In this document: positions 1 to 64,000 of the stretch, one piece after another
Layout: each line of letters begins with the position of its first letter
Numbering within the stretch: position 1 is the stretch's first letter
IMG/VR virus record: IMGVR_UViG_3300031787_000005
Direction: 5' to 3' (one strand)
From: a virus
DNA length: 64,000 nt
Translations under genes and position numbers: made by a program
Notes under the pieces: generated by a model
What the model was told of the DNA's origin: nothing
What the model saw: only the letters and a program-made list of their open reading frames with translations
Database searches by the model: none

Positions 1-428
1 ACCACACAACCAGGATAAAGTGTGCCGAGGAAAGCATTCGCCAGTTTCTTATCTCGTTCTGCTCTCCAGATCAGATTATGAAGTACAGGTAGACCACGCT
101 TACGCAGTTTCCTAATAGTATCATCCAGACTCAGATCGAGTTTCTTCTCTTGTTCTTCCTTAAATTCAAGGAACTCTGGACTTACAGACTTCTCCTCATC
201 AACATAACCAACAGGAAGAGTTGTCCAGTTACCAGTATACAATGGATTCTGATCTCCAGTATCAGGATCCACAACCAAAGGATTGAAATAAGGAAGCGAC
301 CAGTGTGCTGCCATACCAGCAAAATGAGTCAGTTCAATATAAAGTTTATCAAAGTTTTCAATCAATGAAGCACAGATAGGTTCCTTTCCTTGCTTCAGTT
401 TAAAATCCCAAAATGCAGGTTCTGTCAT
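1..428 (-). CDS. Asp/Asn beta-hydroxylase-family (2OG-Fe(II)) oxygenase, C-terminus beyond window start
   Basis: Hand translation from ATG at 428 (RBS GGAG upstream): MTEPAFWDFK...GNWTTLPV...LANAFLGTLYPGCV; open to position 1; 'F..L.PG' precedes the HxD motif in this family; absent from ORF track because truncated. Confidence 0.6.
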   Translation of the reverse strand, partial: MTEPAFWDFKLKQGKEPICASLIENFDKLYIELTHFAGMAAHWSLPYFNPLVVDPDTGDQNPLYTGNWTTLPVGYVDEEKSVSPEFLEFKEEQEKKLDLSLDDTIRKLRKRGLPVLHNLIWRAERDKKLANAFLGTLYPGCV

Positions 429-455
429 ACTTAAATCTCCACTTGTAGTATTATA

Positions 456-1646
456 TCACACTTCGATGACTTGACTGATACACTTACCACCAAAGGCAAA
501 TGAATTGTTGAGAGTGCGAAGTGTTCGGTTTGGTAGTTCTAGATTCTCCTTGACAAGACATTCTTTTCTGTCAAGTGAACATTTATTTAGGTTCTGGATG
601 TGAGGGATGACTCTGTTCTTCATCGACTCAATTGCATAGATTGTTTCAAGAATACTAGCAGCGCCGATTGTATGCCCAATCTTACTCTTTGGTGCATAGA
701 TTGGAGTCTTATCAAGAACATCCGTGATTGCCATATATTCAATCGGATCACCAATGAATGTGGAGGTTGCATGACCCGATACAGCATCAATGATCATGGG
801 CATAGGACTATGCATATCAGCGTTCTTCAGCGCCTTTGTAATCGCTATCTTGGCGCCTCTGGCATCAGGTGCTGGAGCAGTCATATCCAGGGCATCAGAC
901 GCCATTCCAGCGGGGTATAGAGTGGCGTGAATGGTGCTACCATACTCCTTTGCCTTCTGACTGGATTGTAGGATCAGGCATCCAGCACCATCACCCATCA
1001 TGAAACCTTCACGCTTGTCATCAAATGGGCAGTTATAGTTTCCAAGGGCACCAAGTGCCTGAAAATATAACATCAGTTCCACGTTCACATTATAGTCAGA
1101 CGATCCAACCACAACATATTCATATTCATCACACAGGCGTTGAGCATACTCCATGGTAAACATTGAGGTTGCACATGATGCCAACATGGAAACAGATGCT
1201 CCCATGAATCCATAATGTCCACACAGGTGAGATGGAATCATATCAGGCAGAATGTTTACCAGTTTCCGCAGATTGATTCGCTTGTTATTATACAAATCAT
1301 TTACAATCTTGTTACCTGCCTCATAGGAATTAGAAGCAGATGAAAAGATCACGGCAACTTCCTGCTGTGGTTTCAGACCAGACATCTTAAGTGCCTGCTC
1401 TACAACATGGAATGCAAGAAGTTGTGACCTTGTGTAGGTTCGCATCAATTTGGGATCAAGATCTGGCAGTTGTAGAGTTTCATAGTCTACCATCAGACCC
1501 CTGGTGATCTTTTCACCCCGTTCAATCATGGGATGAAAATCCACAGAATAATCTACATCATCCAAAAACCTTGGAAAACAATCGCTAGGATTGTTACCCA
1601 AAGCGTCAATCATTCCATAACCAACAACATGGACTGGATTAACCAT
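456..1646 (-). CDS. fabF: Beta-ketoacyl-ACP synthase II (FabF/KAS-like)
   Basis: 396 aa; VVGYGMIDALG N-terminus, catalytic Cys in ASCATS, His in SGHATST and KSKIGHTIGAAS, PFD..REGF..GDGAG, C-terminal NNSFAFGG. Confidence 0.92.
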   Translation of the reverse strand: MVNPVHVVGYGMIDALGNNPSDCFPRFLDDVDYSVDFHPMIERGEKITRGLMVDYETLQLPDLDPKLMRTYTRSQLLAFHVVEQALKMSGLKPQQEVAVIFSSASNSYEAGNKIVNDLYNNKRINLRKLVNILPDMIPSHLCGHYGFMGASVSMLASCATSMFTMEYAQRLCDEYEYVVVGSSDYNVNVELMLYFQALGALGNYNCPFDDKREGFMMGDGAGCLILQSSQKAKEYGSTIHATLYPAGMASDALDMTAPAPDARGAKIAITKALKNADMHSPMPMIIDAVSGHATSTFIGDPIEYMAITDVLDKTPIYAPKSKIGHTIGAASILETIYAIESMKNRVIPHIQNLNKCSLDRKECLVKENLELPNRTLRTLNNSFAFGGKCISQVIEV

Positions 1647-1882
1647 TACTCGTCATCTCCACGATTAAAAAATGTACCAAAGAAACCAGAATCACCTGGT
1701 TTTCGGTTTTCGAGTTTGTCAAGCAAGGAATCTGTAGTCTGTAGAGATTCAATACGACTGATTAGATCAGCGATCACACTACAAACCATCGGACGCTCTT
1801 GACGTGCAGCATATGCTAATGCATTTCGCAGAGATTGCTCTGCTTCCTTTAACGATTCTTCAACAGATTGTGATAGTGCCAT
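1646..1882 (-). CDS. Conserved cyanophage hypothetical protein
   Basis: 78 aa, MALSQSVEESLKEAEQSLRNALAYAARQE; abuts fabF start. Confidence 0.75.
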   Translation of the reverse strand: MALSQSVEESLKEAEQSLRNALAYAARQERPMVCSVIADLISRIESLQTTDSLLDKLENRKPGDSGFFGTFFNRGDDE

Positions 1883-2094
1883 ACTTCAGGGTTCTCCAAG
1901 TCTTTACAACGGGGGTAGAAAATGCCATCACGATAGCAGGCATTTTCGGGGTCTTGTGGATCATATTTTGTCACTTTTGCTGGATAATCTCTAATATTAC
2001 AGAGTTCTCCTTGTCTGTGTAGGTAATTATCAAGGCATAAACCGCCAACAAATGGAGCAAGACCTTGTAGCATATAGAGTGTATACATCAGCAC
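1849..2094 (-). CDS. Hypothetical protein
   Basis: ORF track; in contiguous minus-strand gene chain. Confidence 0.65.
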   Translation of the reverse strand: MLMYTLYMLQGLAPFVGGLCLDNYLHRQGELCNIRDYPAKVTKYDPQDPENACYRDGIFYPRCKDLENPEVWHYHNLLKNR

Positions 2095-2717
2095 TCATCA
2101 GATCCAAGTGGTTTAGTAGATTTACGAATGGTATAAGAACCATCGTTGTTATCAATCCAATGGACTGCATCACCTTCTTTGAGGTCTGCTGCTTCTAACA
2201 AGTCTTGTGGGAATGAAACAAAGTATTCTGTTTCATCAGTATCCATATCCTTTGCTTCTTGAACAGGAAGAATCCATCGGGTCACAACATCTTTTTTGAC
2301 TTCTGGTGTCCATTCATATCCACCTGCTTTACGGATTTCTTCTACTTGAGCATCAAGTTCTGCTTTATCACACATCGCATCAAGTTCTTCATCAGTATAT
2401 CGCACACTACTTACAGTCGTGCCCCAATCTTGAGAAAGATACTCTAAGTCACTATGTCCCCAAGGAGGCATACAATCTTCTTCTAATTTTTTATTTTCTT
2501 TTACTACAGTTTCCTGCCAAGCAAGTTTAAACTTCTCATCAAACTCGCTCAGATAATACTCAAGAAACTCATACGCAGCAGACATCATAGTTTCTGCTTT
2601 ATCATACTGATGTTCTTGAATTTTATCGATCGCAGCGTCAATAATCTCACGAGCGGAACAAATCTTGGATGTTACCATCTCAAGATCGTTCATTGTGTCC
2701 CATACTTTACTTACCAT
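2088..2717 (-). CDS. Protein with C-terminal AbrB/MazE (SpoVT)-like domain
   Basis: C-terminus YFVSFPQDLLEAADLKEGDAVHWIDNNDGSYTIRK fits AbrB pattern; start moved to MVSKVW (2717), downstream of sigma70 promoter. Confidence 0.65.
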   Translation of the reverse strand: MVSKVWDTMNDLEMVTSKICSAREIIDAAIDKIQEHQYDKAETMMSAAYEFLEYYLSEFDEKFKLAWQETVVKENKKLEEDCMPPWGHSDLEYLSQDWGTTVSSVRYTDEELDAMCDKAELDAQVEEIRKAGGYEWTPEVKKDVVTRWILPVQEAKDMDTDETEYFVSFPQDLLEAADLKEGDAVHWIDNNDGSYTIRKSTKPLGSDEC

Positions 2718-2874
2718 GACGTTTGAGTTCTTCTTCAATTGCTTGCTGTACTATAACTGAAACTTCTTTGGATGTCAACCCATTCAACCATTTCCAGTTT
2801 GGGTCTTCTGGATCCCAGTCCATTGTGAACGACCCATCCTCATTCTGTGTTATCTTAAGACTATCAGCAGTCAT
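2707..2874 (-). CDS. Small hypothetical protein (55 aa)
   Basis: Hand translation MTADSLKITQNEDGSFTMDWDPEDPNWKWLNGLTSKEV...; fills gap in gene chain. Confidence 0.7.
   Translation of the reverse strand: MTADSLKITQNEDGSFTMDWDPEDPNWKWLNGLTSKEVSVIVQQAIEEELKRHGK
2750..2778 (-). promoter_or_regulatory. sigma70-type promoter
   Basis: TTGACA-N17-TATAGT on minus strand. Confidence 0.75.
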
Positions 2875-3049
2875 CGCAGTCAGTATCCTTGTGTTTCTTA
2901 CGAATTTTTTTAAGTTGTTTGAGTTCTTCCTTAATCATTTTATAAGCAGCATCACTATCAATCTTATCACCTATTTCTAGAGCAACAATAATGTCCACAC
3001 GAGTTCCAAAATGTGCTAGTGCTTTTTCAAAACAATCTAGATCATACAT
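2864..3049 (-). CDS. Hypothetical protein
   Basis: ORF track 61 aa, overlaps neighbours. Confidence 0.7.
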   Translation of the reverse strand: MYDLDCFEKALAHFGTRVDIIVALEIGDKIDSDAAYKMIKEELKQLKKIRKKHKDTDCDDC

Positions 3050-3281
3050 TGTCTTTAGTCTCCTTAATCCATTGTTCTGCTGTCAAAATATCTATGCGAG
3101 CATCAACAGCATCAATAGAATTCATCAGTTCATACAAACAATTAGATGTTTCTACGTTTTCTGCTTCAAGTGCAGTAATTCTATCCTGAAGTTCAATCAA
3201 CTTTGAATAAGTGTCAATTTCTTCAACAATAAGTTTTTGTGAAGGAGCAAAAAACCAATCAACAAATCGCCTAATCATCAT
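3042..3281 (-). CDS. Hypothetical protein (coiled-coil)
   Basis: ORF track 79 aa. Confidence 0.7.
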   Translation of the reverse strand: MMIRRFVDWFFAPSQKLIVEEIDTYSKLIELQDRITALEAENVETSNCLYELMNSIDAVDARIDILTAEQWIKETKDNV

Positions 3282-3442
3282 AATACACCTACAGATTTTA
3301 GATAGTTACGATAACTCATATATCGTCTTATGCTTGGTTGATTCTTCACATCTAGTTGATGGCAAATTTCACAATAACACAACCACTCATACCAGGGTGT
3401 GGTAGGATCTAACTCATGATATGGGTAATCAGAGTTTTCCAC
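3278..3442 (-). CDS. Small hypothetical protein (54 aa, GTG start)
   Basis: Hand translation ..DYPYHELDPTTPWYEWLCYCEICHQL..RYMSYRNYLKSVGVL; fills gap. Confidence 0.65.
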   Translation of the reverse strand: MENSDYPYHELDPTTPWYEWLCYCEICHQLDVKNQPSIRRYMSYRNYLKSVGVL

Positions 3443-3635
3443 CTACTTGCCCATCATAAGTTTTGGTTTCAGGCCAACCTTCCTGCCGTCCTTTAAGATA
3501 AAAACGGGTGCCTGATATACATGACTCTTCAGTGAGAGCCGTGACCAATCCTTTTCCTTCAAGGTCTGTTGAATCCCATAGTCCATACTTTTTTTTCTCA
3601 ACATAAAAGCAATCGTCAATTAGTTTCTTTTCCAT
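3429..3635 (-). CDS. Conserved cyanophage hypothetical protein
   Basis: ORF track 68 aa. Confidence 0.7.
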   Translation of the reverse strand: MEKKLIDDCFYVEKKKYGLWDSTDLEGKGLVTALTEESCISGTRFYLKGRQEGWPETKTYDGQVGGKL

Positions 3636-3783
3636 CTTTGTTTATGTAGGGATGAGGTGCATAAAGAGGACCAGGATAATTTCCAGCAAACTTTTGATAC
3701 GCTTTAAGTGCAGCAATTACCTCTGGGGTCTCCTCCCAGTTCCACTCATTACCATTTTTGTCAGTAAAAGTTCTTAAAGTCAT
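3616..3783 (-). CDS. Small hypothetical protein (55 aa)
   Basis: Hand translation MTLRTFTDKNGNEWNWEETPEV...; ATGA overlap with rfbB stop. Confidence 0.65.
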   Translation of the reverse strand: MTLRTFTDKNGNEWNWEETPEVIAALKAYQKFAGNYPGPLYAPHPYINKDGKETN

Positions 3784-4814
3784 AGAGTAATCCAGCGATT
3801 GTTTTTAAGTGTCCATTGAGTTACTTCTGCGATACGTTCTCTAACAGACTTAGAAGGAACCCATCCCAGTTGCTTCATTTTATCACCATCAAGGGCATAA
3901 CGCAAATCATGTCCAGGACGAGAAGAATGAAAATCTACCAAATCATACTTCAGTTCTTTTCCTTGGGCTTCGGCAATGATTTGTGCAAGTTCCAAGTTAT
4001 TGAGCTCTTCCGCTCCGACAATGTTAAACTTAGGACACTTAGCATTACCCCAAGTAGGTTCGAACTTACCCTCATAATTTAACAGAAATAGAACAGCAGA
4101 TGCGACATCTTCGGCATGAATGTAATGGCGAGAACCAGGAATCGTTCTGGTAGAATCACTATGAATCGTCACATTTTCACCATCACGAATCCGTTTGATG
4201 CACATCGGAATATACTTCTCAGGATGTTGACGCTCACCAAACACATTCATTGTGTGGGTGATGTAAATTGGAAGATTATATGTATTTTCATAAGCAACAG
4301 CAAGTTCTTCACCACCTGCCTTGGTTGCACTATAAGGATTAGTCGAATTATAACGATCATTCTCCTTATATTTGATTCCGTTTGGTGCAGGACCAAAAAC
4401 TTCATCAGTACCAAAATAGACAAATCGTTCCAGATTATCTTTCTGAAGACGTGCAAATTCAAGAATGTTACAGGTCGCAACAACATTATCCATGACAAAT
4501 TCCATGGGATAAAGAATGCTACGATCAACATGAGATCCAGCAGCAAGGTGTAGAATGTAATCTACATTACCAATCTCAGAGCGAACCAAAGGATTGAGTT
4601 CTGCCTTCAAATCATGGTGAACAATCTTCACACGCTTACGAACTTCAGGATCAAATGAAAGCATCAGATCGTGAAGACGATTTAGATTTCCACTATAATC
4701 AAGACGATCAAGTGTGATCACTTCCCAATCAGTTGTCTTGAGAATTTGTCCAATCAGATGGTGAGCAATGAAACCTGCACCACCAGTAATAAGTGCTCTT
4801 TTAGTCATAGTCAT
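3780..4814 (-). CDS. rfbB: dTDP-glucose 4,6-dehydratase (extended SDR)
   Basis: ITGGAGFIA NAD motif, HLAAGSHVDRSI, GTDEVFG, PYSATK (YxxxK), DRPGHDLRY-like RPGHDLRYA. Confidence 0.9.
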   Translation of the reverse strand: MTMTKRALITGGAGFIAHHLIGQILKTTDWEVITLDRLDYSGNLNRLHDLMLSFDPEVRKRVKIVHHDLKAELNPLVRSEIGNVDYILHLAAGSHVDRSILYPMEFVMDNVVATCNILEFARLQKDNLERFVYFGTDEVFGPAPNGIKYKENDRYNSTNPYSATKAGGEELAVAYENTYNLPIYITHTMNVFGERQHPEKYIPMCIKRIRDGENVTIHSDSTRTIPGSRHYIHAEDVASAVLFLLNYEGKFEPTWGNAKCPKFNIVGAEELNNLELAQIIAEAQGKELKYDLVDFHSSRPGHDLRYALDGDKMKQLGWVPSKSVRERIAEVTQWTLKNNRWITL

Positions 4815-4984
4815 TCTTCAAATTTGTAACTAAGTTTAATATCTTTTTTCTTTAGTTTGTAGCGATCAATGTGCTTTTGTCGGTGTGCTTCTGATTCAAA
4901 GTAACATTTGCGAGTCTCATTCCCTTCCTTATACACAAGTTTCCAAGGGAATCCGTCAAAGGGGAATTCTTCAGTGTGTTCCAT
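4811..4984 (-). CDS. Small hypothetical protein (57 aa)
   Basis: Hand translation MEHTEEFPFDGFPWKLVYKEGNETRKCYFESEAHRQKHIDRYKL... Confidence 0.65.
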   Translation of the reverse strand: MEHTEEFPFDGFPWKLVYKEGNETRKCYFESEAHRQKHIDRYKLKKKDIKLSYKFEE

Positions 4985-5142
4985 TAAGTTGGTTGTTCTC
5001 TCCGTTGAGTATACACTGAATCAAACAATTCGTCAAGCACTTCCCCACACTCAACATAAGTTTTAGGGTCATATGTACTCTGTTCTTGATAACGGCGAAC
5101 CGCAGTATAAATGAGTCTATATTGTTCAGATGTAAAGTCCAT
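4984..5142 (-). CDS. Small hypothetical protein (52 aa)
   Basis: Hand translation MDFTSEQYRLIYTAVRRYQ...; TAATG couplings on both sides. Confidence 0.65.
   Translation of the reverse strand: MDFTSEQYRLIYTAVRRYQEQSTYDPKTYVECGEVLDELFDSVYTQRREQPT
5008..5036 (-). promoter_or_regulatory. sigma70-type promoter
   Basis: TTGACG-N17-TATACT on minus strand, ahead of the rfbB unit. Confidence 0.7.
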
Positions 5143-5915
5143 TAGAAAAAAATCCTCCAAATACCATCACAAAGTAATCCATGTCCTTGCATTGTAATTC
5201 TCCTTTCATTTTCTTCAAGAGATATGAAAGGTGCAATCTGATGAAGCAATACTCCTTTAAAGAAGAAAGATTCTCCAAGATTATATGATACCACACTATC
5301 TGGTGGTCTATGATTTAGATACTCTTGATAGTGACTTAAACCCCTGACATAATCAGATAGTTCTTTATTCGTATCATATTGTTTTAGTACAGATTCATCC
5401 CATATTGCTAATCCACTACCACATTTAGGAGATTCAAGAAGCAATGTCCAGGTTAATGAATTATGAATTGTTACATCCTTGAATTTTGCCCATACCATCC
5501 TTGCTTTTTGATGTGCATATGGTCTATCCTCATGAATTTTAAATAAAGGTTTTTGACTCAACTTCATTGTGAGTTTATTATTTAATTGTCCAGGAGGGTG
5601 CCCAAGTACATGAAACCCAGGATGACCAAGATCATCTATAATTTCACATGGTCCTATCTGCTCAGTAAGTTTTTCAATGACAAGATCATAAATCCATTCG
5701 AAATTCTTTTTCAAAATTGGATTCATTTTATTCATCTGGGCAGTATATCTTTCAGAATGAGTCATTCCTTCTTGATAACTGGTGGACCCTATGGTATAAA
5801 AATCCCAGGGTTCTGGTTCTCTCCTGACCCAATATTCATAAAGGTCATCAACAATACCTACAGCAGTTTTACATTGTTCATCATTGAGAACTTTTATAAA
5901 TCCATGTCTTTTCAT
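5142..5915 (-). CDS. 2OG-Fe(II) oxygenase-like protein
   Basis: HxD (KIHEDR), distal His (LLHQIAP), RITMQGH 2OG-binding Arg region. Confidence 0.65.
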   Translation of the reverse strand: MKRHGFIKVLNDEQCKTAVGIVDDLYEYWVRREPEPWDFYTIGSTSYQEGMTHSERYTAQMNKMNPILKKNFEWIYDLVIEKLTEQIGPCEIIDDLGHPGFHVLGHPPGQLNNKLTMKLSQKPLFKIHEDRPYAHQKARMVWAKFKDVTIHNSLTWTLLLESPKCGSGLAIWDESVLKQYDTNKELSDYVRGLSHYQEYLNHRPPDSVVSYNLGESFFFKGVLLHQIAPFISLEENERRITMQGHGLLCDGIWRIFF

Positions 5916-6307
5916 CGACCAGTAATATCTGCATAGTCTTGAAGTTTACCATATCTAAAGTGTAATCTCAAGCGGGGCCAATCTTCCCACTTACCCTCCC
6001 ATTCAGCAGGATACACTTCGACATACTTGGTGATATGATGTGGTTGAAATTTGCCATGCTGACCAGTTGGAATCCATTCAAAGTTTAGAAACCTTGCTGT
6101 ATCATTATATCGCTCATCATCCTCTGAGATTGTCTCAAAGGTATGTGTGCCATTATAACTTGGATACCACAACTGACCACTGGGATCTAACCAGTAGTCA
6201 GTCATTGTACCACCAATACCCTCTTCGATGTCTTTGGTTTGGCACACTACATTAGTGAACTGCTTACCCAAATCATAGGATGATCTAAAATAATCAAACA
6301 TTCCCAT
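5912..6307 (-). CDS. Conserved phage hypothetical protein
   Basis: 131 aa MGMFDYFRSSY...CQTKDI. Confidence 0.75.
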   Translation of the reverse strand: MGMFDYFRSSYDLGKQFTNVVCQTKDIEEGIGGTMTDYWLDPSGQLWYPSYNGTHTFETISEDDERYNDTARFLNFEWIPTGQHGKFQPHHITKYVEVYPAEWEGKWEDWPRLRLHFRYGKLQDYADITGR

Positions 6308-6309
6308 TC

Positions 6310-6783
6310 TTATTCTCCAAGTGTATGAATGACTGGTTTTTCGTGTGCTAGAATATGATATAGATCTTTATTTTTTGCTGCTGATACTGGAACAAACTCC
6401 GTCTCTGGATCAAACTCATCATCACGAATGGCTTGATTGATGACAATAGAACCATCAGCACCAGAATATGAACGATGGAAAGTCATTTTAGGGATGACTA
6501 GAGCGCCTGAACTGCGATTTAAATGAACGATATGGTAAGGGTAACGCCATTCTGGATTGACAAGTTCAAATGTGCGAAGTCCAGATAGCACACGATTGTG
6601 GTCTATCTGGTGATAGTGAATATAAAATTGTTTGGCGCCTACAATATCATCTGGTGGTGAGATAGCAGCACCAGTATGACATACAAGGTCTTGTGCATTA
6701 GATCCATCTACTGAAATATCATAGAATACAACCGCTTCTGTTTCACGGAATACTCTGTGTTTTTTGAATTGAACTTCGCTCAT
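6310..6783 (-). CDS. Cupin-fold protein (RmlC/sugar epimerase-like)
   Basis: FYIHYHQIDHNRVLSG and LVIPKMTFHRS match the two cupin motifs. Confidence 0.6.
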   Translation of the reverse strand: MSEVQFKKHRVFRETEAVVFYDISVDGSNAQDLVCHTGAAISPPDDIVGAKQFYIHYHQIDHNRVLSGLRTFELVNPEWRYPYHIVHLNRSSGALVIPKMTFHRSYSGADGSIVINQAIRDDEFDPETEFVPVSAAKNKDLYHILAHEKPVIHTLGE

Positions 6784-6977
6784 TAGTCGTAAACGTTTTG
6801 CTCCTGTTGTATTCTATCTAGGTGATGGTAAATCGTCTCTTGAGAGTACTTAAATTCTTCAAATCTTTGTGGATTATTTTTCTGCATTTTGGTAAGCATA
6901 TTAATCCATTGATATCGACTATCAACGACCCAACCATAACGTCGTTCGTCTTGCATCATGTCGTAAATGGAAATCAT
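6783..6977 (-). CDS. Hypothetical protein
   Basis: ORF track; coupled to neighbours. Confidence 0.65.
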   Translation of the reverse strand: MISIYDMMQDERRYGWVVDSRYQWINMLTKMQKNNPQRFEEFKYSQETIYHHLDRIQQEQNVYD

Positions 6978-7177
6978 TGGAACCCCTTCGTTTTCTTTTT
7001 CTTCTGTGGAATGTCAAGAACTTCAATGTGACTTAAAAAACCAGATGGACTATTCCACCAAGTTAATTGAACATCTTCAAAGTTATCAAAAATAACTTCT
7101 TTACCATTTGTGGACACCAACTTATAGTGATGGCGATCATAAGGTTTATCACAAGTTTGTTTAAATGTTTCAGTCAT
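6974..7177 (-). CDS. Hypothetical protein
   Basis: ORF track 6974..7228; likely start MTETFKQ at 7177 overlapping upstream stop. Confidence 0.65.
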   Translation of the reverse strand: MTETFKQTCDKPYDRHHYKLVSTNGKEVIFDNFEDVQLTWWNSPSGFLSHIEVLDIPQKKKKTKGFQ

Positions 7178-7416
7178 TTTGGACAATGTAAAAAGTATTT
7201 GTATTCGGCAAGGGCACCATAATGCCATTGTACCACATCACAATCCTTATACTTACTCACAACATTGTAAGTGCCGTGATTGGGTTCAGGTTGTTCCACT
7301 TTTGTCTCTGGTTCTTTGACATCCAATGCTACACCCACCATATAAAATAGTGAGAGAGATGCCATACCCAATACTACTCCAAGTATCACGGCACGATAAT
7401 AATCAAAGTTTCTCAT
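7174..7416 (-). CDS. Small membrane-anchored protein
   Basis: N-terminal hydrophobic helix AVILGVVLGMASLSLFYMVGVAL. Confidence 0.7.
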   Translation of the reverse strand: MRNFDYYRAVILGVVLGMASLSLFYMVGVALDVKEPETKVEQPEPNHGTYNVVSKYKDCDVVQWHYGALAEYKYFLHCPK

Positions 7417-7586
7417 TGTTCTTTAACAACACAAGACGAAGTACATTTGAGATCACCAGAAGACCCAGACACTGTAGAATTATGTTGAGGTGTCCTCTCT
7501 GGTGTTAGATTATAGGACACAATCGCAGAAATGAAAAACGCAAGTGCGGGAATCGCAACATATTGAAGATAAGTTTTACTACTCAT
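7413..7586 (-). CDS. Small membrane-anchored protein (57 aa)
   Basis: Hand translation MSSKTYLQYVAIPALAFFISAIVSYNL... Confidence 0.6.
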   Translation of the reverse strand: MSSKTYLQYVAIPALAFFISAIVSYNLTPERTPQHNSTVSGSSGDLKCTSSCVVKEQ

Positions 7587-7783
7587 AATGCTTCTACCTC
7601 ATCAGCAATTTTATTTAATACATCAACAGGATGTTCCAACTCACCCCAATCGGTACAAAGTCGGTCTGCTGCTTCACGAATCACACGAGCAATCAACTTC
7701 TGTCTATCGCCACTTTTAGGACGCATAGAAAGTTCCATCGTTGATTCCAAGATTTGTAGGGCTCTGGTAGTCATTTTAATCAT
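7583..7783 (-). CDS. Hypothetical protein
   Basis: ORF track 66 aa. Confidence 0.65.
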   Translation of the reverse strand: MIKMTTRALQILESTMELSMRPKSGDRQKLIARVIREAADRLCTDWGELEHPVDVLNKIADEVEAL

Positions 7784-8117
7784 CCCAAGGTGCTTTACGA
7801 CTTAATACTCTGGCAATCTTTTTATCATACTCTGGTGGTTTGTTAATTGCTTCTACCAGTTTATCATATGCTTCTTCTGAAACATAAACAACTGGTGGTT
7901 TTTGACCTAATCTCAACTTACGTTCTGGTGAAGGAATGTGTCCATAAAATACATCATCATAAGGATAGATGTAGTCATCATACCATCCAGATGATAGTGC
8001 CTCCCAGAACTCATCATAACTATATTCATCACCTGCAATATAACAATCCCAGGCATACAGAAAGTCGTGGAAACCTTCAAGGAATAGTTCCCATTTTGTT
8101 GGGTTTTCAAATCTCAC
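7776..8117 (-). CDS. Hypothetical protein with DUF1778-like C-terminus
   Basis: VYVSEEAYDKLVEAINKPPEYDKKIARVLSRKAPW resembles DUF1778/TacA C-terminal pattern. Confidence 0.55.
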   Translation of the reverse strand: MRFENPTKWELFLEGFHDFLYAWDCYIAGDEYSYDEFWEALSSGWYDDYIYPYDDVFYGHIPSPERKLRLGQKPPVVYVSEEAYDKLVEAINKPPEYDKKIARVLSRKAPWDD

Positions 8118-8299
8118 GGGGTCTCATCACTCCAATAATAACGCAGTTTATCACTATCCGCAGAAATATTCAAGTGATAGATTTTATCATCTTCTGTATA
8201 AACACCAATCCAAAGTGTGCGTTCATTCATACTTTCAAGATGAAACATTTGAATGTCTTGAAGCACAATTTCGTCTGGATTTTCTTGAAATCTACTCAT
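8114..8299 (-). CDS. Hypothetical protein
   Basis: ORF track 61 aa. Confidence 0.7.
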   Translation of the reverse strand: MSRFQENPDEIVLQDIQMFHLESMNERTLWIGVYTEDDKIYHLNISADSDKLRYYWSDETP

Positions 8300-8664
8300 T
8301 TCAATACCTCCGTTACAGTTGCTTGACCATACTCTTCAATCTTCAAGAGTTCCATCACATAACCCTCAAAGTCAGTTTCATCCTTCTCATAGATGACGTG
8401 ACCATGATTATTATCACTCTCTGTGTGATTATCAAGGTAGTCACCAATCACCAGAAAGATTGCCGCAGTTCGTGCCTTATCGTGTTCTGTTAGGTGCTGA
8501 TGTGGATGTGCTACGATATTCATAATCGTGTTGAAGAGTTCTGCTCTGGTATAAGAGAACGCAGGTGCTTCTTCGTTCAGTTCATAAGGGTTTCTCATCT
8601 CAACCAACTCCATATGCTTCCAGAATAGCACGGGCAAGAGCAATAGCCAAGTCCTTCTGTTCAA
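8296..8664 (-). CDS. Hypothetical protein (true start probably further downstream, about 8613 or 8598)
   Basis: ORF track; N-terminus overlaps upstream gene. Confidence 0.6.
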   Translation of the reverse strand: MNRRTWLLLLPVLFWKHMELVEMRNPYELNEEAPAFSYTRAELFNTIMNIVAHPHQHLTEHDKARTAAIFLVIGDYLDNHTESDNNHGHVIYEKDETDFEGYVMELLKIEEYGQATVTEVLK

Positions 8665-8839
8665 TACTTATATCTTCACGAGCACCACCAGAACAAGAAG
8701 TAACGAAGATACCACCATTATCTACTGTGAGTTCTACTCGGTGAGTTTCATTCTCATCAGCAGGATTAGTCCAAGTAAAGACATCAATCTTACTGCGGAG
8801 CACATCAGTTCCAGGAAGTAAAGTGTAAAAATTACTCAT
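8600..8839 (-). CDS. Hypothetical protein
   Basis: ORF track 79 aa. Confidence 0.7.
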   Translation of the reverse strand: MSNFYTLLPGTDVLRSKIDVFTWTNPADENETHRVELTVDNGGIFVTSCSGGAREDISIEQKDLAIALARAILEAYGVG

Positions 8840-9267
8840 ACCAAGCTCCTCAATACTTTACGAAGAAACTGAATAGAACCATAAAACTCTTCACCATCTT
8901 GCCCACCAATCACAATCCAGTCAATTTCTTCTAGTGCAAGTTGAATTCGTTGCTCTCTTGTGAGGTCTTCAAAATCTTTTTCAGCAAGTTCTTTTCTTTC
9001 AATCGCAGCAAGATGTTGGAATGCTTCCTTATTTTCTTCCATAAGGTTCCTTGCGATGTCTAATACCTTTTCTTCTTTTTCTCTTCGTGCTGCTTCTTCA
9101 AGCATTTCTTCGTGAGTCATTTCTTTAACCTCTAATTTCATTTCTGGAGTTTGGATTTTTCCCCAAGAACTACCATCAATTGCGAAATTTTCTTTTCCTT
9201 TATCATAGAACCTCAACTTACCATCAGTCATACATCCCACTCCCTTGCTTCCCAGTCCATCAAGCAC
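8836..9267 (-). CDS. Hypothetical protein (likely start 9231)
   Basis: ORF track; acidic, phage-like codon use. Confidence 0.65.
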   Translation of the reverse strand: MLDGLGSKGVGCMTDGKLRFYDKGKENFAIDGSSWGKIQTPEMKLEVKEMTHEEMLEEAARREKEEKVLDIARNLMEENKEAFQHLAAIERKELAEKDFEDLTREQRIQLALEEIDWIVIGGQDGEEFYGSIQFLRKVLRSLV

Positions 9268-9422
9268 ATTTCACCTTGCTCCTTGTCTGTGTAGTTGTCG
9301 TAGGCATATTGTCGGCACTGGTCTTCTGTGCCCTCAAATAGCATTTCATACATCTTGTGGTCTCCATCATAGGTAATTTTATAGAGTCCCCACTCGTCGT
9401 AGCAATCAGGGAAGAACGGCAT
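9228..9422 (-). CDS. Hypothetical protein
   Basis: ORF track 9228..9467; likely start MPFFPD at 9422. Confidence 0.6.
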   Translation of the reverse strand: MPFFPDCYDEWGLYKITYDGDHKMYEMLFEGTEDQCRQYAYDNYTDKEQGEMCLMDWEAREWDV

Positions 9423-9684
9423 CTTTGTTTCTCCTATACCATTCAAGATTTCTGGGTGCCCCATCAATTATATCACAACTCATCTCAAATGCTCGCCAGC
9501 GGAAAGTAAATCCACACAAACATTTACTACCAATATTCACAATCAGCATGGGGAAGATTTCCGTGGCAGGATATTCATCCCACTGTAGGGTGAAATCAAA
9601 CAGAGCAAACTTGGGGGATGTGAGAACCTGAAAGAACCATTCGTGCCCGTAGTCCTCATAGTGTTCGGTATCAAAGAGTTTCAT
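9406..9684 (-). CDS. Hypothetical protein (aromatic-rich; paralog-like to 11140..11421)
   Basis: HEWFFQVLTSPKFALFDFTLQWDEY resembles KEFYFSLFLTERYALLQVAIDFGEY. Confidence 0.7.
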   Translation of the reverse strand: MKLFDTEHYEDYGHEWFFQVLTSPKFALFDFTLQWDEYPATEIFPMLIVNIGSKCLCGFTFRWRAFEMSCDIIDGAPRNLEWYRRNKDAVLP

Positions 9685-9899
9685 CGTAATTTACTTTTGA
9701 TGGTTCTAATACATTCATTCCATTTATAACTGTTGGTATCGTGTTCTTTCGGCAACCAGTTTTCAATACTCTCAACAAGGTCCATAATGGTGGGGGTTTT
9801 ATCCATATATTCACCATCACGATCTACTGGTGCTGGATTATTACAGAATACATCATCCCACCAGTCGGCAATCACATCATAGAGTTTTTGTTCATTCAT
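9681..9899 (-). CDS. Hypothetical protein
   Basis: ORF track 9681..9941; likely start MNEQK at 9899. Confidence 0.6.
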   Translation of the reverse strand: MNEQKLYDVIADWWDDVFCNNPAPVDRDGEYMDKTPTIMDLVESIENWLPKEHDTNSYKWNECIRTIKSKLR

Positions 9900-10083
9900 C
9901 TTCATCTTCCTCATAAGGGAACATTTCATCATACTCTTCATCAGTCAGAGTAAGATACTGAACATTAGCGTTCTTGTGCTCTTCGGCATACACTGACTGA
10001 TAGTGTGCGAAAGAAGATGGGTCAGAACTAGCGTATTCTAGCAGACCATCAACAAAACAAAGGTAGTTCATAATACCTCCCAA
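9892..10083 (-). CDS. Hypothetical protein
   Basis: ORF track 63 aa. Confidence 0.65.
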   Translation of the reverse strand: MGGIMNYLCFVDGLLEYASSDPSSFAHYQSVYAEEHKNANVQYLTLTDEEYDEMFPYEEDEDE

Positions 10084-10268
10084 TCACATTCCCAGTTACA
10101 ATCGTTGCTTACATTAACCCAGAAGAAGTATTTCTGGTTCTCTGATGCGAGAAACATCATACCATCTCCCTTATCTTGCTCTACAATACAGATGGGGTTG
10201 TTGCCCATCATATTAGCAAGACGATTCTTAGCCTTGCTACTCTTTGGTTTTACGGTCACTCTTCGCAT
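10068..10268 (-). CDS. Conserved cyanophage hypothetical protein
   Basis: MRRVTVKPKSSKAKNRLANMM. Confidence 0.7.
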   Translation of the reverse strand: MRRVTVKPKSSKAKNRLANMMGNNPICIVEQDKGDGMMFLASENQKYFFWVNVSNDCNWECDWEVL

Positions 10269-10269
10269 T

Positions 10270-10734
10270 TCAATCTTTTACCCCAGTTTCAGGACTACCA
10301 TCGGGCCAAACATCATCAAGTGTAGTATCTACTTCAAATCCTTCATCTTCCTTATCAGTCAGGACAGTTCCCATAGGACCTTTTTTCAGTCGTGCCCACT
10401 CTTCTTCTGCTTGCTGCATATCATCAAACTTCTTCCTCAGGTCTTCACCCAAAGTCAGTTCAAACTCATCAGCAACTTTACGCATATCTTCTTCTCTTCG
10501 GTCCTCACCAAATGCGACACCACAAGCACCTCTCATAATGTTGATCTCATCGTGACCCATCGCACGGGCAACAGTTGCAAAGAAGCGAAAAAGTTGATGA
10601 ACATTAAGATCTTCAGCAGGAACCTGAAAAGTATAATGCTCTTCAGGCAACACTGAATCATCAAAACCACTGCTATAATGAGTGGAAGTCCACTCAGTAT
10701 CAAACTGAACTTTAAGGGTTGCCTTGTAAGTCAT
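10270..10734 (-). CDS. Hypothetical protein, first gene after boxed promoter
   Basis: ORF track 154 aa. Confidence 0.75.
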   Translation of the reverse strand: MTYKATLKVQFDTEWTSTHYSSGFDDSVLPEEHYTFQVPAEDLNVHQLFRFFATVARAMGHDEINIMRGACGVAFGEDRREEDMRKVADEFELTLGEDLRKKFDDMQQAEEEWARLKKGPMGTVLTDKEDEGFEVDTTLDDVWPDGSPETGVKD

Positions 10735-10743
10735 TGGTCTGTT

Positions 10744-10812
10744 GCGTATGAAAGTATTATAATGGAAATTCCACCCATTCTATGAGTGAGTGTGCCAGTT
10801 CCTCAAGTGTCC
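10744..10812 (-). promoter_or_regulatory. Promoter with TATAAT -10 and upstream GGACACTT-N4-AACTGGCACA box
   Basis: -10 at 10756..10761, box at 10791..10812; same architecture at 16510..16577. Confidence 0.7.
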
Positions 10813-11204
10813 TCATCATCTTCATCATCAAACAAATCTACATCAACACCATCAGTAAGTTCTTTTATTCTATCAAAAAAGTCTTCATCAAGTGGATATA
10901 CTTTCTCTTCACCTCTATCAATACGATCACACATTTCCATCAGATACTCAAGAAATTCTTTGGGATAAGTTTCATCTAGGTTGATACTCGTCCAGAACCA
11001 TTGATAACACTCTTGGTAGGGGTCATCATCATCCAAGAGAGCATATCCCTCATAGTTTCCACTGATAAGGTCTCTCCACATCTTAAAGTTATTCCACATC
11101 TCACGCCATCCAGTTTGGAAGCAGTGACCGAAGTAATACTCAATCCAGTTCATTTTTTTGGACATAGAACAATTCATCCCGCCAGTTACGACCTGCAATA
11201 TCAA
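10803..11204 (-). CDS. Conserved cyanophage hypothetical protein (likely start 11152)
   Basis: MNWIEYYFGHCFQTGWREMWNNFKMWRDL. Confidence 0.7.
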   Translation of the reverse strand: MILQVVTGGMNCSMSKKMNWIEYYFGHCFQTGWREMWNNFKMWRDLISGNYEGYALLDDDDPYQECYQWFWTSINLDETYPKEFLEYLMEMCDRIDRGEEKVYPLDEDFFDRIKELTDGVDVDLFDDEDDEDT

Positions 11205-11421
11205 AACTAAATCCTAACTTACCAAGAGTGAATAGAAATGAGAATAATCTACCATATCCCATAGAGATTTGTAGATAAGGCCATTCTATCCAGTTACCAT
11301 ACTCACCAAAGTCAATTGCGACTTGAAGAAGTGCATATCGTTCGGTTAGAAAGAGTGAAAAGTAGAACTCTTTACCGTAGTCTTCTCTGACTCCCCACTT
11401 TGCGACTTGAAATAGTTTCAT
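11140..11421 (-). CDS. Hypothetical protein
   Basis: ORF track 93 aa. Confidence 0.7.
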   Translation of the reverse strand: MKLFQVAKWGVREDYGKEFYFSLFLTERYALLQVAIDFGEYGNWIEWPYLQISMGYGRLFSFLFTLGKLGFSFDIAGRNWRDELFYVQKNELD

Positions 11422-11612
11422 TCTTCCAATTCCTGTGCTAGTTGTAGCATATCATTTTTATCAAGAACAATCAAGTCATTTTGAGCAGTATAAAACTGAA
11501 TGTTTTCAGCAGCAATACGCAAAACAGAAGCAATTAACTTCTCTTCGGTATCAGCACCAGCATTTCGTGCTTCCCATATTTGATTCATTAATGATTGAGA
11601 TCGTTCAGTCAA
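11418..11612 (-). CDS. Hypothetical protein
   Basis: ORF track; ATGA overlaps. Confidence 0.7.
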   Translation of the reverse strand: MTERSQSLMNQIWEARNAGADTEEKLIASVLRIAAENIQFYTAQNDLIVLDKNDMLQLAQELEE

Positions 11613-11809
11613 TGTACTTTCCTCTTTTTTAAGTAATGATGGTTTTCAGAATCAAAGATTGTCCATTTTGCTATTTTAAGACACATTAGCACAGTTTGGT
11701 GCTCTCTCTGATACAAGTCCCAATCTTCTTTAAGTTTTGCAGCGTGTCTTCTACGATAGGCACAGCACCAAACATTTTTATAAATTTGTGCTTTTTCGGT
11801 TAAAGTCAT
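11609..11809 (-). CDS. Hypothetical protein
   Basis: ORF track; ATGA overlaps. Confidence 0.7.
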   Translation of the reverse strand: MTLTEKAQIYKNVWCCAYRRRHAAKLKEDWDLYQREHQTVLMCLKIAKWTIFDSENHHYLKKRKVH

Positions 11810-12516
11810 CCCAAACTTCTCAAAAAATCTTTGTCAATTTCCTGATCAAAACAGAGGCAGTATCTTGGTGTAGATAATTCATTTTCTACTTTATGGCGAA
11901 TTCTACCCCAAAAGAACATGTGTTGATTGTTTACGAACAATCTTTTCTCTGCTTTTTCTCTATTGTTACCAAACATTAGATAACATTCTTTACCTTCTTC
12001 CTGACGAACATCAAGTCCCCAGAGACCACGAATAATTGCTAGATTATCACGTTCTGGATCTGGATCAAGATGCCAACCAATACCTTTACCAGGACCAACC
12101 ATACTAATACCAAATCTTCTCTTAATTCCAGCCTCTCTCATTGTTGATGTGAGAATAGGAAGTAATTCAGAGTTTTCTCTGTGATATCCAATTTTTTCTT
12201 CTTTAACAAAAATTGGATCTCCAAAGTTTTTGCCAATAATTGTGGGTGCTATTTTAACAAATGAGTCCCATTCATCATCAGTGATTAGTTTTGCACTAAA
12301 GGGATCTCTACACTCCATAAAGATCGGAGCAATTTGCCAACCAGCATAAGCAATTGCAGTATGACCAGAATACCCAGTATCATATCCCCAGTTACACCAA
12401 TAAATCTTATCGAAATTGTCAAGAAATTCTTTTTGAATCTCTTCAAATCTTTCCTCAACAAGTTTAAGTTTTGGATTTAACTCCTCAAGAGTAAAGAAAC
12501 GATCTATTTTATTCAT
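11806..12516 (-). CDS. Asp/Asn beta-hydroxylase-family 2OG-Fe(II) oxygenase
   Basis: GISMVGPGKGIGWHLD (HxD), IIRGLWGLDV, RHKVENELSTPRYCLCFD. Confidence 0.75.
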   Translation of the reverse strand: MNKIDRFFTLEELNPKLKLVEERFEEIQKEFLDNFDKIYWCNWGYDTGYSGHTAIAYAGWQIAPIFMECRDPFSAKLITDDEWDSFVKIAPTIIGKNFGDPIFVKEEKIGYHRENSELLPILTSTMREAGIKRRFGISMVGPGKGIGWHLDPDPERDNLAIIRGLWGLDVRQEEGKECYLMFGNNREKAEKRLFVNNQHMFFWGRIRHKVENELSTPRYCLCFDQEIDKDFLRSLG

Positions 12517-13175
12517 AGCATACTTCTAAAAAATACATTTGGTTTATTATTAATGTGTGCAAGACTTTTAGAGGCAAACACATCCATTGCTATCACTGTT
12601 CTTGGTTGAGACATCATATTCTCAACACGATGAGTAGTATTTGAGTCAAAAGTATAAAACTTATTGTTCTCAAACAATTGAGTTTCTACATTTCCAGATT
12701 CATCTTTCATTTGAAAGATCGAATATTTATCTTCTTCTACTGGAACATCAATTCCCCACAAAACACGATAGGTATTCAATCCTCCACCACCATAATCCTT
12801 ATCACAATGCCAATCTAATGAAGCTCCTGGATGTAATACGTTGATTCCCGCAACTAATACTGCTTTAATGGAAGAAAGTGTTTGACATAATATAGGAAGG
12901 TACATTGCATTGCATGGATGAAATACTCCATGGTAACTCAATGCTCCCATATGCCATCCAATATCACTATTGGTTTGCTTGGCATCCAAATAACTATTGA
13001 ATTGAATTGGAAATCCTCTTTTATTTTGTGTAATATATTCCTTTTGTTGATCTGTAAAATCCCTAATTTCTAGAGATTCTCGATTTGTGACAAACTCATC
13101 GTGAATTGAATCAAAATTGTCGGATAATATCTGCAATTCTGGTAGAATCTCTTTATAGTCTAAGAAGAGAGACAT
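12513..13175 (-). CDS. Asp/Asn beta-hydroxylase-family 2OG-Fe(II) oxygenase
   Basis: GINVLHPGASLDWHCD, YRVLWGIDVP, FDSNTTHRVENMMSQPRTVIAMD. Confidence 0.8.
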   Translation of the reverse strand: MSLFLDYKEILPELQILSDNFDSIHDEFVTNRESLEIRDFTDQQKEYITQNKRGFPIQFNSYLDAKQTNSDIGWHMGALSYHGVFHPCNAMYLPILCQTLSSIKAVLVAGINVLHPGASLDWHCDKDYGGGGLNTYRVLWGIDVPVEEDKYSIFQMKDESGNVETQLFENNKFYTFDSNTTHRVENMMSQPRTVIAMDVFASKSLAHINNKPNVFFRSML

Positions 13176-13176
13176 C

Positions 13177-13689
13177 TTACAACCAATTAAAGTTTATATT
13201 TGCTCTATATTTAGAATCAGAAGTTGTACTAGAATTGTGCTCGTCATGGGCATCAAATAAAATCAATCTATTTGCAACACTATCAACTTTAGTGCCATCA
13301 GACATCCGTGTGAATCCGTCACAAGTATTCAAAGAAAATATTGCTGCTTTATGTGAAAAATCGTAATCAGAATGTTTAGTATGTTCTTTTATATTTTCAG
13401 TATTGGGATATAGATTTGCTTTAATTCTTAACCAAGATCTTAATGGATTTTCTTTATCAAGTTTTGAAGCAAAAATTTGATTTAAAAATTGAAAATGTCT
13501 GCTATTAGGAACGTTAGAAATATAAAAAACATGTACAAAATAGGTTGACCATATTTCTGATTCTGCTTTTACATGTGTCACACCATCACTGAAGAACCAT
13601 TCAAATCCTTCTTCATTATCAAGTATCAAATTAGAAATCTGTTTAAACTCATTCTTATCTAAAAAATTATCAATAACTTTATAACTCAT
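13177..13689 (-). CDS. Cyanophage-type 2OG-Fe(II) oxygenase
   Basis: VIDNFLD, RIKANLY, HTKHSD (HxD), NRLILFD..H.S.T...R.NINFN. Confidence 0.8.
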   Translation of the reverse strand: MSYKVIDNFLDKNEFKQISNLILDNEEGFEWFFSDGVTHVKAESEIWSTYFVHVFYISNVPNSRHFQFLNQIFASKLDKENPLRSWLRIKANLYPNTENIKEHTKHSDYDFSHKAAIFSLNTCDGFTRMSDGTKVDSVANRLILFDAHDEHNSSTTSDSKYRANINFNWL

Positions 13690-13934
13690 ACTGATTTCAA
13701 TCCATTTAGAACTTCTTTAAACTTTTCGGCACGACTTTGATGCTCTGCAGCATTCTGCCCAAGCACATCCACAATATCTCCCAGAATCACATCCGCAGGA
13801 GCATCGGTATCAAAGTATTGTTGGATTGCTTCGGCAAGATATCGCCGCCTGGTCCACTCTACGCTGTAGGGTTTGTAGTCCATAATGAAAGAGTTATATA
13901 TGGGTATTATAGGGTATCTATCCCTGTTCGTCAA
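13686..13934 (-). CDS. Conserved cyanophage hypothetical protein (likely start 13885, MDYKPY)
   Basis: ORF track; sigma70 promoter lies just upstream of 13885. Confidence 0.7.
   Translation of the reverse strand: MTNRDRYPIIPIYNSFIMDYKPYSVEWTRRRYLAEAIQQYFDTDAPADVILGDIVDVLGQNAAEHQSRAEKFKEVLNGLKSV
13906..13934 (-). promoter_or_regulatory. sigma70-type promoter
   Basis: TTGACG-N17-TATAAT; drives the oxygenase cluster. Confidence 0.8.
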
Positions 13935-14139
13935 GTCCTAAACATTTCTCAAACTTATCTCTCATCTCATTAATCTTGACCTGATGCTGAAATTCCATAA
14001 TGTGGTCCTTTATTTCCTTCTCTTCATCAGTCAGTTCCAAACGATATTTGAGTTTAACATCAACAAGACGTACCATTTCCATATAGAACTCGGTGCCTTT
14101 ATGAATAAACTCGTCGTATGTCAATCTCTGGTCCTCCAA
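13918..14139 (-). CDS. Hypothetical protein
   Basis: ORF track 73 aa. Confidence 0.7.
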   Translation of the reverse strand: MEDQRLTYDEFIHKGTEFYMEMVRLVDVKLKYRLELTDEEKEIKDHIMEFQHQVKINEMRDKFEKCLGLDEQG

Positions 14140-14444
14140 TCAGTTTCGTCTTCATCACGTTTAAACCAATCATGTAAGTCATCTACACTATCAAAACCGC
14201 GACGACCAAATCGTTCATGACCTAAACCACCAATATCCAACTGATTCATAAAATCATCTAAGTCACCCTCAACCATATCAGGGTTTTCTGCTCTTCTTCT
14301 TGCCTGACGAAGCATTGTACCAGCAGAGCGGTTTGCCTTGGCAAGTTTCTCTGCCCAAATCATATCTTCAAGACTGACTTCTTCGTGTAGAACGATCTTT
14401 TCACAGATTGCTTCCAGTCTCAATCTATATTGTGTGGATAACAT
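14121..14444 (-). CDS. Conserved cyanophage hypothetical protein
   Basis: MLSTQYRLRLEAICEKI...WAEKLAKAN; TAAATA late-promoter-like motif upstream. Confidence 0.75.
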   Translation of the reverse strand: MLSTQYRLRLEAICEKIVLHEEVSLEDMIWAEKLAKANRSAGTMLRQARRRAENPDMVEGDLDDFMNQLDIGGLGHERFGRRGFDSVDDLHDWFKRDEDETDWRTRD

Positions 14445-14463
14445 AAGTCTTTCCAGATATAGT

Positions 14464-14700
14464 TTATTTATTTTTAGATTCTAATTCTTTCATCAACTCT
14501 TTGGCAAGTTGATTTGAGCGTCTCCACATTAAATACTTGACAATCGGATTGCGTGGATTATTCTTTATCCACCAGATTTGTCTTACTATCTTATTTTTTA
14601 CAATATCAAAAATATACACAAAAGCATCAGCAACATTTCTGTCGCTGATGATTACATAAGCAATGATAGCAAGTAAAGCAAACCAGGCGTAGTAAGTCAT
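14464..14700 (-). CDS. Small membrane protein
   Basis: N-terminal hydrophobic segment. Confidence 0.7.
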   Translation of the reverse strand: MTYYAWFALLAIIAYVIISDRNVADAFVYIFDIVKNKIVRQIWWIKNNPRNPIVKYLMWRRSNQLAKELMKELESKNK

Positions 14701-14867
14701 CGTCTTAGAATTTTTAGATATTCTAGCACATGTTCCCGAACTGCCATGAGTTCATTGTAACATTTTTGATTGTGAGCACACTGACGAAGTTCGTGGTCTG
14801 GTTTGTGTACACTTTCAATAAACAAATCCAGTCCTCGGTTCCATTTAACGTCTTGTGCTTCATCCAT
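14697..14867 (-). CDS. Small conserved cyanophage protein (56 aa)
   Basis: Hand translation MDEAQDVKWNRGLDLFIESVHKPDHELRQCAHNQKCYNELM... Confidence 0.75.
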   Translation of the reverse strand: MDEAQDVKWNRGLDLFIESVHKPDHELRQCAHNQKCYNELMAVREHVLEYLKILRR

Positions 14868-14890
14868 AATGTTCAATGTAATTGTACTAT

Positions 14891-15145
14891 TTAACTAAAA
14901 AATTGATCGATACTTGTAGTCTTTTTCTTTGATGCATTGACTTGCTTCAAGATGTAAGACTTTGCCGATGAATAATTGTTAGCGGTGTGAACTTGCTGCC
15001 CGTTATGAATGATAATGAATTTTTTACCAGTCCAGGGGACAGCAGCCCACATTCCGTCTTTAGTCACATAACCTTCTGGATCTCCTGGTTTAGGATCAAG
15101 GACACCAGGACGAGGAACAAATGGTTTGAGAAAGTTTTCGCTCAT
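14891..15145 (-). CDS. Conserved cyanophage hypothetical protein
   Basis: DGMWAAVPW...IIHNGQQV. Confidence 0.7.
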   Translation of the reverse strand: MSENFLKPFVPRPGVLDPKPGDPEGYVTKDGMWAAVPWTGKKFIIIHNGQQVHTANNYSSAKSYILKQVNASKKKTTSIDQFFS

Positions 15146-15285
15146 CCGAATACTGCAGTGACACCAACAACTTTAGCAGTAGGATTACGTGCTAGAGCAG
15201 TACGACGGGCATCTTCATAGTCCCGTGCTTCAACAATTTCATCAAAAGTGCGACCAGCGACGTAGAGTTGGACTTTGCAGCGCAT
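15142..15285 (-). CDS. Small conserved cyanophage protein (47 aa)
   Basis: Hand translation MRCKVQLYVAGRTFDEIVEARDYEDARRTALARNPTAKVVGVTAVFG; strong RBS AAGGAGG. Confidence 0.75.
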   Translation of the reverse strand: MRCKVQLYVAGRTFDEIVEARDYEDARRTALARNPTAKVVGVTAVFG

Positions 15286-15326
15286 TAGGGGGTTCCTCCT
15301 TGTGTGTGAGTATTATAGCAGAAAAG

Positions 15327-16508
15327 TCAGCGCCTGACAATGCTGATGGCAGGTTGACCCTGTTGGAATACGGTGTCTACGACCGCCTGAACGCTCTTGG
15401 CGGTGCTGATGCCCACCTTGTCATAGACAGGCACACAGACCAGTCCAAACGTCTTCTGGGCGCCCCCCAGGCGGATCACACGCCCGATGCTCTGGGAGAT
15501 ACCGATGTAGTCCATGTTCCGCATGAACAACACTGCCTCCAAACCAGACACATTGATACCCTCAGACAGAATGCTGTGGTGCAGAACCACAAACTTCTTA
15601 GAGGAGTCTTTGCCCCAGGCATTGAGAGTATCAAAGAACACCTCACGATTAACCTTCTGACCATCAATCACGGCACCAGTCTTGGAAGTAATATACATCC
15701 AAGAATATCCACGCTCCTTGAGGTCAGAGCAGAAGTCAGACTGAGAGACCAGATTGACGATCTGTTTGGTAGAACGAGCACAGATCAGAATCTTATCCAA
15801 ACCATTATCATCAATCGTCTCCAGCAGATTAGCAGAGTCACGATCAGCAATCATCTGCTTGTCCTGAACCATCTCAAGTTGCTTCACGACAACTTTAGGG
15901 GGCAATATGTATCCTTGATCCACCAGTTCGGGAGCAGGGACATTACAGATCACTTGACCATAAACCTCGGGCATGTTCATCCCAGGTTTGGAAATCGTAG
16001 CAGAATGCTTAGGAGTAGCAGTGAAGAAATAACAGCGGTCAGCAACAGAAGAGAAGTGCTCCGTAGCAGGGAAAAAGTTACGTTGGACCGAGTTGTGTGC
16101 CTCATCAAAATAAATGGTATCGACATGAATATCTGCCTGCTGCAGACGTTGCAGGGAGTTGTACGTGGTGAAGATAAGTTTATGACCTTGAGTTGCTTCT
16201 ACCCAAGTGCGGATTACATTAGGACGAGTGCTGCTGAAGTGGTGCGTCTCACCGCTGTGAACGTGAAGAACTTGTGCGTTGGTGATAAACTCAAGAAACT
16301 CACTAGATAACTGCTCTGCCAGCAAGATGCGCGGGCAGCACACTACAATGGTCTGAGGAGTATCTTTCAGAAACTGACGGATGGCATCGAAGATCATCGT
16401 AGGAGTCTTACCAGCACCCGTTGGCATCACCAGTTGACCCAGTTGATGCTGTTCCATAGCATCAAGACCACGTTGCTGGTGAGGACGAAGTTCGAACACA
16501 GGTCTCAT
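15327..16508 (-). CDS. Superfamily 2 (DEAH, ResIII-like) helicase
   Basis: Walker A MPTGAGKT, DEAH, TATP, ILSEGINV, QSIGRVIR. Confidence 0.88.
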   Translation of the reverse strand: MRPVFELRPHQQRGLDAMEQHQLGQLVMPTGAGKTPTMIFDAIRQFLKDTPQTIVVCCPRILLAEQLSSEFLEFITNAQVLHVHSGETHHFSSTRPNVIRTWVEATQGHKLIFTTYNSLQRLQQADIHVDTIYFDEAHNSVQRNFFPATEHFSSVADRCYFFTATPKHSATISKPGMNMPEVYGQVICNVPAPELVDQGYILPPKVVVKQLEMVQDKQMIADRDSANLLETIDDNGLDKILICARSTKQIVNLVSQSDFCSDLKERGYSWMYITSKTGAVIDGQKVNREVFFDTLNAWGKDSSKKFVVLHHSILSEGINVSGLEAVLFMRNMDYIGISQSIGRVIRLGGAQKTFGLVCVPVYDKVGISTAKSVQAVVDTVFQQGQPAISIVRR

Positions 16509-16509
16509 C

Positions 16510-16577
16510 GCGTATGAAACTATTATAGCAGAAAGGGGTCCCCGAAGGAACCCCCTGTGCCAGTTATGTAAGTGTCC
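16510..16577 (-). promoter_or_regulatory. Promoter with TATAAT -10 and upstream GGACACTT-N4-AACTGGCACA box
   Basis: -10 at 16522..16527, box at 16556..16577, TTTCATACGC downstream of -10 shared with the 10744 copy. Confidence 0.7.
16531..16555 (-). terminator. Rho-independent terminator (UUCG tetraloop) after fibre gene
   Basis: GGGGGTTCC-TTCG-GGGACCCC-TTTC on minus strand, immediately after stop at 16578. Confidence 0.65.
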
Positions 16578-19571
16578 TTAAGTGACTCCTGACCCCTGTA
16601 CGACAAATGTATTTGTTCCTACACATAAAAGTCTAGCAACTGTTCTTTGAGCTAGAGTTCTATTTCCTGTAGTTGCAGTACCACTAAGATACATTGTAAC
16701 ACCTGCACCCTGAGATAATGTTTGAGATAATGCAGTGTTATTATAAATTAACACTTCATCACCAATAGAAAAGACACCCGATGGAACTGTAGCAATTCCT
16801 GCAGAAGTTGAGAACGAAATATGCTTACCAGCATCACTAGAAGCAAGAACATAACCAGTTAAAGAAGATTGAGCATTTTGAGGATAACTCCTTACATTTC
16901 CAATCGAATCACTAATTGTACCCGTTGATGTGATATTATCCTGAACGTCTAAGGTGCCTCCTGCAGAATCAAGAATAAGATTTCCAGAAGCAGTATCAAT
17001 TTCATTAACTGCCGTTGTACCGACTCGAATATTTTGATGATGTGATCCAGAGGCAAATGTAGAAACTCCAGTTGACTGATAAATTGCTCCACTAACTGTG
17101 AGTTTTGCATTTGTTAATGTTGTTGTTCCAACTCCAAGATTAAACTGACTATTACCAACTAACCAATATTCACAAGTATTAGAGGCATTAACACCAATTG
17201 CTAGTACTTTATTGCCAGGGAATGGTGGAGCAAAAAATCCGTTAGCAACACTTGTGCTAAGTCCAGCTGCAGTTGTTCCTGGGCGACCAGCAAATACATC
17301 ACCATTACTACCAGCAGTGTTTGTTCCTACACCAATAACAACGTTGTGAGAAACGTTTAGGTGTCCTTGAGCAGAAGCTCTTCCTGCTTTATATCCAAGA
17401 CAAAGATTATTGTCACCAGCAATATCAAATCCAGAACGATCTCCAAGGAAAGTATTGTATCTTGCACTTGCACTCAAACCAGAACCAACTCTAGTTCCGA
17501 TAAAGACGTTACTTGTTGCACCTAAACTTACATAGTTCCCAGTGATGTATCCTTGCTGAGGAGATCCAGCAGTTCTGTCATGAGTGCTATTTGAATCATA
17601 TTCAACACCAAGAACAACGTTTGGCCAAACAATATATCCTGCGGGTTGCCATAAACTATTTTGGTGGAAATATTCTGGTCTACGAGAACTTCTTTCTTGA
17701 ATAAATCCCCCACTTCCCAGATCAACATCATAAACAAGAGCTTCTCTTTCAGCTCTTGTTAATTGTGGAGCATAGAAAACTGCCCTTCTCGTTGCACTAT
17801 AATTAGCACATCTTAAGTCAACAGCACCAAAAGGAACATTGGTACCAACTCCAATGAATCCATTTACTTTTGGATTGGCACTATTTCCAACAAGAATAAC
17901 GTCCGCATTTACTGCAACAATATCCCTACCAAAAACTGATAATCCAGTTGCATCCACAAAACTATTATCTGGTCCTGGAATGGTATCCAGACTGATTGTA
18001 GCACCTATTGAAACTCTATCTCTGAATAATGCTGTGCCTCCACTTACAAAAGCAGCAGCTGCTGATGTCGTTGTTCCGATTCCAACATTAGCAAAATGAG
18101 CACTAATAGTCTTACCATCTAATCCAAGACCAGCTGCTGGAAGAGTTGTTCCTATTCCCAATATTGCATCATTGGTTAGATATAACCTATTAAGAGTGCT
18201 GATTCCAGTAGTAACGTTAATATTTGTTGGTATTGCAGGAGGATTTCCACCACCACCGAGAGTAAATCTTGAGGATCCAGATCCAAAGGTTAATGTTCCA
18301 GCGGCAATGAAATTACCAGCAACTGTTAGATCGGAAGTAATAGTTCCTGTACCAACAACATGCAAGTTAAAGCTTGGATTTGTAAGTCCGATTCCAAGTC
18401 TTCTATCAGATAATGCTGGTCCTGCTGTTAAGACTGCTGCAGCAGAATTATCTTGTCCATAAAGCCATTGGAATGATCCAGTTCCAATTCCTGGTTGACC
18501 AGCATGTAAAACTGAAATGAGAGAACCTGTTCCTCTGTTAATGATCTCAAGAGTTCCTCTTGTCGCACCATATCTTAAATATCCAGTGCTATTTCCAAGA
18601 CCCACTGAATTTCCTAATGAAATTCTTGATTCTCCACTTGGATTAACAACTTCAATCGTTGGATTAGCAGAAAGTCCGTTTTTAAAGATTTGAAGTTCTA
18701 CAGTTGGGAGTGCAGTTCCTACACCAATTCTTCCAGACTCTACAGCAGCAACGGCAGTTCCACCAACACCAACTCTGAAAATAGTTAGAATAGTAGCAAC
18801 TCCAACGGTTGCAAATGGACTATTTAAAGCAGTGGCAGTTACAATTCCAACATTAATACTTGGTTGTCCAGTCAATGCAAGCGCAGAATCTGCGGTAATA
18901 GAATTACCATTGATATTACCAAAGAAACTTCCATAGAAATTAGTTGCTGTAATGCTTCCAGCAATACTAATAGGTGAAGGTAATTTATCGTTAGGAAGAA
19001 CAGGTAAAACTGATGTGCTAATAACACCATTTGTAATATTTTGTCCTGTAAGTGCGGTAATTCCAGCACCACTACCAACAAAAGATGCAGCACTGACAAT
19101 GCCAGATGCTCTCATATCACCTACGGTATTAAATCCGACACCAAGTTGTCCAACAAATGGATTTCCACCGATTTGGAATGTGTTTCTCGGATCAAGTGTT
19201 GCAATACCAACAAATCCAGCAGCATAAATGCTGGTGAATCCTAAACCAACATCAACGTCAACCCACTGAGAAGTTGGTAAGTTGGACAATGTAGCGCCGT
19301 TTCCATAAAAAGAAGTAGCAGTAATTGATCCGCTACTTCCAACAACTCTAACTGTTGATCCAACTCTAAGAGTATTATTAATTGTTGCGATGCCACTTAC
19401 AAAAGCATCAGTGGCAGTCATTAATCCAACTACTCTGGCATTACCTCTTACGTCTAGACGTTCGGTTGGAACTGTGGTGCCAATTCCAACCAAAGTACCA
19501 CGTACTACGAGATCTTTATCATCGACCTGAACACCATCACGAAAATTAAAAGTCTTCCTGATATTCGCCAT
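16578..19571 (-). CDS. Tail fibre/baseplate-associated structural protein (997 aa)
   Basis: Repeated VGIGTT.P motifs, Gly/Thr-rich, late promoter ATAAATA upstream (about 19587..19593). Confidence 0.75.
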   Translation of the reverse strand: MANIRKTFNFRDGVQVDDKDLVVRGTLVGIGTTVPTERLDVRGNARVVGLMTATDAFVSGIATINNTLRVGSTVRVVGSSGSITATSFYGNGATLSNLPTSQWVDVDVGLGFTSIYAAGFVGIATLDPRNTFQIGGNPFVGQLGVGFNTVGDMRASGIVSAASFVGSGAGITALTGQNITNGVISTSVLPVLPNDKLPSPISIAGSITATNFYGSFFGNINGNSITADSALALTGQPSINVGIVTATALNSPFATVGVATILTIFRVGVGGTAVAAVESGRIGVGTALPTVELQIFKNGLSANPTIEVVNPSGESRISLGNSVGLGNSTGYLRYGATRGTLEIINRGTGSLISVLHAGQPGIGTGSFQWLYGQDNSAAAVLTAGPALSDRRLGIGLTNPSFNLHVVGTGTITSDLTVAGNFIAAGTLTFGSGSSRFTLGGGGNPPAIPTNINVTTGISTLNRLYLTNDAILGIGTTLPAAGLGLDGKTISAHFANVGIGTTTSAAAAFVSGGTALFRDRVSIGATISLDTIPGPDNSFVDATGLSVFGRDIVAVNADVILVGNSANPKVNGFIGVGTNVPFGAVDLRCANYSATRRAVFYAPQLTRAEREALVYDVDLGSGGFIQERSSRRPEYFHQNSLWQPAGYIVWPNVVLGVEYDSNSTHDRTAGSPQQGYITGNYVSLGATSNVFIGTRVGSGLSASARYNTFLGDRSGFDIAGDNNLCLGYKAGRASAQGHLNVSHNVVIGVGTNTAGSNGDVFAGRPGTTAAGLSTSVANGFFAPPFPGNKVLAIGVNASNTCEYWLVGNSQFNLGVGTTTLTNAKLTVSGAIYQSTGVSTFASGSHHQNIRVGTTAVNEIDTASGNLILDSAGGTLDVQDNITSTGTISDSIGNVRSYPQNAQSSLTGYVLASSDAGKHISFSTSAGIATVPSGVFSIGDEVLIYNNTALSQTLSQGAGVTMYLSGTATTGNRTLAQRTVARLLCVGTNTFVVQGSGVT

Positions 19572-19594
19572 CTTAAAATGTTTTTAGTTATTTA

Positions 19595-22500
19595 TCAATC
19601 TGATAACAAACCCCTTTCTCTGGCAATATTTTCCAGTGTTTCAACTTTATGTGTCAGTTCCTTAATTGATTCAATTAGAAGTGGAGTTATCTTATGATAA
19701 TCAACGGCGAGATATCCGTTATCTCTTTCTCTAACTGCTTCTGGGAGAACTTCTTGAACTTCTTGTGCGATAACACCAATGTCAAGTCCTTCTTTTTCAG
19801 ATTTTTCATTCCAGGTATAAGTATTACCACTTAGTGCATTAACTTTTTCAAGAGAATTAGGAATTGGAGTAATGTTATCTTTTAATCTCTTATCTGAAGC
19901 ATAGAATGCAGTGATGTCGCCTGTTACATCTAGTGGTCCAGTTACAAGTACACCTGCACCAGCAGCAGTATTTCTGCATCTCAATCTTTCATTTCCACTA
20001 TCAGTCTGGAAGATAATTGCAGAGTTGTCTATCTGACTGATAATTGCACCACCAGAAGACGAAGAAATATTCAGTCTGTTTGCATTCCCTCCAGTCTCAC
20101 TAATTCCAAGTGAACCTTCTACACGAACACTTGATTTAGCATTTAATTGTGCATCAAAAGTCGAAGTGCTAGTTACATTAAACGTACCACCAACAGAAAC
20201 GGCAGTTGCAACAAATAGTTTTTTCTTAATTGCAACACCACCACTAAAGATGACTGATGCAGTATCAGTTGCTAATACACCTGTTGCTTCAGTTGCATTT
20301 GTATACAGAGATAATCCTGTTACTTTATGAACACCATTGGTAGTTGTGTTGCTATTAAACTTCAGTTCTTTATTGAAGCTAACTGGACCATCAAATTGTG
20401 ATAGAACTGTGCCTGAAGAACCACCTTCAACGATAATTCTTTCTTTGGCAACAATTTCATCGAATACAACACTCAATCTAGAAGAATCTTGTCCTGCAGT
20501 TGTTGGAATTGGAATATCAAACGTCTTCTGAGTTCCAGATGAAGATGCATACTTAGTATTTCCTACGAAGAAGTCACCATTACCATTCATTCCAGTGTAG
20601 GCAACATTACCACAAGATCTTTCTTGTGCCTGTACCAGGAAGTCCTCTCTTTCACTTAGAGTTTTAACCTGAACCTGTGGTAGACCAGTTGAATAGTTAC
20701 CAGGACCATATCCAAGATATTCAAATGTGTGACCAGATGCACGAATAATCGAAGGTCTGCGAGTTTCAACCGCGATTGGATGAATCTTTCTGAGGAATTG
20801 ACCAGTAGAATGATTCTCTCTAGGAGTTCCTAAAGCACCACGAATTACGCTGATTTCATCAAGTCCAGATCCTGTTAGAGAACTGGATGTGATTCTCATA
20901 ATTTCGTTTCCAGATTGGATGTAAGATCCCATTGGGAATCTTGTAACCGTACCAATACCAGAACTCTTCGCTTTTACTCTAAGGATTGATTCTGTAGTAA
21001 TTCCTGCTTGTAGAACTAGGTCTTCACCAGAATAGAAAGATAATCCTCTTGTACCAAGATTCTCAAAGGAACTGTCAGATGTTGTATCACCTGCAACCAG
21101 AGCAGTATGATAGAGGAATGTTGGAGATACCGATGCATTTGTTATGGCAGTAAATGTATTGACCCCAACTCTTTCTCTAACATTATAATCACCAATAACA
21201 TTATTAGTAGATCCAACCAACCTAAATTTTTCTCCAGCAACTAATCCATGTGAGAATGCACAAGTAAATGTTGTGATTCCACTTGCAGAATCATATACAT
21301 TTGAAGATACGTTAACTGCTGGACCAACGTTAATTGCATATTGACCAGAAATAATTTTTGGATATGATGAAGTAATTGCAAAAGTAAGTTGATTCTTTGC
21401 AGGAACTGAACTGATTCTAACATATCCATCGGAAGTGGTACCAATACCAGTTACATGCAATACATCACCAATATTAGTGCTAATACCAGCTGTTGCAATT
21501 GTTATTCTTGCACCAGTTCCACCACCCAAAGCAGTGCTATCAAAATCTAATGTTTCTCCATTTGTATATTGAGAACCACCATTGGTAATTGTTGCGGCAG
21601 TAACAACACCAGATGCAACGGTAACTCTTGCAAGGGCACCATCCCAGTTTAGAGTTGTTGTATTATAGAGTTTTACATTATGATATGTTCCACTTTGAGT
21701 ATATCCAGATCCTGGTATTAAAGTACTATAGGTTGTAATCCCGCCATATCCATGATTTCTATCAAGAGTAATTGTTGCAACACCAGCAGTAGCAGTCGTA
21801 AAGAATGTTGTTACTCCAACAATTTTTAGTCCTACACCAAGATCTTTCAGAGTTTTATCAATACTTTCTCTTGTAATACTCTTAGAGATATCATTTGTAA
21901 CAACTTCGCCTAGAGGACTTCTCTTAGCATAACTTTGAGTTGATTGTGGATTGTCATCGATATTATCTTTATCATTCTGTGGATACAGATCAGTAATATT
22001 TTGATTGTACTTTAGGTCTGTGAATTCGGTTTCAACTGCATTCGATGCATTGAGAATATAAACGTGATAAATGCCATCCTGAATATCTTGAATGTATGGT
22101 TTAATAACTTCACTTCTATAGATGTAAAGATTTGACTTAAGATCATTTCTTTCAAATCTAGGTAATGCTGTTGTTCTCGAATTAATATTTGTATTAAATG
22201 TTCCGACACCATGTACAACTCCAAGAACATCAGTTGTTGTATATTGGAACTGCATGTCATCAACAAGTGCTGTGACTTCAAAAGTTCCATTAAATCCAAG
22301 ATTTAATGTTGCTTGTGGATTTGCTGTACTTGCAACATTTTTGATGTTTACAATATCACCAGCATTTAAATTGTGAGGTAAGTCACAAACAACTGTGATA
22401 GTATTAGAAGCAACAGTACAGGTTGTGATGAATCTTGGGTTTCTATTATATCCATAATCATCTTGTCCGATCGTCGTCAGAGAGAAGTCTGTATTTCTTC

Positions 22501-24973
22501 TCGCACCAGTATTGCTGGATTCTTGGATAACATATCCATCTGTTGGATCCTTAGCATTAACAGATTCTTTAGGAATGACAAGACGGACCTTATAAAGTTT
22601 TTCATCAAGGCTTCTATCATCATCAATTCTCTTAATATATGTAATATCAGTTCTTTCAGTTAATCCAGCAACTCCTTGTGTATTGATCTCACTAAAAATT
22701 GTATTACTAGAAGAAGCATGGACAAACCAATTCTTTTGAATTGGGTCAAATTGAACTGGTGATCCAAGATCTCCACTATTCTTATCATTTACTCTACTTT
22801 CAATTCTAAGTTGCTTACCACCATAGATTGTTAAGGCAGTTCCATTATCAGCATTTGTTTTTGATGATGCGATTTTGATCTTTTCATCATCAACCTTAAT
22901 TGCATAATATAAAGTGTTTTCTACAATGTTCTGAGGAAGATCCCCATTGTCACTGAACATTCGAATTGATTCACCAGTTTGTAATTTATGTTGATTTTGA
23001 GGTGTTCCAATGGTTAAAACACTATTATTAATCTCCGATATAACTCTATAAATTTTCCTATTTGTAGTCTGACCAAAAGCAACTGTTGCACCAACAGCTA
23101 CTGTATTATCCATCATGCAAATTGTTGCATTTCTAATGACACCCAGACCAACATCTAGATAAAGTTGATCGTTTGTTTTTGCACCAACTCTATAACCTTG
23201 AAGAACAATAGGTGGTTTTGTATCAACGTCAGTGTATCCATAAAGATACAAGTGACTGGAAAGTCCAACGTTTTTAGTTAATGCAACGTCTAGGGATGTC
23301 CAGTCAACGTTGAATTCTGGATTTGCAATTGCCCTTGGTCTAATGACAGAGGTAATATATCCATGATTATCTTTGGCAAATGCCTCTTTCTTAAATCCTT
23401 CAGCAGAAAGAGAAATTTGTCCAAAGTTAGAGTTAGAGTTGGTGATTGAACCATCACCACCAGATAAAGAATCAAAATGCTTATTGAATCCAATCGCAAA
23501 CACAGATACAATCTGAACGAATGAATCGTTCGACATCTTAATGTGACTAGTTTCCCAACCTGGTCTGTAAATAGAATCAGAATCTAGGTGATAAACTGTT
23601 GCTGGGTTCGTTGATGATGAACCAGATGAAAGTTCTGCGCCTTTTACTGGGGTAATAGTTAGAGATTCATAAAGTCTCGATGTGGAATTATATCTTGCGA
23701 ATGCTCTATCGTCTTTTTGAAGTGAAATAGCAGTGAACTGGGCAACAACCATTGAGCGGAATCCAGCTGCTTTGGATCCGTCAGCGTGCATACCCTGCAT
23801 ACCCCAAACAGATCTTAGGGATACGTTAAAGACATATGGAGATGCACCAGATACAGTGTCAGTTTCAATTGTTACAGTTGAACCAGAAATAATAGGAGTT
23901 GCTGGTAGATTAACTCTTACGAATGGTAAGAGATATGTAAATGTTGTTTCGTTGAGTACCGATTGTACTTTCGTAGAAATATTATAATCAACTGGATCAA
24001 CACTATCAATCTTAATTGGCGTTCCAGATGTAAGATTATGGGGAACTGCTGTGCTAACAGTTACAATTGTACCAGGAGTAAATCCATCTCCAGAATACAA
24101 TTCAGAAATGTTAAGTGGATCAGATGCGAATGCGCCAACAATTTCATACTCTGGACGCTGCTTAGCAAATCCTAGTGACTCTGTTGGGTACTTCTGATCA
24201 ATATCTCTACCAGATGCAGCATTAAATGCATTTGATAGTTTACTATAATACATGTCAAGGTCGGTGAGATCATAACCAGAAGGAATGGTTACACCATCAG
24301 CATATTCAAAACAAGTTAGTTTATGGTGAGAAAAAGTTGGTTTTGATTGATTGTTTGCAGAGAAATCAACAGGATCGGTATAAACAAGTCCAGAATCATC
24401 TCCATCAAACATGGAGAATTGCCAGAAGTAACAAGCACCAGTAATTCTGAATAAAGCAGAAGACTTTACAGCAGGATCAGTTGGGTTAGGAACATATTTT
24501 GCACGAATCTTAGTCTTTCTTAGGTCAAGACCAACGATCGAAGTACCACGAGGAACGATAACTCCACCATAGATACTATTAAACCTATAAAGAATATTAT
24601 CTCTTTGAGTAAGGTCAAAGTTAGATGATAAATTGAGAGTTAATGTTTCTTGTGCTGATGTTTGTGCGCCAGAAGTGGAAACTGCAGTGGCAGTTCCATT
24701 CACATTCTTAATCGCAAAACCAGGTCTGTTATCGAGAACATGCTCACCTGGGAAAAGTAAGATAGTAGTTTTTTCTACAATATCATTGTTTCCACCTCTC
24801 ACATATGAGAATCTTGCCGATTCGAGAAGTGCTCTTTGAATTGTTTTAAATGGTTTGCTAAGAGAATTACCTTGGTTCTCTATAGCATCAGTAGCATCAA
24901 TGTCGTTGGGGTTGACATATAGTATTCTACCTTCTGTATTCTTAACGAAATTCTCTAGCTTATTGAGAGGCAT
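19595..24973 (-). CDS. Large virion structural/fibre protein with C-terminal S74 intramolecular chaperone (1792 aa)
   Basis: N-terminus ILYVNPND.DATD.IENQGNSL.KPFKTIQRAL typical of cyanomyovirus structural protein; C-terminal SDKRLKDNI...GVIAQEVQEVLPEAV...VDYHKI. Confidence 0.8.
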   Translation of the reverse strand: MPLNKLENFVKNTEGRILYVNPNDIDATDAIENQGNSLSKPFKTIQRALLESARFSYVRGGNNDIVEKTTILLFPGEHVLDNRPGFAIKNVNGTATAVSTSGAQTSAQETLTLNLSSNFDLTQRDNILYRFNSIYGGVIVPRGTSIVGLDLRKTKIRAKYVPNPTDPAVKSSALFRITGACYFWQFSMFDGDDSGLVYTDPVDFSANNQSKPTFSHHKLTCFEYADGVTIPSGYDLTDLDMYYSKLSNAFNAASGRDIDQKYPTESLGFAKQRPEYEIVGAFASDPLNISELYSGDGFTPGTIVTVSTAVPHNLTSGTPIKIDSVDPVDYNISTKVQSVLNETTFTYLLPFVRVNLPATPIISGSTVTIETDTVSGASPYVFNVSLRSVWGMQGMHADGSKAAGFRSMVVAQFTAISLQKDDRAFARYNSTSRLYESLTITPVKGAELSSGSSSTNPATVYHLDSDSIYRPGWETSHIKMSNDSFVQIVSVFAIGFNKHFDSLSGGDGSITNSNSNFGQISLSAEGFKKEAFAKDNHGYITSVIRPRAIANPEFNVDWTSLDVALTKNVGLSSHLYLYGYTDVDTKPPIVLQGYRVGAKTNDQLYLDVGLGVIRNATICMMDNTVAVGATVAFGQTTNRKIYRVISEINNSVLTIGTPQNQHKLQTGESIRMFSDNGDLPQNIVENTLYYAIKVDDEKIKIASSKTNADNGTALTIYGGKQLRIESRVNDKNSGDLGSPVQFDPIQKNWFVHASSSNTIFSEINTQGVAGLTERTDITYIKRIDDDRSLDEKLYKVRLVIPKESVNAKDPTDGYVIQESSNTGARRNTDFSLTTIGQDDYGYNRNPRFITTCTVASNTITVVCDLPHNLNAGDIVNIKNVASTANPQATLNLGFNGTFEVTALVDDMQFQYTTTDVLGVVHGVGTFNTNINSRTTALPRFERNDLKSNLYIYRSEVIKPYIQDIQDGIYHVYILNASNAVETEFTDLKYNQNITDLYPQNDKDNIDDNPQSTQSYAKRSPLGEVVTNDISKSITRESIDKTLKDLGVGLKIVGVTTFFTTATAGVATITLDRNHGYGGITTYSTLIPGSGYTQSGTYHNVKLYNTTTLNWDGALARVTVASGVVTAATITNGGSQYTNGETLDFDSTALGGGTGARITIATAGISTNIGDVLHVTGIGTTSDGYVRISSVPAKNQLTFAITSSYPKIISGQYAINVGPAVNVSSNVYDSASGITTFTCAFSHGLVAGEKFRLVGSTNNVIGDYNVRERVGVNTFTAITNASVSPTFLYHTALVAGDTTSDSSFENLGTRGLSFYSGEDLVLQAGITTESILRVKAKSSGIGTVTRFPMGSYIQSGNEIMRITSSSLTGSGLDEISVIRGALGTPRENHSTGQFLRKIHPIAVETRRPSIIRASGHTFEYLGYGPGNYSTGLPQVQVKTLSEREDFLVQAQERSCGNVAYTGMNGNGDFFVGNTKYASSSGTQKTFDIPIPTTAGQDSSRLSVVFDEIVAKERIIVEGGSSGTVLSQFDGPVSFNKELKFNSNTTTNGVHKVTGLSLYTNATEATGVLATDTASVIFSGGVAIKKKLFVATAVSVGGTFNVTSTSTFDAQLNAKSSVRVEGSLGISETGGNANRLNISSSSGGAIISQIDNSAIIFQTDSGNERLRCRNTAAGAGVLVTGPLDVTGDITAFYASDKRLKDNITPIPNSLEKVNALSGNTYTWNEKSEKEGLDIGVIAQEVQEVLPEAVRERDNGYLAVDYHKITPLLIESIKELTHKVETLENIARERGLLSD

Positions 24974-25006
24974 CTGCTTATTTTCAAAAATATTTCTATG
25001 TTTTAT

Positions 25007-25345
25007 TTATCCCATTAAATCTTCTTCATCATATTCAAATTCAATATCATCTGGCATATCTTCAGGGTTTTCTAACTCGACTGGAAAAAAACAAGGATGT
25101 ACTTCTTCGTCTATTAGATAGAAAGAATTTCGATATAAGTCCTCTGGTTCAAACGATCTATTCTTATCTGCTTCTCTACAAAGATCTTGGTCGTATAAGT
25201 GACCTTCTGGCATTTCATCAAACGTAAAAGGAACGTGATTGATGAAGTACATTTTCACAATCATGCTGCCATCATTGTACCAGCAGTATGCAGTATCGAT
25301 ACGATAAGACATAGGGATTTTCCCATATCTTATATTTATTTTCAA
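25007..25345 (-). CDS. Conserved cyanophage hypothetical protein (likely start 25312, MSYRIDTAY)
   Basis: ORF track; ATAAATA late motif at about 25333..25339. Confidence 0.7.
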   Translation of the reverse strand: MKINIRYGKIPMSYRIDTAYCWYNDGSMIVKMYFINHVPFTFDEMPEGHLYDQDLCREADKNRSFEPEDLYRNSFYLIDEEVHPCFFPVELENPEDMPDDIEFEYDEEDLMG

Positions 25346-25418
25346 TAGCGATGGTGGGATTCGAACCCACCCTTGAACGATTTTAAGTCGTTTGCCTCTT
25401 CCGCTGGGCTACATCGCC
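25346..25418 (-). tRNA. trnL: tRNA-Leu (UAA), short variable loop
   Basis: Cloverleaf GGCGATG/CATCGCT, anticodon arm AACGA-CTTAAAA-TCGTT, T arm GTGGG-TTCGAAT-CCCAC, A73. Confidence 0.9.
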
Positions 25419-25421
25419 AGG

Positions 25422-25494
25422 TGCTCCTTGAGGGGATCGAACCCACCTCACATCGATTATGAGTCGATTGCTTTCACCAGATAGCTAAAGGAGC
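25422..25494 (-). tRNA. tRNA-Met or tRNA-Ile2 (CAU)
   Basis: GCTCCTT/AAGGAGC acceptor, ATCGA-CTCATAA-TCGAT anticodon arm, TTCGATC T loop. Confidence 0.88.
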
Positions 25495-25496
25495 AA

Positions 25497-25569
25497 TAGG
25501 AGTGCTGGGAATTGAACCCAGACTACCCCGTTATAAGCAGGGCGCTCTGACCGATTAAGCTACACTCCC
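25497..25569 (-). tRNA. trnI: tRNA-Ile (UAU)
   Basis: GGGAGTG/CACTCCT acceptor, CCCTG-CTTATAA-CGGGG anticodon arm, CTGGG-TTCAATT-CCCAG T arm. Confidence 0.9.
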
Positions 25570-25743
25570 TCAGGGGGCTTCGTTGTTTAACTCAGTGTGT
25601 ATTCGTATCAGATCATCATCAGCGGGCATCATCACTGCTGCTTGCCCATCATCGTTGATGATACCTATGCGCTCCCCATTTTCAACTCGTTCCATTAGTT
25701 CATCGAACCTTTCTTGAAACTCTTCCACGGTAAAAACTTCCAT
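25570..25743 (-). CDS. Phd/YefM antitoxin-like protein (57 aa)
   Basis: Hand translation MEVFTVEEFQERFDELMERVENGERIGIINDDGQAAVMMP...; stop codon directly abuts tRNA-Ile; TAAATA upstream. Confidence 0.6.
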   Translation of the reverse strand: MEVFTVEEFQERFDELMERVENGERIGIINDDGQAAVMMPADDDLIRIHTELNNEAP

Positions 25744-25757
25744 TTTAGTTTTTGTAT

Positions 25758-25967
25758 TTAGTTGTTGTCCTGACCATAGATGGCAAGATCAGCATACTCA
25801 ATTTGTTCAGGTTGAAGTTGACTAGTTACAACATCTAGGACATTCATAAACTCCTGAACGGTCTCACACTCAACCAGACGCTCGCTGCCTTGATCGCTAA
25901 GAAGCAGAAAACTGCGAGTGCATACATCAATCACAATACCCTCTACGGTTTCTTGGGCGGTGCTCAT
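25758..25967 (-). CDS. Conserved cyanophage hypothetical protein
   Basis: ORF track 69 aa downstream of consensus promoter. Confidence 0.75.
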   Translation of the reverse strand: MSTAQETVEGIVIDVCTRSFLLLSDQGSERLVECETVQEFMNVLDVVTSQLQPEQIEYADLAIYGQDNN

Positions 25968-25992
25968 GTGGTGTTCCGTTGATTACCCCCAT

Positions 25993-26021
25993 ATTATAAG
26001 GGATTTTGAATCAGGTGTCAA
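25993..26021 (-). promoter_or_regulatory. Consensus sigma70 promoter for the tRNA unit
   Basis: TTGACA-N17-TATAAT. Confidence 0.85.
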
Positions 26022-26024
26022 GTC

Positions 26025-27005
26025 CTATGGGGACAGACTGGTGATAGCGGAAATGACGCTTGCTTTGGCAGTTGCCTGACCAGATATTTTTCTCTGATGA
26101 TTAGTAATACCCCAAGCTTGCAAATCTTTATTTGATTTTTCTTCTTTAACAATATTTAAATTAGATCGTAAAGTATCTCTTTGAGATCGTAAAGTTGTAA
26201 TCTCACTTTGCAATGCAGTAATTGAACTTGCAATAGCAACACATCTTGAAGCAGTAACACTTGTATTTGATGCATAGGGGGCAACTCCTGCACCAAAATA
26301 ATAACGATATGGAATAGCAGCTGAAATAGTTCTAGGATTATGATCTGATTGTGTTGCCGAAATATCTAATCTTGCGATTCCAACAGATGTTCCACCATTA
26401 TCATCTTTTGTATTAGCTCGTCCATATCCAGAATATGCAGACGTTAATTCTTGACTTACATCTGGATTGAATGGATTTACAGCATCATAATTTGGAGAAA
26501 GTCCTTCAATATTTGTGTAAATTGACAATAAATCTCGATCTTGCTTAAAGGTCGTTTGAGATGAATAATCTTGATTGAAATTAGGAGTTGAAAGAGTTGT
26601 TCCACCAGACGTTGTTACGCTGGCAGCAATACCTGGCCAACAATTTCCATTGGTTGCTTCTAGAGATAAAGTAACAATCTGTTGTTTAATAAAATTGATT
26701 CTAGCATTAAATGATAAGATCTTATCATCTACTGTTTTACAAAATTGACGGAATGTTTCTGGTTTTGATTTTGCCTCAGAAAAAGCATCCTGTTCTGGAT
26801 CAGTGCGAGAAATTGGTGGTGGTGCCTCATTTTGTTGAACAACCCATTCTCCACTAGCAGACTCTTGAGTTGCAGTCGTAGCAGTAATTGTTGATGGTAT
26901 TTCTACACTTGCATTATTTTTTTCTTGCTCACTCTTAGACTGAGAATATTGTGATTGTTCTTTTGTTAAGATATCAATAGTACTTTGTGCTGCACCGTCT
27001 GGCAT
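26025..27005 (-). CDS. Hypothetical baseplate-region protein
   Basis: 326 aa, C-terminal coiled coil, in structural operon. Confidence 0.7.
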   Translation of the reverse strand: MPDGAAQSTIDILTKEQSQYSQSKSEQEKNNASVEIPSTITATTATQESASGEWVVQQNEAPPPISRTDPEQDAFSEAKSKPETFRQFCKTVDDKILSFNARINFIKQQIVTLSLEATNGNCWPGIAASVTTSGGTTLSTPNFNQDYSSQTTFKQDRDLLSIYTNIEGLSPNYDAVNPFNPDVSQELTSAYSGYGRANTKDDNGGTSVGIARLDISATQSDHNPRTISAAIPYRYYFGAGVAPYASNTSVTASRCVAIASSITALQSEITTLRSQRDTLRSNLNIVKEEKSNKDLQAWGITNHQRKISGQATAKASVISAITSLSP

Positions 27006-27032
27006 TTTTTACACCTACAAAATCAATTATTG

Positions 27033-27932
27033 TTATTTAGTTTGCTCTAGATCAGCGATTCTTTGTTTTAAATCTTCAATCTGTTGCTGTTGTTCTTTCA
27101 TACCTTCAATCAGAAGTGCCACGAGATTTTCATACTTGACACCCTTAACGGACATTTTTTGAGTTTTTGCTGCTAGATCAGGATCATCAAATACTGGAGC
27201 ATTCGGTATAATTTCAAATTGTCGTACAACTTCTGGCACAACTTTTTCTACCTCTTGTGCGATAACACCTATTTCACCATTTGGATTTTCTTGTGCTTTT
27301 TCAGGCCAAATATCTTCCTTCCAATTAAAAGAAACTCCTTGTAACTGAAGGATCTTATCCAGAGCATTTTCTAGTGGTTCAATATCTTTTTTTAGATTAA
27401 AATCAGAAGATGGGCAAGGAGCACAAATAGGAGCACCATTATAAGTCCAAGTTCCAGTTAATGCTCCTGTTGCAGTATTAATAGTAATTCCAGATGCACC
27501 TCCACCAATTTCAACCAATCCACCATTAAGGTCTATTCTTGATGCATTTACTGTATAGTTTGGAGTACAAGTATTATCTTCAGGAACTGCCTTTCCTCTA
27601 AATGAATTCAATCCCTGCATAACAGCAGAAAGAGAAATATCAGATGCTCCAATAACAGTATGACTTCCAATAGTTATGTTAGATCCAACAGTACAATGAG
27701 TTCCTGTAAATAACCCCAATCCAAGGAAATTAGTCGTTAGAGGTTTATCTAAACAAGGACCTGCAGCAAGAGCTGCTGTTCCATATAATGCAGTCGATCC
27801 ACTTCCAAAATATCCAGCGTAAATTGAAGCTGTGCCAGGTACTAAACTGCGAAGAAATTTTGGAAGAACTACAGCAGTGTCAAATAATGGATGAATGACA
27901 CTAAAACTAAAAACATCTAAATCGTCGAACAT
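27033..27932 (-). CDS. Spike/fibre-like protein with S74 intramolecular chaperone
   Basis: SSDFNLKKDIEPL..ALDKILQLQGVSFNWK..GVIAQEVEKVVPEVV..VKYENL. Confidence 0.75.
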   Translation of the reverse strand: MFDDLDVFSFSVIHPLFDTAVVLPKFLRSLVPGTASIYAGYFGSGSTALYGTAALAAGPCLDKPLTTNFLGLGLFTGTHCTVGSNITIGSHTVIGASDISLSAVMQGLNSFRGKAVPEDNTCTPNYTVNASRIDLNGGLVEIGGGASGITINTATGALTGTWTYNGAPICAPCPSSDFNLKKDIEPLENALDKILQLQGVSFNWKEDIWPEKAQENPNGEIGVIAQEVEKVVPEVVRQFEIIPNAPVFDDPDLAAKTQKMSVKGVKYENLVALLIEGMKEQQQQIEDLKQRIADLEQTK

Positions 27933-27937
27933 AATTG

Positions 27938-28531
27938 TTACTTACAACTTTCGGTTACACCAGCGATAACATCGGCAAAAGGAATGCCCAGACTTTTCAA
28001 TAAGGTAGATAACGGAGATCCACCTTTTTGAACTTCACCAACGATATTAATAAAATGATCCGTTACAATATTAACCTCAGCGGTTCCCTTAATACAAACT
28101 TTAGTCCCGGTTAAAGTTAATTGTTCTCCACTATGAACAACAACTGCTCCATTTGAAGATAACATGAAGCACCCATTAGTTTTCTTTTCACCTTGAGTTT
28201 CAATGTACATATTCTTACAAAGAAACTTGATATTTCCACCTTGAGCATTAAAAACAAGATCACCAGTTTTAGCATTCAAAGAAAATGCAATATCTTCTTT
28301 GGATGGTTTATCTCTATTTTTCTGTAAGTTGTGTCCACAAGTGATATGATATGGACCTTGAACGTGCTCCATTTTGGAGCCATCAGTCTTATATTTAAAA
28401 GTTGAGTTTGATGCAACAGCCAGACGAAATTGCGTTCCATCATCAGCTTCTTTTGGTCCACCTGGTCCAAAAAACATAATCCCATGGGGATTATCAGTAA
28501 CAATATATTCTGGAGGTCTATTAGTTGCCAT
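27938..28531 (-). CDS. gp5 C-terminal-like (beta-helix) baseplate spike protein
   Basis: Position after gp5 N-terminal gene; repeated beta-strand pattern (VVVHSGEQLTLTGTKVCIKG...INIVG). Confidence 0.5.
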   Translation of the reverse strand: MATNRPPEYIVTDNPHGIMFFGPGGPKEADDGTQFRLAVASNSTFKYKTDGSKMEHVQGPYHITCGHNLQKNRDKPSKEDIAFSLNAKTGDLVFNAQGGNIKFLCKNMYIETQGEKKTNGCFMLSSNGAVVVHSGEQLTLTGTKVCIKGTAEVNIVTDHFINIVGEVQKGGSPLSTLLKSLGIPFADVIAGVTESCK

Positions 28532-30924
28532 TACTTAAGAACACACTGAGTAACTTTGATCAATTGTGCCGCATTGAAATCTGGTCTATTATTGTTTGCA
28601 GCAAGGTAATCATTCTTTTCTGTAAATGCAATAATAGGTCTTACTTCTAAACCAGCGCCTGTTTTACTATTTATTGTGATTGTAGGTGTCTCGGTGATAC
28701 CACAACCTGCAGTTTCAACAACCATTGCCACAATTTGCCCCACATCTGTCATTTGCACCTTTACCTGCAAACCAGGTATATCTGGTGTTATTGATATACT
28801 ATCATTCACAGTATATCCAATTCCTGTGCTCAATATTTCAATTTCTTCAAGACATCCAACATATTCCCTAACATCATTTTCAACTACTTCTTCTTCCACT
28901 CTTTCTTGAAATTCATCCAATCCCGTAGGTGAATTAACATATCCCCTTCCAGTATTAACCATAATAACTTTAATGACTTCACCAACATTATTTGTAATTG
29001 TATAAGCAGAGGCAAAATTTCCCTGCCCACAATTATCATTGAAAGTCACAAATGGTGGAGAAGTATACCCCTGACCACCATATCTTAAGTTAACTCCCAA
29101 TACTTCCCCTATATTGTTAACAATTGCATCTCCAACTGCTCCAGATCCACCGCCACCAAAAAACTCAACCTGTGGAGGTCCACATCTCCATGCTCCAGTG
29201 TTACATCTTAATTGACTTTCATATCTTCCAGGTATACTTTGATTTAGATTTGTAAAATCTTTACCAAAAACTGTAGCTCCAGTAAGAATATTATTTTTAT
29301 CTAAGAATCCACCAACTTTATCTAGTACCCATTTTTCAGCTTCTGCAGCATCGGGTATCGGTATCATCTTATCGAATGCCTCTTTCATTGAATTTGTAGA
29401 TCCACTACCAATTTTGAAAGATTTAATTTCTGGACAATCTGGTTTAGCGCATAAAAATGCCTCAAATCCAAGAATATAATCAACTGCCTGGAATACAGAC
29501 CCTGCAATTTTTGCAACTCCACCTAATACATCATTGATTTTATTTAAAATAGGTTTCAGTTGTTTATCAATCGATGCTGATAGATTATTTAATAGTGCAT
29601 TTGTGAATTGTTCAACAGCACAGAACGCTGCATTGATAACGTTGCCAATAAGAGAGAATAGAAAATCAGTAACCAACTTAGTCAATCCATCAATAATTTT
29701 ATCGAAAGCACAAAGAATTGAATCAATGATAACTTTGATAACTGTATTTTTCAATGCCTTTGTCAAAGAAGTCATTATTTTATTGATTATTTTTTCGATT
29801 AATTTACGTATCAAATTCAGAATAAAATTCCTCATTCTTTGAATCAATAGTTTCAAGACAGCACTAATGATTACAGCGGTATTGCCAATGATAGCAGTTA
29901 TATTTCGAATCTTATTGATTGTTCCTTTGACATAAACATTATAAAACTTTTTAGATTCTTTCAAGAAATTAAAGAATTTCAACAGAGCATTATTAATTCC
30001 TGCAAGCGTGCTTTTCCCACATGGATCTGCCATAGTATTAATCTCTTCTTCTATCTCCTCCTCCATTGCTCTCAATTGACTATAATTAAATCCATCCTTA
30101 CATTTTTTATCGGGTGCGGACCAACCATTGTTTGCATCATTAACTGGGCGACATTCAGCAACTCTCTTCTTAATCTCATCAAGAATTGCCTGTTTGCGTT
30201 GACGTAGACTGAGATAGTTATCTATTTGTGGTCCAAATTTATTTCGTAGTTCTTGTGTAACTCCTGTTCCACCATTATCTGTTAATCTATCATATAAAGT
30301 TTCTTTCCCAGCATCACCAGGAAGTGTGGGATCAATTAAAGTATTCTGAAGAGTGACAACAGAATCTTGTAAGAATCCATCAACTAAGGTTTTATCTTGT
30401 AATAATTCTGTTGTACTACGATCTTTGAATAAATTAATATCAGCATCAATTGCAAGAGGTTCAGTAAAAGGAATTACCGGAAGTGATTGTACTTCTGTAG
30501 TTGGAACTACAACTTTTTGAAGTTCTGGTCCATTTCCTTTTGCGGCTTGCTCGGACAATGCTGCTTTTGTATCAGGATTACTCGTTTTCGATGCTGCCTG
30601 AGTTCCATCAGAATATGTGATTGTTACATCAAGACCATTACCATCAACACTAAACTTGGTATTACTTATTGGATCAAAGTACTTTGCGTTTGGTGGGACA
30701 ACATATGTACTTGTTGTTGGATTCTTTGCTGGTGTTTGTGTCGTTGTTGTTTTATATGTTGATTCGTCTTTGGATATATTGTTTTTTAAATCATAAAGAA
30801 GCGCAGAATCAGTGACATTGATTAAAGTTCCATTTGATTGGACTTCTTTCCATACACCATTTATACGCTTATAAGTGATGCCCTGTATTTTTCTAGTAAC
30901 ATTAGCTGGTGTAACCATTATCAA
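28531..30924 (-). CDS. Baseplate hub-associated protein (gp5 middle-like region)
   Basis: 797 aa; C.PP.VEFFGGGGSGA...VN.G.GY.S.P.V motifs typical of cyanomyovirus gp5 interiors. Confidence 0.6.
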   Translation of the reverse strand: MIMVTPANVTRKIQGITYKRINGVWKEVQSNGTLINVTDSALLYDLKNNISKDESTYKTTTTQTPAKNPTTSTYVVPPNAKYFDPISNTKFSVDGNGLDVTITYSDGTQAASKTSNPDTKAALSEQAAKGNGPELQKVVVPTTEVQSLPVIPFTEPLAIDADINLFKDRSTTELLQDKTLVDGFLQDSVVTLQNTLIDPTLPGDAGKETLYDRLTDNGGTGVTQELRNKFGPQIDNYLSLRQRKQAILDEIKKRVAECRPVNDANNGWSAPDKKCKDGFNYSQLRAMEEEIEEEINTMADPCGKSTLAGINNALLKFFNFLKESKKFYNVYVKGTINKIRNITAIIGNTAVIISAVLKLLIQRMRNFILNLIRKLIEKIINKIMTSLTKALKNTVIKVIIDSILCAFDKIIDGLTKLVTDFLFSLIGNVINAAFCAVEQFTNALLNNLSASIDKQLKPILNKINDVLGGVAKIAGSVFQAVDYILGFEAFLCAKPDCPEIKSFKIGSGSTNSMKEAFDKMIPIPDAAEAEKWVLDKVGGFLDKNNILTGATVFGKDFTNLNQSIPGRYESQLRCNTGAWRCGPPQVEFFGGGGSGAVGDAIVNNIGEVLGVNLRYGGQGYTSPPFVTFNDNCGQGNFASAYTITNNVGEVIKVIMVNTGRGYVNSPTGLDEFQERVEEEVVENDVREYVGCLEEIEILSTGIGYTVNDSISITPDIPGLQVKVQMTDVGQIVAMVVETAGCGITETPTITINSKTGAGLEVRPIIAFTEKNDYLAANNNRPDFNAAQLIKVTQCVLK

Positions 30925-30948
30925 TCAACCTCTCGTATTTGATATTTA

Positions 30949-31632
30949 TTAGACAGTTCGATCATTGATACCTATTATTCCTGCTCGAATCGCATCAGAT
31001 TCTGCATCCGATATTGTTTGAGATGTAATATATGGTAGCTTGCTGCTTCTAATATCATTTAGTTCTTTTAATGTAATTGAAGTATCTCCAGGACCCGTAT
31101 ATGTACCGCCAGGAAGAACTGTTGGAACTGCTGGTTCGACTTGCGAATTTTTAGCTTTATTAAAATCTTCTTGTGATGGAATTGCGGGTTCAGTTGGTTT
31201 TGCACCACCTAAAATTTTATGAGAAGGTGGATTGAATCCAAAATTGTAAGATACTACATTTTTAAATTCTGTGGATCCTTTTTGTTTTACCTCATCTAAA
31301 TCAATAATTTCACCAGATTCTGATCTGGTTAAAATCGCAGTGATTACTGGAACCTGATTATAGGCATCTAAAAAGTATCCTCTAACCCATTCACCGCCCG
31401 CTAATCCAGTTGTTGAACGATTGAAACTTCCTTGTGTTGTTGGTCTTTCAACCATTGCCCAAGGTAATTTGCTATCTGGTAATTTAGATCCAGATTTATC
31501 ATGAATACCAACGATTCTTACTCTAACACGATCAAATCCATCTGGATTGTATCGATCCTCAAGTTGATTGACGGCAACTTGACCAATCCACCATTGAAAA
31601 TTATCCTTCCCAGTAAAACCTGTATTTGACAT
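30949..31632 (-). CDS. gp5: gp5 N-terminal OB-fold domain protein (baseplate hub)
   Basis: FQWWIGQV...RVRVRIVGIH..LPD..LPWA..GEWVRGYFLD...PVI. Confidence 0.8.
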   Translation of the reverse strand: MSNTGFTGKDNFQWWIGQVAVNQLEDRYNPDGFDRVRVRIVGIHDKSGSKLPDSKLPWAMVERPTTQGSFNRSTTGLAGGEWVRGYFLDAYNQVPVITAILTRSESGEIIDLDEVKQKGSTEFKNVVSYNFGFNPPSHKILGGAKPTEPAIPSQEDFNKAKNSQVEPAVPTVLPGGTYTGPGDTSITLKELNDIRSSKLPYITSQTISDAESDAIRAGIIGINDRTV

Positions 31633-31639
31633 GTTTCTA

Positions 31640-32878
31640 TTAACCTGGTGTGTCCTTAACTAAGGTTAAAGAAGTATACGATCTAGTCGTATCAAAATGA
31701 TGGCAGATATTCAATATCAAATATTTACCACTTTCAATTTCATCATATTCAGTATCACCTTTAACATTAATATTAATCAATCCACCAACAAGTAAATTTG
31801 GATTGCAAGGAATCACAACATTCAACATCTTACTGAAAAGTATGTTGTACCTGGAGGTAGAATATGCCTGCCATTCCATTGCATTATTATTTACCTTAGT
31901 TGATTTAGATTCTAACATTCCAACATCTAAAATATGAAAATGAGTTCTTGTAAAATCAGTATCTTCAGAAACAAAACTAGATGCAGTTTTTACAGATTTC
32001 CCTAAGGTGTTTGGTTTCTTAATTGGTTTGTCACCAAGAGTCATTTCCCCCTTATCAGTAATTTTAAAAATTAATTCAGTATATTCTAACAAACGAGGAT
32101 CAAAGAAAATATTTCTAGTACAATAAACACCACTCTTCAAAGCATTCAATGTTGATTGATTTCTGATTGTTCTAAATGATAAGATTCTATAATCATGATT
32201 CTCATCATTTTTTAAAATGGCATTATATTCATAAGATATTGGATATGGATCTTGTTCTATCATTTTACTGATTGATCTGAAATGAATCCCCAACTGATTT
32301 TCAAAGAAGAAATAACCTGGGAGACCATCACTACCATAAGGAATAGATTTTTGACATAATTCTATAATGATTTTGAATGCATCTTTACTTGATCCAAGAA
32401 AATTATAAGTGTTTAGTGTTTGGTCAATAAAAAGTTTGTTTGGTAAAATACCAAGTTCTTTGGTCAAAATTTTTCTTACAGAATCTGATATCTTTCCTGT
32501 GTATTTTTCTGTTAAGGTTGTCTTTAAATTTTCTTCTGCGGTCTCAGACATCAAAGACATTGCAACCAGTTCACGATTTGGTTCCTTTTCAGCAACAGGA
32601 GCACCAATAATTCGTAGAGGCTTATTATTAAAATCTAGAGTTCCCAGTTTAGATTTAATTGAAAATGATACTTTCTCATTACCTTGTATTGGTAACTTAG
32701 ACATCAATCGATTTGTATCAACTAGTGCAATATTAGCAGTGACGATTGGTGAAAAAAGACTCTCATAATAATCAAAAGAAACGGTGGATGTTCTTTGATC
32801 TATACCAGAAATTGGATAAGACGTTTGATTTTTTATAATTGATATATTTTCGTAAATTGATGGACTTACTGCTGACAT
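31640..32878 (-). CDS. Baseplate hub subunit (gp27-like)
   Basis: FDYYESLFSP..TA.I..VDT; YFFFENQLGIHFRSI; SGKYLI..ICH.F; between hub and gp5 genes. Confidence 0.65.
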   Translation of the reverse strand: MSAVSPSIYENISIIKNQTSYPISGIDQRTSTVSFDYYESLFSPIVTANIALVDTNRLMSKLPIQGNEKVSFSIKSKLGTLDFNNKPLRIIGAPVAEKEPNRELVAMSLMSETAEENLKTTLTEKYTGKISDSVRKILTKELGILPNKLFIDQTLNTYNFLGSSKDAFKIIIELCQKSIPYGSDGLPGYFFFENQLGIHFRSISKMIEQDPYPISYEYNAILKNDENHDYRILSFRTIRNQSTLNALKSGVYCTRNIFFDPRLLEYTELIFKITDKGEMTLGDKPIKKPNTLGKSVKTASSFVSEDTDFTRTHFHILDVGMLESKSTKVNNNAMEWQAYSTSRYNILFSKMLNVVIPCNPNLLVGGLININVKGDTEYDEIESGKYLILNICHHFDTTRSYTSLTLVKDTPG

Positions 32879-32884
32879 TTTTAA

Positions 32885-34543
32885 TTATCCGAGACTTGAA
32901 AATGCGCTATTAGAATAAGAAGATCCACCACCTCCTGATGATCTTCTTTCCATCGCTACTGGAGTGGGAAGTGGAACACCAACTGGTTGTACAAAAGTCT
33001 GAGTTACTAAGTATGTAGTTTGATTTTGTAAAGAAGATTGCTCATTACCACGCTCTAATGTATTCAATAAATCACCAACACCTTCGGCAACAGGATCTAC
33101 TTTAGATTTTGCTGCTTTAATTTTTTTCTTTACTTCTGCAGATGGACCACCACTTAAATGCCCAAGAAGATATTGTTGACCATTCTCATCCATAATAATT
33201 GTAACATTTCCATAACCAGCATTTTCACCAGCTGAATATTCAACAAATTTTAACCCTGGTCCTAAAGTAATTGGTGTTCCGCTGGGGGCTGGAAAATCAA
33301 ATCCTCTATGCCCTCTGCCTGCACCAAGACCATCACCTTGAGACATCTTAGAAAGAGGAACTCCCCCAATGAAAACACCATTCAAAATACTTTTTGAAAG
33401 TGCTCTACCACCACGATCACCCCATCCATTACCCCATTCAACATGTAAGTGTGGTCCAGTGGATCTTCCCGTACTTCCAATTCTACCAATAATACTACCA
33501 GGATCAACAGGAACTGAAGTTGAAGGAGTAAATGGATCCTGTTGTCCAGATCTTTGTGCTCCTGGATCCATATCATCAAGTGGTTTACTTTTATCTTTTT
33601 TATCTAATCCAAAAAATTGCAAGAATTTGGAGAAAGATTGATTAACCTGCTCAAAGGTATCATTGATACCTTCTTTATCTGATAGGAGTTGTGCGTTTAT
33701 TTTTGTTCCGAAAGAAACAGTTTGAAAATTATCAAAAGAATCTACACTTTCAATTGCATTTGATCCCATCGGAGTTGCAGTAACTCCTCTAAATCCACTA
33801 GAGATTGTTGCTTTGTTTGTGCCAGTATTTTTTGCTTTAACAGTTCCACCTTTTGCAAGTCCTTGTGGTTTTTGAACTGGTGCTTGCTGTGACGATGGTG
33901 TTGGTGCTGGAGAAGGAGAAGATGCTGATGGTGTTGGAGATGGAGTTGTGGAAGGATACATTGATCCTGGTGCCCCAGGAAGACCAAGACCCTTATTAGG
34001 AACTGGATCTTGAGTTGGGTTTAAAAATTTGTTCCAAATATTATAAGCAGCTTCTGCGATTGCAATCGTCCTATCAATCTCTTTTGCAACATATCTTCTT
34101 TCATTATCAATAGCAGACATTACACCTTGAGGATATTCTGTAACTAACCATATCATTCCCATAATTCCTTCACCAATTATTTTCAACGTTGTCTTTGTAA
34201 TCTTAATTAATAAAGCATTATCAGAGAAAAATCTTTTAAGTCTATCAATCATCTGAGGGAGATTATTAACAAACAATCCGAGAAGAACAAGACCGAAAAA
34301 TTCTTTGACTTTATCAAAAAATCCTAGTGGACCTGCAAGAACTCTCGACTTAACACTCTCGATTGTTTTTCCAATTCCGGATTCTATCTTCTGCTCCTTT
34401 TCTTTTCGCTTTTCTTGATTTTCAAAAGTAGCAGTTAATCTATTCTCTTCGACTCTAAGTTTACGCAGTTCCTTATTGTAACCAACCAATGAGTTCCTAA
34501 GATTGGATGCATTAATTCTTAATCGCGTTACTTGTGCTTCCAT
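32885..34543 (-). CDS. Baseplate hub/tape-measure-like protein with M23 peptidase domain (permuted)
   Basis: GSTGRSTGPHLHVE, HRGFDF, GYGN, GHLS motifs; N-terminal coiled coil. Confidence 0.75.
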   Translation of the reverse strand: MEAQVTRLRINASNLRNSLVGYNKELRKLRVEENRLTATFENQEKRKEKEQKIESGIGKTIESVKSRVLAGPLGFFDKVKEFFGLVLLGLFVNNLPQMIDRLKRFFSDNALLIKITKTTLKIIGEGIMGMIWLVTEYPQGVMSAIDNERRYVAKEIDRTIAIAEAAYNIWNKFLNPTQDPVPNKGLGLPGAPGSMYPSTTPSPTPSASSPSPAPTPSSQQAPVQKPQGLAKGGTVKAKNTGTNKATISSGFRGVTATPMGSNAIESVDSFDNFQTVSFGTKINAQLLSDKEGINDTFEQVNQSFSKFLQFFGLDKKDKSKPLDDMDPGAQRSGQQDPFTPSTSVPVDPGSIIGRIGSTGRSTGPHLHVEWGNGWGDRGGRALSKSILNGVFIGGVPLSKMSQGDGLGAGRGHRGFDFPAPSGTPITLGPGLKFVEYSAGENAGYGNVTIIMDENGQQYLLGHLSGGPSAEVKKKIKAAKSKVDPVAEGVGDLLNTLERGNEQSSLQNQTTYLVTQTFVQPVGVPLPTPVAMERRSSGGGGSSYSNSAFSSLG

Positions 34544-34546
34544 ATC

Positions 34547-36394
34547 TTATACAAAAATCCCCAACATTTCTGGTACAATTTGCATATATGGATTTGCCAT
34601 ATTTACACTGGAAACACTTGGTTCTTCTGTTTCTACTCCACCCGCAGCACTATATTGTGGCACCCCAGACATTGGTAACGTTTGTGATGGTAAGTTTATT
34701 GGTACAATTGATGATGTTGCACTTTTCTTAACAGGTCTCTTAATATCAGAATGTAGTACAAGTTCTGGAGAAACCATATTTGAACTTGTTCTTCTCTCTG
34801 CATATCCACCATTTCCAATTTCTTTAGTTTTTTTAACCCTCTCTTCATTAACAAACTTATCCAATTGACCTTTAAATGTTGTTAGTTGAGCAGCAAGAAT
34901 TTGTAATGCACTCTTCATTGTTGAGTTTGATACTACCAGTCCCCCAACAGCATCAGAAAAAGTAGTCCACATTCTTCCAGCATTATTATTAATGTCTTTC
35001 AAAAGTGGTCTGAACATCATTGCTGCTGATGCACGAATAACTTCTTCACCAGGAGCAAGCATCGCTGGAACACTATCAACACTTCCAGATCCAGTGCCAC
35101 CAACAGTTCCACCTAATGATCTTCTGATTGGTAGTTTTGTGCTTTTTGCCTGTTTTACAATATCAATAATATTTTGAGCACTAGATGGTTTTGCAGATCC
35201 GGATCTTAATGCTGCTTGTATTTGTTCTGGAGTATATTGTACCTGTTGTTTCCCAGACAAATTTGTAAATGTTCTAATGCCAGAAGCAGCAGGAGCAGGT
35301 GGAGGTGTTACTGGTTTTGGTCCTCTTATTCCAATACTACTTAATCTTGTCCATAAACCACCAATAGTAGCTGTTGTAAGGGCACCACCACTAGCTAAAG
35401 CACCGATTAATCCAGCAACAACCAATCCAAGAGCGTCAACTCCTGGAGCTTTAGTTTGTCCGCCTTTTAAGAGATCCTCTCTAACTCCTGGTGGTAAGTT
35501 TGATAAATCCCCATATATGCTTTTGGGTTTTTGTCCTGGTTGTTGAACTGGTTGTTGAACTGGTTTCTGTCTTGGAATTAAACCAAATAAAGGAGAAAAG
35601 ACTCTCGTTTTCTTTAAAGTTTCGGCAAGTTTTTCAGCAGCAGCTCCACCAATATCTTTTATGCAATTTAAAACTGGACCACATCCTCCGCCAGCAGGTC
35701 CACCTCCACTAGGACCACCTCCCCCACCTGGTTTTCCACCACCTGGTGGTTTTGGTGGTCTCTTAAATAGATCAACTATTCGTTTTAGAGCACTAACTAT
35801 CTTTAAGAGTTTATATGCACCATAAAGAGCAAGTAACTCTTTCCAATGATTTGCAACAAATTTGAAGAATTTAGCAAGTTTTTGTTGATTTGCTGGATTT
35901 TCTAACCACTTGAACGCATTATTAACCAATAATCCAGTTACAATAATACTAAAAAAATCTAATATTTTTTGGAATATACTTTTTGCTGGAGATGTTACAA
36001 CATCAAAAGTTTTCATAATGCCAGAACCAAATTGTCTTACAGACTCAATGGCCTTTTCTTTTGTCCCTACCCTTTCTCTCGTTACCTTTATCTTGCTAGC
36101 TCGTAATGCCTGCCTCTTTTCAGTAATCCTATTCGCAAAATCAAGAGATAATTGTTTTTGAATTTCTACGAGAATTCTATTTGTCTCTTGTAAACTTACA
36201 TCTAAACTAGTTGTTTCTGCCTTTAGACTAGATCCTACGGTACCACGTCTTTCGCCACCAATAAAACTAAAAGTAGATCTCTTTAATCTTGGACTAGAAG
36301 CAATCTGAGCACCAGTCATTACCGAAGAAGATATGTTTCTTCTACTTAACTTTGGTAATGATGGTGCTCTGTAAATTTGGTTGTTAAATTCCAC
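34547..36394 (-). CDS. Tape-measure/gp29-like baseplate hub protein
   Basis: 615 aa, coiled coil plus Pro/Gly-rich linker, DSVPAMLAPGEEVI motif, adjacent to gp51. Confidence 0.6.
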   Translation of the reverse strand: MEFNNQIYRAPSLPKLSRRNISSSVMTGAQIASSPRLKRSTFSFIGGERRGTVGSSLKAETTSLDVSLQETNRILVEIQKQLSLDFANRITEKRQALRASKIKVTRERVGTKEKAIESVRQFGSGIMKTFDVVTSPAKSIFQKILDFFSIIVTGLLVNNAFKWLENPANQQKLAKFFKFVANHWKELLALYGAYKLLKIVSALKRIVDLFKRPPKPPGGGKPGGGGGPSGGGPAGGGCGPVLNCIKDIGGAAAEKLAETLKKTRVFSPLFGLIPRQKPVQQPVQQPGQKPKSIYGDLSNLPPGVREDLLKGGQTKAPGVDALGLVVAGLIGALASGGALTTATIGGLWTRLSSIGIRGPKPVTPPPAPAASGIRTFTNLSGKQQVQYTPEQIQAALRSGSAKPSSAQNIIDIVKQAKSTKLPIRRSLGGTVGGTGSGSVDSVPAMLAPGEEVIRASAAMMFRPLLKDINNNAGRMWTTFSDAVGGLVVSNSTMKSALQILAAQLTTFKGQLDKFVNEERVKKTKEIGNGGYAERRTSSNMVSPELVLHSDIKRPVKKSATSSIVPINLPSQTLPMSGVPQYSAAGGVETEEPSVSSVNMANPYMQIVPEMLGIFV

Positions 36395-36563
36395 TAGATT
36401 GCTGTGCCTTTAAGTTTTCTTCTTCAATATAATCTTGAAGCAGACCAATATAAACTTCACGCTCCCAAGGCATCATATTTTCAATCTCTGTCAATGAATA
36501 TTTATGATGATGCATGAGGGCAAAATTAATTTGATAGTATGACTCAAGACTAGTATGAGCCAT
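36384..36563 (-). CDS. gp51: Baseplate hub assembly catalyst gp51
   Basis: Hand translation MAHTSLESYYQINFALMHHHKYSLTEIENMMPWEREVYIGLL... Confidence 0.85.
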   Translation of the reverse strand: MAHTSLESYYQINFALMHHHKYSLTEIENMMPWEREVYIGLLQDYIEEENLKAQQSSGI

Positions 36564-36565
36564 AC

Positions 36566-37288
36566 TTAGATGAAAAAAGCAGCTAGACCCTCCAGGACAA
36601 CTTCACTTTCAACTTTTGTGTTTGGATTTTTAACTTTAATTGTATGAGCAAGTTTAGGCATTGTTACAAAAAAGTTTTCAATTTCTTTAAACTGCTTTGT
36701 ATTCATTTGCTCTACAAATTCTTCAAGTTCTTCCTTACTACAATCTGATGCACTCCAAGATTCCTCTTGATCATAAACAGTATCAATACAAGAAATAATC
36801 AAAGAAAGTGACTTATCAACATTGGTGTTTTCTTCAGATACCTCAAAATTATTTTCAACAAACTGCTCAAGAGATGGATACTTGAGTTTCATTGAAAGAT
36901 TATCATCAAGTTTAATAATATTAGTGTGTGCAGGATCTTTTTGAACCTTGATAGAATCAATCGCAATTTCTTCTTTTACTTGTGTTATGCCATCATCAGG
37001 ACAAGTTACATTAACCTCAACAGTTTCACCAACTGACTTGGCACGAACATTAAGGAAGAGATATTCAATATCAAATGTCGATAGTTCTGATACTTTTACA
37101 GTTTTAGTCAGAATACAATCCGATAAGATTTGAACAATTGAACTTGAGATTTGCTTTGTATCTTCAGATTCTAATGCAATTAACAGAATTTTTTCTTCTC
37201 TAACTAGGAAAGGACGATATCTAATTTTTTTCCCAGTAGAAGGTAATTCCAACTCATACGTTGGAGTATTAATCTTTGGTAAAGGCAT
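36566..37288 (-). CDS. gp26: Baseplate hub subunit gp26
   Basis: MPLPKINTPTYELELPSTGKKIRYRPFLVREEKILL; FDIEYLFL.VRAKSVGE. Confidence 0.9.
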   Translation of the reverse strand: MPLPKINTPTYELELPSTGKKIRYRPFLVREEKILLIALESEDTKQISSSIVQILSDCILTKTVKVSELSTFDIEYLFLNVRAKSVGETVEVNVTCPDDGITQVKEEIAIDSIKVQKDPAHTNIIKLDDNLSMKLKYPSLEQFVENNFEVSEENTNVDKSLSLIISCIDTVYDQEESWSASDCSKEELEEFVEQMNTKQFKEIENFFVTMPKLAHTIKVKNPNTKVESEVVLEGLAAFFI

Positions 37289-37332
37289 AATGACCTATAA
37301 AACTTCAGTTGTGATTATTTAGACCCAATTAT

Positions 37333-38109
37333 CTACCTAATAAATCCATCAGTAAGAACTTCATTTCTAGTTCTTGGGCGGTTTCTTGGTGGTTGTGGAA
37401 CTGATGGTTTTTGTTCTGCTGCTGGTGGTATCGGTGCTTCTGGACTTTGACTTTGTTCTTGTTTTGGCACAACAAATCTACCAAGAACATATCGATCATA
37501 GTTCATTGTCACAGTAACTTTCATCAATTCACTTGGTCCATAAGCAACTGGAATACTAGTGACAGATTTTGGAAATGCATTAACTAATTGGTATTGCAAT
37601 CTCGTGCTTCCAGGAACGTTATATCCTCTATTGAATTTTGTAATGAATAATTGACTGGTTTTATAATTTTCAGGCCAGTTGAATCTACGATATGCATATG
37701 GAAGATCTGAAGATGCTGCTATTTCAGAATTCCCACCAACATAATTCATCCAAAATTCAAAAAATTGAAGAACCTTATACTCTGTATCAATGTAAAAAGT
37801 AAAATCAATGTCAGTATATAATCTAGTATGAGCAAATTCTTGGGGAACTCCCATGTAATTATCTTTTACTTCTGCAGTGGCGTATGTTGAAGTTGGTAGA
37901 GTTGCATCAGAACAAAGAAGACCTAAAGTTTTTCCAAATTCAGATAAACTAATTTGAGGACCCCATGATGCATTTTGCAATTTACCAATAAAATCTGAAT
38001 TGAATTGTCCAATATGCACCTGATAATAATTAGTCATTGCAATTTTGCCAAAATAAGTTTTGGCATTTGCCATAGTCACATTTTCCACTGGTTGCGGAGT
38101 ATTAGGCAT
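37333..38109 (-). CDS. gp54: Baseplate tail-tube initiator gp54-like
   Basis: LLCSDATLP...Y.DIDFTFYID...FFEFWM..I; FPKSV.SIPVAYG. Confidence 0.7.
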   Translation of the reverse strand: MPNTPQPVENVTMANAKTYFGKIAMTNYYQVHIGQFNSDFIGKLQNASWGPQISLSEFGKTLGLLCSDATLPTSTYATAEVKDNYMGVPQEFAHTRLYTDIDFTFYIDTEYKVLQFFEFWMNYVGGNSEIAASSDLPYAYRRFNWPENYKTSQLFITKFNRGYNVPGSTRLQYQLVNAFPKSVTSIPVAYGPSELMKVTVTMNYDRYVLGRFVVPKQEQSQSPEAPIPPAAEQKPSVPQPPRNRPRTRNEVLTDGFIR

Positions 38110-38144
38110 CTAAATATTTTTACTTGATATTATTAAATATTTAG

Positions 38145-38582
38145 ATGTCGTATAAAGGAAAATATCAACCATCATACCCTCAAAAATACAAGGGAGATCC
38201 AACTAATATCATTTATAGATCATTATGGGAAAGAAAATTCATGGTCTATTGTGATCTCAATGAAAATGTTCTTGAGTGGGGATCTGAAGAGATTGCACTT
38301 CCTTATCGTTCACCAATCGACAATCGTATTCATAGATATTTTCCAGACTTTTACATTAAAGTAAAAGAATCAACTGGACAAATTAAAAAGTATTTAATTG
38401 AAGTTAAGCCTAAAAGACAAACATTACCACCACCAAAACCGAAAAGGCAAACAAAAGGATACATTTATGAGGCATATGAGTACGCAAAAAATCAGGCAAA
38501 ATGGAGAGCAGCAAAAGAATTTTGTGAAGACAGAAATTGGGATTTTAAAGTTCTAACCGAGGATGAACTAGGTATCAAGTAA
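38145..38582 (+). CDS. gp4: Head completion nuclease gp4
   Basis: YKGKYQP..P.KYKGDPTNIIYRSLWE; HRYFPDFY; IEVKP; NQAKW.AA. Confidence 0.92.
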   Translation: MSYKGKYQPSYPQKYKGDPTNIIYRSLWERKFMVYCDLNENVLEWGSEEIALPYRSPIDNRIHRYFPDFYIKVKESTGQIKKYLIEVKPKRQTLPPPKPKRQTKGYIYEAYEYAKNQAKWRAAKEFCEDRNWDFKVLTEDELGIK

Positions 38583-38977
38583 TGCCAAGAAAAACCCTAA
38601 GACAAAGACAAAATCCAACAGATGATAAGAATAGTAGAGTTAGATCTGTAATTGATAATCTTCAAGGTAATGAAGATCCAGATGATTTAATGTTAGAAAT
38701 TATGAACGTTTTAACGGAAACTAATAAAGGTCCAAAAGTTGGAAGATATTATACATTTGTTTATCAACCAAAAACACCAAATATTAGTTACGATCAAAAT
38801 CCCCTTGTTGCAGTGACTGAGGTTTATGGTTGGGGATTTAGAGGTATTAATTTTCATTGGGGAGAATCTCGCCAATATACCTGGGACGAGATTGCTGGAG
38901 GTTTATATGAAATTTATGCGGAAGAAATTCCAGATCTTATAGAGGTTCCTTTTGGAAAAATCCGTCTAAATAGTTAA
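38582..38977 (+). CDS. gp2: DNA end protector gp2-like
   Basis: GRYYTFVYQPKT..YDQNPLV..FRGINFHW; synteny after gp4. Confidence 0.6.
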   Translation: MPRKTLRQRQNPTDDKNSRVRSVIDNLQGNEDPDDLMLEIMNVLTETNKGPKVGRYYTFVYQPKTPNISYDQNPLVAVTEVYGWGFRGINFHWGESRQYTWDEIAGGLYEIYAEEIPDLIEVPFGKIRLNS

Positions 38978-38989
38978 AAAATTAGCCAA

Positions 38990-39931
38990 ATGGCGCAGGT
39001 ATTAAGGTATCCATACGACTTATATACTCAAGAGACAGACTATCTGCAGATAACTTTGCGTAGGAAAAAAGCAGCATCTTCATCTTTAGAAGAATTTGGT
39101 TCATCTTCTTTAATAAAAAAGAATGGTGCATATCAAGGTGGTCCTACTCAAAATGCTTCTAACGTTGGGAAAAAAATATCTTCAGGATTTGTAAGTCAAG
39201 TTGGTGACATAATTCTTTTACCTATACCATCAAGTATCGGAGATAGCAATAGCGTAAATTTTTCAGAAGATAAGTTAGATGCAATAACAGCTAAAGTTGC
39301 TGGTGCTGCTTATAATATTATGACAACTCAAACACCAGGAAAAACTGATATTACTGGTTTTTTGAACAAACTTGGTGAAAATACTTTAAAAGAATTAAAA
39401 GGTGTATTTGCAGAGTCTGCGGACCTTAGAGCAATATATCTAACAAAATTAGCGGCAGAGGCAGCTGGACTTGCTGGTATTGGAAACATTAGTCTAGACC
39501 AAATTTTAGCAAGATCTCAAGGAAAAATCTTGAATCCAAATATGGAGTTGTTATTTAATGGTCCAACAATTAGATCATTTAAATTTTCTTTTAAAATGAC
39601 CCCAAGAAGTAAAAAAGAAGGAGATCAAGTAAAATTGATTATTGGATCATTAAAAAGACACATGGCACCAACTCCTGCTGGAAATTTCCTTGGAACACCA
39701 GGACAATTTGATTTAACTTATAGAAGTGGACCAGATAATCATAAGTTTCTAAACAAAATCAAAACTTGTGTGCTTCAGGATATGTCGGTAAATTACACTG
39801 GTGAAAATGTTTATGCAACATATGAAGATGGGACACCAGTTTCGATGATTATGGACTTGACATTCAAAGAACTAGAACCTATCTATTCATCTGATTATAG
39901 CAATGATCCAAACGAAGGAGTAGGATACTAA
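38990..39931 (+). CDS. gp48: Baseplate tail-tube cap gp48
   Basis: LNPNMELLFNGPTIRSFKFSFKMTPRS; CVLQDMSVNYT. Confidence 0.85.
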   Translation: MAQVLRYPYDLYTQETDYLQITLRRKKAASSSLEEFGSSSLIKKNGAYQGGPTQNASNVGKKISSGFVSQVGDIILLPIPSSIGDSNSVNFSEDKLDAITAKVAGAAYNIMTTQTPGKTDITGFLNKLGENTLKELKGVFAESADLRAIYLTKLAAEAAGLAGIGNISLDQILARSQGKILNPNMELLFNGPTIRSFKFSFKMTPRSKKEGDQVKLIIGSLKRHMAPTPAGNFLGTPGQFDLTYRSGPDNHKFLNKIKTCVLQDMSVNYTGENVYATYEDGTPVSMIMDLTFKELEPIYSSDYSNDPNEGVGY

Positions 39932-39933
39932 AA

Positions 39934-40584
39934 ATGGCAAACTATTTTTCTTATCTACCAGATTTAGAATATCAATCATTTTTAAATGATAAGACATCTG
40001 ATAGAGATTACGTTCTGGTCAAAAATCTCTTCAGGAGAGTCAAACTTCGTGACGATGTATATAATTCCTTGACAGCATTTACAAAATATCAAGTTCCAGA
40101 TGGATCTCGTCCAGATACAGTTGCGGAAGAACTTTATGATGATGCTAATTATGATTGGGTTGTTCTAATCACGGCAAATATTATACACCTAAGAGATGAA
40201 TGGCCTCTTTCAAATTCACAACTTTATAATTATGCAGAAAACAAGTATGGAACAACTTTGACTGATATCAAATTTTACGAGACTAAAGAAGTACGAGATT
40301 CTTTAAATCGACTTATTTTACCTGCTGGTAAGATTGTATCTTCAAATTTTACTATTCCAAATCCATCAAATCCAAACGCTAATTTAAATCCAGTAAATGC
40401 AGTATCAAACTACGAATACGAAACTAGATTGAATGATAAAAAAAGAAACATTTATGTACTGAAACCAATTTATCTGCAGCAGTTCTTACTTGACATGAGA
40501 ACTGTGATGGATTATCAGGATTCTTCACAATATGTCAGTGAGAAACTCATCCGTACTGAGAATACTAGGATCACGATGCCATAA
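39934..40584 (+). CDS. gp53: Baseplate wedge gp53
   Basis: YFSYLPDLEY; KNLFRR; RPDTVAEELY...DWVVL..NI..EWPL; NYEYE..LND.KR. Confidence 0.9.
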   Translation: MANYFSYLPDLEYQSFLNDKTSDRDYVLVKNLFRRVKLRDDVYNSLTAFTKYQVPDGSRPDTVAEELYDDANYDWVVLITANIIHLRDEWPLSNSQLYNYAENKYGTTLTDIKFYETKEVRDSLNRLILPAGKIVSSNFTIPNPSNPNANLNPVNAVSNYEYETRLNDKKRNIYVLKPIYLQQFLLDMRTVMDYQDSSQYVSEKLIRTENTRITMP

Positions 40585-41163
40585 GAGTTCTAAACTCTTA
40601 TCAAATATCATTACATATCGGTGTTTGCGGGAGCGGTCTTTCCATTCTCCTTCAGCACCTTTAACTTTGCCTCTAGAGTGTTTAGTTCCGTCTGCATAGT
40701 AGAAATCCTTCTTTGGGTCTGAAAGTCCGCAATATTTAAAATTACAAGCGCGATAGATTGTACCAAAATGGAAATCACTATCAGCGTAAGAGATGATTGC
40801 CCTAACTTTTGTATCCTTCCGTAACTGTCTAATCGCTCTTGAAACAAACCAAGAAGTGATATTATGTTCGGTTCCCTGGGTTTCAGGGTGGATGCAAAGT
40901 CGTGAAAGTTCAAATAATCCTTCTTGCTCATTCCGTTCGAGTCCAAATGCTCCTTGTGCAATTTCAGGAACAGGGAGACCTGTGAAGACACAGACTCCCT
41001 GAATGCCGCCGATGTTCAATGGGCAAAAATCGTTACCCTTATATAAACCATAATTATAACCAGATCTAAAACCTTTAGAAAAATCCTTAAGATAATGAAA
41101 CCGCAGAAGTAATTCTGCGGATTCGGATTTACTTACACGATCAATGTAGTAATCAGACTTCAC
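40525..41163 (-). CDS. Mom-like GNAT-fold DNA modification protein
   Basis: FHYL, ELSRL, SWFVSRA, IISYAD..H.GTIYRACNF.Y.G motifs characteristic of the phage Mu Mom family. Confidence 0.7.
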   Translation of the reverse strand: MKSDYYIDRVSKSESAELLLRFHYLKDFSKGFRSGYNYGLYKGNDFCPLNIGGIQGVCVFTGLPVPEIAQGAFGLERNEQEGLFELSRLCIHPETQGTEHNITSWFVSRAIRQLRKDTKVRAIISYADSDFHFGTIYRACNFKYCGLSDPKKDFYYADGTKHSRGKVKGAEGEWKDRSRKHRYVMIFDKSLELLWHRDPSILSTDEFLTDIL

Positions 41164-42080
41164 TCTTCGGCAAGACGTGCAAAGTACGAGAGTGCATCAT
41201 CATCCTCATCTTCCTCAACCGCAGCACGACGGGTAGGTTGCAGATTGTTGAGTTCGGTGCGAAGGTCTTCATCGAGTTCCTTCACAGGACCACGGGTGTT
41301 GTCCTCATCAAACTCTTCGGGATCTTGATAGCGGGGAGTGCCCTTGTTACCCAGTACATAATCAAGACGCTTCTTCAGTTCGTCATAGGACTTGAACTGA
41401 TCGGCAGCAACGAGTTCGGCAAGCGAATACTGCTTCTTCCAGATTGCTTCCATCGCATCATCGTCGTCCAGGAGAGCTTCAGAGCGAGCAAACTCAGAGG
41501 AGTCATAATTGCGATAACCAGCGACATTCTTTGCCTTCAGTTTGAAGTTGGCACCAGCCCAGAAGTCAAACGGATCAATTGCTTCCTCATCTTCAAACTC
41601 AGGTTGCATTGCAGCGGTGAGTTTGTCGAAGATCTTCTTACCATACTTGAACAGGAAGACCTTACCTTCATTGGCAGGGTTGGCAGGATCCTTCACCACA
41701 TAAATATTGGACACATAGGTCAGTTTACGCTTCTGCTTACGGGCAAGTTCCTTACCAGCATCAGTGCCGTTGTTCCACAGTTCGGAGTTCAGTTCGGACA
41801 CAGGATCTTTCTGACCCAGAGTGGTCAGCGAGTTCTCGATGTACCAACCACCAGGACCTTGGAAGGCGTGGGAATAAAGTTTCACAAACGGCAGGTCTTC
41901 GCCGTTGGGAGCAGGCAGGAAACGGATTACGGCATAACCATTGCCGCTCTTATCTACATCCAGTTTCCACAAGCGGTCATCACTAGAACCGCTGCTAGTA
42001 TTCATTTTTTCTACTTCTTTGACCAATTTGGCAGTAAGATTGCCCAGCTTGGACTGCTTTTTAAGGTCGGAAAACGACAT
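41160..42080 (-). CDS. gp32: Single-stranded DNA-binding protein gp32
   Basis: DDRLWKL..DKSGNGYAVIRFLP; HAFQGPGGWYIEN; GANFKLK; acidic C-terminus. Confidence 0.95.
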   Translation of the reverse strand: MSFSDLKKQSKLGNLTAKLVKEVEKMNTSSGSSDDRLWKLDVDKSGNGYAVIRFLPAPNGEDLPFVKLYSHAFQGPGGWYIENSLTTLGQKDPVSELNSELWNNGTDAGKELARKQKRKLTYVSNIYVVKDPANPANEGKVFLFKYGKKIFDKLTAAMQPEFEDEEAIDPFDFWAGANFKLKAKNVAGYRNYDSSEFARSEALLDDDDAMEAIWKKQYSLAELVAADQFKSYDELKKRLDYVLGNKGTPRYQDPEEFDEDNTRGPVKELDEDLRTELNNLQPTRRAAVEEDEDDDALSYFARLAEE

Positions 42081-42123
42081 TTGGATTACCTCGGATAAAT
42101 TGGATTCGGGGGATTACTCGGAT

Positions 42124-42152
42124 AGTATAGCGAAAATTGAATCACCTGTCAA
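42124..42152 (-). promoter_or_regulatory. sigma70 promoter for gp32
   Basis: TTGACA-N17-TATACT. Confidence 0.8.
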
Positions 42153-42474
42153 TGAATTGTTTGAGTGACTCAATGGTTTTGTTCATACTACTGAATAAAA
42201 CTTGCATATCAGTCTCTGGTGGGAAACCCATCAGTGCTACTGACTTGCGTAGGTTCTCTTTCATCTCAACCGCTTGTGGGTCATCTGAAAGGGACAACCT
42301 AGTATACATCACTCTCTGCTTTTCTAGCAAGAGCTCAAGTTTTTCAATGTGTTCCAGTTTAGTCTCACGGGGCATCATACCAAAAGTTAGAATGCTTCCG
42401 TAGATTTCTTCTTGTAACTTGTTGATTTCTCTCAGTTCGTCTTGAATAATGTCGGAGTCAAAAAAGCTACTCAT
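42142..42474 (-). CDS. Conserved cyanophage protein (DUF1825-like)
   Basis: FFDSDIIQDEL..I..LQ; KQRVMYTRLSLSDDP. Confidence 0.75.
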   Translation of the reverse strand: MSSFFDSDIIQDELREINKLQEEIYGSILTFGMMPRETKLEHIEKLELLLEKQRVMYTRLSLSDDPQAVEMKENLRKSVALMGFPPETDMQVLFSSMNKTIESLKQFIDR

Positions 42475-43075
42475 CTATGATGTCCCTTAAAATTTTTTTA
42501 AATTGGAATACGTCAATATTTAGAAAGGGATTATACTTTTTGATTTTTAAACTTACGGATTCCCACACCGGGTCCAAAAGTTGCTTATCAAAAGTTTTCC
42601 CGAACAGGAATATTTTATCATAAATCACTAGGGTTTCAAGGGAAATTTTCCCGCCCAGGAACTTTTTAAGGACGGGTGGATGACCTTTGGAACAATTCAA
42701 GGCATCGTCTAATTTGATTTCCGAGAATAATTCGTTGCTTTGTTCTTTGAACAAGTAAGTCAAACTCTGTTGGCGACGCATCCAATCTGCGTAAGTCCTT
42801 TCTCCAGAATTGATAATTTCTCCAATCCATAAGTTTTGTGGGTTGTCTGCGGATACAAAGTTTGATAATAGAAAATCTACAATTTCCCGATCGGAATACT
42901 TTCTCGATGTTTTTTCAAACCAATATTTGTCTTTTCTTTTATTGAAAGATGTGATAGTGGCTCTTGATTTACCTCCATACTTAAAAAAGTCATATTTACT
43001 ATTCGTAAAATGACTTTTCATCGAAAGATAAGTTTGATATGTCTCAAATGGACTCATAACGGAAGTCGTGCTCTC
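42467..43075 (-). CDS. gp59: Helicase loader gp59
   Basis: MSPFETYQTYLSMKSHFT..YDFFKYGGK..SF.KRKDKYWFEK; start moved to 43075. Confidence 0.85.
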   Translation of the reverse strand, partial: ESTTSVMSPFETYQTYLSMKSHFTNSKYDFFKYGGKSRATITSFNKRKDKYWFEKTSRKYSDREIVDFLLSNFVSADNPQNLWIGEIINSGERTYADWMRRQQSLTYLFKEQSNELFSEIKLDDALNCSKGHPPVLKKFLGGKISLETLVIYDKIFLFGKTFDKQLLDPVWESVSLKIKKYNPFLNIDVFQFKKILRDIIDE

Positions 43076-43313
43076 GAAGTCTTTTTCATGAAGTTGAGAC
43101 GTGTGGCATCCCATTTCAGACGCTCTTTCAAAGGTTTTGAAATGAGCTTCACAACAGATTCTACTTCAAGACTATTAATTTCGCAATAGTGAACAATAGC
43201 ATCAATATAATTGAAGTTTTCTTCCGCGACAATCTTTTCAATCTCAAGAGCAAACTTGGAAGGGGTTAAAAATTTACTTTCTATTGCCTGTTCTAGTTCT
43301 TTATTTGGTTCCA
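43054..43313 (-). CDS. gp33: Late-transcription co-activator gp33
   Basis: KFALEIEKIV..YIDAIVHYCE.N..E.ESV.KLISKPLKE; likely start MEPNKEL at 43313 (stop 43054 from track). Confidence 0.8.
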
Positions 43314-43981
43314 TAGAGCTCCAGTTTATCTCTAACAAACGTTCTAATGTATTTGCTGAGCAGTTTGATGTATTTTGATTTGTCTCGTTCTTCATAGACA
43401 ACGCATTCTCCATTTTCACAAGCCATAATGATTACAAGTTTTTTGACTGAAATACCAGTCAGTTCGTATAGCATACAACCATATGCCATACATTGAACAA
43501 AATAGTGTTCAATCCACTCGCGTGGTTTTGGTTTTTTGGAAGTCTTAAAGTCAATTATTGCTAACTCGCCGTCATATTCGGCAATGCAGTCAACTGTCCC
43601 AGCAATTCCCAGTTGTTTACTATATAGGGACCCTTCAAGGGCGTAAATATTATTTATACGTTTTAAATCCGTTTTCGCAATTTTAAACAGAAAATCCGCC
43701 ATAGGCGCAACAGGCGGGAGATTCTTATTATCCAGATAGTTTTCCACAAGAGAATGCATATCTGTGCCCCGAGAAGTAGCCGCTTTAGTAATTTTCTGCG
43801 CCTCCTCCTCACCAACCTTTTTGCGCCAGTTATCGAAGATTTCACGATTAAAATGACTCGTAACAGAAGTAATCGAAACTAAGCGAAGAAGACTTTCTTC
43901 ATCTGGAACCTTATAATAGCGAATACCATCAATTGTTTCACGCTCCAACTTAGGGAGTTCAATATCAACACGTTTAAACAT
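43301..43981 (-). CDS. PD-(D/E)XK exonuclease
   Basis: SITSVT, RGTDMH, AGTVDCIAEYDG..IIDFKTS. Confidence 0.85.
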   Translation of the reverse strand: MFKRVDIELPKLERETIDGIRYYKVPDEESLLRLVSITSVTSHFNREIFDNWRKKVGEEEAQKITKAATSRGTDMHSLVENYLDNKNLPPVAPMADFLFKIAKTDLKRINNIYALEGSLYSKQLGIAGTVDCIAEYDGELAIIDFKTSKKPKPREWIEHYFVQCMAYGCMLYELTGISVKKLVIIMACENGECVVYEERDKSKYIKLLSKYIRTFVRDKLELYGTK

Positions 43982-44739
43982 TAAAAACCAGATTCCATTT
44001 TTGCGATGATGTATTCCTTAACAAGTCCAGAACGAACAATGTCTTCTACACCAAATTCAATTATATCAAACGAAGGCATTTTACGCAAGACCGACATAAA
44101 ATCAACGATACCATTACGCTCGTTTGTTTTTTGTAAGTCCGACTGAGATGCATCACCACAGAAACAAATCTTGGTATTCTCACCAACACGAGTAATAATA
44201 GAATCAAGCTCGTGGAAGTTTAGATTTTGAAACTCATCTACAATCACAATAGCATTATCAAGAGTCGTTCCACGAAGGAATGAAGTGCTCCAAAACTTAA
44301 TAGTTTCTTGTGACTTCAAGTTACCATAAAGCATCTCAAAGTCTGCATCAGAAGGCATCTGGAACATATACTTCACCATATTCTTATAAGGAATCTGGTA
44401 AATGTCTGCTTTGTCCTCATGAGAACCAGGCAAAAATCCAATCTCTCTTGTGGCGACTAGAGAGCGAACAAGGTAGATTCGTTCGTAAGGAGTTCTTTCA
44501 TCCAGAACATCACACAGAGCATTATAAAGAGTAATGAATGTTTTACCTGTTCCAGCACATCCATATGCTACAAGATGTTTTCCATCTACATAAGAATCGA
44601 AAAGACGTTTTTGATTATCTGTAAGGGGATCAATCTCAACTAAGTAATCTGCACTTAGAGGTTTTCTCCTTTTCATCTGTTTTGCAGTTAGACCAACTCC
44701 GATTGGTTGGTCAATATTGCCTCTTTTTCTTCTTGCCAT
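43981..44739 (-). CDS. phoH: PhoH-like ATPase
   Basis: GCAGTGKT, IGFLPG, FLRGTTL, IVDEFQN, DIVRSGLV. Confidence 0.95.
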   Translation of the reverse strand: MARRKRGNIDQPIGVGLTAKQMKRRKPLSADYLVEIDPLTDNQKRLFDSYVDGKHLVAYGCAGTGKTFITLYNALCDVLDERTPYERIYLVRSLVATREIGFLPGSHEDKADIYQIPYKNMVKYMFQMPSDADFEMLYGNLKSQETIKFWSTSFLRGTTLDNAIVIVDEFQNLNFHELDSIITRVGENTKICFCGDASQSDLQKTNERNGIVDFMSVLRKMPSFDIIEFGVEDIVRSGLVKEYIIAKMESGF

Positions 44740-44987
44740 TAGATTTTCTTTACGCGAGAACCAGGTGCTTTTGATGCCTTATGAAGGACATCATTCCATC
44801 CAGGATTACGATTGATCAGTTTATCTTTCCACTCACCAACCTCTCCAGGAGAAGGACAAGTCGAAGGATCAGACCAGTCACGAGTCCAGTCTGGATTATC
44901 ATTTTTCCACTGGTCCCAGTCGTGGATACTCATTTCCACTTCTTTCTGTTCACCAGTTTTTGTATTCACTACAGGATATGTTGCCAT
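44739..44987 (-). CDS. Conserved cyanophage hypothetical protein
   Basis: MATYPVVNTKTGEQKEV; ATAAATA late promoter at about 45008..45014. Confidence 0.75.
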   Translation of the reverse strand: MATYPVVNTKTGEQKEVEMSIHDWDQWKNDNPDWTRDWSDPSTCPSPGEVGEWKDKLINRNPGWNDVLHKASKAPGSRVKKI

Positions 44988-45014
44988 TGTTATAATTTCA
45001 AGATAATTTATTTA

Positions 45015-45671
45015 TTAGTAAATCCAACCTTCAAACTTTGTCCATTCAAGTGCTTCGGCAACTGCAGGAAACTGCTCAATAAACACATTTTTACAGGCAA
45101 GTGCAATGTCCATGTGTTCTTTCTGAGTCCCATTAGCAGAGCGAAGATTGATATAATGTATCCATGACCTGCACGATCCACTCATATAGATACGTGTGGG
45201 CGTCGCCAAGGGTAGTACAAACCTTGCACACTCCTTAGCAACCCCATGGGCGAGAAGTTCCTTGTAGAGTTGCATAGAGTGCGTAAAATGCTCTTGAATT
45301 TTGCTCTGCAAAGTCAGTTTTTCATAGTCAGAAATATCATCAATCGAATTCTGACGATTCTTAGTATCTTGGCGACGCAAATCAGGAACGGGAATATACT
45401 CAGAGATCAATGACGTATCGGCATAACGCTGAGAAAACTCTTGGTAGGTGAAACTCCTGTGGCGCAGAATTTGTGCTGCGATACCACGATTCGTCTCAAT
45501 CTCAAGAGTCATAAAAGACTGCTCAAAAACAGACCAATGATTATGCTTAATACAATAAGCAAGCAACTTGGCATAGTTTTCGTTGTCTTGATTCGCTGGG
45601 TTGCTAACTCTAGCAACATACGCCATTGTTTGTTCTGCATCGGGCGTCACACTGATGAGTTTTACAGTCAT
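45015..45671 (-). CDS. thyX: FAD-dependent thymidylate synthase
   Basis: HWSVFE, QILRHRSFTYQEFSQRYA, KECARFVLP. Confidence 0.95.
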   Translation of the reverse strand: MTVKLISVTPDAEQTMAYVARVSNPANQDNENYAKLLAYCIKHNHWSVFEQSFMTLEIETNRGIAAQILRHRSFTYQEFSQRYADTSLISEYIPVPDLRRQDTKNRQNSIDDISDYEKLTLQSKIQEHFTHSMQLYKELLAHGVAKECARFVLPLATPTRIYMSGSCRSWIHYINLRSANGTQKEHMDIALACKNVFIEQFPAVAEALEWTKFEGWIY

Positions 45672-45856
45672 TTCTTTCCAAATCCTTTGAATGTGTGTGC
45701 TTCTAGTCTTGCAACTTCTTCTTCTGCCTCACGAAGACGTTTTTTCATCTCATGCATTTCAGTTTCACTATACAAGTGATTCTGTGCAACAAGTCTCTTC
45801 ATCAATTTTAAGAGTTCTTTTGCTTTTTTAGTCTGTGTATCCATCGTCATCATCAA
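45668..45856 (-). CDS. Hypothetical protein
   Basis: ORF track. Confidence 0.65.
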   Translation of the reverse strand: MMMTMDTQTKKAKELLKLMKRLVAQNHLYSETEMHEMKKRLREAEEEVARLEAHTFKGFGKK

Positions 45857-45992
45857 AAATCTCGTCGTAATCTGTGTGTGTTTGATTTTGTGGTGCTCTG
45901 TAAGCAGAAACGTCAGAATAAATTTCCACCTTTAAAGAATCTACCAACATTTCCAGATTACGGACAATTAGTTTTAGTTTGTCTCTGTCCAT
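45828..45992 (-). CDS. Small conserved cyanophage protein (54 aa)
   Basis: Hand translation MDRDKLKLIVRNLEMLVDSLKVEIYSDVSAY... Confidence 0.7.
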   Translation of the reverse strand: MDRDKLKLIVRNLEMLVDSLKVEIYSDVSAYRAPQNQTHTDYDEIFDDDDGYTD

Positions 45993-46023
45993 AGGATAGT
46001 ATTCTCTCTAAGTATCATAACAT

Positions 46024-46051
46024 AAAAAAAGGAGGGGATCAACCCCTCCTT
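46024..46051 (-). terminator. Rho-independent terminator ending the DUF4278-like unit
   Basis: AAGGAGGGG-TTGAT-CCCCTCCTTTTTTT. Confidence 0.85.
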
Positions 46052-46057
46052 GATAAT

Positions 46058-46144
46058 TTACTTATAAAGCCACTGAATGTATGATGACAACAATATAGTC
46101 ATCAGTGCAATCGCAGCAGTTGAAGATACAATAAATTGTGCCAT
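46058..46144 (-). CDS. 28-aa hydrophobic peptide
   Basis: MAQFIVSSTAAIALMTILLSSYIQWLYK; overlaps previous stop (GTGATG). Confidence 0.5.
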   Translation of the reverse strand: MAQFIVSSTAAIALMTILLSSYIQWLYK

Positions 46145-46242
46145 CACTTTGCTGCAACTAGTTGTGCTAGTTGGGCTTGATGACGACGCTCTTCTTTTTG
46201 TTTTTGTTCTTTGATTATTTGAAGGAAGTTAAGTTTTTTCAC
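46144..46242 (-). CDS. 32-aa basic peptide (GTG start)
   Basis: MKKLNFLQIIKEQKQKEERRHQAQLAQLVAAK; GTGA overlap with DUF4278-like stop, GGAGG upstream. Confidence 0.55.
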   Translation of the reverse strand: MKKLNFLQIIKEQKQKEERRHQAQLAQLVAAK

Positions 46243-46397
46243 TTCTGCACCTCCATGTTTTTACATGGGCGGTATGCTAATCCACGATATGTATTTTGTG
46301 GATGAGCAGGAGCATGAGTCTTGAGATACCAAGTTTCATACTCTTTCTTTGCATTGTCGGTGTCGTATTGACAACCTCTATAAACGGCTTTAGACAT
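46239..46397 (-). CDS. DUF4278-like small protein (two YRG motifs)
   Basis: Hand translation MSKAVYRGCQYDT...NTYRGLAYRPCKNMEVQK; RBS AAGGAG. Confidence 0.75.
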   Translation of the reverse strand: MSKAVYRGCQYDTDNAKKEYETWYLKTHAPAHPQNTYRGLAYRPCKNMEVQK

Positions 46398-46428
46398 TAG
46401 GTTTTCTCCTTAATTTTGAGGCTAAAGA

Positions 46429-46600
46429 GCGTTCCTTCAGTCGGCTTTTGCGTCTATTTTGCACTCCTTTGGAGAGATTTGTTTGATCTCCCATATCAAA
46501 TCATTCTTAGCTTGTTTGGGAATGTTCTGTTGTTGAACTCTTCCCGCAATTAATTGTGCTTGAAGGCATGAAAGAATGAGTGTCTCCATAGATGAACGAT
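46429..46600 (-). ncRNA. glnA-type (glutamine riboswitch-like) aptamer 2, split by a nested ORF
   Basis: 5' half ATCGTTCATCTATG (46587..46600); 3' half ATAGACGCAAAAGCCGACTGAAGGAACGC (46429..46457); P1 CGTTC/GGAACG, P2 TCTAT/ATAGA. Confidence 0.7.
46437..46589 (-). CDS. 50-aa two-Cys mini-protein nested in aptamer 2
   Basis: METLILSCLQAQ...KECKIDAKAD; ATG lies in the P2 5' strand and the last codons encode the aptamer 3' half. Confidence 0.7.
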   Translation of the reverse strand: METLILSCLQAQLIAGRVQQQNIPKQAKNDLIWEIKQISPKECKIDAKAD

Positions 46601-46601
46601 C

Positions 46602-46854
46602 CGTTCCGAGTCGGCTTACTTCCGTCCTATTAAGTTTTAGCACCTTGTAATCACATCCTTTCGGAGTTCTAATAGCAATTGGTCTTCTTTTCTCTGGTGA
46701 ACAACATCGTCGTTTTTAACGATGTCCATTAGTTCCCACGCTGCGTTACAACTTATTGTGACTGGAAATTCAGTCTTATTAGGTTGTGGTGAGGCAACAG
46801 AAAGAAGTGGAACCCATGCTAAAAGCAAAAGTGCTTTAGTCATAGGATGAACGT
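46602..46854 (-). ncRNA. glnA-type aptamer 1, split by a nested ORF
   Basis: 5' half ACGTTCATCCTATG (46841..46854); 3' half ATAGGACGGAAGTAAGCCGACTCGGAACG (46602..46630); P2 TCCTAT/ATAGGA. Confidence 0.7.
46637..46843 (-). CDS. 68-aa two-Cys mini-protein with signal-peptide-like N-terminus, nested in aptamer 1
   Basis: MTKALLLLAWVPLLSVASPQ...ISCNAAWEL...ITRC. Confidence 0.75.
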   Translation of the reverse strand: MTKALLLLAWVPLLSVASPQPNKTEFPVTISCNAAWELMDIVKNDDVVHQRKEDQLLLELRKDVITRC

Positions 46855-46909
46855 TAGAGGAATATTATACCTCTATTCATCTTATATAGGTGAGAAATAT
46901 CTTGAAATA

Positions 46910-46923
46910 GTAACAATAGATAC
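46910..46923. promoter_or_regulatory. NtcA-binding box
   Basis: GTAACAATAGATAC = GTA-N8-TAC palindromic consensus. Confidence 0.6.
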
Positions 46924-46937
46924 AAAAATGTATCTAT

Positions 46938-46967
46938 ATTATACTAAAAAGCGTGAAGATTTGTGAA
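46938..46967 (-). promoter_or_regulatory. sigma70-type promoter of the riboswitch cassette
   Basis: TTCACA-N18-TATAAT; a second TATAAT at 46864..46869 sits in an AGAGG/CCTCT hairpin. Confidence 0.55.
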
Positions 46968-46978
46968 AACCCTCACGC
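46946..46978 (-). terminator. Rho-independent terminator
   Basis: GCGTGAGG...TCTTCACGC-TTTTT after ORF ending at 47019. Confidence 0.65.
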
Positions 46979-47018
46979 AAGAAAATTTTGCCGGAAAAAT
47001 TTTGCCTTATATGAGGAA

Positions 47019-47330
47019 TTACTTTCGCTTTTTGGTTTTGGGTGATTGATAACCCCAGAGTTTAGGATTGACTCTACCATACCCAAAGTCAATGTCTTTT
47101 AAGTTTTCACGAAACTTATCCCAATACATATCAAACAAACGAGTTCTTGTTCCCCTGGTCAGATCAAAACAAATTTTTTCATCAACAATATACTTGATAA
47201 TATAAGCATCATTTGGTGCTTCTTTGGTACAAACATCAGCATATGAACCATTTTCAACAAGAATGTCACACCCATAGCGAGACTTACAAGTTTCTTTTTC
47301 TGCTGGTGTCCAATAGTCCATATGCTTTTC
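47019..47330 (-). CDS. Conserved cyanophage hypothetical protein
   Basis: Track 47019..47387; likely start MDYWTPAEK at 47330. Confidence 0.7.
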   Translation of the reverse strand, partial: EKHMDYWTPAEKETCKSRYGCDILVENGSYADVCTKEAPNDAYIIKYIVDEKICFDLTRGTRTRLFDMYWDKFRENLKDIDFGYGRVNPKLWGYQSPKTKKRK

Positions 47331-47368
47331 CGTACTTTGCGTTTGTTCAATCACATCACTAAGTTGAC

Positions 47369-47992
47369 TCACGAACGCCCTCCCCAAGTAATATCAGGAT
47401 ATGCCTCAGAGACAATTTCCTTCGTAATCTTATACTTTTCGGATAGATTTTTATCCTTTACAAGGCAAATGATTTCTGCTTCAAGAGGATGAAGCCCTTC
47501 AAGAATATTAATAAACATTGTTTCACGACGAATGCTATTCAAAGCATCGTTACCACCTTTAATAAAGTGATAGAAGTTTACATACTCTCTACGAATCGTC
47601 GTGTGTCCTTGACGATCTGTTGCTCCAAGAGAGAATGATCCAGTCTCGTGCATCCTACGGATGTCCTCGGTAATCTTAGTGCTTAAAGAACCACTATAAG
47701 AAGTCTGTTCAGCATATCCAGAATAAGGAACAGGACCAGTTGGAAGAACAGAAATGATGGATTCATCAAAGTTCCAAATTAAAGTTGCCTTAAGCGAAGG
47801 ATGCTCATATTTTTTAAGAACTTCCACTTTCTTAGCATTGGACTTTTGCTTAGATACTAAATCAAATACTTCAAAAGCAAAAGGACTTGTTGGAAGTTCT
47901 ACGATAGCAGTTTCTTTTACTACCTTTGGTTTAGTCGTCGTTGTCTTCTTCTGTGTCGTCGTAGTCATGATAGTTCTCAAAATTAAATGCAA
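47369..47992 (-). CDS. Conserved T4-like hypothetical protein
   Basis: FDESIISVLPTGPVPY; RRE.MFINILEGLHP.EAEII..VKDK. Confidence 0.8.
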   Translation of the reverse strand: MHLILRTIMTTTTQKKTTTTKPKVVKETAIVELPTSPFAFEVFDLVSKQKSNAKKVEVLKKYEHPSLKATLIWNFDESIISVLPTGPVPYSGYAEQTSYSGSLSTKITEDIRRMHETGSFSLGATDRQGHTTIRREYVNFYHFIKGGNDALNSIRRETMFINILEGLHPLEAEIICLVKDKNLSEKYKITKEIVSEAYPDITWGGRS

Positions 47993-48161
47993 TCACCTCA
48001 TCTGGAATCAGGTTGCCCTGGTTATCGAACATTTCGGGGTGAGGTCTTGGTATTTCCCGATAGTTCATCATATATTCTCTTGCTACCCAACCTGCCATTA
48101 TCCCCACTATAAGAAACAAAAAGGTTAGAAAGGAACCGAAAACTAAACTAACTGCTAACAT
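47931..48161 (-). CDS. Small membrane protein
   Basis: N-terminal TM helix, HPEMFD..GNL. Confidence 0.7.
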   Translation of the reverse strand: MLAVSLVFGSFLTFLFLIVGIMAGWVAREYMMNYREIPRPHPEMFDNQGNLIPDEVIAFNFENYHDYDDTEEDNDD

Positions 48162-48399
48162 TTCTTTTACCTCGGGAAACTACTTTTTTCTTCCTTGACT
48201 TAAAGGAAAATTCAAAATAGATAGTGACTTCCCGATTTAGAAAGCAAACTATCTTCTCAAAGATAATGTGGAATGGTTGAGTTTGCTTTCTTTTCCCTCC
48301 ATTAAGTATGAGTTCAATACCACGATTAAAGTGGTCTTCAGTTTTATTTAGGTCACGATTTGATGACTTGTTGTTCTTTGAGGAATTTGATTGTGTCAA
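48148..48399 (-). CDS. Hypothetical protein
   Basis: ORF track 83 aa. Confidence 0.6.
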   Translation of the reverse strand: MTQSNSSKNNKSSNRDLNKTEDHFNRGIELILNGGKRKQTQPFHIIFEKIVCFLNREVTIYFEFSFKSRKKKVVSRGKRNVSS

Positions 48400-48595
48400 C
48401 GGATCCTCCTATTTTTTTATCGTCACAAATAACTTGAGGAAAAGTAGATCCCTCGCCAAACTCGGCATAGAATTCCTCTCTAGTAAAGTCTTGTCCTAAA
48501 GTATACACTACAAACTTCTGTTCTGTCAACTCTAATACTTGTTTGACTTTACTGCAATACGGGCAATTTTCTTTTGAATAGACTGTAAAGTTCAT
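48353..48595 (-). CDS. nrdC: Glutaredoxin
   Basis: CPYC active site, TFPQV, IGGS. Confidence 0.9.
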   Translation of the reverse strand: MNFTVYSKENCPYCSKVKQVLELTEQKFVVYTLGQDFTREEFYAEFGEGSTFPQVICDDKKIGGSVDTIKFLKEQQVIKS

Positions 48596-48628
48596 AATTC
48601 TTTAATAACTTATACTAATTTATAAGAG

Positions 48629-48727
48629 AAAAAAGGAGGGTATAAACCCCCCCTTGTTAACCACCAACTCACCTCTCCCACCACAGAGAGGGTCTTCATT
48701 CCCAAAGATACAAGGATGTTGAAGACC
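48629..48727 (-). ncRNA. Putative ~99-nt stand-alone small RNA
   Basis: Consensus promoter upstream, stems GGTCTTCA/TGAAGACC and CTCTCT/GGAGAG, terminator GGGGGGG-TTTATA-CCCTCC-TTTTTT. Confidence 0.65.
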
Positions 48728-48732
48728 TTGAT

Positions 48733-48761
48733 ATTATAAGAGAAAAAGACAAAAATGTCAA
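48733..48761 (-). promoter_or_regulatory. Consensus sigma70 promoter
   Basis: TTGACA-N17-TATAAT directly after stop of the 1154-aa gene. Confidence 0.85.
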
Positions 48762-48762
48762 A

Positions 48763-51700
48763 TCAACCCTGAGATTCGGTCCAGGTTACTCGTCCAGAAA
48801 TAGCTCTTGTTTGCCCCGAAATATTTGTGGCAAAAACAGTTAATGTATCTGGTCCATCAGGATAAATGCCAGGTCCACCGAGAATACTATTACCAAGTTC
48901 ACGAATTGTCGTGATTGGATAAGTAGTATTTGCAAATCTACCTTGTCCATCTTCTGCGAAAAATGCAGTAATAACATCTCCCCCACTAAATGCACCACCA
49001 GTGAAACTATGGTCAATATATTGTGCAATAGATCCGTTAGGAGCTCTTCTCCAGTTAGCAGTGTTATTTAATACATTCGATTCAGCATTAATTCTGACCT
49101 CGATAGCAAAATTACCATTAGCAGAAAGACCAATACTATCAAGAGATAGAGAAGATCTATTAATTAAGTTTCGAACTCCATAAAATCCAGGAATACCAAA
49201 GTCAACACTAGGCGCCAATCTAAGAGTTATAAGAGCAACTCTTACATTATTACCAACAAATTGATATCCACCAACACCTTGTGCTGTTTGTGCCGTAAAG
49301 AGGTATGCTTTATCAACATCAAATCTACCATCCATAATCACAGAAACACCCCAATGACTTAAAGAAGGAGAGCAATTCTGATTAATTGATAACCAAGTAT
49401 CATTTATTCCAGCAGTTGTTGGTCCACCAAGAAGACCACCAATATTTCTAGTTATTAAGTTTAATGTTCTAACACTTCCTGCTAATCCTCCCTTCGTATA
49501 ATTAATGTATTCATTATTAATTGCGATTGTGCCTGAAGGTGGTAAGAAAATAGCTTCGGATTCATTTACATTAATAGTCGATGATCCACTTGTCATTGAA
49601 GTCAATAATTTACCAGACTTAGATTTAGATGAAATTTCAAATCTACCTGGTAGGTTACCAGTTCTCATATATGCTTCGGTATTAATATTATTTTGTTTTA
49701 CTTCATGAACATAATGAATATATCCATCTGTTGTTCTAATTCCCCAACGAACTTTACCAGCACCATACCAAGAATAATCAATAAAGACCATTTGCATTCT
49801 ATTTGGATCTAGAGTGTATTTACTTTCTCCAGTTCCATCTAGTTTGTCTATATTGAATTGATCTTGTCTGTAACGTTCATCGGTTGTTTTAACAATTTTA
49901 ACATCAGTTACTGACGTTGATCTATAATCAGGAGAAACAGTTAAATCAGTATCACTGCTTATTTTTGTAACAAGATAATTTCCACCTTTGATAATGATAT
50001 TATCTTCTTCTTTAAGTTGAGTTAAAAATTTAGTATTTGTTCCTATTACCGAAGAAGAATTTTGTGCAATTGCAATTCTTCCTGCCAATTGATTTGTACT
50101 GGATCTTTTTACAGCATGTAGATATTTTCCATCATGCTCAAAAAATATTCCATTTTGGTCATCGAACAAACCAGATCTTACTGTAGCATCATTCCATTCA
50201 ATAACTTCAACTCTTGGGGTTCCTCCAGGATTAGTATCAGTTGGCAGTCCACCATTACCAGCACTTACATTTACGTTAATTGTAAATGTAGTTCTATTCA
50301 CAATGGTGGCAACTCTGTACTCCCCATTATAAGGGTTATTTCCACTCGTAACAGTAAATCCAGTTAATTTGACTTTGGCGCCCTGTAAGTAAGTACTGGA
50401 ACTAGTGAATCCATGTTCTTGATCTGTTGTAATAGTCAAAGAATAAACTTCGTTTGTTCCAACTTGATAAACGTTTGTTAAAACACTCCAGGTAGATGCA
50501 TCATAAACTGGTCTAAAAAGAATACCAGTAGAGAACATAATGCCTTTACCAGACTGATATCTAAAATATTTACGTGTTTGTCTGATAATTTGGCAATTTG
50601 GACTATTTGAAGATGGGTTAATTTGAACTCCACCATCCAAATATCTATGAGATGCAATTCCCTCATTTCTGACATAGACATTAGTAGATCCACTACTTAA
50701 TGTTGTGGTACTAGCATAATTCGTTAATTCTCCAGTTACATATTCAACTGCAGTATCACTTACCACTCTACTTACGTCACGAGCACCAATCCATGTTGCA
50801 GAGCTTGAAGCGGTTGAATCTACAATATAAAGTTTTGATCCTATATGTAATGAATGATTAGAGAGAAAGTTTATTCTTGCTCTTGTTGTTCCAGAAACAG
50901 ATTGGATATTATTTAGTGGTAATGAAGAATTAGTAAAAAATCCTCCAGTATAGAGTGCAGTATAATCTGTTTTTTGATCTCCAACATACGCTGTTGGAGA
51001 TCTATGTACAAATCTAAATGAAGTTGTAGAAACTACTTGTGTAATCAAAAATGCTCCATCAAGATATAAAGTATCTTTGGTTTCTTTTAAAATGATAGGA
51101 TTACCAATTGCAAAAGGAACTGCTGGTGCGGTAGAAACTGTAACTTGTAAGGCATTAGATGATCCAGTTTGTCCCCAAGCAACTCTAAATGCTTGTCCTG
51201 TAGTGTATGGTGCAGCTCCATTAATATTAGGAGTCCATGTTGCTAAGTATGAAGTAGAAGGTCCACTGCCATCTTGTAATCCGGTAACTCCATTTTGTTG
51301 TTGGTTAGCAACATAATGAAGTTCAATATTATTTTGCCCTTCGGGGAATCTTAATTCAACTACGATAGAATTGAGTGGTCCACTGAAACTAGATCCTTCC
51401 CATCTAACAATCCAAGTTCTATTTGGAGCAGTACCAATTGTGATATCACCTAACCATTGAATTCTCTGATCAGCTGCGTTCCATTTTAAACCAGGTAAAC
51501 CTGCTGGTTGATCCTCCCCAGCTAAGTTAGAGTATTGACCAGATCCTCCACCAAAAGTAACATATCCATTACTACCAAAGAATGCTCCAGTATAAACAGT
51601 ACCTAAAAAGTTAATATTAAAAGGTGAATTTATAAAAAAGTTAGTATCATCAAAGTTACCAGAAAAGTACTGGGTCATTCCAGCTCTACCATTCTCTAAG

Positions 51701-52227
51701 AAAGTGGTATTAGTTGCAGAACCAGTATACCCACCAGAAGCAGCGGGTAAAATACTTAAAATATCTGAAGCTGTGAATGCTGGTTCGTTTGCTCTTTGGA
51801 AAATACTTGAAATATTATTTTGAAGTTGCACAGATTCCCATTTTGTTGCCTGTAAAGAATACTCAAAGTCAGTATCCATCAATGCTTGAGGGGTTGACAC
51901 CCTCATTTTTTCTACAGGATCTTGATAGGTAAGGTTTGGCGAAATTTGAGTTTCTTTATAATACTCATCAACATAGATCTGCAATTGATGAGAGGCAGAC
52001 ATTGAACTTGTATTAGTTTGAAGTGTCAATGTCGTTATATTTGTGGCATCACTATAAGTCGCGGTTCCACCCAATCCAGAAGACGCAAAATTATAAATGA
52101 TTGTATTGGTTGAAGTATTTGTGATTAACAAAAATCTAGCCAATTCATAGTAACCAGGTATTGCAATCGTTCCTACGTTAGCATTGCCTGGTGTAAATGT
52201 ATATTGATGAACAAGTTTTTTTGCCAT
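48763..52227 (-). CDS. Large virion structural/fibre-associated protein (1154 aa)
   Basis: Gly/Thr/Asn-rich beta protein; KMRVSTPQALMDTDFEY, RQTRKYFRYQSGK; late promoter ATAAATA at about 52251..52257. Confidence 0.75.
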   Translation of the reverse strand: MAKKLVHQYTFTPGNANVGTIAIPGYYELARFLLITNTSTNTIIYNFASSGLGGTATYSDATNITTLTLQTNTSSMSASHQLQIYVDEYYKETQISPNLTYQDPVEKMRVSTPQALMDTDFEYSLQATKWESVQLQNNISSIFQRANEPAFTASDILSILPAASGGYTGSATNTTFLENGRAGMTQYFSGNFDDTNFFINSPFNINFLGTVYTGAFFGSNGYVTFGGGSGQYSNLAGEDQPAGLPGLKWNAADQRIQWLGDITIGTAPNRTWIVRWEGSSFSGPLNSIVVELRFPEGQNNIELHYVANQQQNGVTGLQDGSGPSTSYLATWTPNINGAAPYTTGQAFRVAWGQTGSSNALQVTVSTAPAVPFAIGNPIILKETKDTLYLDGAFLITQVVSTTSFRFVHRSPTAYVGDQKTDYTALYTGGFFTNSSLPLNNIQSVSGTTRARINFLSNHSLHIGSKLYIVDSTASSSATWIGARDVSRVVSDTAVEYVTGELTNYASTTTLSSGSTNVYVRNEGIASHRYLDGGVQINPSSNSPNCQIIRQTRKYFRYQSGKGIMFSTGILFRPVYDASTWSVLTNVYQVGTNEVYSLTITTDQEHGFTSSSTYLQGAKVKLTGFTVTSGNNPYNGEYRVATIVNRTTFTINVNVSAGNGGLPTDTNPGGTPRVEVIEWNDATVRSGLFDDQNGIFFEHDGKYLHAVKRSSTNQLAGRIAIAQNSSSVIGTNTKFLTQLKEEDNIIIKGGNYLVTKISSDTDLTVSPDYRSTSVTDVKIVKTTDERYRQDQFNIDKLDGTGESKYTLDPNRMQMVFIDYSWYGAGKVRWGIRTTDGYIHYVHEVKQNNINTEAYMRTGNLPGRFEISSKSKSGKLLTSMTSGSSTINVNESEAIFLPPSGTIAINNEYINYTKGGLAGSVRTLNLITRNIGGLLGGPTTAGINDTWLSINQNCSPSLSHWGVSVIMDGRFDVDKAYLFTAQTAQGVGGYQFVGNNVRVALITLRLAPSVDFGIPGFYGVRNLINRSSLSLDSIGLSANGNFAIEVRINAESNVLNNTANWRRAPNGSIAQYIDHSFTGGAFSGGDVITAFFAEDGQGRFANTTYPITTIRELGNSILGGPGIYPDGPDTLTVFATNISGQTRAISGRVTWTESQG

Positions 52228-52260
52228 TCTTCAGTACCTATCGTGTTACTATTTATTAAA

Positions 52261-55248
52261 TTACCCTAAGGCAATTGCAAAGGCAATTGCCTGTGCCTGA
52301 CTTGCTGCTGCACTATTTACTGTAGCAACGCCACCAGCAAGAGTGACATCTAAATTGGTTCCAAAGTTAACTGTTGTTGCTGTTCCCACAATATTTCCAT
52401 CATCTCTAATCCCAATTCCAGATCCTGTAGCAACAATTCCAGTTAGTCCAGAACCATCACCAACAAATTGAGTTGCTGTTACAATGCCAACAATTCTAGC
52501 ATTACCAAAAACAGTTAATGGTGAAGTTGGATTTGATGTGTTTATTCCAATATTATCAATGTATGCAGTATTCCAGTGGGCAGATGGAGTTCCAAGATTA
52601 AGACTGCCATCAGCAGGAGAAAAATTTGATCCAGTAAATCTAATTTGCGTATAAGAAGATAAACCTTCTCTAAGATAAAAATTAATCTCACCATTTCCAG
52701 TGATTCCAGGAACTCCACCAATAAATTGTATTGCAGTATCACCATAAGTTCCACCATATCCTTCTACTTGAATTTGAGATGAACTATTTAAAAGCAGACT
52801 ACCTGTTAACCTTTCATCACCAGTAACATAGAGTTTTGTAGCAAACCCAGCTCCAGAAGGATTTGTTGTACCAATACCAACATTAGAAAGAGTATGAATA
52901 CCAGCGTTTGTTGTAACCCATTGGGAAGAACCACCACCAGAACCACCAGAAAATAGAGTTCCGTTTTGATATAAATTTCCTGTGAAATTTATATCTCCGC
53001 TAACATCTAGTTTTTTTGACGGATTTGTGGTTCCTATACCGATATTACCAGTGGGTCCAGAATGTACATAAGTATTTCTGGTTTCATCAAAGACATAAAC
53101 AACACCAGAACTATCACCAGAACCTGCTTGTTCATCACCAAAAGCACCAACAACAATCGTCTTACCATCGGCACTTGTTGCTACTGAATATCCAAAGACA
53201 TCACCAGAATCAACCGCAAGAGAACCAGTAAGAATTCCTACTTGATTAAATGAGTTTCCTTGTCTTTTAAAAATATAAACAACACCAGAACCAGCACCAG
53301 AACCTGCCTGTTCATCACCAATAGCACCAACAATAATCGTCTTACCATCGGCACTTGTTGCTACTGATCTTCCAAAGTTATCATCAGAATTAACCGCAAG
53401 AGAACCAGTAAGAATTCCTACCTGATTGAATGAACCACCTACACGGTCATAGACATAAACAACACCAGAACTATCACCAGAACCTGTTTGCTCATCATTA
53501 ACAGCACCAACAATAATCGTCTTACCATCGGCACTTGTTGCTACTGACCATCCAAAGAAATCAGCAGAATCAATCGCAAGAGAACCAGTAACAATTCCTA
53601 CCTGATTGAATGAACCACCTACACGGTCAAAGACATAAACAACACCAGAACCAGCACCAGAACCTGCTTGTTCATCAAGAAAAGCACCAACAACAATCGT
53701 CTTACCATCGGCACTTGTTGCTACTGACCATCCAAAGGCATCAGAAGCATTAACCGCAAGAGAACCAGTAAGAATTCCTACTTGATTAAATGAGTTTCCT
53801 ACACGGTCAAAGACATAAACAACACCAGAATCAGCACCAGAACCTGTTTGTTCATCTTGATAAGCACCAACAACAATCGTCTTACCATCGGCACTTGTTG
53901 CTACTGATTGTCCAAATCTATCATTAGCATTAACCGCAAGAGAACCAGTAAGAATTCCTACTTGATTAAATGAGTTTCCTACACGGTCATAGACATAAAC
54001 AACACCAGAACTAGCACCAGAACCTGTTTGCTGATCATTAACAGCACCAACAATAATCGTCTTACCATCGGCACTTGTTGCTACTGAATTTCCAAAGTTA
54101 TCATTAGCATCAACCGCAAGAGAACCAGTAAGAATTCCTACCTGATTGAATGAACTACCTATACGGTCATAGACATAAACAACACCAGAACCAGCACCAG
54201 AACCTGTTTGCTCATCAAAACTAGCACCAACAACAATCGTCTTACCATCGGCACTTGTTGCTACTGAATTTCCAAAGTTATCACCAGAATCAACCGCAAG
54301 AGAACCAGTAAGAATTCCTGCTCGATTATAAGTAGAAATACCAGCAATACTTAAAGCAGAATTAGAAGTTTCACTATGAGAAGCATAGGATACTAAATGA
54401 GTTCCTGATAGGTTTCTTAAGTTACTTCCACCACCTATGAATTCTGTAGCAGTCACTACACCAACACTCATTCCAAGTGAAGAAGTATTTCCAAGACCTA
54501 ATGTAGTATCAAGAGTTTGAGATCCACCACCACCACCAGTAATATTAATAGTCGCAGTTCCAGAGGCAACACTTGCTGTAACTCCAGGACCAGTGAAATT
54601 TAATGTTGTTGCAGATCCTTGTGGAGTTCCTTCATCTTGGATTGTCAGTGATCCTCCACCTCCACCTCCAGAAGCACCCTTTGCTCCAATATAACGATAC
54701 GCTACTAAGTATAAATCATTTGCACCTAACGTAGATGGAACATTAGTATCCGCAAAGTTTAAAACTCCAGAAGCATAATCAAAATACCAAGAATCATTAT
54801 TACCAGATCCACCACTGTTTAATGCATTAGATGGATTAACAGATCCACTAACTAATGGTCCAACATAAATTTTAGCAAGATAAGTTGATCCAAAGTTACC
54901 TGGATCAATCCAATCGCCAACTCTAGTAGATTCATTATTGTATGTTGTTGTTGCAAACCAAGTTCTATTGCCAGTGATTGTAGAGTCTTTTGTCATCCTC
55001 AAAGGAGTTGATGCACCATATACCTGAACATAAGCAGTTGAAGCTGCGGGTGCCGTTGGTGGTATATTCGCAGATTCTGCCCAAATAGAACTATTTGGGA
55101 CAACTAAAGCTGAACCAATCGCCTCCTCATTAGGATCTTTTCCAACACCACTAATTGATCCGGTTCCCTTTACAGATCCTGTTTTTGTAACAGCATAAGA
55201 AAGTTTTTTAAATATAATATCAATTTTCTGCTGATCGGTAAGTGCCAT
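52261..55248 (-). CDS. Fibre/adhesin with seven FG-GAP (integrin-like) repeats
   Basis: 7 x 60-aa repeats D.FG.SVATSADGKTI.VGA..D...SGVVYV. Confidence 0.85.
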   Translation of the reverse strand: MALTDQQKIDIIFKKLSYAVTKTGSVKGTGSISGVGKDPNEEAIGSALVVPNSSIWAESANIPPTAPAASTAYVQVYGASTPLRMTKDSTITGNRTWFATTTYNNESTRVGDWIDPGNFGSTYLAKIYVGPLVSGSVNPSNALNSGGSGNNDSWYFDYASGVLNFADTNVPSTLGANDLYLVAYRYIGAKGASGGGGGGSLTIQDEGTPQGSATTLNFTGPGVTASVASGTATINITGGGGGSQTLDTTLGLGNTSSLGMSVGVVTATEFIGGGSNLRNLSGTHLVSYASHSETSNSALSIAGISTYNRAGILTGSLAVDSGDNFGNSVATSADGKTIVVGASFDEQTGSGAGSGVVYVYDRIGSSFNQVGILTGSLAVDANDNFGNSVATSADGKTIIVGAVNDQQTGSGASSGVVYVYDRVGNSFNQVGILTGSLAVNANDRFGQSVATSADGKTIVVGAYQDEQTGSGADSGVVYVFDRVGNSFNQVGILTGSLAVNASDAFGWSVATSADGKTIVVGAFLDEQAGSGAGSGVVYVFDRVGGSFNQVGIVTGSLAIDSADFFGWSVATSADGKTIIVGAVNDEQTGSGDSSGVVYVYDRVGGSFNQVGILTGSLAVNSDDNFGRSVATSADGKTIIVGAIGDEQAGSGAGSGVVYIFKRQGNSFNQVGILTGSLAVDSGDVFGYSVATSADGKTIVVGAFGDEQAGSGDSSGVVYVFDETRNTYVHSGPTGNIGIGTTNPSKKLDVSGDINFTGNLYQNGTLFSGGSGGGSSQWVTTNAGIHTLSNVGIGTTNPSGAGFATKLYVTGDERLTGSLLLNSSSQIQVEGYGGTYGDTAIQFIGGVPGITGNGEINFYLREGLSSYTQIRFTGSNFSPADGSLNLGTPSAHWNTAYIDNIGINTSNPTSPLTVFGNARIVGIVTATQFVGDGSGLTGIVATGSGIGIRDDGNIVGTATTVNFGTNLDVTLAGGVATVNSAAASQAQAIAFAIALG
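53161..54420. repeat. Seven 180-bp tandem coding repeats
   Basis: cttaccatcggcacttgttgctactga recurs at 53161, 53341, 53521, 53701, 53881, 54061, 54241. Confidence 0.95.
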
Positions 55249-55263
55249 AGTTGATTTCCTCCT

Positions 55264-58200
55264 TTAACCAGGTGCCATAGATAAACTAGTTATAGACTGA
55301 CCAGCATCCAATCTAAACCTTATTAAAATAACATTGTCAGAACTTTGAGCAGTGTTTACTGTTCCCAAAGTCAATTTTCTAGCTGAAGATGTAGATCCAG
55401 GAGCACCACAACCATTTGTACCATTACCACCAGCTCCAGTGCCAGGAACACCAGCACCAGCATAAGCAACTTGTCCATTAGACCATCCATTAGTAGCACT
55501 ATTCGCAGTTGTCCAGGTGGTGTTAGTAGGAACATTCATCCATAATCCAGCATAAGTGCCAGTTATATTAATAGTCACCCAGGCGCCACCAGTTGTTGCT
55601 CTAGTAACTTTATATGTTATGTATTGAGCACCAGATCTTCCGACAGAATAATTTGGTTGAGTTGCAGATGGAAAATATCCTGTAGTATAATCAATCTGAT
55701 TATGAGATAAAACTCCCCCAACAATTGCTGCTTCATAAAGTGGGAGTGTTGCTGCTTGTGCCCAAATACCTGCATAGTCTCCACTCGTATACGTTGGGTT
55801 ATCATTCGCACTTAGAGAAAAAGTTCGAACAATATTTCCGGTTAATCCAGTCAATGTAGTTGGTAGGATAAGTTCATCTGGTTTATTACCAGATGAAGTT
55901 CCAGAATAGAGTAAAATACTTCCAGTATATGATGGTGTACCGGCGGCAGTTCCATATGGTGTAGTAATTGTTGCTGATCCAAAATGTGCTGAACTAACTA
56001 TTTGAAATTGACTATTTACTGGAACAAAGCTTGTAGTATGAGTTACGTTTGATGCCACACCATAATTTTGTGCTGGTGGATTTGCACCACCAGTAAAGTC
56101 AGTATAAGTCTTAGTCATTGCACCATACCAAGAAGGAGTTCCAGATCCAGCATTAATGTTAACTGGATTATCTTGGTACATATCTCCAGTTAATTTTCCA
56201 CATGTTAAAACTGCAGTAAAAGCATTGCTTGCATTATTGTCTAAATGTTTTACACCAGAAGAATTTCTAATATTTGGAGATGCTGGGGGAGACACTGTTC
56301 CCCAAGATATTGTTGGTGCCCCTGGAGAACTATAGTCTTGATACCAAACATTTGAACTATTTTTTGTCGTTGTATAAGTAGCACTATCAATTTGTTCTAG
56401 ATAAAATACATTAAATCCATTAGGTATTGGTGGAGTTCCATTTGTTGTTATTCCACCAGAACCAGAACTACCAATTTTAGCATCAAAAATATTGTAGAAT
56501 CCAGCACTAATTGCTTTACCATTTACCTGCTTCGCGGCAGTCGTACCATCATAGTAAAGGAAGGCATCTCGATCAGTTGAAATATATAATCCCTGAGTTC
56601 CCGTATTACCATTGGGTAAGAAAGTTCCCATGTCAATTCCAGTCGTCATGGTTCTTAAACCAACAACTGTATTATTCATATATGCTCTTAATGTTCCACT
56701 TTCTGCAACTCCACGATGTTGAATAGTGCTAGAAGACATTGATGCATTTCTATTTCTAGCATAAGATGTTCCTGCAGTTGGTGTAATAACTCCTCCTGTA
56801 TTATTTGTTGGTGTAAAGTTGCAAAGTTTATAAGTTCCAGACGCTGTATATCCGGTAATACCAGAAGAACTACCAGATAGTGTTAGTGTATTACCACCAT
56901 ACGTTGCATTAGTTTCACCAATAGTTGGTGGAGCACCTGGTACAAGTTTTCCAAGAATAGTATTTAAACTATCCACAGCATCAGTAACAGTTGTAGTTGT
57001 TAGAAGTGTTGCTGCACCAGCTAACGATCCGTCTGTAGGAGTACCTAGTTGAATAGCATTACCAACACCACCTCCACCACCTCCAGATCCAGTTACAGTA
57101 ACAATGCCAGCAGATAAAGCAGATACACTTAAGTTAGCACCAAAATCAATTGATGATGCTGTACCTACTAGAGTACCATCATCCCTAATAATGACTCCAG
57201 ATCCTGTGGCAACGATTCCGGTTAGACCCGAACCATCACCAACAAAAGATGTTGCTGTTAATGTACCAACTACTCTTGCACCACCAATAACGTGTAGTTT
57301 TGATGTTGGATTTGTGGTTCCTATGCCAACATCAAAGTTCTCATTACCAACAATCCAATACTTGGAATCATTAGCATCAGTTCTTACACCAATAGCAAGT
57401 TGTCTATCTTTAGTTGTGTCTGGAGAATCAAAGACATTTCCAAAAGGATCACCACTTCCAATAATAATTTTGAAAGATGCATTAGCAGATAGTCCTGTGT
57501 TTCCGCCCAAATATATACTAGAATTTCCAGTTTGATTAGAAGATCCAGCAGATGCTCCAAGATAAACATTATAATCACCACTAGTATTTAATTGTCCAGA
57601 ACCATGACCAAAGGCACTATTCAAATAACCAGTAAGATTACTCTGCCCAGATGATCTACCCACAAAGGTATTATTAAAACCACCAGTATTATAATAACCA
57701 GCAACATGTCCTACAAATGTATTTCCATCACTATTGGAAAAATACCCAGATTCTTGTCCAATAAAAGTATTGTAATCCCCACTTGAGAGTGAACTTCCAG
57801 CTCCAGCACCTATTAAAATATTTCCAGATCTAGAATATGGTGATAATAATTTTCCAGTTTGCGAATCTCCTATTTTTATTTGAGATGTAGTTTCACCAAA
57901 CCAAGTATATGTACTAAATCCAATAACTCCACCAATCTCAAGTTTTGTTTGTGGATTTGTGGTTCCTATACCAACATTTGAAAGTGTATGAATACCAGCA
58001 TTTGTTGTAACCCACTGAGTGCTAATACCACTACCACCACCTCCAGATCCAGTTACAGTAACAATGCCAGCAGATAAAGCAGATACACTTAAGTTAGCAC
58101 CAAAATCAATTGATGATGCTGTACCTACTAGAGTACCATCATCCCTAATAATGACTCCACCACCAGGAAGATTAGTTAATCCAGATCCATCACCAACAAA

Positions 58201-58857
58201 AGATGTTGCTGTTAATGTACCAACTACTCTTGCACCACCAATAACGTGTAGTTTTGATGTTGGATTTGTGGTTCCTATGCCAACATTACCAGAAATATAT
58301 ACCCCTAATGTTGTAGTTGCAGTTCCAATTTGAAGTGCTTGGTTTACTGTCCCAGTAGAAGTTCCAGAACCTATGATTTGGGTTCCCAGCAACCAAAAAT
58401 TTCTAAATCTCGAAGAAGATCTTCCTAAATCAACTGCGCCAAGACTTGGACTAAAATCTCCAACATTTGAATCAACTATATTTGCAGTAAAATCAATGAA
58501 ACTTACGTTTCCAGCAGCAAAATTTAGTTTTCCACCGTTTATCCCATTACTTCCACTAACATAAGATGGAGCAGAGCTGCCCCCCCAACAAATCATGTAA
58601 TTAGAAGTTAAGTTTATATCTCCAGCATTAATAGCTAGTTTTAGGGTTGGTAGACCAATTGATGCTGGATTGGTTACTCCAATTCCAAGAGGACCTTGTA
58701 CATAACCGCCACCAGTAACTTGAAGATTTTGTGATGCTGTTCCAGTTGAGGTTGCAGATCCAACAATAAATGGACCAATTCCTACCTCTACTTTACTCGC
58801 ATTGATTATATTTCTACTATCATCAATAATAGTTGAGCCAGATATCTTAATTGCCAT
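55264..58857 (-). CDS. Tail fibre protein (1197 aa) with internal duplication
   Basis: VGIGTTNP modules, N.F.G..SG beta-helix repeats, duplicated GVIIRDDGTLVGTASSIDFGANLSVSALSAGIVTVTGSGGG; ATAAATA at about 58880..58886. Confidence 0.8.
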   Translation of the reverse strand: MAIKISGSTIIDDSRNIINASKVEVGIGPFIVGSATSTGTASQNLQVTGGGYVQGPLGIGVTNPASIGLPTLKLAINAGDINLTSNYMICWGGSSAPSYVSGSNGINGGKLNFAAGNVSFIDFTANIVDSNVGDFSPSLGAVDLGRSSSRFRNFWLLGTQIIGSGTSTGTVNQALQIGTATTTLGVYISGNVGIGTTNPTSKLHVIGGARVVGTLTATSFVGDGSGLTNLPGGGVIIRDDGTLVGTASSIDFGANLSVSALSAGIVTVTGSGGGGSGISTQWVTTNAGIHTLSNVGIGTTNPQTKLEIGGVIGFSTYTWFGETTSQIKIGDSQTGKLLSPYSRSGNILIGAGAGSSLSSGDYNTFIGQESGYFSNSDGNTFVGHVAGYYNTGGFNNTFVGRSSGQSNLTGYLNSAFGHGSGQLNTSGDYNVYLGASAGSSNQTGNSSIYLGGNTGLSANASFKIIIGSGDPFGNVFDSPDTTKDRQLAIGVRTDANDSKYWIVGNENFDVGIGTTNPTSKLHVIGGARVVGTLTATSFVGDGSGLTGIVATGSGVIIRDDGTLVGTASSIDFGANLSVSALSAGIVTVTGSGGGGGGVGNAIQLGTPTDGSLAGAATLLTTTTVTDAVDSLNTILGKLVPGAPPTIGETNATYGGNTLTLSGSSSGITGYTASGTYKLCNFTPTNNTGGVITPTAGTSYARNRNASMSSSTIQHRGVAESGTLRAYMNNTVVGLRTMTTGIDMGTFLPNGNTGTQGLYISTDRDAFLYYDGTTAAKQVNGKAISAGFYNIFDAKIGSSGSGGITTNGTPPIPNGFNVFYLEQIDSATYTTTKNSSNVWYQDYSSPGAPTISWGTVSPPASPNIRNSSGVKHLDNNASNAFTAVLTCGKLTGDMYQDNPVNINAGSGTPSWYGAMTKTYTDFTGGANPPAQNYGVASNVTHTTSFVPVNSQFQIVSSAHFGSATITTPYGTAAGTPSYTGSILLYSGTSSGNKPDELILPTTLTGLTGNIVRTFSLSANDNPTYTSGDYAGIWAQAATLPLYEAAIVGGVLSHNQIDYTTGYFPSATQPNYSVGRSGAQYITYKVTRATTGGAWVTINITGTYAGLWMNVPTNTTWTTANSATNGWSNGQVAYAGAGVPGTGAGGNGTNGCGAPGSTSSARKLTLGTVNTAQSSDNVILIRFRLDAGQSITSLSMAPG

Positions 58858-58901
58858 TTACGTTACCGTCGTCGTGTTTCCACTGGGTATATTGTTATTA
58901 T

Positions 58902-61900
58902 TTATGATAGTTTTGACTTCAATTCATTTATCTGATTTTGTTGCTCTTTCACAACTTCAATCAGAAGACCGATCAATCCATTATAGTTAACAGACTTGAT
59001 TCCATCATTAGATTCATTAACAAGTTCTGGCATAATTTTCTCAATTTCTTGTGCTAGAACACCCGCAGAAGACTGGCAACTTTCCTTCCATTCGAAGTTG
59101 ACACCTCGAATTGACATGACCTTTTCAAGTGGATCTTTAATTGTGCGTACATTATTCTTCAATGCAGCATCAGAACTTGAGTTAAAGTCTGTCGCAGTAA
59201 CAACCCCAACAACTAAAACATCTCCAATTACATGAAGTTTTGAGGTTGGAGTTGCAGTTGCAATACCAACGTTTGATGTTGTGTTAATTCCAGCGTTTGT
59301 TGTAACCCATTGAGAAGAACCACCACCTGTACCTTCATTAAGAATATAAATTACACCACCCATTGCTGCATGAGCAGTACACTGATAATATAAAGTAGAT
59401 GGAGCGTTATGTCTAACTTCCCATGTTAGAGTTCCATTCAAAACATCATTGTTTGTAATACCATCATTGTATTGAGTTCCTAAAGAACCATTTGGAGTGC
59501 TCTGAATTCTAAATGGATGAGCACCCATTGTGTTTGTAAACCTGTATTTTTTACCCCTAATTAAATAAATTGTTGGATCAAATTCACTTCCAGTAAAACC
59601 AGGTCCAGTAAAAGTATAATCACTGCTGCCGTTAGAACCAAGAGTCCATTCAGTATATAAATCATCTTTCGCAGTTACAACAGTTGCTGTTAAAATTCCA
59701 ACAGAAATACTATTTGAGGTTGTATTACCCCTGTTAGTAACACTATTAAGTGTGTCAGTTTCAGTGTAAGAAGTAAGATATATTGAGGAATCGACTGATC
59801 CATCTGCCTTCAGGAATTGACTTGATGTTCCACCGGACTTAACAAGTGATGTTGCTGTTAAAATTCCAACAACTCTAACATTACCCAAAACATCTAATTT
59901 AACATTTGGATTTGTGGTTCCTATACCAACATTTGAAAGTGTATGAATACCAGCATTTGTTGTAACCCACTGAGTGCTAATACCACTACCACCACCTCCA
60001 CCTGTTGCAGTGAATGTTAATGATTTTGGATTACTAGTATTGTTTGCTACGATTGTTATTCCACTACCAGCAACGAGGTTTAATGTTTCTTCACCAGTAG
60101 CTTGTACTTTATCATTAACATTACCACCAATAATTATTGGGTTGAATGATGATTCAGAGTTAATCAGAACTTCACCATTACCAAGATCTTGGACAGCAAA
60201 TGGTGCTTTTGCAAATCTGATTGCTCTAACATTAGAAACTGCATCAGTAGAGTTAATACCAGCAGTTCTAGTACCAACTGTTAATGCAAACCCAACTCCA
60301 GTTAGTCCAGAACCATCACCATAAATCTTATAAGCAGTGACAATACCAGCAGCCAATACCGCTGTGTTAGCGGATGTTACGACAGCAGTTGGATTTGTTG
60401 TACCTATACCGACATTAGAAAGTGTATGAATACCAGCATTTGTTCTTGTCCAAGTTGTGCTTCCAGCAGAAACACCAATCAGTGAAGAACCATCTCCATA
60501 AAATTTGGTTGCACTGACAATTCCAGTTGTACCATAAATCGTTACACCAGATCCAACCTTAAGAACATCTGTTGTACCATCGAGTGTAATTGAGGCGGTG
60601 CCAACTGTTAGAATTCCTGTAACTCTGGCATTACCAGTTACAACAAGTTGAGTTGTTGCTCCACCAACAACAGTATTTCCAAAGGTAGCAATACCAGTAT
60701 ATCTGATATTTGTGCCACTCAGAGTTGTGACTACACCAGTAACAATATTACCAGTGGTAGCATTAAGTGTAGTTAAGTTACCAGTCGTATAAGTGGCGTT
60801 AGAACCACTTAAGGTTGTGACTACGCCAGTAACAATATTTCCAGTCTGTAAAGTACCAGTATTATAGAAGGCATTAGTACCAGAAATCGTGGTAACAACA
60901 CCAGTAACTATGTTTCCAGTCTGAAGGGTACCAGTATTGTAGAAGGCACTAGTACCACTAAGTGTGGTAACAACACCAGTAACAATATTTCCAGTCTGTA
61001 AAGTACCAGTATTATAGAAGGCATTAGTACCAGAAATCGTTGTTACAATACCAGTAACAATGTTTCCAGTCTGTAGAGTACCAGTATTATAAAAAGCATT
61101 AGTACCCGAAATCGTGGTAACAACACCAGTAACAATGTTTCCAGTGGTAGCATTAAGTGTAGTTAAGTTACCAGTCGTATAAGTGGCATTGGTACCACTG
61201 AGTGTGGTAACAACACCAGTAACAATGTTACCAGTGGTAGCATTAAGTGTAGTTAAGTTACCAGTCGTATAAGTGGCATTGGTACCACTGAGTGTGGTAA
61301 CAACACCAGTAACAATGTTACCGGTCTGAAGGGTACCAGTATTGTAGAAGGCACTAGTACCAATAAGTGTGGTAACAACACCAGTAACAATGTTACCTGT
61401 TGTGGCATTGGCAGTACCAAAGTTACCAGTGGTATAAGTCGCATTAGAACCACTTAAGGTTGTGACTACGCCAGTAACTATGTTGCCAGTCTGAAGAGTA
61501 CCAGTATTATAAAATGCATTAGTACCAGAAATCGTAGTAACAACACCAGTTGCAATATATCCAGTAGTAGCATTAATCGTTGGTAAGTTTGATGTACCAG
61601 TAACATTCAAACTTCCAAGTGTACCAACAGAAGTCAGTGAAGAGTTTACAACACCACTCCCAAGAGTTGTAGAACTTAAGACTGATGTTCCATTAATCTC
61701 ATACTGCTTACCAGAAACAAGGTTCCAATCTTCACTTGATGTCAGAGCACTAGCAGTATTATTCCAAGTGATTGTCTTACGAATACCAGTAGAACCAATG
61801 CCAATTCCAGCACCATCAAGAAGAGCATTAGTTCCTACAGTAGTTGCAATACCTACATTAAAATCAGCAAGTTCAATTGTTGTAGAGTTGACAACAAATT

Positions 61901-64000
61901 GAGTACCATCAACATACAAGTCACCTTTAATTCTTACTGCACCAGTATTATCTCCAACTGCTGCCGGATCAATAATAAGTTCTGAAGGGCCTTGAATTTG
62001 ACCAGTTAATTTAATATCACCAACTACATCTAATTTTGATGTTGGATTTGTGGTTCCTATTCCAACAGAACCAGAAACATAAGCACCACCATTAACCTGA
62101 AGTGGTTGTGATGCTGTTCCTGTTAAACTATTTGTATTAATTAATGTTGTACCATTAACGGCAAGTTTTACTGTTGGGTTTAATTGAGTATATCCAACAC
62201 CAACATTACCAGTTGCTCTTGCAATATTGAGTGCATACTGAACTACTGAGTTTTCAAGAGTTCCAATTGTAAATGTATCTTGAGAACTATCATATCTTAT
62301 GATACCTCCGTATGCGGGAGTATCAAATTCTGTAATAACAATATCTCTTGTTCCAGTTCCACCAGAACCCCCATCAATTCTTAATAGAGTTCCTTGAGTT
62401 CCACTAATATGAAGTGGGTTTTGTGGATTTGTATTTCCTATACCAAGATTACCAGAAACATAAGCACCACCAGTAACTTGAAGTCTTTGTGATGAGGTTC
62501 CTGTTAGTGTTCTGGTTCCAATCAAAAGTGAATTTGATTCTATTATATTAGAAGTAGAACTCATCTCCAAGAATGTAGTGACTCCTATTACCGCACCAGA
62601 ATAATTTCTCCTATTTCTAAATATTATTCTTTCATTGGTATCAACATCATCATTAACTTCAAGAACTAAAGATCCAGTATTTGTTCCAGATGGAGATTCA
62701 CCAAAGATTTGCCATCCATCATTATCACCCATTGTTTGTCTAATGGCATATTGTGGATTTGCAGTTGTTGTTCCAAATCCAACACCAGTTGGATTTTGTG
62801 GGAGAAGCAGTGCAGCATTTAAATTAACATTACTTGCAAAAGTAGAAACACCAGAGACATTTAATTGAGTAACTGATAAGGTTGTTACGACACCAGTAAC
62901 GATATTTCCAGTGGTAGCGTTAAGTGTGGTTAAATTACCAGTCGTATAAGTGGCATTAGAACCACTTAAGGTTGTTACGACACCAGTAACGATATTTCCA
63001 GTGGTAGCGTTAAGTGTGGTTAAATTACCAGTCGTATAAGTGGCATTAGAACCACTTAGAGTTGTGACTACACCAGTAACAATGTTACCCGTTGCGATTG
63101 TAGCAGTTCCAGAAGTGAATAATGTCGTTACGATACCAGTAACAATGTTACCGGTCTGAAGGGTACCAGTATTATAAAAAGCATTAGTACCAGAAATCGT
63201 GGTAACAATACCAGTAACGATATTACCAGTAGTAGCATTGGCGGTTGTAAAGTTTCCAGTGGTGTAAGTTGCGTTAGAACCACTAAGTGTGGTAACAACA
63301 CCAGTAACAATGTTACCCGTTGCGATTGTAGCAGTTCCAGAAGTGAATAATGTCGTTACGATACCAGTAACAATGTTACCAGTCTGTAAGGTACCAGTAT
63401 TATAGAAGACATTGGTACCACTGAGTGTAGTAACAACACCAGTTACAATGTTACCTGTTGTGGCATTGGCAGTACCAAAGTTACCAGTGGTATAAGTGGC
63501 ATTAGAACCGCTAAGTGTGGTAACAACACCAGTAACGATATTACCAGTAGTAGCATTGGCGGTTGTAAAGTTTCCAGTGGTGTAAGTTGCGTTAGAACCA
63601 CTAAGTGTGGTAACAACACCAGTAACAATGTTACCAGTCTGTAAGGTACCAGTATTATAGAAGACATTGGTACCACTGAGTGTAGTAACAACACCAGTTA
63701 CAATGTTACCTGTTGTAGCATTAGCGGTTCCAAAATTACCAGTGGTATAAGTGGCATTAGAACCGCTAAGTGTGGTAACAACACCAGTAACGATATTACC
63801 CGTTGCGATTGTAGCAGTTCCAGAAGTGAATAATGTCGTTACGATACCAGTGACAATTCTACCAGTCTGTAGAGTACCAGTATTGTAGAACGCATTGGTA
63901 CCAGAAATCGTGGTAACAACACCAGTTACAATGTTACCTGTTGTAGCATTAGCGGTTCCAAAGTTTCCAGTCGTATAAGTGGCATTGGTACCACTTAAGG
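58902..64000 (-). CDS. Long tail fibre with Thr/Gly repeat arrays and C-terminal S74 chaperone; 5' end beyond window
   Basis: Frame of track ORF 58902..62732 continues without stop through ..ANPQYAIRQT to the window end (LSGTNATYTTG at 63998); C-terminal SSDAALKNNV..GVLAQEIEK..VNYNGL. Confidence 0.85.
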   Translation of the reverse strand, partial: LSGTNATYTTGNFGTANATTGNIVTGVVTTISGTNAFYNTGTLQTGRIVTGIVTTLFTSGTATIATGNIVTGVVTTLSGSNATYTTGNFGTANATTGNIVTGVVTTLSGTNVFYNTGTLQTGNIVTGVVTTLSGSNATYTTGNFTTANATTGNIVTGVVTTLSGSNATYTTGNFGTANATTGNIVTGVVTTLSGTNVFYNTGTLQTGNIVTGIVTTLFTSGTATIATGNIVTGVVTTLSGSNATYTTGNFTTANATTGNIVTGIVTTISGTNAFYNTGTLQTGNIVTGIVTTLFTSGTATIATGNIVTGVVTTLSGSNATYTTGNLTTLNATTGNIVTGVVTTLSGSNATYTTGNLTTLNATTGNIVTGVVTTLSVTQLNVSGVSTFASNVNLNAALLLPQNPTGVGFGTTTANPQYAIRQTMGDNDGWQIFGESPSGTNTGSLVLEVNDDVDTNERIIFRNRRNYSGAVIGVTTFLEMSSTSNIIESNSLLIGTRTLTGTSSQRLQVTGGAYVSGNLGIGNTNPQNPLHISGTQGTLLRIDGGSGGTGTRDIVITEFDTPAYGGIIRYDSSQDTFTIGTLENSVVQYALNIARATGNVGVGYTQLNPTVKLAVNGTTLINTNSLTGTASQPLQVNGGAYVSGSVGIGTTNPTSKLDVVGDIKLTGQIQGPSELIIDPAAVGDNTGAVRIKGDLYVDGTQFVVNSTTIELADFNVGIATTVGTNALLDGAGIGIGSTGIRKTITWNNTASALTSSEDWNLVSGKQYEINGTSVLSSTTLGSGVVNSSLTSVGTLGSLNVTGTSNLPTINATTGYIATGVVTTISGTNAFYNTGTLQTGNIVTGVVTTLSGSNATYTTGNFGTANATTGNIVTGVVTTLIGTSAFYNTGTLQTGNIVTGVVTTLSGTNATYTTGNLTTLNATTGNIVTGVVTTLSGTNATYTTGNLTTLNATTGNIVTGVVTTISGTNAFYNTGTLQTGNIVTGIVTTISGTNAFYNTGTLQTGNIVTGVVTTLSGTSAFYNTGTLQTGNIVTGVVTTISGTNAFYNTGTLQTGNIVTGVVTTLSGSNATYTTGNLTTLNATTGNIVTGVVTTLSGTNIRYTGIATFGNTVVGGATTQLVVTGNARVTGILTVGTASITLDGTTDVLKVGSGVTIYGTTGIVSATKFYGDGSSLIGVSAGSTTWTRTNAGIHTLSNVGIGTTNPTAVVTSANTAVLAAGIVTAYKIYGDGSGLTGVGFALTVGTRTAGINSTDAVSNVRAIRFAKAPFAVQDLGNGEVLINSESSFNPIIIGGNVNDKVQATGEETLNLVAGSGITIVANNTSNPKSLTFTATGGGGGSGISTQWVTTNAGIHTLSNVGIGTTNPNVKLDVLGNVRVVGILTATSLVKSGGTSSQFLKADGSVDSSIYLTSYTETDTLNSVTNRGNTTSNSISVGILTATVVTAKDDLYTEWTLGSNGSSDYTFTGPGFTGSEFDPTIYLIRGKKYRFTNTMGAHPFRIQSTPNGSLGTQYNDGITNNDVLNGTLTWEVRHNAPSTLYYQCTAHAAMGGVIYILNEGTGGGSSQWVTTNAGINTTSNVGIATATPTSKLHVIGDVLVVGVVTATDFNSSSDAALKNNVRTIKDPLEKVMSIRGVNFEWKESCQSSAGVLAQEIEKIMPELVNESNDGIKSVNYNGLIGLLIEVVKEQQNQINELKSKLS
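60720..61560. repeat. Coding repeat array (TGNIVTGVVTTLSG units)
   Basis: About 10 units of 75 or 90 bp. Confidence 0.9.
62880..64000. repeat. Second coding repeat array of the same family, continuing past window end
   Basis: Units of about 60, 75 and 90 bp sharing ccagtaac.at.tt.cc. Confidence 0.9.

Follow-up and report, generated by a model that had tools for sequence, protein, structure and literature searches.

Tandem glutamine riboswitch-like aptamers of T4-like cyanophages with small protein-coding genes nested in their P2 loops

Two consecutive aptamers of the glutamine riboswitch (glnA) type, each with an entire small gene in the loop of its P2 helix, lie on the minus strand at positions 46429-46854 of the window, a 64,000-nt stretch of viral DNA (IMG/VR record IMGVR_UViG_3300031787_000005). 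This arrangement had been proposed in a preliminary description of the DNA and was confirmed at that location; P1 and P2 close around each ORF, and their strand sequences and coordinates were read off the minus strand (Table 1). The region is probably a phage tandem glutamine riboswitch that leads a DUF4278 gene and in which the dispensable P2 stem-loops have turned into translated genes. The layout does not arise by chance but is conserved and widespread in T4-like cyanophages, with hundreds of marine and freshwater relatives. Riboswitch aptamers are usually regarded as compact non-coding leaders, and their use by phages is thought to be rare. In one survey, only two glutamine aptamers were reported in cyanophage genomes (PMC5473149). 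A literature search for ORFs nested in riboswitch aptamers found no description of such an arrangement. An aptamer that is split by a translated gene is missed by standard searches.

Table 1. Features of the nested-aptamer cassette and its surroundings, in the numbering of the window.
Feature	Position	Strand	Remarks
Terminator-like hairpin of upstream gene	46951-46978		Overlaps promoter-like site
Promoter-like site (TTCACA, 18 nt, TATAAT)	46938-46967	-	11/12 consensus matches; likely start of cassette transcript
Inverted repeat AGAGG/CCTCT around TATAAT	46856-46874	-	Ends 2 nt before aptamer 1
Unit 1 P1 5' strand, CGTTC	46849-46853	-	Invariant in 60/60 distinct sequences
Unit 1 P2 5' strand, TCCTAT	46842-46847	-	Overlaps ORF1 ATG (46843-46841)
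Nested ORF1, 68 codons/aa	46637-46843	-	Also makes extended P2 arm
ORF1 internal hairpin, 8-bp stem and 6-nt loop	46704-46725	-	Synonymous variation almost nil
Unit 1 P2 3' strand, ATAGGA	46625-46630	-
Unit 1 aptamer 3' core	46602-46624	-	CGG, AAGUAAG E-loop strand, minimal P3, GAACG
Unit 1 P1 3' strand, GAACG	46606-46602	-	End of unit 1 core
Unit 2 P1 5' strand, CGTTC	46594-46598	-	Alternative partner: unit 1 P1 3' strand (short inter-unit hairpin)
Unit 2 P2 5' strand, TCTAT	46588-46592	-	Overlaps ORF2 ATG (46589-46587)
Nested ORF2, 50 codons/aa	46437-46589	-	Family phrog_504
Unit 2 P2 3' strand, ATAGA	46453-46457	-	Within ORF2
Unit 2 aptamer 3' core	46430-46452	-	CGC, A-rich linker, minimal P3, UGAAG E-loop strand
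Unit 2 P1 3' strand	46434-46430	-	End of unit 2 core
Predicted Shine-Dalgarno (SD) hairpin	46404-46429	-	CTCTTTA (46429-46423) pairs with AAGGAG SD region (46411-46406)
DUF4278-like (IF17-like) gene, 52 aa	46239-46397	-	Two YRG motifs
Two overlapping small ORFs	46144-46242 and 46058-46147		Downstream, before terminator-like hairpin
Terminator-like hairpin closing the cassette	46029-46051	-

The glnA consensus given in the preliminary description is the same as the consensus and structure line of Rfam RF01739 (glutamine riboswitch type 1). The units share with this family the CGUUC/GAACG P1 helix, an A bulge followed by a P2 beginning with U-A and C-G, the CGG or CGC junction, a minimal P3, and occurrence in tandem copies. 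As in the tandem RF01739 leaders of gifB/DUF4278 genes, a DUF4278 gene with a sequestered Shine-Dalgarno sequence lies on the 3' side. They differ from RF01739 in having a P2 loop of 130–210 nt that encodes a protein and only a single E-loop strand per unit, and the nested form is not detected by Rfam. In a cmscan of the intact window, glnA was absent both at the gathering score (35 bits) and at E≤10, and only three tRNAs and noise were found; the P2 insert of 130–210 nt exceeds what the RF01739 model allows.

Natural short-loop orthologues and profile HMMs were used as proxies for covariance-model scoring of the loop-deleted RNA. Cyanophages S-CREM1, in which a glnA riboswitch is annotated, and S-PM2 carry, at the corresponding locus, tandem aptamers whose P2 is a short hairpin. 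Short-P2 orthologues with a core identical to that of the window or one base off scored 35.6, 34.2 and 33.5 bits against RF01739, and unit 1 of S-SRM01, with a slightly different core, scored 28.9 bits; even canonical phage units thus score at or just below the gathering score. The proposed homology of the aptamer halves to glnA-type glutamine aptamers is borne out by these same-locus matches of 28.9–35.6 bits. When compared with profile HMMs of canonical phage aptamers (nhmmer), the loop-deleted units of the window gave 48.9 and 40.6 bits, within the score range of the profile members (medians of 47.4 and 47.7 bits; shuffled sequences, ≤3.2 bits).

The type 1 aptamer is defined by the E-loop strand motif GAAGUAA/UGAAG (PMC5393176). 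In the window, a complete E-loop (GAAGUAA opposite UGAAG) is absent, and comparison with RF01739 bore out the earlier observation that the GAA strand is missing from unit 1 and the AGUA strand from unit 2: unit 1 includes the first strand only and unit 2 the second only. The same one-strand condition is found in the canonical short-P2 units and in all phage copies seen. The ligand contacts in the solved glutamine aptamers are C1:G59, G2:C58 and G22 (PMC6698751), and by sequence the corresponding nucleotides, namely the CG that starts P1, the CG that ends it and the G of the CGG/CGC junction, are kept and invariant.

Unit 2 also resembles the type 2 glutamine aptamer (Downstream-peptide, RF01704), which likewise has a 5' CGUUCA, a hairpin and a CGC linker. 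In that class the ligand pocket is located on the first two P1/PK pairs, short conserved ORFs are associated with the RNA, and an aptamer of this type assembles from two RNA pieces upon addition of glutamine (PMC6698751). However, the peptide gene of RF01704 is located downstream of the aptamer and not inside it, and RF01704 matched neither the window region (E≤10) nor four related loci (E≤1). The possibility was considered that the long-range fold is conserved but binds a different ligand or a protein, or functions only as a composite of the two units. The missing E-loop strand in every phage copy seen, the borderline Rfam scores and the CGC linker of unit 2, which is typical of the type 2 aptamer (PMC6698751), would be in keeping with this. 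Nevertheless it is improbable, given that no variation is seen at the first two P1 pairs and G22, which contact glutamine in both solved classes, and that glutamine switches typically lie in the leader of a nitrogen-related gene such as DUF4278 (PMC6212724).

P1 (CGUUC/GAACG) is 100% paired and essentially invariant in both units (67 distinct sequences of unit 2 and 60 of unit 1), against variable third codon positions (π of 0.37 and 0.23). P2 varies in sequence, and its complementarity, whose conservation in related phages was set as a test in the preliminary description, covaries over the 130–210-nt insert in both units above the level of shuffles. In unit 2, positions 3–5 of P2 were 95.9% paired, compared with 58.9 ± 4.7% in shuffles (0/5000), among 41 distinct strand pairs from sets that were defined by the ORF, pairing not being a criterion; CG, UA, AU and UG pairs all occur. 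The corresponding values for unit 1, also in an ORF-defined set, were 83% and 71% (3/5000). The codon preceding the DAKAD end of ORF2 was found, in the sequences listed, to co-vary with the non-coding bases on the 5' side of the AUG. Furthermore, of the ORF copies found in related loci by protein homology, 100 of 101 for ORF1 and 117 of 118 for ORF2 have these aptamer halves on either side. As judged by these patterns of variation, the aptamer is under selection, and P2 complementarity is maintained by compensatory change over the whole ORF.

These data bear on whether the aptamers are relics, i.e. whether insertion of a gene killed the switches and left halves that act as translation signals and encode the C-terminus of ORF2. 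Rfam is blind to the nested units, and the 3' halves have decayed in two contigs (L012 and L101), as a relic might. This reading is nonetheless very doubtful, because the P1 strands, which are non-coding, stay constant despite variation at synonymous sites, P2 covaries, and both halves are kept by about 99% of the ORF copies found via protein homology.

Both inserts show the properties of genes. The dN/dS ratios are 0.28 for ORF1 and 0.21 for ORF2, variation decreases in the order of codon positions 3, 1 and 2, and length variants differ by whole codons. More than 190 diverse copies, with identity down to about 25%, have an uninterrupted frame that opens at the AUG in P2 and runs to the stop in the core. 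Thus, on the evidence of codon-level variation, the inserts are protein-coding genes under purifying selection.

Folding of the RNA gave a different picture for the two units. The minimum free energy (MFE) and centroid structures of unit 1 consist of P1, P2, a rod and P3 (z = -3.19). The predicted fold of unit 2, in which a 5-bp AU-rich P2 closes 143 nt, is no better than that of shuffles (z = -1.26). The internal hairpin of ORF1 (helix 10) is 100% paired, with a compensatory CG to UA change in two sequences. Double-sided changes in the interior helices numbered 84 versus 33 and 30 versus 9 in shuffles (0/500 each), though such covariation is of modest extent, and the tested structure derives from those same sequences. 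The consensus structures tested were obtained by RNAalifold with ribosum scoring; default RNAalifold was poor for unit 2. If the inserts were non-coding structured extensions of P2 with incidental open frames, the rod-like fold of unit 1, the stretches of ORF1 devoid of synonymous variation and the lower variability of paired third positions in ORF1 (p = 0.02) would be accounted for. That explanation is highly improbable in view of the dN/dS values and codon periodicity, the frame kept in the divergent copies, and the protein-level evidence, namely a match of freshwater and marine ORF2 profiles at 99% probability and a confident AF2 model.

The IMG/VR relatives number 257 for ORF2 and 242 for ORF1, and the ORF2 family comprises 448 clusters. 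The nested-ORF families correspond to phrog_504 (ORF2) and phrog_6471, both of which are PHROGs of unknown function. The ORF2 protein is modelled as a helical hairpin (AF2, pLDDT 81) with two conserved cysteines, and the ORF1 protein has a signal-like N-terminal helix, two conserved cysteines and a low-confidence three-helix model. Comparison of the two by hhalign gave E = 0.08 with freshwater alignments and E = 2.4e-4 to 0.03 with marine and freshwater profiles, both cysteines being aligned every time, which is suggestive of ORF1 and ORF2 being paralogous. The mini-proteins matched no Pfam family, gave nothing useful in the ESM Atlas and had no PDB match by Foldseek. A peptide-pattern scan of a collection with one genome per prokaryotic species gave no cellular homologues, and a search of this collection with 16-mers yielded chance matches, save for two short contigs that resemble mis-binned phage DNA. 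A mobile element with terminal inverted repeats was also considered, and was rejected since the repeats adjoin the aptamer core and vary by compensatory change; in addition, the enclosed ORFs are too small for a transposase.

The genes and the aptamers are joined by their start and stop codons. As stated in the preliminary description, each ATG overlaps the 5' strand of P2 and the last codons of ORF2 belong to the 3' half of the aptamer. In 320 of 320 nested units the AUG lies 3–6 nt into P2, directly behind the P1 5' strand and with no separate ribosome-binding site. The TGA of ORF2 (46439-46437) is part of the conserved GAC-TGA-AGG, and therefore the C-terminal DAKAD is encoded by the aptamer 3' half. 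The ORF2 stop lies 14 nt beyond P2 in 191 of 193 units. Nested stops in general are inside or adjoin the 3' core, and the stop is fixed in the core in two ways, as the UGA in the E-loop strand of unit 2 and, in marine unit 1, as the UAA of AAGUAAG. Given a start in P2 and a stop in the core, interference between ribosome and fold is forced, whether or not it has been selected for.

Hundreds of cyanophage contigs carry an aptamer of this type, and in between a third and a half of these it is split by a gene. In IMG/VR contig samples chosen by the 3' core motif alone, an ORF splits about one first aptamer in four and about one second aptamer in two. Among named phages, P-SSM4, P-SSM2, S-SSM7, S-SRM01 and DSL-LC02/03 have a P2 ORF of 49–69 codons in one or both aptamers; both units are nested in P-SSM4, and in DSL-LC02, DSL-LC03 and S-SRM01 unit 1 is short and unit 2 bears the ORF.

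Aptamer and ORF are thus separable, about half of the second aptamers being without an ORF, and this raises the question of whether the mini-genes are passengers of ordinary glutamine switches, co-transcribed from the insertion-tolerant L2 without regulatory coupling; the conserved aptamer halves would then be recombination handles that spread the cassette among phages. The crystallised aptamer carried a GAAA tetraloop in place of L2, which is dispensable for ligand binding (PMC5393176). Alleles with and without the ORF coexist in related phages, contig L265 has an ORF1-family protein within a unit-2-type aptamer, and in contig L101 both ORFs persist in the absence of the aptamer 3' halves. 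Still, this reading is rather unlikely, as the start is always in the P2 5' strand without a ribosome-binding site of its own and the stop is repeatedly fixed in the core.

Downstream of the aptamers, the DUF4278-like gene noted earlier was recognised by PF14105 (E = 1.2e-4; 22.8 bits, slightly short of the 25.3 cut-off) and its 52-aa product by phrog_5049 (E = 4.5e-9); the P-SSM4 counterpart scored 24.7 bits with PF14105. The hairpin that sequesters the Shine-Dalgarno sequence of this gene is present in both the MFE and centroid structures of the whole leader, and on these predictions it is likely the expression platform. In the whole-leader MFE structure, a hairpin between the P1 3' strand of unit 1 and the P1 5' strand of unit 2 displaces part of both P1 helices.

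For a tandem glutamine riboswitch with translated P2 loops, it can be inferred that the E-loop-deficient phage units would bind glutamine, that the ligand would mask the nested start codons and that the downstream gene would be gated. A ribosome initiating on or terminating in a nested ORF would have to hold the aptamer open, and the folded aptamer would have to bury the start codon of that ORF; any one RNA molecule could therefore be translated or sense its ligand, but not both at once. Most likely, high glutamine would stabilise P1 and P2 and shut off the nested mini-proteins. It would also open the hairpin that sequesters the SD of the DUF4278 gene, in the manner of gifB in cyanobacteria, where glutamine turns a translational switch on (PMC6212724). 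With glutamine low, ribosomes would be free to pass through the aptamers. Translational coupling may come in addition from termination on ORF2, about 13 nt short of the anti-SD strand. Should this termination open the SD hairpin, the DUF4278 gene could be expressed whether glutamine is high or low, and the proposed logic would be less clear-cut.

A possible but tentative extension of this mechanism is a glutamine toggle on one mRNA, in which low glutamine would lead to two cysteine-pair mini-proteins and melted sensors, and high glutamine to covered start codons and the IF17-like protein. The aptamer would in this case be coding sequence, operator and ribosome-reset sensor together. Such a switch class would be invisible to covariance-model scans, and phage riboswitches would therefore be far commoner than counted.

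Other RNAs are known in which a coding region lies inside or overlaps a functional fold. These include group I and II introns with homing-endonuclease or maturase ORFs in peripheral loops, and dual-function RNAs such as RNAIII/hld and SgrS/SgrT. Unlike the phage aptamers, they are ribozymes or base-pairing sRNAs, with start and stop codons outside the conserved core. In Mycobacterium tuberculosis, B12 switches and the Mbox control small upstream ORFs (PMC11260477, PMC12810186), so that there, too, a small translated ORF belongs to the regulatory logic of a riboswitch; to judge by the titles and abstracts of those papers, which mention no ORF nested in an aptamer helix, the cyanophage units differ in that the ORF is bordered and overlapped by strands of the aptamer.

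Should the split aptamers bind glutamine, they would be the first known case in which ribosome traffic and ligand sensing compete over one helix. This bears on how cyanophages read and reset the nitrogen status of the host in infection, and gives a regulatory context for two uncharacterised phage protein families, phrog_504 and phrog_6471. It also suggests looking for long insertions in dispensable loops of other riboswitch classes. Phages P-SSM4, P-SSM2 and S-SSM7, which have the nested layout, are already in culture as models.

On the 5' side of the cassette, the AGAGG/CCTCT repeat represents either a 5' hairpin of the RNA or a second promoter within a palindrome. A stem-loop was present at this position in all 293 of the 293 loci checked, and its complementary stems are many and different.

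All details of the tandem units with nested ORFs in the preliminary description were present in the minus-strand sequence at 46100–47200, the region read for the layout tabulated here. Unit 1 and unit 2 are the two glnA-type aptamer-like RNAs, and ORF1 and ORF2 are the small genes within the loops (L2) of their P2 helices. The ORF1 ATG is formed by the final two bases of TCCTAT and the following G, and unit 2 starts three bases after the end of unit 1. Two overlapping small ORFs (32 and 29 aa; 46058–46242, minus) lie 3' of the DUF4278-like gene in the same cassette and are followed by a strong terminator-like hairpin (46029–46051).

Features of the tandem aptamer cassette
Feature	Position	Strand	Basis
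Unit 1 P1 5' strand CGTTC, then A	46853-46849	minus	sequence reading
Unit 1 P2 5' strand TCCTAT	46847-46842	minus	sequence reading
ORF1, 68 codons	46843-46637	minus	sequence reading
Unit 1 P2 3' strand ATAGGA	46630-46625	minus	sequence reading
Unit 1 core, GAACG at its end	46624-46602	minus	sequence reading
Unit 2 P1 5' strand CGTTC	46598-46594	minus	sequence reading
Unit 2 P2 5' strand TCTAT, overlaps ORF2 ATG	46592-46588	minus	sequence reading
ORF2, 50 codons	46589-46437	minus	sequence reading
Unit 2 P2 3' strand ATAGA	46457-46453	minus	sequence reading
Unit 2 core	46452-46430	minus	sequence reading
ORF2 stop TGA, within conserved unit 2 core	46439-46437	minus	sequence reading
DUF4278-like gene, 52 aa, preceded by AAGGAG Shine-Dalgarno	46397-46239	minus	sequence reading

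Rfam cmscan of 46200–47050 gave no glutamine-family match even at E≤10, and at the gathering score the window yielded three tRNAs and nothing else. These are adjacent genes at 25346–25569, minus (68.9, 55.4 and 59.5 bits). The split units are invisible to the standard Rfam model, and their identity was settled by units with an ordinary P2 hairpin and no ORF (short-P2 units) at the same locus of related phages. Blastn against a phage collection assigned the window to the T4-like cyanophages (Kyanoviridae), and the best-conserved piece of the region was a 40–46 nt junction where the 3' half of unit 1 meets the 5' half of unit 2. S-CREM1 carries at the same place two short-P2 aptamers, annotated there as glnA riboswitch, and S-PM2 has the same tandem arrangement. 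In DSL-LC02, DSL-LC03 and S-SRM01, unit 1 is short-P2 and unit 2 contains an ORF2 homologue; both units bear ORFs in P-SSM4 (PSSM4_169.2 and PSSM4_169.3), and unit 2 holds SSSM7_289 in S-SSM7 and an unannotated ORF in P-SSM2. Short-P2 units scored 35.6, 34.2, 33.5 and 28.9 bits with RF01739, the glutamine riboswitch type 1 model (gathering score 35); the cores of three are identical to those of the window or one base off, and that of the lowest scorer (S-SRM01) is slightly different. The P1/P2/P3 layout given in the preliminary description agrees with the consensus and structure line of RF01739.

Against profile HMMs of 94 and 46 canonical phage units, the window units with GAAA in place of the ORF interior scored 48.9 and 40.6 bits. 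Both scores fall among those of true members (medians 47.4 and 47.7); shuffled sequences reached ≤3.2 bits. Each phage unit, nested (ORF-bearing) or short-P2, has just one strand of the E-loop, the defining element of the type 1 aptamer. In both solved glutamine aptamer classes the ligand is contacted by G22 and the initial two P1 pairs (PMC6698751), and these nucleotides are invariant here. Assignment of the nested units to the glutamine riboswitch family, as a variant, is well supported by homology.

The inserts are genes. In codon-aligned sets, dN/dS was 0.21 for ORF2 and 0.28 for ORF1, with diversity at codon positions 1, 2 and 3 of 0.22, 0.11 and 0.37, and 0.14, 0.11 and 0.23, respectively. 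Length variants differ by whole codons, and >190 copies retain an open frame between the AUG in P2 and the core stop; these copies extend from the freshwater form to marine forms in which about a quarter of residues are identical. ORF2 and PSSM4_169.3 belong to phrog_504, and PSSM4_169.2 to phrog_6471; the ORF2 family forms 448 clusters at 90% identity, every one unnamed or misnamed. No function was found for the nested proteins using Pfam families, Foldseek against the PDB or the ESM Atlas, which was unhelpful, and pattern and 16-mer scans of one genome per prokaryotic species revealed no cellular homologue. AlphaFold2 modelled ORF2 as a two-helix hairpin (pLDDT 81) and ORF1 as a signal-like helix plus two helices (pLDDT 60). 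All nested families have a hydrophobic N-terminus and two conserved cysteines separated by 35–45 residues, and profile comparisons aligned both cysteines each time, weakly. Freshwater and marine ORF2 profiles matched with 99% probability, marine ORF1 and marine ORF2 profiles with E 2.4e-4, and other pairings with 0.003–0.08; common descent of the two families is plausible.

Selection acts on the aptamer fold across the nested gene. The non-coding P1 strands showed zero variation in 67 and 60 distinct sequences. For P2, nested units were picked by the ORF, the preceding GTTCA and the 3' motif, pairing not being a criterion. The check for covariation of the P2 arms across related phages, proposed in the preliminary description, showed that complementarity is kept. 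In unit 2, positions 1–4 were paired in all 41 distinct strand pairs, and positions 3–5 were 95.9% paired versus 58.9 ± 4.7% with partners shuffled (0/5000), with CG, UA and UG pairs at position 3 and CG, AU, UA and UG at position 4. Unit 1 P2 was 83% paired versus 71% (3/5000), with four Watson-Crick types at position 4. Among the sequences listed, the ORF2 codon before the terminal DAKAD co-varies with non-coding bases 5' of the AUG: for example, UCUAU accompanies Ile AUA, UCCCA or UCUCA accompanies Trp UGG, and UCCUU accompanies Lys AAG. Coding constraint cannot account for this co-change.

The ORF interiors are predicted to form a rod-like extension of P2. The MFE and centroid structures of the single unit 1 sequence closed P1, P2 and P3 around the ORF (−66.2 kcal/mol, z = −3.19). 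In the alignments, the proposed helices were 95% (unit 1) and 91% (unit 2) paired, with 30 versus 9 and 84 versus 33 double-sided changes, respectively, relative to shuffles (0/500 each). The interior structure is regarded as moderate evidence only, since it was tested on the sequences that yielded it and since unit 2 by itself showed no folding advantage over shuffles (z = −1.26). ORF1 includes stretches without synonymous change, among them an 8-bp hairpin with an A-rich loop (46725–46704, minus), near-invariant at every codon position in 60 sequences and with one compensatory change, which points to a probable RNA-level role besides coding.

Every one of the 320 nested units places its AUG within the P2 5' strand, 3–6 nt from the start of that strand. 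Of 193 ORF2 copies, 191 have their stop in the unit 2 E-loop strand, 14 nt beyond P2; marine ORF1 stops are in the P2 3' strand or AAGUAAG of the core, and freshwater ones 8–16 nt short of P2. In S-SRM01 (~2200–2235), the TGA of the unit 2 core is GGA, and ORF2 (55 aa) continues for five codons through the P1 3' strand. The nested genes have no space for a ribosome-binding site of their own, so a 30S subunit bound at the AUG would have to cover the P1 and P2 5' strands, and a ribosome terminating on the nested ORF would cover the aptamer 3' strands. The folded aptamer would bury the AUG; hence, translation and folding would be mutually exclusive. L2 should tolerate an insert because the type 1 aptamer was crystallised with a tetraloop in its place (PMC5393176).

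CTCTTTA (46429–46423, minus) is predicted to pair with the Shine-Dalgarno region of the DUF4278-like (IF17-like) gene, and in the cyanobacterial gifB switch glutamine binding turns translation on (PMC6212724). In the best reading, high glutamine would close the aptamers, turning the nested mini-proteins off and the IF17-like gene on, and at low glutamine ribosomes would hold the aptamers open. Because the anti-Shine-Dalgarno strand would be within reach of a ribosome that terminates at the end of ORF2, translational coupling is also possible and would complicate this on/off logic. Caution is called for by the whole-leader MFE structure, which paired the unit 1 P1 3' strand with the unit 2 P1 5' strand, by the single E-loop strand of each unit, and by the occurrence of ORFs and aptamers apart from one another.

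Protein-pattern scans of IMG/VR revealed 257 ORF2 and 242 ORF1 relatives, and in the loci fetched both aptamer halves flank 117 of 118 ORF2 and 100 of 101 ORF1 copies. In samples of contigs chosen by the 3' core motif alone, independently of any ORF, 120 unit 2 contigs comprised 60 nested, 47 short-P2 and 13 unclassified, and the unit 1 sample ~32 nested and ~104 short-P2. In one published survey, the glutamine aptamers of cyanophage genomes numbered just two (PMC5473149). Aptamers without ORFs and ORFs without aptamers were both found among related loci. In IMGVR_UViG_3300021961_002754 (~1491–1900), ORF1 runs almost straight into ORF2, and the unit 1 3' half and both unit 2 halves are absent; thus, both genes can persist without complete aptamers. 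Another IMG/VR locus (L265) has a marine ORF1-family protein (HEPVHWTIKC type) with a DAKAD C-terminus in an aptamer with a unit-2-type 3' core, hence ORF families and aptamer types can recombine. The cyanophage riboswitch cassette with its DUF4278 gene also occurs on two short contigs (L342 and L390) assigned to Acetobacteraceae and Dehalococcoidia MAGs, most likely phage DNA binned in error.

The nested arrangement had not been recognised as described when first noted, and likewise no ORF nested in a riboswitch aptamer was found in the full-text literature on cyanophage glutamine riboswitches, DUF4278 and aptamer-embedded ORFs. The nearest cases include ORFs in intron loops and dual-function sRNAs. 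They also include mycobacterial riboswitches reported to control small upstream ORFs (PMC11260477, PMC12810186).

Upstream of unit 1, a stem-loop is present at 46856–46874 (minus), and its equivalent ends 1–4 nt 5' of aptamer 1 in all 293 loci (L005–L333 of the related loci). The stems are diverse yet complementary (e.g. TAGGGG/CCCCTA, AGGTC/GACCT and TGTGTTA/TAACACA), usually with a TATAAT-like hexamer in or across the loop. Depending on the transcription start, the element would be either an RNA 5' hairpin or a palindrome-held −10 element. A near-consensus promoter-like site (TTCACA, 18 nt, TATAAT; 46938–46967, minus) overlaps a terminator-like hairpin of the upstream gene (46951–46978). At 46905–46930 (minus), 3' of this promoter, there are a perfect inverted repeat, GATAC-6 nt-GTATC, and GTA-N8-TAC, a candidate NtcA box according to the first sequence-only reading.

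Follow-up and report, generated by a model that had tools for sequence, protein, structure and literature searches.

The window (the whole 64,000-nt stretch of viral DNA that was analyzed) contains, on its minus strand, a gene for an approximately 99-nt non-coding RNA. This is probably an independent gene that represents an undescribed family in S-SRM01-like phages, and its RNA most likely acts in trans on a partner by means of twin GGUGG motifs. The original prediction of a free-standing early small RNA is sustained insofar as the gene is free-standing, non-coding, and driven by an early-type promoter, as judged from its promoter geometry, its covariation, its broken open reading frame (ORF), and its separability from the neighboring glutaredoxin gene. 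The designation "early" follows from the type of promoter.

The window derives from a T4-like cyanomyovirus (Kyanoviridae) whose nearest cultured relative, with approximately 80% identity across shared genes, is the freshwater phage S-SRM01. The ORF upstream of the RNA gene encodes 1154 amino acids, ends with a TGA codon at 48765-48763, and is the last in a row of four very large co-directional ORFs. Its product is a virion structural protein (phrog_5838). The locus had been described as lying between a late fibre gene and glutaredoxin; the glutaredoxin (PF00462) and an upstream structural gene are indeed present, but the label "fibre" itself is not borne out. Glutaredoxin is followed by genes for DUF2973 and DUF6433 proteins. 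A near-consensus promoter (TTGACA-N18-TATACT, matching at 11 of 12 positions) is also found within the glutaredoxin coding sequence at 48529-48500 (-), where it points at the small genes downstream.

A 12 of 12 match to the promoter consensus is found on the minus strand at 48761-48733, exactly in the TTGACA-N17-TATAAT form that had been claimed for this gene (Table 1). Perfect promoters of the type TTGACA-N16-18-TATAAT occur twice in the 64-kb window versus an expectation of 0.09. The P1 base (GGUCUUCA, 48727) starts 6 bases past the -10 hexamer. Folding of the window RNA recovers each element of the predicted architecture in its predicted place, namely an 8-bp stem, a 6-bp hairpin that presents GUGGUG, a single strand, and an intrinsic terminator, with a minimum free energy (MFE) of -38.2 kcal/mol (z = -2.1 versus shuffles). 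Within P1, an inner stem (UCCU/GGGA, 48716-48713/48703-48700) separates a variable 5' internal loop from the conserved apical loop UGUA(A/U)CUUU. The terminator also stops transcripts arriving from the upstream structural genes.

Table 1. Positions of the RNA gene, its elements, and adjoining features in the window
Feature	Position	Strand	Remarks
-35 hexamer TTGACA	48756..48761	-	2 nt past the TGA (48765-48763) of the upstream structural gene; TTGAC[AGT] in 100 of 111 copies (among the matches listed)
-10 hexamer TATAAT	48733..48738	-	17-nt spacer to the -35 hexamer
Predicted RNA, ~99 nt	48629..48727	-	Start predicted from promoter geometry, end from the terminator U-run
P1 hairpin	48691..48727	-	Outer stem GGUCUUCA (48727-48720) / UGAAGACC (48698-48691)
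P2 hairpin	48673..48690	-	CUCUCU (48690-48685), loop GUGGUG (48684-48679), GGAGAG (48678-48673)
Unpaired linker GUGAGUUGGUGGUUAAC	48656..48672	-	Core GGUGGU (48665-48660) invariant; 5' half differs among phages
Intrinsic terminator	48629..48655	-	10-bp G+C-rich stem with 4-nt loop; stem 48655-48632, U6 48634-48629
TATAAAT box	48618..48624	-	Directly past the terminator, 29 nt ahead of the glutaredoxin ATG; in 99 of 111 copies (among the matches listed)
Glutaredoxin (NrdC-like) gene	48353..48595	-	PF00462, E 2e-11; usual downstream neighbor, outside the RNA

The second perfect TTGACA-N17-TATAAT sequence in the window, beyond which there are no others, is located at 25993-26021 (-). This promoter serves a 69-aa ORF (phrog_662), a 57-aa Phd-like antitoxin (phrog_375), and, after these, the three tRNA genes for Ile-UAU, Met/Ile-CAU, and Leu-UAA, and its spacer CCTGATTCAAAATCCCT is almost the same as that of the small-RNA promoter in many other phages (for example, those of contigs L013 and L014). 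As for late promoters, CTAAATA and ATAAATA are enriched 17-18-fold within 60 nt upstream of window ORFs, which gives a late-promoter-like core of [AC]TAAATA, and the T4 late form TATAAATA occurs once in the window, inside a gene. The TATAAAT box past the terminator is one base from this core. It is missing exactly in those copies of the locus where another sigma-70 promoter comes next, and it is a possible promoter of the downstream gene.

Homologs of the RNA recur widely in uncultured viral contigs. A pattern describing the P2-linker core matched at least 116 IMG/VR contigs, a second pattern describing P1 only matched at least 117, and the pooled scans comprise at least 146 copies and at least 68 distinct RNAs. 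Because the first pattern enforced 23 conserved bases, the conservation of that stretch in the first set is partly by construction, a bias that the P1-anchored scan removes. Recurrence in more than 130 viral contigs far exceeds chance. The S-SRM01 homolog occupies the same site upstream of glutaredoxin and has a different gene before it. The covariance model (CM) R1 has one strong match in each of four sequences: the window (134.7 bits, at the predicted RNA), S-SRM01 (94.8 bits), and two complete uncultured IMG/VR genomes (123.6 and 125.3 bits). The next best matches in these four sequences (at most 22 bits) are terminators only. A weak second match in the window at 46015-46111 was discarded as just a terminator.

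The distribution of the family is narrow outside these phages. In P-SSM2, S-SM2, S-IOM18, P-RSM1, and the freshwater phage S-CRM01, searches of the entire genome with the CM returned background only (<19 bits), and the gaps upstream of nrdC in the same five phages (0-93 nt) are too short for the unit. The exact core is absent from 185,579 bacterial and archaeal species genomes, save for one chance match in Streptomyces. Within the genomes searched, the family is restricted to S-SRM01-like freshwater T4-type cyanophages. Comparison of the whole window with Rfam 15 at gathering thresholds returned three tRNAs and nothing else, so the RNA does not coincide with an already described Rfam family. 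Nor did this comparison give any glnA or glutamine-II match in the window, the region 46429-46854 (-) included. A local Rfam 15 search (E <= 10) added six weak matches of 10.9-20.8 bits, which are far under threshold and mostly on the opposite strand. The literature search found neither a prior description of this small-RNA family nor a transcriptome of S-SRM01-like phages. Judged by its sequences, this is a real and previously undescribed family of phage small RNAs.

In degree of conservation, about 70 nt between the promoter and the terminator match first and second codon positions. The majority-base frequency is 0.97 in the -35 hexamer, 0.99 in the -10 hexamer, 0.65 in the promoter spacer, and 0.94 in the P1 region, which lies outside the first search pattern. 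It is 0.83 in the terminator together with the spacer before it, 0.66 at third codon positions of glutaredoxin, and 0.38 in the 15-20 nt upstream of the -35 hexamer. All 100 promoter-bearing copies (among the matches listed; 111 copies have enough upstream sequence) maintain a 17-nt spacer and TATAAT. The -10 hexamer of these copies ends 6-7 nt ahead of the G in GUCUU, where P1 starts, and this fixed distance suggests that transcripts should begin at the P1 base.

The helices of the predicted fold covary beyond what is seen in shuffled controls. Standard pairs fill 97.7% of the cells in an alignment of 56 sequences, and double-sided changes occur in 10 of its 24 pairs versus 5.5 +- 1.4 in shuffles, none of which (0 of 500) attain the observed values. 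If the partners are slid out of register, then pairing falls to 53-68%. Compensatory CG to UA changes are found in the P1 inner stem (5 sequences), and GC to AU and CG to GC changes are found in the P1 outer stem of divergent members. The pooled set has three covarying pairs in P2 (CG to UA in 10 cases, CG to UA in 11, and UG to CG or UA in 18), whose stem occurs as CUCUCU/GGAGAG, as CUUUCU with AGAAAG or GGAAAG, and as CUCUUC/GAAGAG. All seven modelled pairs of the terminator show compensatory changes across the family. Since compensatory changes keep the P1 and P2 helices intact, selection appears to act on a folded transcript and not on DNA identity.

Two unpaired motifs stand out in the P1-anchored matches. 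The linker core GGUGGUA is constant. The P2 loop reads GUGGUG in all but three copies, two of them otherwise intact (GUGGUU and AUGGUG) and one degenerate (GUGGUA). The 5' half of the linker exists as GUGAGUU, UAAGAU, UUGUU, UCGGUU, CAAUG, and other versions, so neither the Shine-Dalgarno-like GAGGUGA nor the 13-nt "seed" is conserved. The exposed GUGG motifs that were initially noted are therefore upheld as GGUGGUA and loop GUGGUG, but the longer GUGAGUUGGUGGUU seed is not maintained as a whole in these matches.

Several other interpretations of these bases were considered, and a Shine-Dalgarno mimic and two pseudoknots were rejected. A Shine-Dalgarno mimic fits the window, where GAGGUGA is present, yet this sequence is missing from P1-anchored variants such as GGAAAGGUAAG and AGAAAGGUUGU. 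One candidate pseudoknot would pair CAAC of the P1 internal loop with GUUG of the linker, but the internal loop varies freely. Another would pair GUAAC of the P1 loop with GUUAC after the linker; GUUAC exists in some variants only, and the change between GUAAC and GUAUC is not tracked. A two-tier G-quadruplex might span the five GG runs, but the covariation of P2 favors a hairpin instead. UGGUG might also pair with tRNA 3' ends. On the minus strand, the linker sequence GTTGGTGG (48660-48667) and the P2 sequence TGTGGTGG (48678-48685) resemble, at the DNA level, proteobacterial Chi octamers (GCTGGTGG / GNTGGTGG). Picocyanobacteria are not known to have a Chi sequence, so this may be coincidence.

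These features are compatible with the following course of events. Immediately upon infection, the perfect sigma-70-type promoter would be recognized by the host's RNA polymerase carrying its primary sigma factor. The resulting transcript would start at the P1 base and end at the strong intrinsic terminator, and being bounded in this way it would have both of its ends protected by hairpins. P2 would show GUGGUG in a 6-nt loop, and the unpaired linker would show GGUGGUA about 20 nt further on. The likely recognition surface consists of these two invariant G/U-rich motifs and the conserved P1 loop. With it the RNA may bind, and then sequester or regulate, a partner that could be either a C/A-rich (CCACC-type) RNA or a protein that recognizes the twice-presented GGUGG. 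High expression early in infection is expected from such a promoter, and because the promoter is very strong and the fold is stable, action in trans at stoichiometric levels seems most likely. The role first proposed, that of an early phage small RNA or protein sponge, is plausible.

Candidate pairing partners were searched for in phage and cyanobacterial sequences. The best sites in the phage sequences (the window, G001, and S-SRM01) are within the chance range and none recurs among the top matches, and the glutaredoxin start region has no excess pairing with the RNA. Pairing with the 5S, 16S, and 23S rRNAs of sampled small cyanobacterial genomes is no better than with shuffles; these genomes were found via a psbA homolog, carry no stated taxonomy, and are host-like only. 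One of the two 23S rRNAs tested has a 10-nt match, a site that does not rank best in its counterpart. Across 401 cyanobacterial genomes (taxonomy not given), the complement of the linker is about as frequent as a reversed-pattern control.

The near-invariance of about 70 nt exceeds the needs of a simple seed-type small RNA, which counts against the main reading. A possible, though unlikely, version of trans action is that the RNA is a highly expressed early decoy. Its twin GGUGG motifs, held in a geometry fixed by P1 and P2, would capture a specific factor of the host within minutes of infection. Candidates for such a factor in freshwater picocyanobacteria would be RNA-binding regulators, ribonucleases, and defence sensors, and the invariant gene would double as a recombination anchor by which these phages swap host-range islands. 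If this reading is true, then it would provide a protein-titrating phage RNA in a phylum without known CsrA- or Hfq-type small-RNA machinery.

The surroundings of the RNA gene raise the question of a role at the DNA level. At least 20 different genes are found upstream of the RNA, and the downstream side is constant. Contigs L005 and L206 contain truncated copies in which the promoter, P1, and P2 as far as GUGGUGG are followed by a start-less 72-codon fragment of a glycine-rich gene. The junction is therefore inside the RNA gene, within GGTGGTGG microhomology. In L005, the truncated copy (12616-12639, -) and a full copy (1426-1537, -) are 11 kb (about 15 ORFs) apart, the truncated one being upstream, and the promoter spacer of the truncated copy matches that of another lineage (L044). 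At L024:11538-12176 (+) and L028:11848-12486 (-), the RNA terminator and glutaredoxin are parted by an inserted 212-aa HNH endonuclease (phrog_953, E 1e-87), which is probably a homing endonuclease that uses the conserved junction. Taken with the changing genes upstream and this inserted endonuclease, the truncated fusions place the RNA gene at a border where recombination recurs.

This border could be the main purpose of the element if it were a conserved cassette of promoter and terminator, one that shields the late structural module from early and middle genes and provides a homology anchor for swapping the variable genes upstream, with the RNA itself jobless. PeSLs, which join a near-perfect TTGACA-N17-TATAAT to a stem-loop and are located in hyperplastic regions, agree with such a function (PMC2839356, PMC4122927). 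We nevertheless consider it improbable. The RNA gene is single-copy in three complete genomes whereas PeSLs are multi-copy, a promoter-terminator cassette does not need a conserved insert of about 70 nt, and it does not explain why the P1 and P2 helices are preserved by compensatory changes. Since PeSLs occur in multiple copies and have no structured insert that is conserved, we take the boundary behavior of the RNA gene to be a side effect or a second role.

It is also rather doubtful that the RNA is a cis-acting leader or attenuator, in which case the early promoter would serve glutaredoxin and the genes behind it while the RNA and terminator set the level of read-through in the manner of a riboswitch, a T-box, or T4 "delayed-early" expression. 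In about 90% of copies (among the matches listed), the RNA lies directly ahead of glutaredoxin. The copy in L207 (RNA at approximately 2836, minus strand) has neither the terminator nor the TATAAAT box and runs into AAGGAG and the glutaredoxin ATG as a plain 5' leader, and GGUGGUA in the linker is similar to the UGGN-containing T-box core. However, blocking the 3' arm of the terminator has a mean cost of 12.2 kcal/mol, does not affect P1 or P2, and leaves the 5' arm either unpaired or re-paired inconsistently. With no consistent alternative helix, there is no conserved antiterminator. The terminator sequence and the spacer before it are free to vary, so they do not overlap with the conserved core, and the conserved TATAAAT box past the terminator moves with the downstream gene. 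No Rfam riboswitch or T-box (RF00230) is matched even at E <= 10.

In some contigs, inserted DNA of 0.2-4 kb, in part with its own promoter, stands between the RNA and glutaredoxin: L024 and L028 have the HNH endonuclease there, L090 has a 66-aa gene, and L038 has a 4-kb cassette with its own promoter. A further copy (L015:2391-2502, -), with 11 identical copies in other contigs, has no glutaredoxin nearby. The RNA of this group is without a promoter and begins 22 nt past the stop codon of an 89-aa ORF; after it come the terminator, a new TTGACT-N17-TATAAT promoter, and a gene for a 453-aa collagen-like protein. The contigs of this type that were searched are fragments with one RNA copy each. 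The RNA is not an obligatory leader of glutaredoxin.

The suggestion that the RNA is an anti-sRNA sponge for host Yfr1 fares far worse and is now very improbable. Yfr1 carries the motif ACUCCUCACAC (PMC2190773), and in favor of a Yfr2-like role, Yfr2 pairs with Yfr1 via nearly complementary motifs (PMC6778093). Read from the sequence, P2 of the S-SRM01 type (GGUGGUGUGAAGAGG) and the Yfr1 motif can form 9 of 11 pairs. The predicted duplex with ACUCCUCACAC ranges from -10.8 (window RNA) to -12.0 kcal/mol, but 3%-11% of shuffled RNAs equal that (11% in the case of the window), and shuffled Yfr1 motifs reach a stronger mean of -12.1. In the majority variant, it is a non-conserved terminator arm that holds the best site. 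The candidate site is neither conserved nor accessible: it is in the paired 3' arm of P2, where it covaries with the 5' arm and is not kept complementary to Yfr1. No Rfam Yfr or Cyano-1 family matches the RNA.

That the product is instead a 29-aa protein (MKTLSVVGEVSWW...) is scarcely credible, in keeping with the initial view that the locus has no credible ORF, since the ATG-started ORF of 25-35 codons that many copies do possess is not conserved: in about 50 of 117 copies (among the matches listed), P2 indels (+1 or +2) break the frame and leave an ORF of 10 codons, the start codon is ACG or ACC and not ATG in S-SRM01 and L052, the ATG is inside the P1 stem and has no ribosome-binding site, and the C-terminal half is encoded by the variable terminator.

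A trans-acting RNA gene of this kind would be of interest for several reasons. Very few cyanophage non-coding RNAs are known, and none is known to combine a free-standing gene, action in trans, and a defined role. Selection on the RNA is as strong as on protein-coding positions, and its promoter is of the strongest possible host type. The family is widespread in uncultured viral contigs akin to a freshwater isolate whose hosts are picocyanobacteria, major primary producers in lakes. Because the cultured phage S-SRM01 (host Synechococcus KCZYC6) carries a member, the effect of an early cyanophage RNA on its host is directly testable. The gene also marks a recurrent recombination boundary beside structural and host-range genes.

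Comparison with known systems places the RNA apart from each of them while revealing common traits. Yfr1 and Yfr2 are also small, hairpin-flanked RNAs with an ultraconserved unpaired motif that are abundant in cyanobacteria, where Yfr2 sponges Yfr1 (PMC2190773, PMC6778093). The window RNA differs from this pair in having no significant complementarity to the Yfr1 motif and no Rfam match, and in occurring in phage DNA only. The known cyanophage non-coding RNAs are the CfrI antisense RNA, PhotoRC-II, wcaG, and a glutamine riboswitch (PMC9964418). Like the window RNA, they belong to T4-like cyanophages, but they are antisense or cis-regulatory and none matches its free-standing unit. PeSL cassettes of T4-type phages have in common with the window element a near-perfect TTGACA-N17-TATAAT with a stem-loop, a position at the edges of variable gene blocks, and an association with recombination junctions (PMC2839356, PMC4122927). 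They are multi-copy and contain hardly more than the stem-loop and promoter, whereas the window element is single-copy in the complete genomes and encloses about 70 nt of RNA whose structure is conserved and covaries.

Protein sponges of the CsrB/RsmZ type show a short protein-binding motif repeatedly in loops and single strands and have a cognate RNA-binding protein; the window RNA displays two GGUGG motifs and no more, one in a loop and one unpaired. GcvB-type small RNAs of enterobacteria use G/U-rich seeds to bind C/A-rich sites in mRNAs. The window RNA similarly exposes a G/U-rich single strand between hairpins, but its sequence and organism are unrelated, only 6-7 nt of this strand are invariant in its family, and no C/A-rich target was found in the phage genomes or the sampled rRNAs. 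Phages and prophages also encode trans-acting small RNAs and anti-sRNA sponges that have their own sigma-70 promoter and intrinsic terminator, among them DicF, IpeX, and AgvB/AsxR of E. coli prophages. The window RNA has no sequence or CM relationship to these RNAs, and it presents two short GGUGG motifs in place of one long seed. Its host is a cyanobacterium, which is not known to have an RNA-binding Hfq. It resembles them in being a short, ORF-free phage unit that extends from promoter to terminator, with terminal hairpins, an exposed and conserved single strand, and a presumed effect on host or phage expression.
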